Part shown: one piece after another, positions 1 through 64,000 of the stretch
Layout of the letters: each line of letters begins with the position of its first letter
How positions within the stretch are numbered: position 1 is the stretch's first letter
Origin: the human T2T-CHM13v2.0 reference genome, Homo sapiens
Strand: one strand, 5' to 3'
Length of the DNA stretch: 64,000 nt
Assembly (NCBI RefSeq): GCF_009914755.1
Contig: NC_060937.1
The notes under the pieces: generated by a model
Told to the model about the DNA's origin: nothing
The model's database searches: none
What the model saw: the letters and a program-made list of their open reading frames with translations, nothing else
Made by a program: the position numbers and the translations under genes

Positions 1-119
1 CACTCAACCACTTCCAAATGAATCTGAAAAACAGAAATCATCAAAACCAGTAGAATAAATGCTGCTCTGTTTTAAATTTTCTTTTCCAGTTCTCATTCAC
101 TGAGATGAGAGTAAACATT

Positions 120-1740
120 GAATAAAACTTCATGTTAAAATGTCCATACTATCTAAAACAGGGTATAGATTCAATAACATCCCTATGAAAATCCCAATGG
201 CAAGTTTTTACAAAAATTGAAAACAATTATAAAATTCATATGGAACCACAAATGACCCTGAGTAACCATAGCAATCTTGTGAAAGAAGAACAAAGATGAA
301 GGCATAACACTAGCGGGTTTCAAAATACATTACAAAGCTACAATAATTAAAACAGCATAATAGTAGCATAAAGCAGACAGATACACCAATGAAATAGAAT
401 AGAGAGTACACAAATAAATCCATACATATATTGTTATGTACTGTCACATATACTTGAATTTTGACAAGTGGAACAAAAATACAAAATGGGAAACAGATAA
501 TCTCTTCAACACATGGTATTGGAAAAACTGAATAACCTCATGCAAACAATGAAATTGGATCCTTATCTTACACTATACAAAAAACATCAACTCCACATGG
601 ATTAAATTTTGTAATGTAAGACCTGAAACTGTAAAACTCCTAGAAAAAATATAGAAAAAACACTTTATGATATTGGTGTTGGCAATGATTTCTTGAATGT
701 AATAGCAAAAGCACAGGCAACCAAAACAAACATAGACAAGCAGAACTACATTAAAATAAAAAGCTTGTGCACAGCAAAGGAACCAATCAACAGAGTGACA
801 AGGCAACATATGAACTCAGGGAAAATGTATGTTTTTCCAAACCATGTATCTGTTAGATGTTAATATGTAAAATATATGAACTACAATGCAATAATTTAAA
901 AAAAGTAGATTAAGCCATAGGCAAAGGACTTGAATAGACATTTAGCCAAAAAAAAAAAAACCATACAAATAGCCAACAGGTATATGAAAAATATGATAAT
1001 CATCATCACTAATCAGCAGGGCAATGAAAATCAAAACCACAATATTTTCACCTCAAAACCGTTAAGATGGCTATTATTTTTAAAAAATGCATTGATAAGG
1101 ATATAGAGAAGTTGGAACATTTCTGTACTGTTGGTGGGAATATAAAATGGTGCAACTGCTGCAGAAAACATTAAGAAGGTCTCTCAAAAAAATAAAAATA
1201 GAACTACCATGTGATCCAGCATTCCCAGTTTGGGGTATATATAATAATTAAAACCAAGATCTTGAATAAGTATCTCCACTCCCCTGTTCACTGTAGCATT
1301 ATTCACATGAGCCAAGATATAAAAACAACCTAAATCTCCATCAATAGATAAATGGATAAAGAAAATGTGTCTGCATGTGCAATGGAATATTATACAGACT
1401 TACAAAAAAAGAAATCCTGTTATAGGTGACAAAATGGATTAACCTGAAGGACATTATGCTAAGTGAAACAAGCCAGTCACAGAAGGACAAATGCTGCTTG
1501 ACTCCATTTATACGAAATATCTAAAATCATCAAACTCAGAAACAGAGCAGAATAGTGGTTATCAAGGACTGTGGAGAAAGGAAATGAGAGGTTGCTACTT
1601 AATGTGTACCAAGTTTCAATTATGCAAGATAAATAAGACCTAGAGATCTACTGCATAACATCGTGCTTATAGTTAACAATACTATACTATGCATTCGAAA
1701 AGTTGACAGTATGTCTTAACACAATATAGACAAACAAAAT
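120..1740 (+). mobile_element. Old L1 (L1MA/L1MB-type), 3' part of ORF2 plus 3'UTR
   Basis: Degenerate ORF2 C-terminal sequence (aaaatgtccatacta..., atggaaccacaaatgaccctgag, aaattggatccttatcttacac) and an L1M-type 3'UTR (aataagacctagagatctactgcataacat...gttaacaatact). Many stops and indels. Confidence 0.85.
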
Positions 1741-1780
1741 ATTTTCTTTGGCAGATTCACATTTTATTATTTGATTTTAA

Positions 1781-2133
<353 letters not shown>

Positions 2134-2408
2134 AAAATCTTTCTTAATAGAGACAGAAAGATGCTGTGTAACATCCATTGATTATTCCTAATAGGTAAAT
2201 TAATGACTTTTAAAAATGATTTACATTATTTAAGCAGTAAAAATACTGGCCAAAATTTTTATAATTTTGCATACTTTTTTCTTTTTAATTCAATAAGTAT
2301 TTAAAATTAGCTTCTGCATGTAGAAACAAAACACAAATTATTCTTAAAAACAATCATCTAACAAGCAAATCTCCATTTTTATTTAAATTGAGGCTTCTTC
2401 TTTAATAA

Positions 2409-2748
<340 letters not shown>

Positions 2749-4547
2749 TACAATTCTTTAGCCATATAGTGAAACCTTAATAAATGTTCAGGTTTCTTTC
2801 CAACAAATCAACAAATACAAGTATAAAGGCATTCAAGAAATATAGCTCATCATGTACATTGACTTCAATCACTTCATTTTTATGAAGCAAAGTTAACCTA
2901 GCTAACTAGTCTTTTATATACCGTGAATACTTAATATTAATTATTCAAAGATATTTCATTTAAATCACTGTTAACAAATTGAGATTAAGTCAGGCTGTCC
3001 ATTTTAAAAACAGTAACTGCTGTAATAAAATATTAATCTGAGTTGGAGACTCCAAGAGGACAAAGAACATTAGAATATATACAAGTGATTTAAAAGTAAC
3101 AAGCATGCATTTGTTCCTCAGCACATCTGTACTTTGAAGCTTCTACTCAGTATTGTGTGGAACTACAACATGCTTTCCACTTATAAATGGAATAGGAGAC
3201 CTGACACAATCCTTATACACGTTTTAGCCTGGAAATGTGCTAGTTTCATGTTTTCCATTTCCTCTGACCTTTTCCCTTCCATCAGAACTATAAATGGTGA
3301 ACAGTATGCTTATTTGTATTTGTTTTACTGTTTGAGGCTTTTTGATTTTCAAGGAAACTCATTTTGTGCATAACTTTTTAAGGCAAAATTAAGGAATATG
3401 TTTTGATGAGACAAGGAAGGTATAATTAAATAAATGAGTTTAATTAAGGGATTTTAGGATTTCAAAATCAAGAAGAGAAGAAAGTAGGAGAACATAAAAA
3501 TAATAAATAAATCAGCAAATAAAAATTCCCAGACACTTCTTTGAGAGTGTTTACATATTTCAGTGAAAGTAGGTAAAATATAAATATAGTATTTAGAAAA
3601 ATTAATATATTTATGCAAGTAAATAAAAACCAATTTATTTTTAAACATTTCAAGATAAGGAAAGCACAATATACAGAATTTCAAGTTATTTAGCGACAAT
3701 AACTGCAATTATTTAGAGACAATAACAATGCAAGTTATTTAGAGAGATTTTCAACGCAATAGCAAGACATTATGTTAATATCTGTTTGGGAAGTACATTT
3801 TCAGAAGACTATTAAAATAATATTACTAGAATTTTGCTATAAATGACAACACTAAATAAGAAAATTGAAAGTAATTTGTGTTAATTAGCTCTATAATATC
3901 CATTCAATGATATGTATAATTTCAAATAATAATGAAATAACATTATACTATAGTGTTATATAAAAACATAAGGTTTTCTAATATATAGCATTCAACTCAT
4001 GGGGGTGTGGGGAGGTGAGGTGAAGCAAATTTCAGAACAATGTGTGCTAAGTGCAAACATTTGTGTAAAAAGCTTCTGTTACATGTATAGAGTTTCTCTG
4101 GAAGAATTTATAAGTGCATGTAACACATATTCAAACCTACAAACACAGAGCTGTTTCTATTGGTTGATTCCTTGGTTGGCTGGAGGAGAAAGGTAAAAGA
4201 ATTTTGATTTTTACTTTGTATTCTCTTATGGTCTTTTACTTTTCTTCTCAATGCACATATTACCATTTAAAAAAATAGACTAAATTTTAATAATGTTGCT
4301 ACCAACATACTTGTGTTTATTTCACTGTCAAAATTGTGAATAAATTTTCAAAAACTTAGCTTATATTTTATAATTATAGCAAACTACATATTATTAATAG
4401 TTTTACAGAACAAAAACTTCAAAAATATATTAATTTCTATAAATTATATCCTCTAATATTAATTAGAAGAGCTATCTGATCAAAACACATCAGGTGATTT
4501 GTGGGGAGACAAATATATTTGCAAAATACAGCATCCTCATTAAACTG

Positions 4548-4944
4548 TGTATTAGGCCATTCTTGCATGCTGTAAAGAAACATCTGAGAATGGGTAGTTT
4601 ATAAGAAAGGAGGTTGTATTGACTCACAGTTCTGCAGGTTGTACAGGCAGCATACTGGCATCTGCTTCTGGGAAGGCCTCAGGAAGCTTCCAAACATGGC
4701 AGAAGGTAAAGGGAGAGCTGGCACGTCACATGGTAAAAGCAGGAGCAAGAAAGAGAGTGAGCAGAGGAGGTGCCACACACTTTTGAAGGACTAGATCCCA
4801 TGAGAACTCACTATCATGAAGTAAGTACCAAGTCATGAGAGATCTGCCTCCATGATCCAAACACCTCCCACAAGACCTCACCACAGCATTGGGGATTACA
4901 ATTCAACATGATATTTGGGGGATATCATTCTGAAAAGTACATCA
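4548..4944 (-). mobile_element. MST/THE1-family (ERVL-MaLR) 3' LTR
   Basis: tgtattaggccattcttgcatgctgtaaag...gactcacagttctgcagg...ggggattacaattcaacatga matches the reverse MST LTR. A polypurine tract lies on the - strand at the internal junction. Confidence 0.85.
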
Positions 4945-5342
4945 TTCTGCTCTGGCCCTCGCAAATCTCATGCCCTTTTGACATTTCAAAATGGTATCAT
5001 GCCTTCCCAACAGTCCCCTAAATTCTTAACTGTTTCCAGCATTGACTCAAAAGTCCCAAGTCCTGTCTGAGACAAGGCAAGTCCCTTCCATCTATGATCC
5101 TGTAAAATAAAAAACAGGTTATTTACTTCCAAGATACAATGGAGGTATAGGAATTGGGTAAGCATTCCTGTTCAAAAAGGGAGAAATTGACCAAAAGAAA
5201 GAAGATACAGGCCCCAAGCAAGTTTGAATCCCAGCAAGGCAGTCATTAAAACTTAAAGCTCCAAAATAATCTCTTTTGATTTCGTGTCCGACATCCAAGG
5301 CATACTGGTACAAGGAGTGGACTCCCAAGGCCTTGGGCAACG
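4945..5342 (-). mobile_element. MaLR internal sequence (MST-int), truncated
   Basis: ttctgctctggcccctcgcaaatctcatg...gagacaaggcaagtcccttc...ggactcccaaggccttgggca, typical of the MST/THE1 internal 3' end. Confidence 0.8.
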
Positions 5343-5414
5343 TGATTTCTTAGTTATAGTTAAAAATGGATTATGGATATTTACAAAGCTAACTCACATC
5401 TCCTTGTCTGACTC

Positions 5415-5626
5415 ACTCTTTCTTCTTTCCTTCCCTCCCTCCCTCCCCCTTCCTTCCTTCCTTTCTTTTCTTTCTTTCTCTTTCTTTCTTTTCCTTTTTC
5501 TTTTTTCTTTCTTTCTCTTTCTTCTTTCTTTCTTTCCTTTATTTATTTATTTCTTCTTTCCTTCCTTCCTTCCTTTTTTTCTTCCTTTCTTGCTTGCTTG
5601 CTTGCTTTCTCTTTCTTTTCTTTCTT
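5415..5626. repeat. Polypyrimidine low-complexity tract (CCTT/CTTT/CTTG microsatellite mosaic)
   Basis: About 210 bp, almost entirely C/T on the + strand. Confidence 0.95.
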
Positions 5627-5684
5627 ATAATGGCTGATCAGTAATTCATTTTTAGAGAAATATGAGTTGATGTATGGATTTTTA

Positions 5685-5960
5685 AAATTCATTGATCAGT
5701 CAATAAGCAAATACTTTGCTATCAACTGTGACATGCTAAGCATATTAGGTGAATAGTACAAAATGTTGAGCAAGATGCCCTTGGTCCCTTCCTTCGAGAG
5801 ATTACATTCCCATAGGAGGGTGGTAAATTCAGAAATACATCAATATAAATAGAGTATATAGGTAGGAATCTAGATAGTGTGATACATGTTCTCATAGTTT
5901 ACAGAAACACAAGAAAAATATCTGTAACCTAGATATAAGTGACAAAGAAAGGAAGACTGC
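5685..5960 (-). mobile_element. L2 3'-end fragment
   Basis: tcaataagcaaatactttgctatcaactgtg...ggtcccttccttcgagagattacattc resembles the reverse L2 3' end. Confidence 0.55.
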
Positions 5961-6119
5961 CTATGCCGAAGGATTCTTGTATACCATTCTAGGCCTGCTT
6001 CACGGCTTTTTTCTGTCCACCCTTCACAAGGCCAGGGAAACTTTGTTCACCATCATGGGATATGGTTGAGGTATCAAGTGCCTCTAAGAAGGACCACATT
6101 ATCCCCAAATTTTAGAAGG

Positions 6120-8380
6120 GTCTTCTGTTGAAAAGACTTCTTTCTCCAGTGCATTGTCTGGGCAAACTTTTATATATATATATATAATCTATCTTTGTGC
6201 CAATCCTACAATGCCTTGATTAATGTAGTTTTACAGTAAATTTCAAATCAGGAAGTCAGGGTCTTCCAACTTCAATCTTTTTCAAGATGATTTTGGCCAT
6301 TCTTGGTCCCTTACATTCCTTTTGAATTTAAATATCACCTTGTCAATTTTGAAAAAGGAAACTTGGATTTTGACAGAGAATGTACTGAATCTGTAGATTA
6401 TTTTGAAAATTTTACCATTTTAATAATATTAATTTTCTTACACATAACCATCAGGTGGCTTATCTTTTATTTAGTTTCTTTCAACAACAGTTTTTAGTTT
6501 TTAGTGTACATGACTTTGATTCTTTTGTTAAATTTATTCCTAAGTGATTTTAAATTGTAGATGTTATTTTAAATGGAGTTGTTTTCTTAATTTTTGAATT
6601 TTTCATTGAAAGTATATAGAAATACAGCTGCTTTTGGGGTAGTCATCTCATATCTGGCAGTCTTACTGAATTCATTTCTTAGATTTAAGAGGTTTTTATG
6701 CAGATTCATTAGAATTTTCCATGTCCAAGATTATGTCATCTGCTAATAGAGATAGTTGTATTTTTTCTTTTCCAATCTGGATGACTTTTATTTCTTTTCC
6801 TTGCCAAATTGTCCGGGCCAGATCCTTCAGTACAATGTTGCGCAGTCACTGTGAGAATATCCATCTGTCCTGAACTTGGGGGTAAATCATTCAGTCTTCA
6901 CTATTAAGTATAATGTTGGCTTGGGGCTTTTGTAAATAACATTTGTTTGGTTGAGCTAGTTTCCTTCTATAACTAGCTTCCTGGGTCTTTTTTTTTTTTT
7001 TTAACTTTTTTGTTTTAAATAGTGTGTGATTTTGTCAAATGCTTTTTCTGTATCTATCATGTATTTTTTTGTCCTTTATTGTATCGAGATGGTATTTTAC
7101 CCTGACTTATTTTTGAATGTTAAAACAAGCTTGTATTCCCGGGACAAATCCTTGTTCATGGAAAATAATCAGTTCTTTTCTATATATTGCTGGATGTAGT
7201 TTGTTAATATTTTGTTTAGAAATCTTGCATTTATATTCATAAGGTATTTTAGTGTGTAGTTTATTTTCCTATGATGGCTTTGTTTGGTTTTGGTATTAAG
7301 GTAATTTTGGCCTCACAGAATAAGTTGGGAAGTGCTTGTTCTACCTTTTAATTTAATTTTATTTTTGAACAGTTTGTGAAGGATTGATATTACAATTTCA
7401 TAAACATTTGGTAGAACTCACCAATGAAGCCTTCTGGGCTTGGACTACCCTTTGTGAAAATAATTTTATTACAAATACAATTTCTTTAATTGTTATTGGT
7501 TTATTTAGATTTTGTATTTATTCTTGAGTCATTTAAATTAGATTATGTCTTTGAGGAGTTAATTTCATCTAGGTTATATAATTTGTGGACATACACCATT
7601 TTTAGGTACCTGAAAATTCGTTAGTGCTGCTATTCCTCTTCATTCTGATTTTGGTAATTTGAGTCTTTGTTCTTTGTTTTCCTATTTCATCTATCTAAAG
7701 TTTTGTCATTATTTGTTGACCTACTTAAAGAATTACACTTCTTTTATTTCACTGGTTTTCTCTATAACTTTTCTAATCTTTATTTTATTTATTTCTACTC
7801 TAATTTTTATTATCTCCTTCCTTCTGCTTTTTTGACTAGAATTTGCTCTTTTTCTAGTTTCTGAAGATAGTCATATTATTGATTTGGATTTTTAAAAATA
7901 TGGACATTGGCAGTTATACTTTTTCCTCTAAGTACTATTTTATCTTTATCCTCTAAGTTTTGGTATGTTTTGTTTCTATTTTTTTTAATCTCACAATATT
8001 TTCCCATTTTTCTTTAACTTATTCTTCGATTCATTTGTTATTTAGGGAGTTTATTAATTTTCACATATTTGGGATTTTTCCAAATTTCCTTCTGTAATTG
8101 ATTTCAAATTTCATCCCATTTGGGCCAAAGAACATACATTGTATGATCTCAGTCATTTACATTTATTGTGCCTTGTTTTGTAAGCCAATGGATAGTCTAA
8201 GAATGTTCCAGGTATGGTTGTTCCATGGGTGTCTTTTAGTTATAGTTTGTTTTTAAGATTGATCCTTGTAATCTTCTGCTTAGTTGTTCCATCTACAACT
8301 GAGAGTGAAGTACTGAAACCTCCAACTATTGTTGTCAAATTGTTTATTTCTCTATCATTTCTGTGTATTTTTGCTTTATG
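6120..8380 (-). mobile_element. Old L1M ORF2 fragment
   Basis: T-rich antisense ORF2 motifs (gattatgtcatctgctaatagagatag, gtagaactcaccaatgaagcc, gtactgaaacctccaactatt). Confidence 0.8.
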
Positions 8381-9074
8381 TTTTTTAACTTATTTTTTAT
8401 TTTTTGATTTTTTTGATACACAATAGAGTATTTATACACATTTAGAGTAAACGATAGTCACTCTCCTTATCTCTCAAAGAGTAGATCTTATTTCTTCTAC
8501 CAAACTAAGTATTTGTACCCACTAATCAACCTCTCTTTGTTACTCTTCACCCTCTATCTTTCCTGGCCTCTGGTAAACCACCAATCTACTCTCTATCTTC
8601 ATGAGATCCACTTTTTTAGCTCCCATTTATGAGTGCGAACATATGACATTTGTCTCTGTGTCTGGCTGATTTCACTTAACGTAATGACCTCCATTTCTGT
8701 CCATGTTGCTGCAAATGGCAGGATTTTATTCTTTTTTAAGATTGAATAATATTTTATTGAGTGTATATACCACATTGTCTTCATTCTTTCATCTTTTTAT
8801 GGGTGATTAGATTGATTTCCTATCTTGACTATTGCAAATAGTACTGCAATAGACATGAGAGCACAGATATTTCTCTGATGTATTGATTTCCTTTATTTTA
8901 GATACATAGTCAGCAGTGAAATTGCTGGTTCTTGACCCTAACTTGGATTTAAATAATGTAAAAGAAATCTTATTTTTATCTTATAATTGGCACTTATTAT
9001 CAAGTGCTGATGAAAATATTTTCATTTCAGGTGATATTAAATTCTACTCCAATGCAAAAGATAAAGGAATGGTA

Positions 9075-9260
9075 TCAATGAAAATGGTGGAGTGAGGGCA
9101 TCAGCAAATTATTTCCTCCATAAAGGCAATTTTAAAAATTGGCAAAAATAATCAGGGTCAACATTTTTAGAACTTGAAAAATTAGCCAAATGCTTTGAGG
9201 AATCCACAAAGTGTTTATTCAAAAAACAAACAAAAAAGGTGGAAGTTTGGTAAGAACTGT
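9075..9260 (+). mobile_element. Fragment resembling an ancient L1 (L1MC/MD-type) 5' end
   Basis: aaaatggtggagtgagg...cctccataaaggcaat...ggcaaaaat...caacatttttagaact...tttattcaa...ggtaagaac follows the recalled L1M4/L1MD 5' consensus. Confidence 0.55.
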
Positions 9261-10011
9261 AAGTGGCTGTACTAATTTATAGTCCCACGAACAGTAAATG
9301 AGCATCCTTCTTTATCTACATCCTCAGCAGTATCTCTTATTTTTTCTTTTTGAAAAAAAAAATTCTCTAACTAGGGTTAGAGAATATCTCATTGTTTCGA
9401 TCTGCATTTTTCTGATGATCAGTCATGTTAAACCTTTTTCATACACCTATTTGCCATTTGCATGTTTCCTGGTGAGAAATGTCTATTTAATCTTTTGCCC
9501 AGTTCTTAATCAGATTTCTTTTCTATTGGACTGTTTAAGCATCTCATATACTCTGGTTACTAATTCCTTGTCAGATTGACAGTTTGCAAATACATTATTC
9601 AACTCCATGGCCTGTATCTTCAGTTTGGTGATGGTCTTGTTTGCTAGACAGAAGCTTTTTAGCTTAATGTAATCCCATTTATCTGCTTTTGCTTTTGCCT
9701 GGATTTTGAGGTCTTAAAAATAATCTTTGCCCAGACCAATGTCCTGGAGTGCTTCCCAAAAGTATACTTCTAGTGTCATAGTTTTATATCTTAGATTTAA
9801 GTCTTTAAGTCATTTTGATTTGATTTTTGTATATGGTAAGAAACAAGGGGTTAGTTTCATTCTTCTGCATATGGTTATCTGGTTTCCTAGCACCATTTAT
9901 TATAGAGACTGTCCTTTTCCCATTGTGTATTTCTAGCATCCTTGTCAAAAATGAATTGGCTCATTTGCGTAAATGTTGTAAATGCGTGATTTACATCTGG
10001 GTTCTCTATGA

Positions 10012-10349
<338 letters not shown>

Positions 10350-12499
10350 AATGTTTCTGTTTTCATGCCAGGATCATGTTGATTTGGTTACTATAGCGTT
10401 GTAGTAAATTTGGAAGTCATATAGTGTGATGTCTCCAAGCTTTGTTCATTTTGCTCAGGATTGCTTTGGCTACTGGGTTTTTTGTGGTTCTATATCAATT
10501 TCAGGATTTGCTTTCTATTTATGTGAGAAACATGAGTATTTTGATAGGGAGTGAAATGGATTTATAAATTGTTTTGGGTAATATTGTTATATGAATCAAA
10601 TTAATTTTTCTAATTAATGAGTATGAAATAGTTTTCCTTTTTTCTGTCCTCTTCAATTTCTTTCATCAATGTTTTACAGTTTTTCTTGTATACATCTTTT
10701 ACTTCTTTGGTTAAATTGATTCCTAGGTGTTTCATATTCTCTGTAGCTGTTGTAAATGGTAATTTTTTTATTTCTTTTTCAGATCATTCTCTGTTGGCAT
10801 ATATAAATGCTACTGATTTTTGTATGTTTATTTTCCATCTTGCAACTTTACTGCATTCATTTATCTGTTCTAAGAGTTTTTTCATGGCATCTTCAGGGTC
10901 TTTTTCAAGTATAACATTATGTCATCTGCAAACAATGATAATTCAGCTTCTTCCTTTCCAATTTGGAATACTCTTTAATTCTCTTGCTTAATTGCTCTTG
11001 CTAAGACTTTCAGTACTATGTTGAATAAAAGTGGTGAAAGTAGGCATCCTAGTCTTGCTCCAGATCCCAGAGGAAAGGCTTTCCATTTTTCTCCCTTGAG
11101 TAAGACGCTAGTTGTCGTTTGCCATATATGGCTCTTATTATTCTTAAGTATGCTCATTCTATACCCAGTTTGTGGAGGGATTTTATCTTAAAGAGATGTG
11201 GAATTTCATTGAATTTTTTTTAGCATTTATTTAAATGATCATATGTTTTTTGTTCTCGCTTACTTATGTAATTATTGATTTGTATATGTTGAGCCATCCT
11301 TGCATCCCTGGAATGAATCCCAGTTGATTATGGTGTAAGATCTTTTTAATGTGTTGTTGAAATTTGTTTGCTAGTATTTCGTTGAAGATTTTTGCATCTA
11401 TGTTTATCAGTGATACTGCTCTGTAGTATTCTCTTTTTGTGTGTCCTTGTCTGGTTTGAGTATCAAAATAATGTTGGCCTGGTAGAAGGAGTTGGGAAGT
11501 ACTCACTCTACTTCAATTTTTTAAAAGAGTTTTAGAAGAATTGGTATAATCTCTTTTTTAAATATTTGGTAGAATTCAATAATAAAGCCATAAGGTCTTC
11601 CTTTGATGGGAAAATTTTTATTATGACTTCAATCATAATAAAGGTACTCATAATAATATTATTCGCTATTGGTTTGTTGAGGTTTTCTATTTCTTCATGG
11701 TTCAAACTTGTAGGTTGCATGAGTTCAGGAATTTATTCATTTCTTCTAAGTTTTCAATTTATTAATTTATAGATGTTTGTAATAGTCTCTAATGATTATT
11801 TGTATTTCTGTGGTCTCAGTTTTTATGACTCCTTTTTTGGTTTCTGATTTTATTTAGGTCTTCTCTCTTTCTTATTCTGGCTAAAGGTTTGTTGAATTTG
11901 TTTGTCTTTTCAAAAAACAACTTTTTTAAATTGATCTTCTGTGTTATTTTTAGTCTAATTTTTATTCATTTCTGCTAAGATTTTTATCATTTGTTTTCAT
12001 TTACTCACTTTGGGTTTTGTTTATTCTTGCTTTTCTAGTTCCTTAAGGTGCATTGTTAGATTGTTTATTTTGTTTCTGATTTTTGTAGCTGGGCATATAT
12101 ACATTTATAATTGTTATAACTTCCTGATGAGTTGAATCACTCATCATTTTATAATGTCTTTGACTTCAGTAACAAATTTGGCTTAAAATATATGTGTCTG
12201 TATTAGTATATCTAGCTCTATTTTGGCTACTCATGGTATATCCCCTTCCTTCACTTTAATTTCAACGTATTGTGTCTTTGAATATAAAGTATCTCTTTTA
12301 GAGAGCATGTAGTTAACCATACTTTTATCCATTCTGCCAATCTCTAAATTTTTAATTTTTGTAATATTTTTATTAAATGTAATTATGATGATATAATTTA
12401 AAAAACCAGGATAAATTCAACAGGATAAAATCAAAACTACTTGGAATGGCATATTGATCAATTAAAATCTATATTTCATACATTCTGTTTTATTTCCTT

Positions 12500-15125
<2,626 letters not shown>

Positions 15126-15656
15126 TCATAGTATTTCTTCACATTTCTTTCTGTCGTTAGAGACAAGTATAATTAATACGTATAAAATATGGTATTCTCC
15201 TATTTCCACAATGATCAAGAACAAATTCTTCAATTTTATGTTTTTATTATGTCCTCTCTCCCGAACTTCACTCCTATCATTTTCCTTTCTTGGGAATCTT
15301 GGTGAAGGAATTTTGCAAACAACATCAAATTTCAGAATCTGATTTTGGAAATTGTTGACAAGATTCTGGCTAGTTTCAGACATCTGAAAGCTTTGTTGAA
15401 AACTAGAAAAGAACTAGAAAATGAATTCACTTCATTCATTGAAGTAAAGAATAAGCATTGAATATAACTTTGTGTGATTTTATGGTTCTTAAGTTGTGTC
15501 CAATTTCAGAAAAGAAAAAATAAGTCTCTTTCCTGATGTACTTCATGCTGCTTTGATGACCACTGCCTTGGTTTATGCATTTTTCTTCATATGAATTTCA
15601 GCAGTGACCTTTTTATGGATATGTTGTTATTATTAGTAGTAGTAGTATCATCACTT

Positions 15657-15940
<284 letters not shown>

Positions 15941-16184
15941 TTATGGGTCCATTATTAACAGTTGCTTTATATTTCCATTTTTCAGTCAAATAAGGACTTA
16001 CTATTCGACAAGCATTGTTTACATATGTAAACATATATATAAATTAAAATTCTAAGCAATGTTCACACACATGCATACACACATAAACATACACATACAC
16101 ACACATATACACACTGAGAACGTACTATCCACCAGGAATGGTCCTAATTGACATACCAAAGATATATAAAAATTAAGTTGATCT

Positions 16185-16690
16185 TCACAACAGTCAAATG
16201 GGTGGGTACCATTATTATCCTATTATGTGGATGAGTAAAGAAACTGGACTCAGAGAGATAATTTGCTCAAGTTTGCACAGCTATTGAAAGAGATTTGCCT
16301 GATTTCAAACCCAGTTAGGCTTATTCTTCATCTTAGGCACTACATAGGTAAGTTGTGTGTACAAATATTGGCATTGTTTTAAATTGCAAATAATTAGCGA
16401 ATTGATCTGAAATTAGCCAAACGGTTTGAAAATTAATATACAAACTAATAGACCAAGATTCTCCAGGACACTTACTATATTACGTGTCTGAAGTACAATA
16501 TAATGCCGTATATAAAATGTGACCTCAACTCAGGCCCCAGTCTTTTCATCTGGAAAATTCTATTAATTATACTGCCCTTCCCCTTTTTAGGTTTTCTGTA
16601 GGAGTTAAATACAATACACTTTGTCAATTGCTTAACACCATGCTCAACACTGGTCGGGGAGATATAAATGTCAGCTATTGTACTATGTGC
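16185..16690. mobile_element. Two MIR fragments in opposite orientation
   Basis: ggtaccattattatcctattatgtggatgag...tttgctcaagtttgcacagct at 16205-16290, and tgtgacctc...tcatctggaaaat...taatactgccc at 16520-16690. Confidence 0.6.
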
Positions 16691-16950
16691 CAAAAAAAAC
16701 AAACAAAAAACCACACGGACAGACAGACACACACACACACAAAGACACACATGGAGGGAGAGGAAGTAAAGATTAGGAAGCAGCACATAATGTTACGGTA
16801 GGCAATGGGACCACTAGTCATTTTCATATTCTTTTTTATTTTCTTCTTTATACTGTTTACATTTTTCAGTGTATACAATGAGCATGTATTACTTCTGTAA
16901 CCAGAAGAATGTGGTAGAAACCTCACCTTAATATAATAAAACAAAATTAC

Positions 16951-17265
16951 GGGCCAGGCATTGTGTCTCATGCCTGTAATCCTAGCACTTTAGAAGGCTG
17001 AGACTAGTAAATCTCTTGAGCTCAAGAATTTGAAACCAGCCTGAGCAATATAGTGAGACCTTGTCTCTGCAAAAAATACAAAAATTAGCCAACCATAGTA
17101 GTATACAACTGTAGTCCTAAGTTACTTGGGAGGCTGAGGTGGGAGGGCGTCTTGAGACCAGGAGGTGGCTGCAGTGAACTGTGATTGCACCACTGCACTC
17201 CAACCTGGGTGAAAAAGCTAGACCCAGTCTTGTACAAAAATAAAAACAAACAAACAAACAAAAAA
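16951..17265 (+). mobile_element. AluJ
   Basis: Diverged dimer with ttgagctcaagaatttg (J-type) and a (AAAC)n tail. Confidence 0.85.
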
Positions 17266-17307
17266 GTTATTACTTAGATCCCACATGCTGTCTTGGAGCC
17301 ATTGTAG

Positions 17308-17912
17308 TGTTGTGGGATTCGAGAGACTGGAGAGACCAATGGATGAGACAGGAGGATTTCATTAAAGTGGCCACTGGCCTAGTGGATTCACATCCAAAAG
17401 GCTGAGCCCCAAACAAAGATGGGGCCTGGTTTTTAAGCATGCAGCTGCGTGAAACTCACAGGGCAGACTTAGCAAGCTTATAGAAGCAGAACGAAGGCAG
17501 TTAATCAAACAGTGACAAGTGTATGACTCAAACCTGCCTGGTGACCTCTGCTGGGCCACTCAGCAGGCTCTCAGCAGATGGTCAGTATTTTAGGCTGGCT
17601 CAGACATGTCTTGTGACCTTCTCAGTGTTGCACAGATGGAAAACAGGAACTTACAAAATCCTTACAAACTTACAGAAATAGTTACAAAAATATTTATGAG
17701 AGCAGAGCAAAGACATATTGGCCTAGGAAAGAATCTCAAAGGGGGAAGCTGATAAGAAGAACTTGTTCTTCTCATCCCCGTTCCTGGAGTCCATTCCTTC
17801 TGGGCTCTGCTTGGCCTTGTATATAAAGTTAGCTTAGTCCTAGCAGGACCTTGGAGTGAGTCAGCCTGGTACAGGCAGGAATTTAGGCTTTTCTCCTTCT
17901 AATTTCTGCTTT
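17308..17912 (-). mobile_element. ERV LTR, LTR22 (HML-5)-like
   Basis: tgttgtgggattcgagagactggagagacc...acaggaggatttcatt...catccaaaaggctgagccccaaacaaaga resembles the reverse LTR22 3' end. Right boundary approximate. Confidence 0.55.
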
Positions 17913-19004
17913 AGTAGGCCAGGGTTCTGGTTGTCACTGCTGAGAAAGTAAATTGTGTTCAGGCTGTCCATGGTTCTGGGCTCCCCCGGGTCTCTGAGGA
18001 GGGCTGTCCCCTCCATCACAGAGAATATCAGGACACTAGCCTGTTCCTAGTTATACTTACACACTCCTCTCATGTTGTCTATGGAGTGGAGGCTGCAGGG
18101 AGGGTGACATCCTAGTTAGTCCCAAGTGCCAGACTGCCTGAAGCTCACTGTTAACAAGTCCTGCCTTGGAGAAGAAGGAAGGGTGTCTCTGTGAACCTCC
18201 CACCTGGGCCGAAGGGAGGCCACTCTCTCCTCTGCCTCTCCCCAGCCTTGGTCTTCTGCACTCCTAGTGAACCTCTCACCCCCTGCCTACAGGCCTGAAA
18301 TCTCAAGACCATGATGACCTCTCGTCACCCCTGAATCCAGAGCTTTCCCTTTACAAAGGGGAAACTGAGACCTGGAGCAGGGCTGATGTTCAGTCAGCGC
18401 ACAAGGGAATAGATGAATTGGTGGTAAAATACTGAAATAGTTCCAGTGTGGATGGAAAGGAGCCGCTGCCCTGAACATCTCTACCCCCCCACCTCAGCCC
18501 ATCCTCCAGGACCCTGGGTCAGCACCAGGAGCATCAAAGTGGCCAGGATTGGCTGAAGCCCATGCTAATGGCTCTGCCAGTCCTTCTCCCCACCAGAGAG
18601 GGCAGGGGAATTCAGGCCATCTGGAGGTAGCACTGTGACTGTATATGCAGTAGTCAAACCTTGTGTGCCACCATCCCTGACATTGTTGATAAGGGCATCA
18701 GGCTACATCCCTCTGGTACTCAGTGGTAAGCATCTAAAATCTTAAATAAAAAATTAAAAAAGCTTTCAAAATATAGGACTTAACATATGAGGCTGCGTAA
18801 ACATCTCTTTAGCAGTTGTCCAACTCGTGCTTCTGGTTCTGCCTCCCCAGAGAGTGGATGACCTGGGCCACCCTCCACCACTGCCCTGTAAGGCCATGGG
18901 ACACACAGCCCATCAGTTCTCTTCACGTTGTCATCCCCCTTCAGATGGGAGAAAATACACCTGCCTCATTTTTGTAACTTCTGTGTGGACATTCCATGAC
19001 AGAG

Positions 19005-19380
19005 CTTCACTAAATGTGTGATGAAGAACTGAATGAATGAATGAATGAATGAATGAATATGAGAGCAAATGAATGAATGGCTCAGATCCTGGGCTGGAAC
19101 GCTGTGTATGAGGATGGTGGGTAGAGGAGGGTCTGTTTTTCTTGCCTTTAAGTCATTACTTGTCATTTTGGGGCAGAAGCACAGGCTTTGAATGCAGACT
19201 GACTGGACTTTAATCCTGGCTTTACTAGTTGTGATTGTGTGACCTCGTACATGTTACTTAAACCCTCTGTGCCTGTTTCTTTATCTGTAAAATGGAGATA
19301 ATAAGATGACAAAGGACAGTGGTAAGAATTAAATGCTTAAAAAAATCGCAGTTTGTATTAAGTCCTCAATAGATTGGGTT
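19005..19380 (+). mobile_element. L2 tail with (TGAA)n followed by MIR
   Basis: cttcactaaatgtgtgatgaag...(tgaa)n, then MIR core tgtgtgacctcgtacatgttacttaaaccctctgtgcctgtttctttatctgtaaaatggagataata. Confidence 0.75.
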
Positions 19381-19834
19381 TAGCATCATGAGTGCATGTG
19401 TTTCTGGAGCAATGCTCATCTTGGGTTGGATGGTGCCTGCACAGAGAAAGACTCTGGCCTCTTCTCATCTACATGTATCTGTCTTATGCCTGGTTCCCAT
19501 TCCCAGATCCTTGGAAGATCCATATTGCTGAAATGGTGAAGGGTGATGGGCACCTCAGGACAACTAAGTTGCTCCCCAAACATCTTCCCCCTCCCAAATT
19601 CTCCTGTGGTCTTTAGCATTTAACAGGAATCTCTGGACACTCCAAGGGGTGATCCTCTCATGGAAGGCCAGTGGGGAGGAGGCTGCGGGAAAGGTCAGGC
19701 ACTGTGCACTTCCCTGACAGCTGCAAATGGTTCTGTTTCCAAGCCCATGGGTCACTACAAATAAGGCAAGTTATATGACATAATAATGTGATTCTTTGGT
19801 GCCTCAGTCCACACTGGCACTTTAATACTCCTAG

Positions 19835-20008
19835 AGTGGATTGCATGGTGGTCTACCAAAAGATATGTCTACCTGGAACTTGTGAATGTGCCTTTATTTG
19901 GAAAACAATCTGCAGATGTAATTAAATCCAGCACCTTGAGATGAGGGCATCTCATCTTGGATTAGGATGGGCCCTAAATCCAATGACAAGTATCCTTATA
20001 AGAAAAGC
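19835..20008 (+). mobile_element. MLT1 LTR 5' fragment
   Basis: aaaagatatgtc...tgtgaatgtgcctttatttggaaa...gcagatgtaattaa...gggccctaaatccaatgac...ccttataaga. Confidence 0.8.
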
Positions 20009-20012
20009 GGCA

Positions 20013-20287
20013 GGTAGGGCACAGTGGCTCACACATATAATCCCACCGCTGAGGAAGGTCAAGTTGGGAGGATCGCTTGAACTCCAGGCGTTCAAGACTT
20101 GCCTGGGCAACATGGTGAGACCCTGTCTCTCCAAAATATATATAAAATATAATAGCCAGGCATGATGGCACCTGGCTGTTGTCCCAGCTACCAGCTAATC
20201 AGGAGGCTGAGGTGACAGCATAGCTTGAATCTGGGAGATTGAGGCTTCAGTGAGCTGTGATCATGACACTGCCCTCCAGCCTGGGTG
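20013..20287 (+). mobile_element. AluJ, 3'-truncated at the junction with the GC-rich array
   Basis: ggatcgcttgaactccaggcgttcaaga... ends at ctccagcctgggtg with no tail. Confidence 0.85.
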
Positions 20288-23200
20288 GCCCCTGGCCCCT
20301 CCACAACCTGCGCTAGAAGAGCTGGGCCCTGGCTCTGGGCACCATGCAGCCTCTGAGGTGGGGCTGAGTGCCAGTTCCTGCCCTCCTGCAGCTGGGGACC
20401 AACACCCTGACTTAGGCGCTGTGGAGGCTTCTGGCCCAAGGGTCCGCACTGCTGGTGGCACTGGCAGGGTCGGAGTTTGCCACAGCTGCTGCTGCGCGCC
20501 TTGTGCAGGTTACCACTGCAGCTGAACCTACATCAGAGGCAGGCAGGGCTCGTCCCAGACAGCTTGGGGATCTCTGAGTGCACGGCCCTTTCACCCTAGA
20601 GTCAGTTCTTTCTTGCCGGAGCCCAGAGCGGGGTGTGCAGGTACTGGGTACAGGGCAGCACCCAGGAAATGGCTGAGCGGCCGGTTCCCACCCTCCTGCA
20701 GCTGGGGCCTGACCACCTGAATTAGCCTCTGGGCGGCGTCTGGCCCTGGGATCCGCCTGGCTGGTGTAGGAGCATGGTCTGGGGTTGCCTCCAAGGCTGC
20801 TGCCCGCACCCTGTGCAGGTGGCTGCTGCAGCTGAGCCCATCACCTGGCAAGGCGTTTCCCAGACAGCCTCAGGGTCATGGAGTGGACCACTGTCCCAGC
20901 CTAGGGTACGCTCTTCCTTTGCCTGCACCCAGAGTTCTGGGTCGCGGGCACTGGGAACTGTGCAGCCAAGGGGACTGCGCCGAGGGCATAGGTTTCTGCC
21001 CTGCTGCAGCTGCGGCGCTGACTGCCTGAATTAGGCGCTGAGGCGACGTTGTCCCCGGTGTCCTGGCTCTTGGTGGTGCATGCAAAGTGCCCGGTTGCTC
21101 TGTTGCTGCGGCGCCCTTGTACAGGTGGCAGCTGTAGCTGAGTTCTCAGTAGACGCCGGCAGGGTTGGTCCTAGAAAGCGTGAGGATCGCCGAGTGCACC
21201 GCCCTCCCAGCCTAGGGTCTACTTTTCCTTGGCCCGAGCCCAGAGATCGGGGTTTCAGGCGCTGGGCCCTGTGCGGCTGCCCAGAATAGGCTGAGCGGCA
21301 GCTTCCCGCCCTGGCAAGGGATCCAGCCGTGGAATCCTCACTGCTGTTGGCGGCAGGCAAGGTCAACGGGGTTTCCACCGCTGCTGCAGGGAGCCACCTG
21401 GCGGTGGTAGCTGCAGCTGAGCTCGTGGCAGAGACTGGCAGGGCTGGTCCCAGACACCCTGAGGGTCTCTGGGTGCGTCGCCCTACCACCCTAGGGTCTG
21501 CTCTTCCTTAGCCTGCTCCCAGGACGCGGTGTACGAGCGCTAGACTCTGAGCAGCCTCCAGGATGGGGCTGAGCGGCGGATTCCTGCCCTGCTGCAGCTA
21601 CAGTCTGAATTAGGCGCCACCGCAGTATCTGGCCCTGGGGTACGTGCTACTGGTGGCATAGACAGAGATGGGGGCTGCCACAGCTGCTATGGGGCTGAGC
21701 AGCCGATTCCCGCCCTCCTGTAGCTATGGGACGGACCACCTGACTTAGATGCCTTGGAGGCATCCGGCCCTGGGGTCTTTGCTGCTGGTGTCTGCGGGCA
21801 GGGTCAGGACTGCCACTACTACTGCCGTGCTCCATGCGCAGGTGCCAGCTGCAGCTGAGCCCAAGGCAGATGCTGTCAGGGCTGGTCTGAGGCTGCCTAA
21901 GGGTGGCTGAGTGCACCGCCCTTCCACCCCAGGGTCCGTTATTCCTAGGCCGGCGCCCAGATTGCAAGGTCGTGGGCGTTGGACACTGTGCAGCCATGAG
22001 GATCTGGTTGGGCGCAGATTCCCGCCCTCCTGCAGCTGAGAGGCCAACCTCCTAACAGGCGCTGCAGTGACCTCTGGCTCTGCAGTCCGCGCTGCTGCTG
22101 GAGCTGGCAGAGACCAGAGCTGCCACCGCTGCTGCTTCCAGGAGTGTGCAGCTGGCAGCTGCAGCTAAGCCCGCGTCGGAGGCTGGAAGGGCTTATTCCA
22201 AAAGCCTCGAGGGTCCCCGAATGCATCGCCCTCCAACCCTAAGGTCCAGTCTTCCTTGCCCGCGCCCAGAGAGTGGGGTTGCAGGCGCTGAGCATAGTGC
22301 AGGCGCTGGGAGATGGGGCTAAGCTGCAAGTTTTCGCCCTCTGGCTGCTGGGGGGCCGGCAGCCTGAGTTAGGCGCCGCGGCGGCTTTTGATCATGCGGT
22401 CCGCACTGCTGGTGGCTTGCACAGGGTTGGGGGCTGCCACAGCTGCTATAGTTCACCGTGTGCAAGTGGCAGCCGCCCCTGAGCCCACCGCTGACGCTGC
22501 AGGGCTGGTCCGGTCCCAGACGGCCTGAGGGTCATTTGCCCGCGCCCAGATCACCCGGTGGCTGGCGCTGGGCATTGTGCAGCCTCCAGGAATCCGCTGA
22601 AGGGCAAGTTCCCGCTCTTCTACAGCTGTGGGCCGACTGCCTGATTTTGGCCACTAGGTGGAGTATGGCTCTAGGGTTTCGAGGCCGCTGGTGTCGGCGG
22701 GCGGAGTCCGGGTTTGCAGCCGCTGTGCGCCATGAGCAGGTAGCAGCTGCAGCGGAGCTTTAGACCGAGGCTGGCAAGGCTGGCCCCAGACGGCCTGAGG
22801 GTCAGGGAGTGCAGGGTCCTCTCTTCCTTTGCCCTTACCCAGAGCGGGTTGTGCCGGCGCCGGGCTCTGTGCGGGCGCTGGGCTCTGTGCAGCCGCGGAG
22901 ATGGGGCTGAGCAGCGGATTTCCGCCCTGCTGCAGCTGGAGGACGATTACCTGAATTAGCCGCTGAGGCGGCATCTGGCCCTGAGTTACTGCTGCTGGTG
23001 ACGCGGGCAGGGTCAGGGTTGGTTGCAGGTGGCAGCTGAAGCTAAACCCATTGCGAGACTCAGGGTCACCAAGTTCACCGTCCTTTCAGCGTAGTGTCTG
23101 ATCTTTGGCCCGCGCCCAGACTGCGAGCTCGCCTGCGCTGGGGATTGCATAGCTTCTCGGGGGCAGTCAGCGCCAGTTTCACGTCCTCCTGTAGCTGCGT

Positions 23201-23650
23201 GGCCTAAGGTCTTAGGCGCCGCGGCGCTATCTGTCCCTGCTGTCCACGCTGCTGGTGGCGGGGACAGGGTCAAGGGTTGCCACTGCTGCTCCCGTGCGCC
23301 ATTGGCAGGTGGCAGTTGCAGCTGAGCCCACAACTGAGGCTGTTGGGGCTGCTCCCAGGTTGTCAGAGGGTCACCGAGTTCACCGACATGCCACCCTATT
23401 TTATGCTCTTTCTTGGCCCGCACCCAGAGCGCCGGGTTACGGGTCCTGGCCCTGTGCAGCCACGGGGATGGTGCTGAGTGCAGGTTCCCGTCTTCCTGAG
23501 ATGCGGGGCGACCACTGGAATTAGCCTCTGTGGTGGTATCTGACCCTAGGGTCCGAGCTGCTGATGGCGTGGGCGGGGTCGAAGTCGCCTCTGTTGCTGC
23601 AGCGTGCCATTTGCACTGTCGTCTGGAACAGGCTGGTCTGTGCTGTGCAT
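20288..23650. repeat. GC/CpG-rich degenerate tandem array, unit ~310 bp, ~12 copies
   Basis: Anchor ttcc(c/t)gccctcctgcagct recurs at about 20381, 20691, 20999, 21309, 21587, 21713, 22025, 22337, 22615, 22925, 23184 and 23491. Confidence 0.9.
22648..22666 (+). promoter_or_regulatory. Candidate CTCF motif
   Basis: tggccactaggtggagtat versus the CTCF core TGGCCACCAGGGGGCGCTA. Motif match only. Confidence 0.35.
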
Positions 23651-24149
23651 GGTCAGTGGAGTCTTCTCTGGGCATTCTTCACTGATATCTGCTGACATGG
23701 CTCATCTTCTCTTTGATTTTGCATGTATTGGTACCCACTGATGAAGTATCTGGTCACCCACTGCCATTTTCCTCTAGCCTCCAAGACTTCACATTCTGAG
23801 GCCAGCATGTCCCACCAGGGGCCTCCACTGGTCCTGTCAAACCAGTTGTGAGTCCCCCTCCCACCAAGCTTGGAGAGACTGGCTTTTCAGACAGCACTCA
23901 CAAGCTGAGAGTAAGGAAATTGATCTCTCAGGCACTTCCCCCTGTCCTGCCACTCTGTCATTCCTGGGACACCCTATGTGCACTAGAGAAGTAAGACAAC
24001 AGCCTGCATATTTTCTCATCTTTAACTGTCTGTTTTTTCCTATCCATCTGTTTGAGCGAGTCCCAGGAGGATGTTGAGGCTGAATACCTGATCAGAGACA
24101 CAGGCAGAGCCATAGTCACATCTCCTGGGAACTTTCTTCTTCCTGTGTA

Positions 24150-24751
24150 GTTAAAAGCTCTTCTCTTCCTCTTCTTCATAGAAATTCCCCTTACACTAAA
24201 CCTTTGACTAAAACCATCCCCTCAGCTTGATAAAATTTTAGACAGGATTATTTCTGATTCTTGGCTCCTGGCCTCTTTTTTTCTTTAGCATATTTTAGAA
24301 ATGTTATCATTGTAAATTCTTTCTCTGCCTCTTTGATAAATAAATCTTTTTAAGAGCCCACTTGCCAGTTTTACACTTCAGAAATGTCCATTTCAAGGAC
24401 CTCAGAGCCATGCCTTTGAAATGTAATCCTCAAGAAAGATAACACCATTATCTCCCAGATTCCATGAAAGAGTAAGAGCCAAATTTTGGTAGGCATATTG
24501 CTCTAATTTGTAAAATTACCTTCTGTCATAAAGATAAAAGATAGTTTAATATTCCTTTGGAAAAAGACAACTAGCAAAGACAAGGGGTCTATGATCTCCC
24601 CCTCATCCCAGCTCTTAAAATCTCTACTGCTGTTTGTTTCAGTGGAGCTGAGTTCAGACTAAGTTCTGGCCTCTTTGTCCTTTTGCAATAGCCTTCAATA
24701 ACAGCTTTTTTATGTGTTTAACTTTGTCTGGTGCAATTGTTTTCTTTGACA
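24150..24751 (+). mobile_element. ERV1 LTR, MER67-like
   Basis: Ends ...ttgcaatagccttcaataacagc...tgtttaactttgtctggtgcaattgttttctttgaca, as recalled for the MER67 3' terminus. Confidence 0.65.
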
Positions 24752-27700
24752 CTTTCCACCCTAACTAGAACTTCCATTAAAGTCATAGTAGGATTCAAGG
24801 CAGCCAAACTTGACTCACATATGTAAAAAAAACTTGTTAGGATTTAGAAACCCATATTCTCTTCAATAAATTGTTTCTTCAGACTGTTGCCTTATTAAAA
24901 CTTTCTAGTTCTTATTTTGGCATCAAAAAGGAGAATACCAATTTTTAAATAAGTCTCTGCTCACTTTTAATTTCTGCTATCACAATTTTATTGCTTTCCA
25001 TGGCTGAACAACAAGAAGACCAGAACACAATTTTAAGTTAAATTTTATTTAATTTTTACTATTACAATTTTATTGCTTTCTCTGACTGAAAAGAGAAAAC
25101 TCAAACAAAGTAGTCTAGTCTATAAAGTGAAGACTAGAACAAAGAATCATGTCTCAATACATTTCAGAAAGTTACTTCCATTTAACATCAATGGTGTCAT
25201 TTAATATTCTTAACTTTCCTATCAAGTAGATAATATTATTACCTCTATTTTATAGGATATTAAGTCTTATATATTATACATAACCAGCTGAAGGTCATGT
25301 AGCATGTAGATATGATAGGCATACAAAGAAACAATGACATTAGAAGCAGAGGAGGGAGAAGGATTAGAAGGCTAAACCTAGGTCGGTTAAGAGAAAAAGA
25401 AAAACTAGGAGGAGACAAATTCTTGTTAGAAAAAAAAATGATCAAGAAAGAGCAAGACAGTGGCGCAGAACTCTCCAGCTATCGTACCCCTATAGAAACA
25501 TCAATATGAACAACTGCCCACATGTGAAATTACCATTACAAGAGCCAACAGAACCTCAATACATGAACAAAGTTATGAAGCACCTTTAGCCTGTGAAGGT
25601 GGGTAAAACCATGGCTTATGCAGTCAGAGAACCAATACTCTGTGACTGTGATACTCCTCCCTCAGGCCATTATGGTACCATCTGCAGAAACTCCCATAGA
25701 GCTTATAGTTTTTACACTGAAAAAAAGCAGGAGGTTGACATTTGTTTTTTCCACTATACTGAGTGCCTTCACAGTAGCCTCACTCCTGTATCAGCCCACA
25801 GGGGGCACCATGAGTGCCAAAAGGGATGAACCACCTGAGGCATGTTAAGGACATAAGCGGAGGTGGGGCCAGCAACAGCCACCATGTGAAACATAATACA
25901 CAGACTCTACAGGCTTGATGGCCTGACTTGTTCTCCCCCATAGCCAGGGGCTCCCTGTGGATCACCCATGGGCCCATCCAGCAAATGTTGCATCAGTGAT
26001 GGAGCCATTGGAAGACTTACGTCTAATGTGGGATTTGCGCTCTCTCTAACGCTAAAATGGAATACGATGATAAGTCCGCTCAAAATTTCTTAATAAGCCC
26101 ACTTAAAAGTAGTCACAAACACACCCAAACTGAGAAGACTCAAATAAATATCTAAATCATTAATGTGTACACAGATGTATATCTACATATAATAATGATA
26201 GCTTAGGAAAAGTTGCCTCTCCAAATGGACAAAACAAGGTGTCAGCAACTGAACTTAAAGACATACAGATGAACGATCTGGCAGGCAAAGAATTCAAAAT
26301 GGCTGTTTTAAGAAGAGCCTGAACACTGAGAAAGCAGAGACACAATTCAGAAATGTACCAGAGAAATTCAACAAAGAAATCAAAATAATGGGAAAAATCA
26401 CATGTAAATCCTGGAGCAGCAAAGTTCAATGGACACTTTGAAAATCCAATGGAAGGCATCAACAGAAGAACTGATCAAGCAGAAGAAAGAAACAGTGAGC
26501 TCAAAGACAGGCTCTTTGAAAATACATGGTCAGAGTAGAATGAAAAGAAACAAAGAAAGTTTATGAGATTTGTGGGACACCAACAAAAGAGCAAATCTAC
26601 ATATCATTGGTGTTAAAGGGGAACTAAGAATGCAAAAGAGATAGTTTATTCAAAGAAATAACAGAAAACTTTTTAAATCTGGAGAAAGATTAAAATGTTT
26701 AGGATGGTCAAAGTGCCCAATCATATTTAATCTGAATAAGACAACCAAAGACATATTATAATTAAACTCTCAAAGGTCAAAGACAAAGAGAAGACCCTGA
26801 AAGGACTAAGAAAAAGGAAACAACACATAAGAGAATTCCAATATGCCTGGCAGCAGACTTGTCAGCAGAAACACTACAGGCCAGGAGAGAGTAGGATAAT
26901 AGATTCAAGTGCTGAATTAAAAAAACTGTCAACCATGAATAAACTATCCAGCATAGCTATCATTTAGAAATAAAGGAGAGATTGAAACATTCTCAGACAA
27001 ACAAAAAGCAAAGGAATTCACTGTAATCAAACCAGCCTTACAAGAAATGCTAAATATTGTTCTTCGAACTGAAAGGAAATAGCAGCAATATGTAACACAA
27101 AAAATCTGAAGGTATAAACCCACAGATAGAAGTGAGGATTCAGACAAATTTGGAGTGCTCTAATATGGTAATAATTGGATGTAAACCATTTATATATCCT
27201 TAGTAGGAAGGTTAAAATACAATACAAATAATAATAATTACAATAATTTGTTAAGGAATCGCAATATACAAAGATGTAAATTAAGACATCAAAAATGTAA
27301 AATGTGAGGGAGTGAGGGAGTGAGGGAGTTAAAGAGTAGATTGGTTTCTTTTCCCCCTTTTTTGAATCAAAATTAAGTTGCTATCTCTTTAAAATAACTT
27401 ATTGTAACCATAAAATGTTCTTTGCATGCCTTGTGGTAACCACAAAGCAAAAACTTTTAAAAGATACTCTAAAAATTAAAAAAAAAAAGAAACCGAAACA
27501 CACTGATAGAGTAAATCACTTAATCACAAAGGAAGGTAGTGAAATCAATCAATCAATCAAAGTACAAATTAAAAAAAAAACATGAAAACAAGTAATAATA
27601 TGGCAGGACCAAGTCCTTGCCTATCAATAATTATCTTGTATGTAAATGGATTATCCCATTTAAGACATATAATGGCTACACTGATTAAAAACAAGACCTA

Positions 27701-28837
27701 ACTATAAACTTTCTACAGGAAATTCACTTCATCTGTAAATACACACATAAATTGAAAGTGATCAGATGGAAAAATATATTTTATAAATATGGAAACTGAA
27801 AGAAAGCCAATATAGATATATTTATATCAGATAACATACGCTTCAAGCAAAATCCTATAAAAACAGACAAATACAGCCATTATATAATGATAAAGGGATC
27901 AATATCACAAGATAATATAATTGTAAATATATATGCCCTCTATATTGAAGCACCTAAATATATAAAACAAACGTTAATAGATCTAACAGGAGAAACAGCA
28001 AGCAATAAAATAATAGTCAGAAACCTTAACATTCCACTTTCAGCAATAAACAGATTATCAAGACAGAAAATCAACAAAGAAACATCATATTTAAACTGAA
28101 CTCTAGACCAAATAACTTAGCAGTCATTTACAGAACATGTTATCCAACAATTGCATAATTCACAGTCTTCTCTACTGCTCATGGAACATTTTCCATGATA
28201 GATCATATATTAGGCACAAAATGAGCCTTAGCAAATTCAAAAAAAAATCAAAATTATATCACATCTTTTCTGACAATATAGAATAAAACTAGAAATAAAC
28301 AACAAGAACTTCAGAAATTGTGCAAATACATGCAAATTAAACAATGTGTCCCTAAACAATGGGTTAAAAATAAATTTTGTTTCATTTTTAAAATTCTTAA
28401 GACAAACGAAAATGAAATCAGAACATATAAAAACTTAGGAAATACAGCAGAAAAAGTCCTCAGAGGGAAGTCTGTAGAAATGAATTTCTATATGAAAAAA
28501 AGAAAACTCTCATTAATAATTTAAGAATGCATTTCAAGGAATTATAGAAACGTGAACAAACTTAGCCCCAAATTGGTAAAAGAATATAGATAATGAAGAC
28601 CAGAGCACAAATAAACCAAATGGAGACAAAAATATGAAAGATCAATGAAATAAAAAGTTATTTTTTGAAAAGATAAACACAATTGATATATCTTTAGTCA
28701 GATTAAGAAAAAAGAGAGAAGATTCACATAAATAAAATCAGAGATGAAAAAAGACATTAAAATGGTTACTACAGAAATATAAAGAATCATGAGAAAGTAC
28801 TAAAATTATATGCCAATAAATTAGAAAACCTAGAAGA

Positions 28838-29050
28838 AAACCTGGGGAACATAGTGAGACCCAGTCTTTACAAAAATAAAAATAAAAATTATCCAGGTGT
28901 AGTGGTGTGCACTTGTAGTCCTAACAACTTGGGAGGCTGGAGCAGGAGGATCACTTAAGACCAAGAATTTGAGGCTGCAGTGAGCTATGATTGCACCACT
29001 GTACTCCAGCCTGAGTGACAGAGAAAGCCCTGTCTCTAAACCAAAAATAT
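28838..29050 (+). mobile_element. 5'-truncated AluJ inside L1
   Basis: cctggggaacatagtgagacc...ggatcacttaagaccaagaatttgaggctgcagtgagctatgattgcacc. Confidence 0.85.
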
Positions 29051-29052
29051 TT

Positions 29053-29174
29053 AAGAAGAAAGAAGAAAGAGGAAGAAGAAGAAGAAGAAGAAGAAGAAGA
29101 AGAAGAAGAAGAAGAAGAAGAAGAAGAAGAAGAAGAAGAAGAAAGGAAGGAGGGAAGGAGGGAAGGAAGGAAAG

Positions 29175-29237
<63 letters not shown>

Positions 29238-29313
29238 CAGACAAAGAAAGAAAGGAAAAGGAAGAAAAGAGAGAGGGAGGGAGGGAGGAAGGAAGGGACG
29301 GAAGGAGAAGAAA
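29053..29313 (+). repeat. Homopurine microsatellite block: (GAA)24, GGAA/GGGA, (GAAA)15
   Basis: Pure GAA at 29072-29143 and GAAA at 29176-29235, located at the Alu tail. Confidence 0.95.
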
Positions 29314-30387
29314 ATAAAAATTGAGGATCCAATGCTTATACTGCTGAATTCTTCAAAACATTTAAAGAGGAACTTATACTAATTATTTACAAACTGTTCC
29401 CAAAAAAAGTGAAAAGGAGGAAACTCTTCCATACTCATTCTATGAAGACAGAATTACCTTATTCCAAAATGCGACAAGAACAGTGAAAAACTAAACTACA
29501 GGCCAATATCAGTGATGAACATAAATGCAAAAATTCAAAACCAGCAATGCTAGCAATCATAATTTGAAAGCACATTAAAAAGATGATTCACCATAATCAG
29601 GTTGTATTTGTTCCAGGGAGGCAAGGAGGGCTTATGATATATAAATCAATAAATGTGATACACCATATTCGATAAGGTAAGATAAAAATCATATAATCAT
29701 TTAAATAGATACAGAAAAAGCATTTGACAAAATTCAATGTTTTTTGTAAACATAAGATCTCTTAACAAATCAGTTATAAAAAGAATATAACTCAATAAAA
29801 TAAAGGCCATATATGATAACCCACAGCCAACATGATACTGAATAAGGAAAAATTGAAAACTGTCTCTCTAAGATCTAGAACAAGACAAGGATGTTCACTT
29901 TAATAACTTCTCTTCAACATAGCACTGGAAGTCCTAGCTAGAGCAATTAGAAAAGAGAAAGAAAAGACATCCAAATTGAAAAACAAAAAGAAAGTCAAAT
30001 TGTCCCTGTTTGCAGATGACATGATCTTATGTATAAAAAACCCTATACTGAAAAACAGAAATAGTAAATGAATACAGTAAAGTTTTAGAATACAAAATCA
30101 GCATAGAAAAATCAGGTGCATTTCTATACCCAACAGCATACTATCTGAAAAAGGAATCCCCATTGAAAATAGCTATAAAAAAATAAAATGCCTGGCAAAA
30201 TAAAGACGTCTAAAATGAAAACTATAAAACATTGATAAAAATCAATTGAAAAGATACAAATAAAGACAAGGTTATCCCATTTTTTGAATTAGAAGTGTTA
30301 ATACTGTTAAAATGACCATCATACTCAAATCAATCTATAGGTCCAATACAATCTCTAACTAATTTCCAATGTAATTCTTCACGTTCT

Positions 30388-31219
30388 GCGGAGGACATGA
30401 ACAGACACTTCTCAAAAGAAGACATTTATGCAGCCAAAAAACACATGAAAAAATGCTCATCATCACTGGCCATCAGAGAAATGCAAATCAAAACCACTAT
30501 GAGATATCATCTCACACCAGTTAGAAGGGCAATCATTAAAAAGTCAGGAAACAACAGGTGCTGGAGAGGATGTGGAGAAATAGGAACACTTTTACACTGT
30601 TGGTGGGACTGTAAACTAGTTCAACCATTGTGGAAGTCAGTGTGGCGATTCCTCAGGGATCTAGAACTAGAAATACCATTTGACCCAGCCATCCCATTAC
30701 TGGGTATATACCCAAATGACTATAAATCATGCTGCTATAAAGACACATGCACACGTATGTTTATTGCGGCATTATTCACAATAGCAAAGACTTGGAACCA
30801 ACCCAAATGTCCAACAATGATAGACTGGATTAAGAAAATGTGGCACATATACACCATGGAATACTATGCAGCCATAAAAAATGATGAGTTCATGTCCTTT
30901 GTAGGGACATGGATGAAATTGGAAACCATCATTCTCAGTAAACTATCGCAAGAACAAAAAACCAAACACCGCATATTCTCACTCGTAGGTGGGAATTGAA
31001 CAATGAGATCACATGGACACAGGAAGGGGAATATCACACTCTGAGGAATGTGGTGGGGAGGGGGGAGGGGGGAGGGATAGCATTGGGAGATATACCTAAT
31101 GCTAGATGACGAGTTAGTGGGTGCAGCGCACCAGCATGGCACATGTATACATATGTAACTAACCTGCACAATGTGCACATGTACCCTAAAACTTAAAGTA
31201 TAATTAAAAAAAAAAAAAA
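30388..31219 (+). mobile_element. Young 5'-truncated L1 (L1PA2-type), ORF2 C-terminus plus 3'UTR and poly-A
   Basis: Uninterrupted 200-aa ORF2 C-terminus (30397-30999). accactatgagatatcat. The 3'UTR has gatgacGAGttag and cttaAagtat, the non-Ta, non-preTa states. Confidence 0.92.
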
Positions 31220-31249
31220 GATTTTTAAAACCGTTTTTTTGGTTCTGCA

Positions 31250-32110
31250 GGCGAAGGCTGTGGCCGCGCTCCCGCCGGCCAGTTCCCAGCAGCAGCTCAT
31301 CGCCCCTGCTCCGCGCCTTCGCTCCAGGCCCGCACGGTCGCAGCCCCGCGGGGATCAGCACTGAGCCGGTCCCGCCGCCGCCCCAGTGTCCGGGCTGCTG
31401 CTGCGGGAAGCCAATCGCCCAGCGCTTGGAGGAGGGCGACGAGGCCTTCCGCGCGAGCGAGTACCAGAAAGCAGTCGGGCTCTTCCGCTCCATGCTGGCC
31501 CGGCTGGCGCAGCCCGACCGCGGCCGGTGCCTGAGGCTGGGGGACGCTCTGACCCGCGCCGGCCGCCTCCCGGTGGCCCTGGGCGCGTTCCGTGTAGCCG
31601 GGAGGCTGGAGGCGCTGCGGCCGGAGGAGCTGGGGGAGCTGGCGGGCGGCCTGGTGTGTCCCGGCCTGCGCGAACGGCCACTGTTGGCGAGGAAGCCGGG
31701 CGGCGAGCTCAAGGCTAGGGAGGGCCGGCCCTGGCGCCCCGCGCGCCCCGCGACCTGCTTGGCTGCCCGCGGCTGCTGCACAAGCCGGTGACACTGCCCT
31801 GCGGGATCACGGTCTGTGAGCGCTGCGTGGAGCTGGGGCCCGCGCGGCCACAGGCGCGGGCGCGGGCGCGTGAACGTAGTGCTGAGCCGCCTGCTGGAGA
31901 GGTTCTTCCCGGCCGAGTGCCCGCTGCGCAGGCTGGAGGGTCAGGCGCGGAGCCTGCAGCGCCAGCAGCAGCCCGAGGCCGCGCTGCTCAGGTGCGACCA
32001 GGCCCTGGAGCTGTGACTTGGCTGTGGGGCTGGCCCGCCTCCCTGACCCCTGTCAAGCCCAGCGGCTGGAGCTAACCCGCGGGCCTGGGCTTTCGAGCGC
32101 TTTGTCCAGG
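31250..32110. promoter_or_regulatory. CpG island over the LONRF2 pseudo-exon
   Basis: Very high GC and CpG density, in sharp contrast to the AT-rich L1 flank. Confidence 0.8.
31354..32013 (+). pseudogene. LONRF2: LONRF2 (LON peptidase N-terminal and RING finger 2) unprocessed pseudogene, first coding exon only
   Basis: Translates to (I)STEPVPPPPQCPG...LEEGDEAFRA...FRSMLARLAQPDRG...PVTLPCG...RVNVVLS...QARSLQRQQQPEAALLRCDQALEL, matching the recalled LONRF2 N-terminus. Start ATG is ATC, there are frameshifts near 31730-31790 and 31855-31870, and it is followed by gtgact and intron-like DNA rather than exon 2. Confidence 0.9.
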
Positions 32111-33504
32111 CGTTGGGGGTCACTTCGTTTACTAATGATGGGAAGGTGAAAGGTGGGGGAGGCCACTCCCTGCAGTCGGGGTGGCAGGTGTCAGAGGCCA
32201 CATGCAACCCACTGGTTTTGTCTTTTCTAGGATGCTGATAAGTTTCCCGCGGCCCCCGGAGCAGCTCTGTAAGGCCCTGTAGTTGCCTTTCGTTCCCTTC
32301 TGCTCTATTGAGGAGTGGGAGGATGACAAAGTGTTTTTGCTCAACCCGAAGGAAAATGCACATGGAAGGACACACTGGGTTATTATTTGAGTAGCCCAGG
32401 CAAGAGACCAGCGGTCTGCTTCAGCCATGAGACCACCTCAGGCCAAAATAGCCTTGTGGTTGTTTTACTTCTTTTCACCAAATGGGTCTTTTTGGGGTTT
32501 GTGGCGTGTCCCATGTAACGATGATCTCTTGGTTCCCCTTTCTCATTCACACCCGGGAGCTGAGGTGGGGTGGGAGAGTGGGGGGGGGAAGGGGAGTGGC
32601 CACCTGCGCCAGGTGTGAGAGAAGCCACACCTGAGACCAGCCCCTCTGTCCTCCTGCCTCTGCATGCAGCGTCCCTGCAGGAGGCAGAAGGGGTGAAAAG
32701 TAGCCTCGATGTGAAAGTGCTTGTGTGTCCCTGAGGGGGGAAGCAAGTCACAGTCAGGGCACTGGTTCCTGTCATTGGGTGCAGTACAAAGAAGGACCCC
32801 AGGACATGCGGTGCAGACGGGAGCACAGAGAGGGTGGGTGCTACTGGGGTGCACAGGCAGCTTGAGGAGGATGGAGATGGCAAACTTCCCTTTGTCACAC
32901 CAGGTCCACGTTCAGGGCCAGAGGACCACCAGATCCCCAAAGCCTCCGGTGCTTCCGAGGCAGAGGAGAGGCAAGGCCGGTGGCCCCCGGCGTCCAGGGA
33001 CCTGGCAGCCACCACTGAGGCCCACCTGCTTGTCCCTCAGCCGGGTGCTCACTGGCAGCCACACTCCCGGTCTCTGGGCTCTGCCCAGGACGTGTGTTTG
33101 GGCTTCTCTCCCCAGCAGAAGTCATCAGCGTACCCTCTGCATCCCACGGATTTGCTTCGTTTCTGAGGGAATAATTAAGGAATGTTAGTATGATATCAGA
33201 AAATAGCTAATTATGGTGAAGAGCTAACAGGGCAATCTGGGAAGTTGTGGAGCTCTAGTTAGTGATGACAGAAGAGGAACATATTTGACTGTTTTGTGCT
33301 ACACCCAGGTTCTCAGGAGGTGGCCAGGGAGGAGACTTGGCACTGTGCCATGCTCAGAGCCCCTGGCCCCAGGGACTGTTTCCCTGTGGGAGTTTGGATG
33401 AGAGGCAGTTGGCTGGGAAGCTCAGGATGGAGTGAGGAAGGAGAACGACTTGAGGTGCTTGGGTTGGAAAGATCTAGTACCCCAGGAGGGACTGGCTGTG
33501 GCCT

Positions 33505-33830
33505 GCACACACCCCAAACTCACACACTCTGTCATGCTCACACAGACACACACACTCATACTCATAGGTCCAAGCTCACACACCACACTCACATGGCTTA
33601 TTCACACACTTACACATATTAACACACATACACACTTATATTTACACATCCACACGCAGTTATATTCCACATACACACTCATACTGCCAAGTTCAAACAC
33701 CACTATCACACATTTCTTCACATTCACACAATAACTCACATACACACTCTCACACTTGTACACACTCACCTACCCACTCTCCATTACACACATTTACCTG
33801 TCCGTTCTCACACACATGCACAAACACAAA
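33505..33830. repeat. Degenerate (CA)n low-complexity tract
   Basis: cacacact/cacata mosaics over ~320 bp. Confidence 0.9.
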
Positions 33831-34769
33831 GCCAAATTAGAGCCATTTTCCTGGTCCCACACACACAAAAATGATACCTCAGTTTCTTGGTCTTGACCAC
33901 AATTGGGCGCATGATTCCATCCAACCAACAAGGTGGGGCGGGAATGAAATCCTATCACGTCCTCAGGCCGTGGAGAAAAAAAAACTATGTCAGGCCTCTC
34001 TAATGCCTCCCACAAATGGGCAGGAGGGATTGAAACAGAAAAGGGGTTCCTCCTGACATGTGGCATTGATGGAGCCCGGTTCTGCCTCATGCCAAGCCCT
34101 GCCTTGTCCCTCAATGATGGAAAATGGTTGTGTGTCTTGTTTCTTAGCCTCCAACTCTGTCTTGGTACAGAGTAGAGACTTGAGTCTCAGTTCCAAAGAC
34201 AGGAGTCCTGCTGAGCTGACCCGCCCACTGACAGATGAAGTCTTGCCATCTGCTGACCAAGTTCCCCAAGGCCCCTTGAGACTCAACTTCTGAAGAGGGT
34301 CTGCTCAGAATTCCCCGTCCCCATGATCTGCCCGGCTGTCGGGACACTGGTGAGCCTGCTCTGTGGGGAGTCCCTTTTCAGCTCAGTCAGCAAGCGGCTC
34401 TTCTCTATAAAGAGGCAGGGGATGAACCTCCTCTCTAGTTTTAGCAGCAGAGGCCATGAGACCCATGGCAGAGGCCAGAGCTGTGCAGGCTGTAGGAGGT
34501 ACCATGTCAGGGATTTCAAACGGAGGAAGGTACTTTCCAGAGAGTACTGCAGGGAACCAAGCCATATCCACCGTAGCTGCAATAAAAACTCTGAGGCTCA
34601 GCTTAAACTCAATCCTAGAAATGAAGTCCCAGCACAAGCTTTGCAGGATAAGCAAAATCTAGAGAAGAGAAAATGCAGACCCAGGCAACGATAAACATAA
34701 GTCATCTTGACACCACGGAGCAGATACAGTGCCTTCTCCACGTGCGGTGAATGAGGTTCTCACGTCTGT

Positions 34770-35035
34770 TAGTGTGTGGAATTGAACATCAATATCAGAA
34801 TCATTCTGTGTTACCTACAGCTGATTTTATGTTGTTATGCCTGTCACCTGATGAATGTGTATCTTTAGCCAACCTTTTCACCCCAAAGCTCCTGCCCCAA
34901 CCCCTCCTCCTGGAAGTGCCCATCTCTGGTCTCAGCAGGAGGCTGTTCTTCCCAGCCTGTGGGGTGGCCTTGCAGGCTGTAACCCTCTACAAGAAATAAA
35001 GTCTTCTCTCCTTTTCCAAATTTCGATATTTGCTT
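34770..35035 (+). mobile_element. ERV1-class LTR 3' fragment (family uncertain)
   Basis: gcaggctgtaaccctctacaagaaataaagtcttctctccttttccaaattt is an LTR-like poly-A signal and U5. Confidence 0.55.
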
Positions 35036-36769
35036 AATCCTTAGCTTCTATTTTTTCAGGCTTTTAAACTGCTTTTAGGTCATGGCCTCTTCTCTGTAGG
35101 GTCTGGAGGCTGACAGATGTCCAGCAGGAAAGAGCTGCTAACTAATTCCAGTAGCGCTGCTCTTCTGCCTAACGGAGGTGTTTAAATGTTGATTTTGGCA
35201 AAATCTATGAGCAGGTTGCTCCCCCTCTCCCGAGATCTCTCACAATACTTTGTAAAACCCAATTTAGCGCATCGTCTGTGAGAGCAGCTTTTACTGGTTC
35301 TGCAGCGATCTTCCTTACTCATAATCTATTGAAATGTTGTAAAGTGATGCAGATTTGTGGCATGTGAGGAGAGCATGTAGACACACACTCTGCTGTGATT
35401 CAAAGTGCCCTAACACCTTCCTCTCCCCTACAGGTTGTGATGGGAGGGTGCTCTGGGTCACTGAGGAAGGGGAGTCATAAAGGAGCAGAGGCCCCCCGTC
35501 GTGAGTGCCATCTGACCTTGAGTGTGGCCTCTTGTTCTAGCCCACAGGCCCACCATGGTCTGACTAAATGCTGGCACTGCTCATACATCCACTTTTAAAA
35601 ATTGAGTTGAACATGAGAACATGATCATTCATATTTTATCCACTTGCATGTATTCAATAACATCCTTTCCCTGTTCTCGTCTCTGCTTTACCGCCTTTTT
35701 CTTTAAAGAATGAATGTTTCCATGTTTTATATCCACAGAATTTCTGGTTTTTCCCTTTGGAGCCCAAGAAGCAAGGGCAGAATGAGGAACATGATGTTTC
35801 TTACAGACAGTTACTCATGAGGCCGCAGCACAGAAACTGCAAGAAATGTCAGTCATAAAGTGTCCCAGTGCATTTTAAATTGATGATTACTAAAATCCTT
35901 CTTTATCTATAGGGGATCTAAAAAATTAAACAACTCATAATTTAAACACGGTTGCCAGGTAGCCGGAGTCAAAAATCAGGAGAGGCTCTGTGGTCTGAAG
36001 TCTCCTAGTGCTCACCTTGATGAGGGTCTAGTTGCCTAACGGGTTGGTGTAATGATGTCATTCAACACAAGCAAAACACAACTCCCTTGGAGTTGTTCAA
36101 AAAATCAGGAAATAGAAAAAAAATAAGGGAGAATAAAATATTGACAGGAGAGAAAAATGAAGAGTTACTTGGAGATTTGAAGGAGGTGAAATGGGCAAAA
36201 AGTAAATTTAGCAATTAGAATTTAAAGTCAGTGGATAATTAAGTTGAATAATTTATTCTTATGTCCATGTACTTTGGTTTTAAAGTTTTGATTAATACTC
36301 ATTCAACACTAATTTCTAACAAATTAAAACATTTCCACATTGTCTATTTTTACCAGTGAGCTTGTAATAAAGATCCGCTAGTAATTTTAGTACACCATAA
36401 CCTTTCAAAAGAAGCCCATAGAATAAACTAATTTTTAAAGAGTCACATTTTATTCAATGTTTATTTATACATGTTACTAGCAATAAACTCTTTTATCTTT
36501 AATTTTGAGAAGCTTTACAAATACAGAAAAGTAGAATGACTAATAGAGCCGGTAGCCAGGACTCAGATTGGAAAAATAGGTCTAATCGGTTGTTACACTG
36601 TGTTTATGTCATACATTTCATTTATTTTTATCAAATAAAAATTAGAATTTATAAAATGTTGATTAAAAGGAAAACATTCTGAGTAAAGTTTAGTCCCATG
36701 TTTCTTCCTCCAAATCTCTTTGTTCTACATTAACAGGTAAGGATAAGTATGGATGGGGAGGCTGGAAAA

Positions 36770-37660
36770 GGGGCATCCTTCCCCATGCGGTCCCCAGAGC
36801 CACCTTCTCCAAGCAGGACTTGGGGAACATCCTTCTCCATCCAGGACCTAGGGGGCATCCTTTCTCCACCCAGGACCTGAGGGGTGTCCTCCACCCAGGA
36901 CTTGGGAGATGTCTTATCTACCCAGGACTTGAAGGGGATCCTATTCCATTCAGGAGTGGGGGAAATTCTTCTTCAACTGGACTTGGGGGGCATCCTTCCC
37001 CATTTAGGACTTTGGGGGCATCCTTCTCCATTTAGGACTTGGGGGGCATCCTTCTTCATCCAGGACTAGGGGGTTATCCTTCTTCATTCAGGACTGGGGG
37101 TTGTCCTTCTCCATGTAGAACTAGGGGCATCCTTCTCCATTCAGGAATTGGGGAGCATCCCTCTCCATCCAGGACTTGGGGGACATCTTTTTCCATCCAG
37201 TAACTAGGGGGCATCCTTCTCCATCCAGGACTGAGGGGGGCATCCTTCTCCACTCAGGAATTGGGGGGCATCCTTTTCCATCCAGGACTTGGAGTCCATC
37301 CAGGACTTGGAGGACCGTCTTTCTCCATCCAGGATTTGGGGGACATCATTTTCCATCCAGTAACTAGGGGGTATCCTTCTCCATCAAGGACTAGGGGGCA
37401 TCCTTCTCCATCCAGGACTGGGGGGCATCCTTCTCCATCCCGGAATTGGGGTCATCCTTCTCCATCCAGGACTTGGGGAACATCTTTTATCATCCAGTAA
37501 CTAGGGGGCATCCATCTCCATCCAGGACTGAGGGGGGCATCCTTCTCCATCTGGGACTGGGGGGCATCCTTCTCCATCTAGGACTGGGGGGCATCCTTCT
37601 CCATCCAGTATTGGGGGTCATCCTCCTCCATCCAGGACCTAAGGGGTGTCCTTTTCTGTG
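36770..37660. repeat. ~27-bp minisatellite (GGGGGCATCCTTCTCCATCCAGGACT[T/A/G]), roughly 30 copies
   Basis: Direct tandem repeats visible. Variant units containing ccagtaactag at ~37197, 37357 and 37494. Confidence 0.95.
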
Positions 37661-38374
37661 CTTCCTTGGATGGCAGCCTTTCCTGTGCAGTCATTCGGAA
37701 AGTCAGGCTGACACATGTTGTCGTCTTGAACTCTGGGTGAATCCCTTCATGTTTATAGTGATTTACCATTAAATCACTGTGCCGTTTTTTCCTAAACTAT
37801 ATGGGGCGTGTTTTTTGTTTTGAGTTATGTTAGTCCTTTGGTCCCTAGCTCCAGTTTTTTGTAATTTCTTTTGCAACCTAATATGCGTCCCATTTGGTAA
37901 GTATTACATATACTAGAAAGTGATGTATATTCAGCATTTGTTGTGATTTTAAAACCTTTTATAAACACATAACATCTTTGTATATTTCCCGTTTAAATTC
38001 AGAAGTATGAGTTCCAGCGTCCCTCTCTAGACCTGCTCTATCCTGTTAGTTTCTTTGTATGTCCTGGAGGCGAGGCCAGCATTGGACTTGACATTGCTTC
38101 ACCTACTCGGTTCTATTGTCCATCCATGTGCAGTGTCTATCCTGTTGTTTATTATTTCTTCCTTAAATTTTATTTGAACTAAAATTAATTTTGTGATAGC
38201 AGGTTGCTTTCTGTGAATATTTACTTAAAATTTTTATAAAATTTTTATTTTTTTATTTCTTTAATTTGAAAGTGCTGCTTTGTTATTGATAATTTTGTAT
38301 TTTAATATATGACGTTAATCCCTCTATGTTTGGTAGGAAAAAGTGATATATTTGAACTTATTTCTATCATTTGA

Positions 38375-39900
<1,526 letters not shown>

Positions 39901-41424
39901 GTACCATCTAACATATTATTATATCCAGTTGTGTCAAATCTGTCATCGGCCATAGAACCCTTTGACAGGTGCTTCTTGTTACTTCAATTCTAAGTATTTC
40001 ATAGTCTTCAAAGACATGGAGAAGTAGCAGTGCTAGTAACAGTACTAGTAAAACCAGGTTAAGCCCTAAAATAATTAAGAAGCCATTGCATGCACACACA
40101 TGAATGTTTGACTTCAGCTAAAATGCTTTCAAATGTACTATTCTATCTTTATACAAGGCCATAACACAAATTAAAATTTTAAAAATACTTTCACTTTACG
40201 TATGTGAAAACTGCAGCTCAAAGAATTTAAAAGACATGACTGAAATCCCATAACCAGGTAAAGATGGTCTAATCTGGAGCCCGCATGTCTCGGTCCCCCC
40301 ACGCCCTGTTACAGAGAGTGCGAGGCTTCACCAGGAAGCTCTTTCGGCTCAAGGATTAGCTCTGGGGAAGTGCAGCAGGCAGGCCTGCTTTGCAACCTTT
40401 TTTCCAGCAGAAATCCAATGTTTGTTCACATTTCTAGTTCTTTTTGTTTTGTTTTGTTTCTTATCAGTATGGCTCTGGGAGTTATTTACAAAATTTAATT
40501 TTAAAAGTGACAGTCCGCATCATTAGGGTTCCTTGGAAACTTATGAAAAAAATAAATAAATACTGGTAGATAAGAAATTTCTGCAAAATTGTTAGTTATA
40601 TGTGTAATATATCTAATCGTAACTAAAGAAACATGTGTATTACAGTAATAATTTAATTTATTATTGTCATTTTCTTGCCAGATATGAGGGCATTTTTTTA
40701 AGCTCTCCACATGTGGTTTACTGTGGACCAAACACTGGCAGCTTCAGGCTTACAATGTGCTGACAAATCCTTCTTAGTTCGTTCACTTTGAAGAATGTGA
40801 GCATGCACTGTTCATGTGCCTGGCAAGCATGTAACCTGCTCAGGAGAAGGACAGTGTCCACTCAGGTCATCAGGTGAACTTGTGATGAGGCCATCAAGAG
40901 GCTGCACGTGTGCTCCAGAAAATGAAATTCCCACTATCAACCTATTTTCCATTTCCACCCAATGGCCCGCCCCTGCTCCAAAGCCATGTCTCCACCTCTT
41001 AGGAATGCTTGATTTTCAGCATTGCTGAACAGGGGTCAAAGAAAACAAACTGAACAAACAAACAAATGAAGCCTTTAACCCGGGAGCAAAGACACAGCAC
41101 CTCCCCACTCCACAACAGCTCCAGAGCTGCACAGCTGCTGCCAGAGCCTGAGCACAGGCCTGAGCTCTGGCCCATGGATCTCACCAATGCATTTCTTTTC
41201 CGTGCCAAAAAAAGTATCCATAAATGGGATTCATTTACTTGGGACATAAAATAATGTATACCTATAGTTTTCTCCCAGAACTGTGTAAACCGGCATGCTG
41301 TCTGCCACAATACAGTCCTCACCCTGCATCAGGAGCTCAGATGGGGGAAGCCAGCAGGGCTGCAGGCCTGAGAGTCACAGGTGCTTGGAGGGGAGAGAAA
41401 AGCACCACAGAGAGCCAGGCCCTG

Positions 41425-44400
41425 CCTACAAGTCACATTTTTAGGGGTCTAGTGGTCTGGGCAGGCTGGGAGATGCTCTCTAAAGGAAAGGCAAGAAATA
41501 TTGCCCAACGTCTCCCACCACAAACAGAAAGTGCAGGTGGTCAGCCCCAGGGCTCACCTGCCCTTTGCCAGGGTCACGAGTCAGGCCCAGGCTGCACCCT
41601 CCACACAATCCTCAAGGAGAGTTCCTGCCAGGCTGGGACAACTGCACCGGGACCTGATGCCCTGGGAAGGACAGGGTTGCATTTAACAGAAACAGTTAAA
41701 CCTGAAAGGATGAGCTTGCTTTTCCCCGGGGCCATCGGATGGTTTATAGAAAGTTCTGCCCATCAGGACAAGACCTCACATGACACCATCAGAGGAACTG
41801 ATTTCACACCACAGAGGGAGGAAGAGGGCACATGCAGTAGGTCCACTGGTCACAGCACACACATGCTCCTGGGAGCTTCAGACCCAGCAGTGTGGCTCAG
41901 GTGCCAGGTCAGGATGTGGGAGGACACAGTGTCTGCAGGAATCTGTCACCTTTGCTAGCTGTCTTGTCCCACTAGGTAGAAGATGTGGCAATGAGAGCAC
42001 AGCTGTAGGAAGCCCAGTGTCCCCCAACCTTCCACATCACACCCAGGACCTCTGAGGTGCATCTATATCTGCATATCTAGGTTCTGAAAAGCAGGAGGTC
42101 CTGGTTTCCACAGCTGTGGGGCTTCTAGCCAGGGCAGGGCCAGGTTCTCTGAAAAAACAAGCTCTGGGTGCTGCTTTGTCCTCAGGCTGCTCCTCCATGG
42201 GACCTGCGGGCAGAAAAATGGGTACCACCTGGACCATGGTGTCAGCAGGAGCAGAGCTGTGCTGCCTGGGGAAGGAGGGGCTCCACACAAGTACCTCCCA
42301 GTACACAGCATTTGATGGCATGTGGACAAGTGCAGGAGCCCTAGACCAAGGACTCTGAGGTGAGCAAGGCTGAGGGCCCCTTAGGGGTGAGGGCCTGGGT
42401 TACACCACCAGGGGGTCACCAGGACCCTCAGCAGAAGGTGGAGGGGGTGGTGATCATTACCTGTGTGACCCTGAGGTGGGTGGCAGCCACAGAACCTAGG
42501 GTTCATTGAAACCCCTTTTGTAACTAGTGCCCAGAAAAAGGCCTAGAATTTAATAAAGACAAGGCCCGTGGCAGTGCAGTGCTGGATGGGGCGCACCCCC
42601 TGGGGCACACCTGAACCTCCCCCAGGGCCTTGGCTGTGAGCTTTGATTGTAGACACACTTATGCCACAGCCCCTTCAGACTGCTCCCTTCACCTCTGAAA
42701 AATCAGACAGGATGCTTCTGTTCCTGGAAACATGAATGCCCTTCGTGTGTTTTTTACTTTGACTAGAAACACATCTGCAACCGAAATATATGCAGAGACC
42801 TCGTGTGCTCCCAAGGTTTCCAGGCATCTCTGAGTTTGCTTCTCAGTTCCCAGAAGGTGTGACAGCTCCAAAGCATGTGCTTCTGGTTTCTCATCTCAGT
42901 GTATTTTAGTTCCCTGTGGACAGCATGTTTCTAACCCCCTTGCACACTCTTGGATCAGATTTTTGAAAAAGCCAAGGGTGGGAGGCAGAATGATGTGGAA
43001 TGGGCAAAAACCATGAGTAAAGGCTGGCCTCACCCCAGGAGGAGACAGAAGGCATTAGCCCAGTGACAGTGCCAGGGAACCCATGCGGCAGCCTAGGGAA
43101 GGTCAGGGAATGGAGCTGGGGCTTCGGCTGTCGCCATCCCAGAGTTAGACTCAGCCAGGTGAACAGCTGATTCTCCTCCACAGAACCCTTCGGCTGGCAC
43201 AAAACATGCGATTCACAGCGAGAGAAAGACCACTCATGTCCACCCCCTGCAGCCTCCACACACCTGAGCCCGTACCTGACATATCCCAGAACAAGACTCC
43301 ACAGCTATGCATCTGTTCTCTCCAGGGCATTTCATGATGAGAGAGGGATTTACTTAACATGATGAAAATAGAAGAGGAAATGACCTTGACAAGTACATAG
43401 TTCCACACCCGCCATCCAGGGCCTAGGAATAGTGCTCAGCCAGGGCCCGGCCCTTCTAGGGCTCTTGGAAGCTGCAGTGGAGGTGGTGTTGGGACAAGCA
43501 AGAGTGACCATTTGCAGGCAGTGTGGGCACCAGGCCATCTGCAGGGGAAAAGCCCAGTGGGAGGATGAGAGGATAGCAGAAACCTGGCAGGGGCTATGCA
43601 CCCCCCACCGTGGGAAGGGGATACACTCCCAGGTGGAGCCACTGTTTACATTGAAATCACTCAAGTCCATCACCAGGAAACACAAAGGGGATTGTCTTGC
43701 CAGAGATTAGTGATCTGGGACTTAAACAAAATGCCAGTCAGCAAATGAGAGGATTCTTAGTTCCACAGGCCTCATGTCTATAGTTGCAGTAAGCAAGACT
43801 GAACTCAGCCATGCTCACCTGCAGACACTGAGATGCTTGCTAGGAGGCTGTGGGGTGGAATACAAGACACGAGGGCTGACAAGGATGGGAAGAGCATCCC
43901 TTTCCTGGCTAGGGGCCTTGGCCAATTCAAAAATAGATAACATGGGGTCTCAGAGCTCCTGAGGCAAGAGCTACGTAGGCATTCAGAGATACCTGGATGA
44001 TGGCATTGTCTTCAGTAGAACCTTGAAAAAGCACCAGGGACTCCCAGGCAACTTAGCTTAAATCTCTCTCGAGTAGAGCTGGTCTTTGGGATCTCCATCA
44101 AGTGGATGATGCCTTTACCACCATGATAGCACATTATAAAGTTGGCCTTGCAAGCAGCAGGGACAGGCCTGATGTCACTGATCCTGAGGCAAGCATCTTA
44201 TAAACCCATATAATTTAATTTTGCGTAGGCTCAAGCTCATCACTGAGATCATCCTTTGTATGACGATCCATGAGGCCACCGTGAACAGCATGGATGGACC
44301 CAGGCCATGGAGGGGCCCTCTTCATCCTGGATGAGGAGCCCACAGTGTCCATTGCCCCTCAGTCAGAATAAAATCAAGACAAAAGCAATCAGAAGACCCA

Positions 44401-45240
44401 TACACCATGAGGCTGAGCCATTTTTCAAAGATGTCAAAATAGGAAAATAATAAAATGGAAGAAAACCCAGAATCCCATCCTCTGACTTGCTCCAGAGGCC
44501 TCCCCAACTCCAGGCCACCAGGAGCAGGGGCCCTGCAAAGGAACTCTCCCTGGGTAGAAATTCGCTGGTTTTTGCCTTCCACCAGATGTTGGCAACTTCA
44601 ATTTCATCTTTTTTGGCATTAGAGCTAACGTTAAAATGACTCAGGTCAAAAAAGAGTGATGTGCTGCAGCCCTGACAATGCTCCCAGTGAGAATTTGTGC
44701 AAAACTCTTCCCTGGATCTACAAAACTAGGGCCAGGCAGGGTGTTGGGGCTGTGACGACTGCATCTCTGCCTCCTCCTCTCTGCAGTGCGGCCTCTTCAC
44801 AGGCAGAGCATTCATTCTTCTTTAGCTTCTCACCAGCCCAGGATGCAGGGAAGAAGTAGCTTATCAGCACAGTCTTGGAATATTTTTACTTTACCAGCTG
44901 GGCTCCTATGAACAATGTGTCCAGCTATAGGTAAACAATGTGTGCAAATAATGTGAGAGTGACCGCACCATGTCAGGACCATGCAAGAAGCTGGCCAGAG
45001 GCACAAGCAGCAGATGGGATGCTGATGGGGGTGACCAAAATACAGTATGGGGCAGCTGCATGCCACGATCAATCTGCAGGGGTAGGGGAAAAATAACTCT
45101 GGGCCTGGCTAACATTTGCGTGGGGGAACATTGACCCAAGTCCCCAGGAGAACGTTGAAGAGAACCGCGGCTTATTGTCAAAGGGAAAAGTAACCGCAGA
45201 GTTTTCTTTCTGCTTCTAAGCAGATGGGAGGGGCGTAGCC
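41425..45240 (+). mobile_element. Highly decayed Ty3/Gypsy LTR-retrotransposon internal region (PNMA-like gag, CCHC, PR, RT, IN remnants)
   Basis: RT motif YLDDGIVFSRTLKKH at 43990-44034, preceded by IPFLA at 43896 and WDLNK at 43716 at roughly Gypsy spacing. Upstream are capsid-like HIFRG, QGSPAL and HMLLGASDPAVWLRCQVR, then TCGQKNGYH at 42202 and AVLDG at 42576. GHQ lies downstream at 44513. Confidence 0.6.
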
Positions 45241-45563
45241 TGCAGAACCAAGGGTGTGGGGGTCCTAGAATGTTGGTGGTGGTTGTTCAGCAAAGGGCTT
45301 CGCTTCTCGGCCTGCAGAACTTTCCGCCTATGAGTGTGGGTTACATCTATACATACACAGGAAATCATATACTCCCACTCAGCCACCCACATCTAAACAT
45401 GGTAGTATTAGGAAAAATAGGAAAGCAACATCCTACTAGATTACATTGCTTGCAGTGAAACCATTTAAACCCCTGAGCCTCTGTGTCACCAATTAACACT
45501 GTGTGTAAGGAGAATGCCTGCCCCGTGGGGGTTTGTAAAGACAAAATGTAAAAATAAAATGTA

Positions 45564-45679
45564 GGCTGGGCGCGGTGGCTCACGCCTGTAATCCCAGCAC
45601 TTTGGGAGGCCGAGGGCACGGATCACGAGGTCAGGAGATTGAGACCATCCTGGCTAACATGGTGAAACCCTGTCTCTAC

Positions 45680-45714
<35 letters not shown>

Positions 45715-45720
45715 CAAATA
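45564..45720 (+). mobile_element. AluY-type left monomer ending in (TAAA)n
   Basis: gatcacgaggtcaggagattgagaccatcctggctaac...ctctact(aaat)n. Right arm absent. Confidence 0.85.
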
Positions 45721-48090
45721 ATAAAATTAAATGTAGAGTGCTTGGTAAACTAAAGTTCTAAATAAATATTAGTTGTTACTATTATTATGTCAGAAGTACT
45801 AGTCACAAGACTGGAATACTTCACTTGAATAAGAACTCAGTGCAAAGAGGTTGGATAAATTGGTGAGTTTGAAACTGCAACAGGACTAAAAATATGCCAA
45901 TTAATTTATTAATGTATTCATATTTATTAACTTATTTATATTCAAATGAATTAAATATTTAGTGCATGCTTGGACCTGGGAGCACACAGCCATCAGTGCC
46001 ACATGAACTCTGTCCTCACTGCAGTTGTTTTCAGATGACCTCAGAGGAAAATAAGAGGGAAACCACTGGCAATTTCCTTCCGTTGATACCTTAGCTGACT
46101 ACATAGCTCATGTTAGGTCGGTCTTAATGAGGAAATCAGAATATTCGGGGCTTCAGTATTAAAACTACAAATCTCTATAGCAAGCATTCAGAGCTCTTTG
46201 GATTAGACATCAGTGGCTGCAGTAATGTTACCTGAGAAACCCACACACTTTCTGAACACTGGCATGAGTATCCTTTCCTTTCGGGCCACTATATATGGAA
46301 AAACACTTTCACCCATCACCCTAAGTGTCCCAAACTGCAGAAGAGGCAGATAGTAGCCAGCTAGTCCCTGTCAAAGGCCCATTGCCCTTTTCTGGGTCAG
46401 CCTGGTCCACCCAGCCTGAGGTGCTCTCTGAGACAGCCTAGCCACCACGCCACATGCCCTTCAGCCTAATCAGAGCATCAGGATGCTGTGCACGGCCATT
46501 AGCTGGGGTGACTCAGAATTATCTGCTGTAGAACACTGCTCCGAGTGAAGGATGTGGTCACTCAGACCACGTAGATGGTTCAAGCTCTTACTCCTCTGTC
46601 AGCTCAGTGCCTTCACAGTGGAAAGGAAGTGCATCTATTGATTTCTTGGCCAAAAGAACAAGTTAATACATTTTTAAAAACTTTGACATTTTGTCTTAAA
46701 GCAACAGTGGGCCTTGTTTAACTAAAATCTCATTTCTCCAGCCTAATTTTGCTGGAAAGGCCCCAAACCAAGGCAAGCCCCTGGGGGAGAGAGAGCAGCT
46801 AGGATGCTGACACCAGATGGCTTTGTTCCCCAGCCTTCAATATACTCAGTTACAAAATAACCACATCAGAGGTTTGATAAGATTATCCCCCAGGCCATTT
46901 TTCAGGTCTAAATGTTACCGTATTTTATACAAGAATACAGTATTTGAATCAATTCTCAGGGGACGCAGCCTTCAGGAGACACTGAAGGAATACAGACATT
47001 TTTTCTAGCCTCAAAAGCATGGTTTGCAAACTGGCTTGTTCTTTGTCGGAGAAAACCACACACGTGGCCATTGACGCCCTTGGTTGGCAGAGTTGACGGG
47101 ATTTTCTCTGGCTCTCACCTTGAGGGCATCATCAGCATCCTGAAGTCACTAGCAGGCCTCTGTGCAGATGTCCTTTCGAGGGGCTTCAGGCTGTGGAAGT
47201 GACCAGTGAACACAGGACCTGCCTGGACTCCCAGCCTCACAGCACAGCACCACAGCCTGGACTGCCATCTGCCTGATATTTGGTTTGGAACTTTACTCCA
47301 TCAAAGCCTCCAAATAAAAATATGTAGACTCCCCACCCTATCCCATCTGCTATAGGGTTCTAATTCCCCCACAGACATCCCATCACAGTGCTTTCCCCCA
47401 TGACGGGGGACCCCTGCGCTGGACTCCATCCCTCCCCTATCAGAAAAGCACAGGTGCTGTGGCATGAGTTCAACTGCCTGAAATTCCCTGATCTTCACAG
47501 TAATAATTCTAAAATAGGGCAACAATACCCCTGTCAGTGTTCTTGGGAGAACCTCTCATTATTTGAGGCCCCAGAAATGCAAACACCCTCCTGTTTTCCA
47601 GTGTGCTGTCAACCCTGGCATCAGAGCTGTTTCTGCCATGGATACTGGTAATTGACTTACTGGAGAAAGTCAAGCTTTTAAGTCCCAGGAATGAAGGGTT
47701 CCTATTTCCTTAAGCTGTGTTTATTTTTACACTATTGCTGGTAGAGTCAATGTGTACCGAGTGAAGATGAGGCAAAAGTGTCAAAGAGTGATTTCCAATA
47801 AAATGAAAAGTGATCTGCAGTTTCCACTTCCTTAACCAGCAGGAAACGTCTCTCCTGTAGCATCGGACAGTGGAGACAGTGGAGCTCAGTGTGGGGCCTC
47901 CTGGCTGAAGGAGCGGACAACACGGTGTCCCATCTCCCGAGATGCTCTATGCACCTCACCTGGCTGGTGATTTACTTGACAGAAACCCATGTGTGGAGTA
48001 GGGAGTGCTGCCTTTGGCATCTACCCATGTCCTGCTCTGGACTCTGCCTCTTAGCAAGGGTGACTTGTGGGCCCAACTCACCTGGTGGCT

Positions 48091-48477
<387 letters not shown>

Positions 48478-48788
48478 ACTTTAAGTCATTCATCAATTTT
48501 ATGTATTTACTATTTCTTCTCCCATTCCATAAAGCCTACAGTCATATAACAGAAAGGGAAAATCGGGACAGCCACATATAAATAAAGGTGCAAAGTTGAG
48601 GCAGGAGTGGACCTTAAGGGCCAAGCAGAGGTCATTGCTGAGCCCTGGTCATTTAGCCCTGGGCTTTCTGGAAGCCAGAGTGAAAAGACAGACACAATCA
48701 GCTGCATAAGAGTTATCAAAAAGCAGGAAGAGCGCTGATTTTCCTGGTAGTAAAGCAAGGGCTTTCCAAGAATTTACCTCTAAAGTAA

Positions 48789-49083
<295 letters not shown>

Positions 49084-49189
49084 TAAAGTAATTTCTTACT
49101 TGAGATTTTATTTCAGGCTACTGTGTCATGCACTGGGCAGTACAGGCTGGTGGGTGAGAGCACAGTGGTTTTTTTTTTTGTTTTGTTTT

Positions 49190-50110
<921 letters not shown>

Positions 50111-50228
50111 AGTGTCAGACAATGCTTTTTTATTATTTAAAGATGAGATACTCAGTACCTGAACACAATGACAAATTCTGTGATCTTCTGAAACTAACCT
50201 CCGGGTGTGGGAATTTGAAGGTTAGTGG

Positions 50229-57441
<7,213 letters not shown>

Positions 57442-57807
57442 TTTAGTGGACAAAGTGAGTAGCTATTTTTTCTGCTTTCGTCTCACTAAATCAAGTTTAA
57501 TAATCAGATTGCAATAACATAATAAATTTTATAGTAAGACTGTATATAATTACCTATATATTGGAAGACAAGGGAAAAGTTATAACTGTGAATGCTGATG
57601 AAGCTAACATTTTACCTGCATTTTGAAGTGTGAGTGAACATTCAACAGGAAAAAAGGGCAGAAAAAATTGCACTTATTTCATGGAATAAGATGTAAGAGA
57701 TATGAAAGAAAAATATGAGTAATGTAATAAGTAATGCTTTAAAAAAAAAAACTAGGGAAGCCATTAATGTACCGTCACTGTTACATTATGTTCAAAATGA
57801 GAACTAA

Positions 57808-58156
<349 letters not shown>

Positions 58157-58299
58157 TTAGATCTGTACTTTCTAACAGAGCAACACAACTAGCATTTCTA
58201 ACAAATGCTGCAAATCTTAAAGACGATGGTGTTCAGCATAATCTAAGAATACAGAGCATAAAAACCTATTTTAGAAAAAATATTAAAAGCATAATGGTA

Positions 58300-59400
58300 A
58301 AATTCAACACTTATTTTTAGAACCTACTGTGTGCCAGGCACTTTAAAAAATGTTTTTAATACAAGGATGAGCAAAATTGGTGAAATCTCTGCCCCTGTGG
58401 AGTGTCCAGTCTAATGAAAAAAGAGTAAGCAAGTTAAGAAGCAAATGCATAATATAGTGTTAGGTTGTGACAAGGGCTATGTGGAAAAAATAAAGCGTGG
58501 TTGAATATAGAATGACACAATGTGTGTGTGTAGAGAGTATTGTTGGAGAGAAGGCTCAGAAGTGAAAGAAATGATGAAAGAACCACACCAATATCTGATG
58601 CAAGAGGGAATAGCCAATCAGAAGCCTTAAGGCTGCAAGAGCTGGGAGGTTTAATAAACAGCAAGAAAAATAGTGCCAAAGTGATATAGAGTGGCAGAGG
58701 GAAAAGTAGTAAGTAAGAGATACAAAAGATAAGCAGGGCCCAGATTCCCTGTGGCCTGGGAGATAATGGTGAAGACTTATGGATTTGTTTCCTGTGATGA
58801 AAATCTGTTGTAGAATTTGAGCAGGAAATGATGTGATCTGATCTACGTTTTTGAAAGAATCATTCTGGCTCCTGTTTGGAAAATAGCTGGGATTGGGTTG
58901 GAAAAAAAAAAGTAATGGAAGTAGAGGCAACAGTCAGAAGTGACTGCAGTAATTTAGAAGAGAGATAACGGAACCATGGCCTCGGGTAGTATCTACAAAA
59001 AAGGTGAGAACTCGATTTAGGATGTGTTGTGAAGGTAAAGTTGACAGGCTTTGCCAATGGAATGGATGTGGAGTGTGTAAAACATAGGGAATCTGGGCTG
59101 ATTTTTAAATTGAGGGCCAGAGCCACTGGATAGTTAGAGATGATATTTCCACTAAGACTGGAAGTGAGGGGGAGCATCATATTTGGGGCAGGGAGGAATC
59201 AAAGTTTCTGTTTTGAGTAGTTAAATTCAGAATGCTTCTCAGATATCCCAGAGGAGGTGTTAATTTGGCAGTCAGGTATCTGAATCTGGACACAGAGGGG
59301 GAGGTCAAGGCTGGATGTGTTAGTTTAGAAATAACCAGCATTTGGGTAAGATTAAAACCTATGATATAGGATAAAATTATCTAGAGAGAGCATTTACTCA
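58300..59400 (-). mobile_element. L2 element, 3' ~1.1 kb
   Basis: attcaacacttattt...cctactgtgtgccaggcact...ttttgaaagaatcattctggct...ttgacaggctttgccaatggaatggatgtgg...agatatcccagaggag. Confidence 0.8.
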
Positions 59401-59787
59401 GAGAACTCTCAATATTCAGGAACACAAGCCTATCCAGACTGGCTCAGGATAAATAAAGTTTTATGTAGAAGACAAATAGTTGCCCATGTAGAACCAAAGA
59501 AAAGGCGCAAATAAATAAAAGCCCATCATCTCTCTTGGTTACATAGAATACATGAGGCAGTAAAGGATAAGGATTAAACTTTCAAGATGTGAATGTCTTG
59601 AATTCAGATGTCAAACAGAACTGAATTTGAATCTGTTTCCCACCAGCCAAATGAGTGTTTGGTGAAGATGACCATGATGATGATAATGACTTACATTTCT
59701 TAATGTTTCCCCTATGTGTGTAGGACTTTTAAACTTGTTCCAGTACAGGTAGGGAAAGGAAATTCACATTAGTTTATTCACATACAT

Positions 59788-59891
59788 AGAGAGAGAGTTG
59801 GGGTCTCTGCGTGCTGCCCAGGCTGGTCTCAAATTCCTGGGCTCAAATAATCCTCCTGCCTAGGTCTCCCAAAGTGCTGGGATTACAGGCA
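59788..59891 (-). mobile_element. Alu left monomer (FLAM/AluJ-type)
   Basis: ggggtctc...gcccaggctggtctcaaattcctgggctcaa...gattacaggcatgatccactgtgccc. Confidence 0.8.
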
Positions 59892-60718
59892 TGATCCACT
59901 GTGCCCTGCCCTAAATATATTTTATATATAGCAGGTAATAAAACAAGAACATGAGGATTACAATTTTTAATCACAGAGGGAAAGATTTTGTGAGAATAAC
60001 ATAATTTCATATTCAAACAGCAAGTCTTTAGCTAATTCTTTGATTAAAGTATTGACAAAACCATTTTGAAAAATGTTTCTGTGGCACTTTTACCTGTGAA
60101 GTTTTGAAAGATCTACACTTGGTAAATTTAGCATCTTTTAATTTTTCTTTCCCCTACAGTAATTACAAAATTCTGGAGGGGGAAAAAATGTAATATTCTC
60201 CAGGAATGAGAACGGAAGATAATACTTTGAGCTATACTAGACATAATCATTTTTGTACATGCACTTTCAGAAGAGGTCCCATGCTGTGGACTGAAATTCA
60301 AACAAAATACAGTAATTGTCTCTGGCATTAAATACCCATAGGCATATTTTTACAAGAACATACATTAGTATACGCCTGCTAGATACATAACAATGTGTGA
60401 GTATATTTTAAGAGAATCTTAATGTGACTAACAAATAGCAATCAAATTATTCACAATTTCAGGCTCAAAATTGAAAAGAAGAGGAATTTTTTTTACTAAA
60501 AAATTATATACACAGAAAGAGTGATGCAAAGTTGAGCATTAATGCAAATTAGGATGAAATACGAGAAGTAATCCTTGCCAACCATCTGCCTAGCTTCTCC
60601 CCACTTCTACCCTTCCCTAGCAGGGGTGAGCTATTTACCTCCTGGGGAGACGGGAAATGACAGAGAGTGAGAGGCTAATCAGAAATTTCAAGCACCCCCT
60701 TCTCTAAAAGCAGGAGGC

Positions 60719-61629
60719 TGTTGGTGAGTACTGGAATTTTGTTTTTCTAATTTGGTCTTGAGGTTTCTCTCTGGAAAATGGCTATGAATTCTAACCCTGC
60801 ACTGAAAGGGCTCCAGTATTTGGGTCATGGATGTCTACAGTGACTTCTTTATCCTAGTGGATGGCCTAATGCCTAAGTGTTGCCTAGTGCGTAAGCATCC
60901 AACCCATGACCAGGTGTCCCACTCACAGAAAACATGCTTATACCAGCAGGCACCCTCGTGGCTCTTGTCTGACCTATGTCCAGTTTATTTCTACCAAGAT
61001 ATCCATTGTCTAGGAGAGCTTTCCCTTGGAAAGAAGCTAGGTTCAGGTGTGTCAGTCAGGTGAGATGCAGAGGAGGCGATGCAACAAAAACCACACAATA
61101 ATAGGAGGAGTTTATTACTTACAGATTAGAGAAAAGGGCAGCACTCCTTGCAGAGCTGATGGGAAAGCGGAGCCATTCCAGACATACATGCTCTACCAGA
61201 ACCACAAAGTGCAGAGCAAAAGAGAGAGTGAGGGACCTGTGTGCTAAAGCTTTTATTGGAGTCCAGGGTATTATTAGGTGGGTTTCCATGGGAGTTCTAA
61301 TTTGCAAGTTTAAAACAAGCTGTTCCAAGTCCTGTGTGGCCACGCTGTTACCGAGAGGTTGTCGCTGCAGCATATCTGTACAGTCTATGGGGGATGGAGG
61401 AGTCAGTGGGGTAAGCCAATAGGTGGTACCTAACTGTCCCTTAGGGAAGGTGGTCAACAGCAGACAATTGTATAAGGGAGATATCTGGATTGACCATATT
61501 AAGGAACTGGGATGAAATAGAGAACTGGAAATTGTGCCAAGGGTGACTAAACCATGTTTCTTGTATGAGAAAGTCCAACTTATATTGAAAATGAATGCCA
61601 AGGCAATATAAAATTACAGGAATTCACAA
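60719..61629 (-). mobile_element. ERVL-class LTR, MER54-like
   Basis: The reverse complement begins ...gtgaattcctgtaattttatattgccttggcattcattttcaatataagttggactttctcatac...gtcacccttggcacaatttccagttctc, as recalled for MER54. tttatt (aataaa on the - strand) at ~61111. Confidence 0.7.
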
Positions 61630-63310
61630 CCATGCACCCCCATGCTCCTGAATTTTCAAGTCCAGACTCCCTATATGTAGCTGATAATATGGGTGCCAAG
61701 TAATCTGGAAATTCCTGGAATTTCTGCTGCTAATTGGAAATCCCAGCCCATTTCATTCAAGGTAATCTGCCTTTGGGTCCAAAGTCAGCATTTTATGACA
61801 CTTAGGTGCTCTCATCAAAGATGTGCGTATGAAATGGCTTAAGGAGAAAATAGACACAGAACAGCTTGCCTTTGCCCTGTAGAGCTCTCAGGTAGGTCCA
61901 GCCCATCCTGGGACTTGGAGTGATTTCAGATACTCTGAATGCCTCTGGTTCCCAAACTGCCATGGGCTTGCTGGTGGAACAAAAACAGACCTTGATACAC
62001 TTACTATGAATTATATATATGATTGGCTAACTGAAAGCAAAACCATAATGGAACATGACTGCAGACACGTATATATTCTCCCGGGGGTCCATGTTTTGTT
62101 GGGGCAAACATATCTCACCAGGTGAATGGCCTCAATGGCTGAAGGCAGCATGAACCCTAAACTCTTAGATACTTGGATAATTCATTGGGAACAACAACAG
62201 ACAGAGATGAAGCTAGTCTTTAAGAATATTCCCTACAAGCCAGCACAGACAAAAATCTTTCAGGTATAAAATTCTCTTCTTTCTTACTGTAGTGTATCTT
62301 TGGCAACATGGGTACACAGACTATGGAAAACTTAAGAATGTAAGTTACATTTTAGTAGCTCTGTTGGTGGAATATATATGTGTCCAAAGAGCTTTCTTAA
62401 TTGGATGTGGGCTTACCCTGTTCTACTTTAGTCCAGATTCCTTGTTATTAAGCTTTTTATTGCTGCAGCATATTCTCTAAATATAATTTACTCATGATAA
62501 TAATTAACATTACAGAAGAAAACTATAAATATAAGGTGATAATATAACATAAAATATATATTTATATGTCATATATTACATAGTAAATAAAATACATGTT
62601 AAATCAAAATAAAATAGTATTATAGGCTAAAATATATATGTACACATAAACATTTAGTGTAAATGTGCATATAAAAGGAGAAAAAAGGAAATACATTAAG
62701 ATGATAATACTGTAGGTAGGTAGGGAGATTGTGGTAGTTTACTTTTTCACATATTCCAAAATATTTAATTACTATTTTATAACTTACATAAATTGTAGAA
62801 TAACTTCTCTTGTTTAGTAGCAGCATAGAGAGGGGTAAAACTGGCAGAAATGGATATGTTTGATCAATGTTGATCCTTCAAACTACAGTGATCCACTTCT
62901 GAGAACAGGGACTCACATTTAATGAGGGAGTAAGCCACGTTCTTACAGAGCGTGAGATTCAGCTTCTCCTGTCATGAGATGGGGTCAGGCTCTGGGCCAG
63001 GAGAGCAATGGCCAGCTTTGGAAGCTATATCTCAGGTCACATTCAAAAGCACACATTTCCAATTCTTTTCCCAACGCTGCTTTTGTCACATTAGAATGAA
63101 ATTTGCCCTCTGTGTTGAAATATTCTATAAAAAACACAATCTTGCCTAAGTTAAAATTTAAAGTTAGCTTGTCTGACAGCTGGGATGTAAAGAGACAGTG
63201 AAAGGATTCTGACTTTTGGCATTGTCAGCAGTTTCCCTTGAGAGTGGAGCCATGTCTTTCTGCAACCTGCAGCTCTCGCTTTCCTGCTGTGACTGAGCCA
63301 GTGGGATCGT

Positions 63311-63329
63311 CGGCCAGGAGAGGGCGCCT
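63311..63329 (+). promoter_or_regulatory. Candidate CTCF motif
   Basis: cggccaggagagggcgcct resembles the CTCF core (CCASYAGRGGGCGC). It retains CpGs within apparently non-repeat DNA. Motif match only. Confidence 0.35.
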
Positions 63330-64000
63330 CACTCAGGTGAGACATAAATCCAACTGCACCCTATGAGGGCACTAGGAAGGTGAAACTCAATCCTCACCTA
63401 CACTTGCTCTGCTCTCTGCCGTTTCAGCATTCCACCTTAGGGCGTCAGGCTTAACTTTGCAGGTGTTAAATCTCCGTGTGTCCATGAAACACTTCAAGTA
63501 CTATTTCAGCAGCTTGGAGAAATCCCAAACACAAGTCAGGAAGTTATCTCCGTCAGAGGCTTGCCGCCTCACCCCTGCATGGCTCTCAGAGAAAGCTTCC
63601 TTTCTGTGAGACACATTCCAATCATCGCACTGTGGCTAAAAGCCTAAATATAGGAGAGACATTTGCCCAGATATAGCAAAGCCGATGTTGGTTTGCCTAG
63701 GCAATTTGATAAATGATGATTGTGTGCAAGTGTTGGCTAAATAGACCATAGACTACGTATTAAGATAACTTATGAGGTCTGCTGGAGAGAATGGGAAAGT
63801 GGGTGTGTGTGGATGTTTGGCACTGCCTGGGGCTATGGCTATAAGAACCTGAGTCTAGGATTTGCCATAGAATATTCTGTGAGCAAAAAAGACACCTAAT
63901 TCTCAGTTATAATCCTCATGAGAATTTTTATAATATTTTTTAAGCTGTGCAATCCACAGCTGTGTAACTGAGAAAAATCACTTAACCTGTCTGAACCTAG

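What the first reader, a model, noticed from the sequence alone, without database searches (positions are those of the whole stretch)
20288..23650. Unassigned ~310-bp GC/CpG-rich macrosatellite-like array
Seen: 12 diverged units with spacings of about 310, 308, 310, 278, 126, 312, 312, 278, 310, 259 and 307 bp, so the period is stable with unit-specific deletions. CpGs are retained and CAGCTG E-boxes recur in most units. It does not match my recollection of gamma satellite (~220 bp), ACRO1 (147 bp), SST1 or TAR1. Inference: high inter-unit divergence together with CpG retention suggests long-term germline hypomethylation, so it could act as a repeat-built CpG-island promoter or boundary element.
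Basis: partly seen in the sequence, partly recalled or inferred. Interest (0 to 1): 0.7.

Follow-up and report, generated by a model that had tools for sequence, protein, structure and literature searches.

The report
Orphaned ankyrin-gene promoter repeat array
This 3.3-kb run of twelve old 311-letter repeats is the same repeat that sits just in front of about twenty ankyrin-gene starts elsewhere in the human genome, but here its gene is missing; its mutation pattern suggests it stays mostly unmethylated in the germ line, and it is likely a drifting promoter relic rather than a working element.

Summary
It is not a free-standing satellite. At 20 of 22 other family loci fetched, the unit lies head-to-head just upstream of an ANKRD26-family exon 1 or its flank (ANKRD30, ANKRD36, ANKRD18 types; names recalled). 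The window copy has lost that exon and its NRF1-motif core promoter. It is cut at both ends by unrelated duplicons and was spread by segmental duplication to 9 pericentromeric copies. Units form a star tree with position-specific clades: one old amplification, then frozen. Since the chr13/15/21 split, array CpGs mutated by transition at 29/826, against 49/268 in flanks (p=8e-14), like the nearby LONRF2P2 island (12/501). This implies low germline methylation. Non-CpG sites and the E-box block evolve neutrally. No hg19 RepeatMasker satellite row covers the chr8 sister arrays; T2T/Dfam names could not be checked. Verdict: an apparently undescribed promoter-derived repeat family; this copy is likely a neutral orphan CpG island. 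Promoter or boundary function is unshown.

The parts
20020..20287 (+). Alu fragment lacking its 3' end, joined directly to the array (Alu/AluJ label from recall); part of an unrelated upstream duplicon
   Evidence: Matches other Alus in the window; weak SRP hit 20021-20131, E 0.32. Homology to ANKRD30-type loci starts at 20288. Flank 17400-19800 has older relatives at chr10:14.22 and chr19:21.6 Mb
20288..20374 (+). Remnant of the degenerate gene-proximal 'unit 0'; at the chr10:37.157 Mb locus the homologous point lies 363 bp upstream of the ankyrin exon-1 ATG, on the opposite strand
   Evidence: 82-84% identity to chr10:37.157 Mb over the first 186-223 bp; ATG at L025:2085; junction alignment
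20375..21302 (+). Units 1-3 (310, 308, 310 bp), full length; CpG O/E 0.33, 0.31, 0.65
21303..21706 (+). Units 4 (278 bp, 5' deletion) and 5 (126 bp, 3' part deleted)
21707..22608 (+). Units 6-8 (312, 312, 278 bp)
22609..22918 (+). Unit 9; position 22725 is where the chr14 (x2), chr22 and chr2 paralogs end; in the three aligned they jump to window 35540 (12.8-kb deletion)
22919..23615 (+). Units 10 (259 bp), 11 (307 bp) and truncated unit 12; the family's terminal-type unit is absent
22471..23589 (.). Most CpG-rich part: 500-bp windows pass GC>=0.55 and O/E>=0.65
23616..25900 (.). Downstream flank, unrelated to the chr8 distal flanks; parts match 4q35, chr20, chr9 and acrocentric short-arm sequence at 77-80%

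Best explanation
The array is a gene-less copy of a 311-bp GC-rich repeat that elsewhere lies just upstream of ankyrin-gene first exons, likely amplified once long ago, cut loose by rearrangement, and now likely a neutral, germline-hypomethylated CpG island. Steps: (1) Shown: the unit lies head-to-head, a few hundred bp upstream of an ANKRD26-family exon 1 or its flank, at 20 of 22 other loci fetched, and was not found at ANKRD26 itself. (2) Inferred from the star tree: tandem amplification by unequal crossing-over at about the time these genes diverged, then loss of homogenisation. (3) Shown: this copy lacks exon 1, the NRF1-motif core and the terminal unit, and is bounded by foreign duplicons; inferred: rearrangements cut it out, and segmental duplication then copied it to chr2, 13, 14, 15, 18, 21 and 22. 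(4) Shown: CpG transitions run about 5-fold below the flanks and non-CpG sites at the flank rate; inferred: low germline methylation without selection. (5) Inferred from general CpG-island biology (recalled, untested): dense CpG/GC sequence recruits CXXC proteins (CFP1, KDM2B) and H3K4me3, which exclude de novo methylation in germ cells without a core promoter; in soma it would be largely silenced with the pericentromeric region.
For: Exon/flank homology: 12 ANKRD30-type loci and 3 chr8 loci, chr9:38.64 Mb, and chr2:97.62, chr2:98.05, chr5:29.03, chr13:24.23 Mb. No unit at ANKRD26. No exon homology in the window. NRF1-like motif at 7 distinct ANKRD30-type promoters and at ANKRD26, 0 in the window array. 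Tree: first and last units form clades shared by chr8 and ANKRD30 loci; inner units are star-like at 0.15-0.3/site and group by position across paralogs. CpG transitions 29/826 array, 49/268 flank, 12/501 LONRF2P2 island; non-CpG 147/8176 against 650/36316; E-box block 16/810 against 208/11597, p=0.68. Published LINC00588 primers map inside a chr8 sister array, antisense to the units and towards its ankyrin-like exon, so one family member is transcribed.
Against: No methylation, CAGE or ChIP data were seen for this locus. A candidate ICR in LINC00588 (ICR_533, hg38 chr8:57280020-57280373) is ~50% methylated in embryonic tissue and listed as sperm-methylated. It likely lies in the chr8 array or its adjacent exon (the only CpG-rich stretch nearby; placement relies on a recalled gene span), so low germline methylation is not family-wide. 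CpG decay is real over deep time (209 of 568 cells still CG at 22 CpG columns, against 505 of 670 at GpC). Gene conversion among paralogs and counting each site in three lineages inflate the p-value. Two loci (L023, L030) had no ANKRD flank in the fetched stretch. Conservation across units is slightly clustered (variance p 0.0007-0.06; E-box block p=0.012 at one of three window sizes), which could reflect older selection. Gene names are recalled, and Pfam gave no hit for the 74-aa exon.
Confidence: 0.7

Rival explanations
1. The orphan arrays are active germline or cancer promoters that start new pericentromeric lncRNAs, much as REP522 repeats act as cancer-activated promoters.
For: Promoter origin; low inferred germline methylation; island-grade distal units; LINC00588 is transcribed through a sister array; a DUXAP8 primer site lies 48.5 kb downstream, on the same strand, of the three chr14/22 copies; REP522 precedent.
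Against: No RefSeq transcript here (hub table); core promoter lost; neutral substitution rate. 48.5 kb exceeds the ~45-kb DUXAP8 span I recall, so its annotated start is probably downstream of the array.
Confidence: 0.2
2. The repeat matters mainly as a rearrangement-prone GC-rich element that marks or promotes segmental-duplication breakpoints.
For: Both ends of the window array are duplicon junctions; a 12.8-kb deletion starts in unit 9; the chr18 copy lacks ~150 bp in unit 0/1; eight ANKRD30-type loci carry an inverted partial copy ~0.85 kb beyond their array.
Against: No enrichment test against background breakpoints was run; the region is a mosaic anyway; no PRDM9 13-mer or G4 pattern (0 each); units at 64% identity are poor substrates for homologous recombination.
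Confidence: 0.12
3. It is already catalogued under a T2T-CHM13 or recent Dfam name that the hg19 table lacks.
For: Hoyt et al. added 62 entries whose tables I could not open.
Against: The preprint's main text has 0 hits for ANKRD, 310, 311 or 312, and its pipeline filtered segmental duplications and pseudogenes. The stretch is not among the longest masked stretches in the hub table.
Confidence: 0.15
4. It is a gamma-satellite-like chromatin boundary working through repeated CTCF or E-box binding.
For: GC-rich, pericentromeric, with CAGCTG in 11 of 12 units.
Against: One CTCF-like match in the whole array (recalled pattern); E-box block not conserved among paralogs; the period differs from gamma satellite.
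Confidence: 0.05

Closest known systems
REP522 (RepeatMasker satellite class; ~1.8 kb, largely palindromic)
   Same: GC-rich, spread by pericentromeric duplication. Lies at BAGE and, by hg19 rows plus recalled gene positions, directly upstream of ANKRD20A-family starts. Enriched for cancer-activated promoters.
   Different: No detectable sequence homology to a probable REP522 locus (L036; best HMM E 0.48). No large inverted repeat in the window array. No REP522 rows on chr8, at chr10:37.4 Mb or at chr9:38.6 Mb.
Gamma satellites GSAT, GSATII, GSATX
   Same: Old, highly diverged, GC-rich tandem repeats near centromeres.
   Different: ~200-216-bp period against 311; large arrays against 2-12 units; not tied to gene starts; no such row at the chr8 sister arrays.
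5' CpG-island promoters of the ANKRD26-derived genes (ANKRD30A/B, ANKRD36, ANKRD18A)
   Same: Same repeat unit, same orientation relative to exon 1. The ANKRD30B start region is methylation-variable and linked to expression.
   Different: The window copy has 12 units instead of 2-4 and has lost exon 1 and the core promoter.
Orphan CpG islands carried by segmental duplication, e.g. LONRF2P2 in this window
   Same: Same low CpG transition rate (12/501 against 29/826, p=0.33).
   Different: Built from tandem units; lower O/E (0.50 against 0.75).
SST1/NBL2, ACRO1, D4Z4-type macrosatellites
   Same: GC/CpG-rich tandem units on acrocentric chromosomes.
   Different: ACRO1 is 147 bp; SST1 and D4Z4 units are kilobase-sized (SST1 size recalled). 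This array shows no concerted evolution.

Membership tests
REP522 | ~1.8-kb, largely palindromic element | tested here: not met
   Best inverted repeat in 17-27 kb is 30 nt at 73%; the array is head-to-tail
REP522 | Sequence similarity to REP522 | tested here: inconclusive
   No hit against L036:4001-6400, but that this stretch is REP522 is inferred from hg19 rows, a recalled offset and its inverted repeat; the consensus was not available
REP522 | RepeatMasker annotation at family loci | tested here: not met
   REP522 rows 1-29 and 88-139 of 139 seen: none on chr8, none at chr10:37.4 or chr9:38.6 Mb; rows 30-87 not seen; the table omits blocklisted loci
Gamma satellite (GSAT/GSATII/GSATX) | ~200-220-bp monomer | tested here: not met
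   Period 310-312 against ~200/216 bp
Any hg19 RepeatMasker satellite (ACRO1, TAR1, GSAT, CER, HSAT, SATR, D20S16) | Annotated at the chr8 sister arrays or the chr21 paralog | tested here: not met
   No row on chr8 between 51,022,334 and 70,234,348; none on chr21 between 14,890,075 and 15,223,074 (paralog placed near 15.07 Mb by a recalled offset). Whether the table holds SST1 rows was not checked
T2T-CHM13 new repeats and composites (Hoyt et al.) | Match to one of 62 new Dfam entries | not testable with these tools
   Preprint supplements are closed; the main text has no matching terms
L1 5'UTR monomer or other retroelement repeat | Interspersed copies with independent flanks | tested here: not met
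   44 matches cluster at about 30 loci that share gene-derived flanks; adjacency to L1 ORF1 was not searched directly
Macrosatellite under concerted evolution | Units within an array more alike than units between arrays | tested here: not met
   Position-specific clades across chr13, chr15 and chr2; star-like within arrays
CpG island | GC>0.5 and CpG O/E>0.6 | tested here: inconclusive
   Whole array 0.642 and 0.50; sub-windows pass, mainly 22471-23589
CpG island | Unmethylated in the germ line | tested here: met
   Indirect, by mutation spectrum: ratio 3.1 against 12.4 in flanks and 2.1 at the LONRF2P2 island
CpG-island promoter | Transcription start and H3K4me3 at this copy | not testable with these tools
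   No epigenome data; no RefSeq transcript in the hub table
Coding or structured-RNA repeat | In-frame unit, Pfam or Rfam match | tested here: not met
   3 ORFs of 100 aa or more, 0 Pfam hits; 0 Rfam hits within the array
ANKRD26-clade upstream repeat (defined here) | Profile match to units upstream of ankyrin exon 1 | tested here: met
   Units at ANKRD30-type and chr8 loci score E down to 1e-50 to 1e-78; at ANKRD36-type loci 1e-10 to 1e-22; at the ANKRD18-type locus 5e-6 and 6e-8

The most novel reading that the evidence does not exclude
An uncatalogued 311-bp repeat is the shared upstream module of the ANKRD30/36/18 gene clade, and its amplified, gene-less arrays work as portable, sequence-autonomous germline CpG islands that seed new lncRNA promoters (LINC00588, possibly the DUXAP8/9/10 loci) inside pericentromeric duplications.
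Probability: 0.2. Interest if true: 0.6.

Novelty: new member of a known kind. Interest (0 to 1): 0.38.

Why it matters
It identifies an apparently unnamed repeat family at roughly 40 human loci and ties it to the promoters of a breast/testis ankyrin gene clade (expression recalled). The nine gene-less copies, with deletions of different extent, form a natural experiment on whether CpG-dense sequence alone stays unmethylated in the germ line next to pericentromeric heterochromatin, without a core promoter or selection. It also flags that a candidate imprint control region and published qPCR primers at LINC00588 likely sit in a multi-copy repeat family. No function for this copy is shown, which caps the interest.

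Tried and rejected
REP522 was my first guess, prompted by inverted partial copies at ANKRD30-type loci. It was rejected on the hg19 rows and on L036. Three stretches fetched to sample REP522 by recalled offsets missed (L031, L032, L034). Origin in the ANKRD26 promoter itself: no unit found. Coding repeat and structured RNA: no hits. CTCF, PRDM9 and G4 patterns: 1, 0 and 0. Selection on E-boxes: none. DUXAP8 start inside the array: not supported; the primer lies 48.5 kb away, and no paper seen gave start coordinates. The first paralog CpG test was polluted by non-homologous sequence in the chr14/22/2 rows; it was redone polarised (35/1110 against 5/44, p=0.016) and with longer flanks. Literature searches listed no paper describing this repeat; the library lacks most subscription papers, and Kaczkowski 2016 was not held. 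No ape or other mammalian genome was available.

Full report
Observation. The array is present as described. The unit is about 311 bp; units are 64% identical pairwise and 70-82% to their majority. TRF does not report it, but self-alignment gives E=1e-171 at one period. GC is 0.642 and CpG O/E 0.50, against 0.28 for the window. CAGCTG occurs 20 times (shuffles 6.0+-2.5), in 11 of 12 units; this follows from the sites present in the ancestral unit.

Copies in the genome. A search with the array gave 44 matches from 36 scored candidates. Nine are recent segmental-duplication copies: full length on chr13, chr18 (98%), chr15 twice (94%) and chr21 (93%); cut in unit 9 on chr14 twice, chr22 and chr2 (90%). 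In the three truncated copies aligned, a deletion joins window 22725 to 35540. Independent arrays lie at chr8:57.679-57.683 Mb (about 11 units) and 57.699-57.702 Mb (about 7), with short versions at 13 other places plus chr8:57.576 and chr13:22.18 Mb. A more distant subfamily (51-57% to window units for the five units measured) occurs at about 11 further loci and at chr9:38.64 Mb. These counts are lower bounds.

What it is. At chr10:37.157 Mb the units run on the minus strand, and a plus-strand exon begins 363 bp from the point homologous to window 20288. I recognise it as ANKRD30A exon 1 from recall; Pfam gave no hit on its 74 aa, but it aligns to the exon at the recalled ANKRD26 position. 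The same exon or its flank sits head-to-head with the units at 12 ANKRD30-type loci, the 3 chr8 loci (66-71%, decayed), 1 ANKRD18-type locus and 4 ANKRD36-type loci: 20 of the 22 non-chr13-type loci fetched. The misses are L023, a local duplicate 6.5 kb from L021, and L030. ANKRD26 lacks the unit, as does the ANKRD20A-type locus L036. The window has no homology to the exon or intron 1. An NRF1-like motif (recalled pattern) found at 7 distinct ANKRD30-type promoters and at ANKRD26 is absent from the window array. The left end is a junction with a truncated Alu whose flank traces to chr10:14.2 and chr19:21.6 Mb; the right flank resembles 4q35, chr20 and acrocentric sequence.

History. In a tree of 70 units (those covering at least 150 model positions, from 14 chosen loci), the first and last units form clades shared by chr8 and ANKRD30-type loci. 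Inner units radiate at 0.15-0.3 changes per site and group by position across paralogs. Inference: one early amplification, then no homogenisation. Non-CpG divergence from the family majority is about 17%, roughly ten times the 1.8% per lineage since the chr13/15/21 split and similar in depth to the ANKRD30-chr8 flank divergence. A rough, uncalibrated reading places it before the simian radiation. The related POTE branch left ANKRD26 over 35 Myr ago (PMC7073761, passages).

Methylation and selection. Polarising chr13, chr15 and chr21 over 17,341 aligned positions gives CpG transitions of 29/826 in the array, 49/268 in flanks (p=8e-14) and 12/501 in the LONRF2P2 island (p=0.33 against the array); counts are site-by-lineage. 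CpG transversions (24) nearly equal transitions in the array, as expected for unmethylated DNA. Non-CpG rates are 1.80% and 1.79%, and the E-box block changes at the background rate (16/810 against 208/11597). Deep-time decay is still evident (209 of 568 cells CG). Against a family-wide rule: ICR_533 in LINC00588 is half-methylated in embryonic tissue and listed as sperm-methylated (PMC9665137, supplement row and passages; PMC11043040, passages). LINC00588 primers (PMC7107012, methods passage) map inside the second chr8 array, and the only CpG-rich stretch there is that array and its exon, so the ICR likely lies in it.

Mechanism. I commit, at about 0.7, to a neutral orphan CpG island: a promoter-flank repeat stripped of its gene and likely kept hypomethylated in germ cells by its own CpG/GC density. 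The CXXC/H3K4me3 route is established knowledge for islands in general and was not tested here. An active lncRNA promoter (0.2), a breakpoint-prone element (0.12) and a boundary (0.05) are the rivals. The DUXAP8 primer (PMC11850567, passages) lies 48.5 kb downstream of three truncated copies, farther than the gene span I recall. PMC12776069 (passages and supplement rows) gave no coordinates.

Comparison with known families. The hg19 RepeatMasker satellite table of PMC8524813 (passages; supplement file 2 parts 19, 64, 97-99; REP522 rows 1-29 and 88-139 of 139) has no row on chr8 between 51.0 and 70.2 Mb, and none near the expected chr21 paralog; it omits blocklisted loci. REP522 (PMC4896275, PMC3560060, PMC6545021, PMC6925957, PMC11353194; passages only) is the closest analogue in position and possible behaviour, but showed no sequence match. 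Gamma satellite differs in period (PMC2588610, passages). The T2T repeat preprint (10.1101/2021.07.12.451456, passages; supplements closed) does not mention it, but its 62 new entries could not be checked. 10.1101/430603 (passages) reports a DMR at the ANKRD30B start linked to expression. Ten library searches found no description of the repeat.

Verdict. A real, apparently unnamed promoter-derived repeat family; a new member of a known kind (GC-rich, duplication-spread CpG-island repeats). Interest 0.38.

Noticed in passing
chr8:57.576-57.703 Mb (L029, L024/L027, L011): Three decayed ANKRD30-like first exons or flanks, each preceded by the repeat; LINC00588 is transcribed through the last array, towards its exon.
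   Followed up: partly
window 31150-32450: The LONRF2P2 pseudogene island also shows a germline-unmethylated mutation spectrum (12/501 CpG transitions).
   Followed up: partly
window 36803-37638: 28-bp tandem repeat, about 30 copies; much shorter in the chr14 and chr22 paralogs because of a further 1.7-kb deletion.
   Followed up: no
window 30393-31214: About 0.8 kb absent from the chr15 and chr21 paralogs, ending in sequence like an L1 3' end (label recalled): a likely younger insertion just upstream of LONRF2P2.
   Followed up: no
L012-L020, e.g. L013:3055-3171: Eight ANKRD30-type loci carry a ~120-bp inverted copy of unit 0/1 about 0.85 kb beyond the array.
   Followed up: partly
L025:900-1722 (chr10:37.157 Mb): At the ANKRD30A-type promoter the first unit is duplicated and interrupted by Alu sequence, leaving only half units.
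   Followed up: no
chr22:16.400, chr14:13.417 and chr14:13.609 Mb: The DUXAP8 primer site lies 48.5-48.6 kb downstream of each truncated array copy, on the same strand.
   Followed up: partly
L030:1495-2010 (chr13:22.184 Mb): Two isolated, CpG-poor partial units with no ANKRD flank within 1.5 kb.
   Followed up: partly
L031:8800-10000 (chr13:18.098 Mb): A long pyrimidine-rich, imperfect short-period repeat, unrelated to the 311-bp unit.
   Followed up: no
window array against chr8 arrays: CpG density tends to rise away from the lost gene in the window array but falls away from the gene in both chr8 arrays.
   Followed up: no

What the first reader, a model, noticed from the sequence alone, without database searches (positions are those of the whole stretch)
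41425..45240. Fossil Ty3/Gypsy retrotransposon with PNMA-like gag and pol motifs in the correct order
Seen: a stretch that looks like unique DNA carries, on the + strand and across frameshifts, the following in order. Capsid-like pieces HIFRG..AGWE (41434), QGSPAL..VTSQAQAAP..GEFL (~41545-41630), KPERMS (~41700) and HMLLGASDPAVWLRCQVR..VTFAS (~41860-41960). A decayed zinc knuckle TCGQKNGYHLDH (42202). A protease-like AVLDG (42576). RT remnants WDLNK (43716), IPFLA..QF (43896) and YLDDGIVFSRTLKKH followed by LK.SLE (43990-44075). An integrase-like GHQ (44513). Known: PNMA capsids contain RVFSG..PGEE, ESLRGPAL, GEKVS and QVMAGA..LWCRLR; Gypsy RT has DYRxLN, MPFG and YLDDIxxFSxTxxEH; PNMA/MOAP1 genes are domesticated Gypsy gag genes that lost pol. 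Inference: this is a rare gag+pol relic of the lineage related to PNMA progenitors. It may already be covered by mammalian Gypsy repeat models such as MamGyp-int or MamGypsy2-I.
Basis: partly seen in the sequence, partly recalled or inferred. Interest (0 to 1): 0.8.

Follow-up and report, generated by a model that had tools for sequence, protein, structure and literature searches.

The report
Lone Gypsy-type RT motif, no gag-pol fossil
Of the claimed gag-to-integrase retrotransposon fossil, only one 16-residue reverse-transcriptase active-site motif stands above chance, probably a tiny dead remnant of an ancient Ty3/Gypsy element inside old duplicated DNA, which is ordinary for a human genome.

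Summary
Only one beats chance: YLDDGIVFSRTLKKHQ (43990-44037).

That block scores 63 half-bits against a profile I built from 79 natural Gypsy-type pol proteins. It is 11/15 identical to one of them. About 0.08 such matches are expected by chance per human genome, and 0 of 197 shuffled windows reached 63.

Nothing else holds:
- The "PNMA-like gag" is no better than shuffles, while the same method scores real decayed PNMA relics at 121-414.
- Zinc knuckle, protease, RNase H and integrase have no support.
- WDLNK and IPFLA..QF score no better than shuffled flanks.
- Upstream RT-like patches are marginal (p about 0.01-0.3). Downstream there is nothing.
- No LTR-like repeats flank the interval.

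The interval lies in a pericentromeric segmental duplication, with an older paralog of about 80% identity on chr2p25.3 that keeps the motif as YLDDVIVFSRTLKKYQ.

Verdict: probably (about 0.6) a short, dead Ty3/Gypsy-type RT remnant. It is not a gag+pol relic of the PNMA lineage. Low interest.

The parts
43990..44037 (+). RT catalytic (YxDD) box of Ty3/Gypsy type, frame 1: YLDDGIVFSRTLKKHQ
   Evidence: It aligns ungapped to profile positions 358-373 of my 79-protein Gypsy pol profile at 63 half-bits. Chance expectation is 0.076 per genome. It is 11/15 identical to YLDDILIFSRTLKEH of natural protein P0041. It is the best six-frame hit of the profile in the whole window. Pfam RVT_1 places it at the YxDD position, profile 149-168, but with only 12.1 bits against a cut-off of 29.6.
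43786..43890 (+). Weak RT-like patches in the same frame and at the right spacing upstream: AVSKTELSHAHL (43786) and GVEYKTRGLTRMG (43852). Marginal evidence only.
   Evidence: Block 291 lands 3 nt from its expected place; 40/2000 shuffles reach its score. Banded anchored extension reaches profile position 293 at 43788, with 9/1000 shuffles as good at W=15 under lenient penalties only, and 39/1000 and 18/1000 at wider bands. Pairwise alignments to natural proteins are shown. With standard penalties the extension score is 0. The sum over five objective upstream blocks is reached by 273/2000 shuffles. The patches are not significant in the chr2 copy.
41224..41958 (+). It is a chance ORF.
   Evidence: It matches no Pfam family. 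It is open only in the chr13 and chr18 copies. The other seven copies compared have frameshifts and 1-2 stops, and synonymous:nonsynonymous differences of 18:80 in the chr2 copy and 5:13 to 10:38 in the other six.
41000..45500 (+). Compositional block around the finding: GC 46-58% with mostly A>T on the + strand, between AT-rich flanks.
   Evidence: This is a lead only. It is compatible with an old retroelement sense strand but does not show one.
39000..48000 (.). Duplicated segment that contains the finding
   Evidence: Copies of the interval lie on chr18 (97-99%), chr21 (97%) and chr15 x2 (92-95%). Partial copies lie on chr2q21, chr14 x2 and chr22 (89-92%). An older paralog on chr2:559,897-598,231 is 77-85% identical on both sides of the interval and across it.
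45563..45722 (+). Truncated Alu with an (AAAT)n tail, absent from the chr2p25.3 paralog
   Evidence: The chr2 alignment skips query 263-422 of 45301-48000, while many Alu loci match that stretch at about 90%. The sequence is shown and the Alu-to-Alu direct repeats.

Best explanation
The interval is non-functional, neutrally decaying DNA inside an old segmental duplication. It contains one short remnant of the reverse-transcriptase catalytic site of an ancient Ty3/Gypsy-type LTR retrotransposon. The remnant is about 50 bp for certain and perhaps about 250 bp (43786-44037).

Inferred history: an element inserted long ago and its coding sequence decayed beyond recognition except for the YxDD box. 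The locus was then duplicated between chr2p25.3 and a pericentromeric site and spread among chr13, 18, 21 and 15.

Shown here: the motif, its rarity by chance, its Gypsy rather than L1 or ERV character, its presence in the 80% paralog, and the duplication.

Inferred: that the motif descends from a real element, and the order of events.

There is no gag, protease, RNase H, integrase or LTR that can be recognised, and no link to PNMA.
For: Strength of the block:
- It scores 63 of a possible 93 half-bits.
- The exact chance rate is 1.2e-11 per position, or 0.076 per genome.
- An empirical check agrees. The sub-pattern DD-x-h-h-[FY]-S(AGY)-x5-H occurs 8 times genome-wide, 5 of them copies of this locus, against 9 for the reversed control. 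By my own arithmetic, adding Y-L upstream brings the chance count to about 0.04-0.13.
- 0/197 shuffled windows reach 63 at any profile offset; a Gumbel fit gives about 8e-5 per window.

Gypsy character:
- It is 11/15 identical to natural protein P0041, and 48 of the 150 natural proteins hold a 15-mer with 8 or more identities.
- All 12 sampled natural Gypsy RTs place their best frameshift-aware alignment at this block. Seven of the 12 are reached by at most 5/200 shuffles, and P0069 scores 79 against 40.3+-5.5.
- An L1 ORF2 RT piece and six ERV RT pieces give nothing; 17-166 of 200 shuffles reach their real scores.

Other support:
- The chr2p25.3 paralog keeps the box as YLDDVIVFSRTLKKYQ, block score 58.
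- There are upstream same-frame patches at the right spacing.
- Another lone genomic site with a similar box, chrX:127,827,058 (block score 56), extends into clear RT sequence. So real relics of this kind exist, and my anchored tests are only marginal on it too: 21/500 upstream and 77/500 downstream.
Against: - Flank support is weak and depends on the method. Anchored extension is 0 under standard penalties.
- Taking the maximum over 79 natural proteins upstream, 53/400 shuffles reach the real score with strict penalties and 3/400 with lenient ones.
- For the eight proteins closest in the block, the figures are 58/1000 and 306/1000.
- The sum over five objective upstream blocks is reached by 273/2000 shuffles.
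- Downstream the real score is never above the shuffles.
- The chr2 copy shows no upstream signal; 154-195 of 1000 shuffles reach it.
- Independent libraries see little. Pfam RVT_1 gives 12.1 bits on the 32-aa piece only. There are 0 Pfam families on read-through frames, 0 PDB hits at E<=10, 0 of 73 candidates at E<=10 in the 5.8-billion-protein search, and no atlas hit for the 78-aa upstream ORF.
- By gapped, frameshift-tolerant local score the region ties for 6th-7th of 28 window chunks. The higher ones are long alignments of A-rich sequence, at least one of them L1 ORF2-like (52063-53366; my reading of its translation), to the C-terminal part of the profile.
- A block kept this well next to flanks decayed this far is a tail event under uniform decay.
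Confidence: 0.62

Rival explanations
1. Pure chance. The 16-residue match arose by accident in neutrally evolving unique DNA and was copied with the duplication. Nothing here descends from a retroelement.
For: No statistically firm extension exists on either side. No other Gypsy part and no LTR was found. The curated libraries are silent. The looser 9-residue pattern occurs 91 times genome-wide against 28 for the control. Most hits fall in a few repeated sequence types, and all three sampled copies of one type were not RT-like. Seven of the nine lone hits I fetched also look like chance, with block scores 11-37. With very many windows scanned, a 0.08-per-genome event is not impossible.
Against: The expected chance count is 0.076 per genome for this block at this score, and the empirical pattern count agrees. 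The match covers the conserved residues and also the variable positions of particular natural Gypsy RTs: FSRTLKKH against FSRTLKEH. Marginal upstream patches lie in the same frame at the right spacing.
Confidence: 0.27
2. The whole of 41425-45240 is one decayed gag-pol Ty3/Gypsy element of the lineage that gave rise to the PNMA genes (MamGyp-int-like), with parts in canonical order.
For: The RT box sits about 2.5 kb after the proposed gag start, a plausible distance. A GC-richer, mostly A>T block spans 41.0-45.5 kb. PNMA2's coding exon is described as the gag part of MamGyp-int (passages of bioRxiv 10.1101/2023.02.09.527862). Gypsy fossils are listed for the human genome (passages of PMC5753468).
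Against: - The PNMA profile, 11 PNMA-family ORFs, tblastn, Pfam PNMA and a genome-wide PF14893 search give nothing at 41.2-42.5 kb, although decayed PNMA relics elsewhere score 121-414 by the same method.
- The one PNMA-family ORF that beat its shuffles (111 against 73.8+-11.4, 0/100) aligns at residue 632 of 647, outside the first 345 residues used for the profile.
- No protease, RNase H or integrase signal was found.
- The 'zinc knuckle' has a single Cys. The canonical CCHC spacing is recalled, not taken from a call.
- No LTR-like direct repeats were found.
- The 244-aa ORF is a chance ORF.
Confidence: 0.06
3. The box is a drifted remnant of another RT-bearing repeat class (LINE or endogenous retrovirus), not of a Gypsy element.
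For: RT-derived sequence of L1 and ERVs is very abundant in this genome: 56,749 first-look candidates for RVT_1, of which 150 were scored. L1 ORF2-like pieces lie elsewhere in the window (named from my reading of the translations).
Against: Neither the L1 ORF2 RT piece nor the six ERV RT pieces align to 43300-44700 better than shuffles. Their best 15-mers against the block have 2-6 identities and are not YxDD-box sequence. The residues after the DD (..FS.T...H) match the Gypsy set. Only one L1 copy and ERV pieces from six loci were tested.
Confidence: 0.05

Closest known systems
Ancient mammalian LTR/Gypsy fossils in Repbase/Dfam (MamGyp-int with MamGypLTR1-3, X1_LR to X4_LR; names from PMC5753468)
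   Same: It is a Ty3/Gypsy-type RT active-site box in heavily decayed, non-coding human DNA. Such traces are known to exist at low abundance.
   Different: Membership in any named family could not be tested, because no Dfam or Repbase library is available here. There is no PNMA-like gag next to it, whereas MamGyp-int gag is the stated source of PNMA2. There are no LTRs. No other genomic locus resembles it apart from its own duplicates.
PNMA / MOAP1 family (Pfam PF14893), domesticated Gypsy gag genes
   Same: Nothing demonstrable.
   Different: There is no profile, pairwise or Pfam similarity in 41.2-42.5 kb.
RTL1 (sushi-ichi-type domesticated Gypsy gag-pol; chr14 ORF of 1358 aa used here as seed)
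   Same: Both descend from Gypsy-type pol. RTL1 served to retrieve 150 natural relatives.
   Different: RTL1 keeps recognisable gag, protease, RT and RNase H domains. Its box reads YGQEVLIYSMSQEEH, only 3/15 identical to the window block. tblastn with RTL1 finds nothing at 43.9-44.1 kb among the best 60 of its 600 HSPs.
Lone RT relic at chrX:127,827,058 (L055)
   Same: It is a single-copy site with a Gypsy-like box (YLDDLLIYSLTEEKQR, block score 56).
   Different: L055 extends over profile positions 352-421 with a local score of 84 and recognisable downstream RT motifs. The window's box does not extend. The two share no DNA or tblastx similarity.

Membership tests
Ty3/Gypsy (Metaviridae-type) LTR retrotransposon | RT with YxDD catalytic box of Gypsy type (Y-L-D-D-h-h-h-[FY]-S ... 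H) | tested here: met
   63 half-bits at profile positions 358-373. 11/15 identical to natural P0041. Chance expectation 0.076 per genome.
Ty3/Gypsy (Metaviridae-type) LTR retrotransposon | Remaining RT domains collinear around the box | tested here: inconclusive
   Upstream the shuffle-based p runs from 0.009 to 0.3 depending on the test. Downstream there is nothing (same calls). The upstream signal is absent in the chr2 copy.
Ty3/Gypsy (Metaviridae-type) LTR retrotransposon | Aspartic protease upstream of RT | tested here: not met
   Profile positions 1-357 on 42300-43989 give a best score of 39, reached by 36/300 shuffles, at a place not collinear with the box. No Pfam protease family was found.
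Ty3/Gypsy (Metaviridae-type) LTR retrotransposon | RNase H and integrase (HHCC + DDE) downstream of RT | tested here: not met
   Profile positions 374-1122 on 44038-45500 score 32, against a shuffle mean of 39.0; 297/300 shuffles reach the real score. No collinear hit was found in 37-51 kb.
Ty3/Gypsy (Metaviridae-type) LTR retrotransposon | Flanking long terminal repeats | tested here: not met
   Only Alu-to-Alu direct repeats were found in 38.5-48.5 kb. Repeats less than about 65% alike would be missed.
Ty3/Gypsy (Metaviridae-type) LTR retrotransposon | gag with capsid and CCHC zinc knuckle | tested here: not met
   No Retrotrans_gag, Ty3_capsid, PNMA or zf-CCHC Pfam hit. The RTL1 gag part is no better than shuffles, 60/100. 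TCGQKNGYHLDH holds one Cys.
PNMA family (PF14893) | Match to the PNMA capsid domain profile | tested here: not met
   Positive controls score 121-414.
MamGyp-int / MamGypsy2-I / X*_LR (Dfam, Repbase) | nhmmer or RepeatMasker match to the family model | not testable with these tools
   No repeat library is on hand. Only the family names were seen in print.

The most novel reading that the evidence does not exclude
The GC-richer, A>T-skewed block at 41.0-45.5 kb is the last trace of a very old Ty3/Gypsy lineage distinct from MamGyp-int. It would have no PNMA-like gag and no relatives left in the genome other than its own duplicates. It would survive only at chr2p25.3 and in the pericentromeric duplicon, and would not be covered by current repeat models.
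Probability: 0.1. Interest if true: 0.3.

Novelty: new member of a known kind. Interest (0 to 1): 0.12.

Why it matters
It matters little biologically. Low-abundance Gypsy fossils are already documented in the human genome, and this one has no sign of function or constraint. Between the chr13 and chr2 copies the motif differs at 5 of 48 nt (read off the alignment), and the surrounding ORF evolves neutrally.

Its use is mainly methodological. A string of short look-alike motifs in "correct order" across three frames did not survive shuffled controls. A single high-information block did. If the remnant is real and unannotated, it adds one data point on how far an RT box can outlast its flanks.

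Tried and rejected
Searches of the finding itself that gave little or nothing:
- Pfam on 47 + strand ORF pieces gave 4 weak families, none over its cut-off.
- Pfam on six read-through frames and on three RT-region read-throughs gave 0 families.
- PDB phmmer on frame 1 of 43390-44334 gave 0 hits at E<=10.
- The search for homologous proteins, longer proteins only, with the 111-aa read-through: 73 candidates, none at E<=10. The 'near' and 'shorter' length ranges were not searched.
- The protein-atlas search on the 78-aa upstream ORF gave no usable hit.
- The 32-aa piece searched as a protein over the own genome found only the 6 copies.

Attempts at a positive control or calibration:
- I looked for pol downstream of four PNMA-like relics. 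Top scores were 43-60 with no collinear hits, so that positive control failed.
- The repeat family reading YLDDH[VM]IFS is AT-rich and not RT-like in the 3 copies fetched of the 6 sites I count in the listing.
- Gapped, frameshift-tolerant local score is a poor discriminator. A-rich stretches, at least one of them L1 ORF2-like by my reading, reach 65-77 against the C-terminal part of my profile.

Other points:
- chr2-only DNA next to the break at about 43026 showed no pol signal and no match to the window. Only its two 1.5-kb ends were available.
- A coding role for the 244-aa ORF is rejected.
- The homemade profile and penalties are my own. I report both strict and lenient settings because the results differ between them.
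Full report
**1. What is in the sequence**

The window is CHM13 chr13:17,794,001-17,858,000. The strings come from all three + frames. Frame 1 holds HIFRG (41434), TCGQKNGYHLDH (42202) and YLDDGIVFSRTLKKH (43990). Frame 3 holds AVLDG (42576), WDLNK (43716) and IPFLA (43896). Frame 2 holds GHQ (44513). Three of the "capsid" pieces are three frames of one stretch of about 80 nt. Most of the capsid strings sit in a 244-aa stop-to-stop frame (41224-41958).

**2. Curated libraries**

- Pfam on 47 + strand ORF pieces returned four weak families, none over its cut-off. One was RVT_1: 12.1 bits against a cut-off of 29.6, E 0.16, with residues 7-26 of the piece 43963-44058 aligned to profile positions 149-168, which is the YxDD place.
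- Reading stops as X, none of the six frames of 41002-45503 matched any Pfam family. Nor did three read-throughs of the RT region.
- PDB phmmer gave 0 hits at E<=10.
- The 5.8-billion-protein search, restricted to longer proteins, gave 0 of 73 candidates at E<=10.
- The protein atlas gave no usable hit for the 78-aa ORF upstream of the box.

**3. The gag/PNMA claim**

- PF14893 run over the whole assembly found 17 places among 40 candidates scored. None lies at this locus or its duplicates.
- tblastn with ORFs from the 11 PNMA-family loci and with RTL1 gave only chance-level HSPs. The best inside the claimed gag has E 1.1, and the best in the whole window (E 0.013) lies elsewhere.
- I wrote a frameshift-aware Smith-Waterman (BLOSUM62; gap 11/1; frameshift 8) and ran it on 41200-42500. 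It was no better than 100 dinucleotide shuffles for 11 of 12 queries.
- The exception, L034 (111 against 73.8+-11.4), aligns at residue 632 of 647, far outside the capsid part.
- A profile of the first 345 residues of 10 distinct PNMA-family ORFs scored 32, against 35.4+-4.8 for shuffles; 403/500 shuffles reached the real score.
- The same profile and method scored 414, 159, 121 and 158 on four decayed PNMA-like relics that contain stops. The method therefore has power, and the PNMA-like gag is not there.
- The 244-aa ORF is open only in the chr13 and chr18 copies. The other seven copies compared carry frameshifts and 1-2 stops, with synonymous:nonsynonymous differences such as 18:80. It is a chance ORF in GC-rich DNA.

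**4. Comparators for pol**

- PF17919 over the genome pointed to a 1358-aa ORF on chr14 with gag, protease, RT and RNase H domains. I name it RTL1 from recall.
- Its RT-RNase H part retrieved 50,837 proteins at E<=0.001. The best 150 were kept.
- 129 of the 150 carry Y[LIVMFA]DD, and the commonest box is YLDDILIFS.
- I built a 1122-position profile from 79 of them. Landmarks are DSG at 40, DYR at 261, LDL at 295, PFG at 329 and the DD of the box at 360.
- The profile recognises ERV pol ORF pieces from human loci at 10-125 bits: 22 pieces at E<1e-3.

**5. The RT box**

- The best frameshift-aware local alignment of the profile to 41000-45500 is 16 residues, ungapped: YLDDGIVFSRTLKKHQ at 43990-44037 on profile positions 358-373. 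It scores 63 half-bits. 0/100 shuffles reach it (maximum 60), and the reverse strand scores 43.
- It is also the best hmmsearch domain in all six frames of the whole window.
- The exact iid probability of at least 63 at this block is 1.2e-11 per codon position. That gives 1.6e-6 per window and 0.076 per genome. The maximum attainable score is 93.
- I scanned all 1107 16-position offsets of the profile against both strands of the window. The next independent hit scores 43.
- In 197 shuffled windows the maximum averaged 42.1+-3.0 and never exceeded 54. A Gumbel fit gives about 8e-5 per window.
- Genome-wide pattern counts agree with these figures. The loose 9-residue pattern occurs 91 times against 28 for the reversed control. 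Most of the 91 fall in a few repeated sequence types, and all three sampled copies of one type (of the 6 sites I count in the listing) were not RT-like.
- The pattern DD-x-h-h-[FY]-S(AGY)-x5-H occurs 8 times, 5 of them this locus's copies, against 9 for the control.
- The block is 11/15 identical to YLDDILIFSRTLKEH of natural protein P0041. It is unlike the best 15-mers of L1 ORF2 or ERV pieces (2-6 identities, none of them box sequence) and unlike RTL1's degenerate box (3/15).

**6. Does the similarity extend?**

Unanchored flanks:
- Upstream (43300-43989 against profile positions 150-357) the score is 39, reached by 6/300 shuffles, but the hit is not collinear with the box.
- Downstream (44038-45500 against positions 374-1122) the score is 32, and 297/300 shuffles reach it.

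Anchored extension from the box:
- With standard penalties it is 0 in both directions.
- With lenient penalties (8/1, frameshift 5) the upstream extension is reached by 23/500 shuffles unbanded. Banded, the figures are 9/1000, 39/1000 and 18/1000.
- Downstream it is never above the shuffles.

Pairwise alignments to natural proteins:
- All 12 sampled natural Gypsy RTs put their best alignment at the box. Alignments to five natural proteins (four of them from that sample) show same-frame patches AVSKTELSHAHL (43786) and GVEYKTRGLTRMG (43852), plus frame-3 IPF..QF and VSELLRQEL.
- Taking the maximum over all 79 proteins as the statistic, upstream extension is reached by 53/400 shuffles (strict) or 3/400 (lenient). 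The mean of the top ten is reached by 17/400 and 16/400. Downstream the figures are 109-241 of 400.
- For the eight proteins closest in the block, upstream gives 58/1000 for the maximum and 44/1000 for the mean under strict penalties, and 306/1000 and 86/1000 under lenient ones. Downstream there is nothing.

An objective test used the five most informative 12-position blocks on each side, searched within +-36 nt of their expected places:
- Only block 291 (AVSKTELSHAHL) stands out, reached by 40/2000 shuffles.
- The upstream sum is reached by 273/2000 and the downstream sum by 1696/2000.

By gapped local score the region only ties for 6th-7th of 28 chunk-strands of the window. The higher ones are 216-488-residue, multi-frameshift alignments of A-rich sequence to the C-terminal part of the profile. 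I read at least one of them (52063-53366) as L1 ORF2-like from its translation. That statistic is therefore uninformative here.

**7. Other RT classes**

One L1 ORF2 RT region and six ERV RT ORF pieces align to 43300-44700 no better than shuffles; 17-166 of 200 shuffles reach the real scores.

**8. Context**

- The 3.9 kb has full-length copies on chr18 (98%), chr21 (97%) and chr15 x2 (95%). Partial copies (first 1391 nt) lie on chr2q21, chr14 x2 and chr22 (91-92%). A paralog on chr2:585,728-595,237 is 77-81% identical.
- The chr2 homology continues at 80-85% on both sides, covering window 39000-48000. It is interrupted by chr2-only segments of about 5.5 kb and about 23 kb, and it lacks the truncated Alu at 45563-45722.
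- The two loci are therefore related by an old segmental duplication, not by transposition.
- The chr2 copy reads YLDDVIVFSRTLKKYQ, block score 58. By my reading of the alignment, it differs from the chr13 block at 5 of 48 nt, three of them synonymous, in a region about 83% identical overall. This is no evidence of constraint.
- Upstream extension in the chr2 copy is not significant; 154-195 of 1000 shuffles reach it.
- No LTR-like direct repeats were found in 38.5-48.5 kb.
- GC is 46-58%, with mostly A>T on the + strand, from 41.0 to 45.5 kb, between AT-rich flanks. This is a lead only.
- No other genomic place resembles the 32-aa piece.

**9. Calibration on other lone sites**

I fetched nine single-copy sites that carry the loose pattern. 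Seven look like chance, with block scores 11-37 and no convincing extension. chrX:127,827,058 (box YLDDLLIYSLTEEKQR, block score 56) extends over profile positions 352-421 with a local score of 84 and reads like RT downstream. Even so, my strict anchored tests on it give only 21/500 upstream and 77/500 downstream. chr1:204,975,438 extends upstream (0/500). So real lone RT relics exist at about this score level, where chance predicts about 1 per genome at >=56 and 0.08 at >=63. It also shows that my flank tests have limited power.

**10. Reading**

The block is too specific to dismiss. The flanks are too poor to prove descent. I weigh three things: a chance rate of about 0.08 per genome, the existence of at least one comparable true relic, and marginal upstream support with none downstream. 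On that basis I put about 0.6 on a real, very short Ty3/Gypsy-type RT remnant and about 0.27 on chance.

The PNMA link and the ordered gag-PR-RT-IN anatomy are not supported. In print, PNMA2's coding exon is described as the gag part of MamGyp-int (passages of bioRxiv 10.1101/2023.02.09.527862). Human Gypsy fossils (MamGyp-int, MamGypLTR1-3, X1-4_LR and others) are listed in PMC5753468 (passages). One literature search was made. Whether Dfam already annotates this piece could not be checked.

Noticed in passing
window 39000-48000 (and beyond); loci L002-L012: The region is a mosaic pericentromeric duplicon. Copies lie on chr18, chr21 and chr15 (x2), with partial copies on chr2q21, chr14 (x2) and chr22 that end near window 42790. 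A much older paralog at chr2p25.3 (77-85%) is interrupted by chr2-only segments of about 5.5 kb (at about window 43026) and about 23 kb (at about 39900).
   Followed up: partly
window 45563-45722: A truncated Alu with an (AAAT)n tail is present in the chr13/18/21/15 copies but absent from the chr2p25.3 paralog. It gives a relative date for the duplication.
   Followed up: partly
window 41224-41958 (+): A 244-aa open frame is intact only in the chr13 and chr18 copies. It carries neutral-looking substitutions, frameshifts and stops in the other seven copies.
   Followed up: yes
L055 (G000:C23:127826700-127827450), + strand about 341-525: A lone, better preserved RT relic (box YLDDLLIYSLTEEKQR) extends through the downstream RT motifs. 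It is unrelated at DNA level to the window's piece.
   Followed up: partly
L057 (G000:C1:204975100-204975850), - strand: A site with box YLDDLLLFS has a significant upstream extension to the pol profile (21 against 4.2+-4.1, 0/500). It is probably another RT relic of unknown class.
   Followed up: no
L038-L042 (chrX:107.84 Mb, chrX:52.98 Mb, chr7:117.10 Mb, chr17:52.31 Mb): These are decayed PNMA-like gag relics with stops and frameshifts (PF14893 31-42 bits; my PNMA profile 121-414). No recognisable pol lies in the sequence fetched downstream of them.
   Followed up: partly
genome-wide: Three multi-copy sequence types read Y-[LF]-D-D in frame: roughly four dozen sites with variants of TACCTGGATGATGAAATAATCTATAC, about 16 with TATTTTGATGACCTTCTACTTTATAG, and 6 with TAYTTAGATGAYCAT.... 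These tallies are my own count of the listing. All three sampled copies of the last type are AT-rich and not RT-like. The identity of these repeats was not established.
   Followed up: partly
window 52063-53366 (+); also 294-1045 (+), 26058-26999 (+), 27011-28474 (+), 55918-56788 (+), 6942-7586 (-), 38863-39507 (-): A-rich stretches whose K/N/I/T-rich translations give spuriously high gapped scores (61-77) against my Gypsy profile, all but one (38863-39507, profile positions 116-321) against its C-terminal half. 52063-53366 reads like L1 ORF2 in translation. The others were not identified.
   Followed up: no
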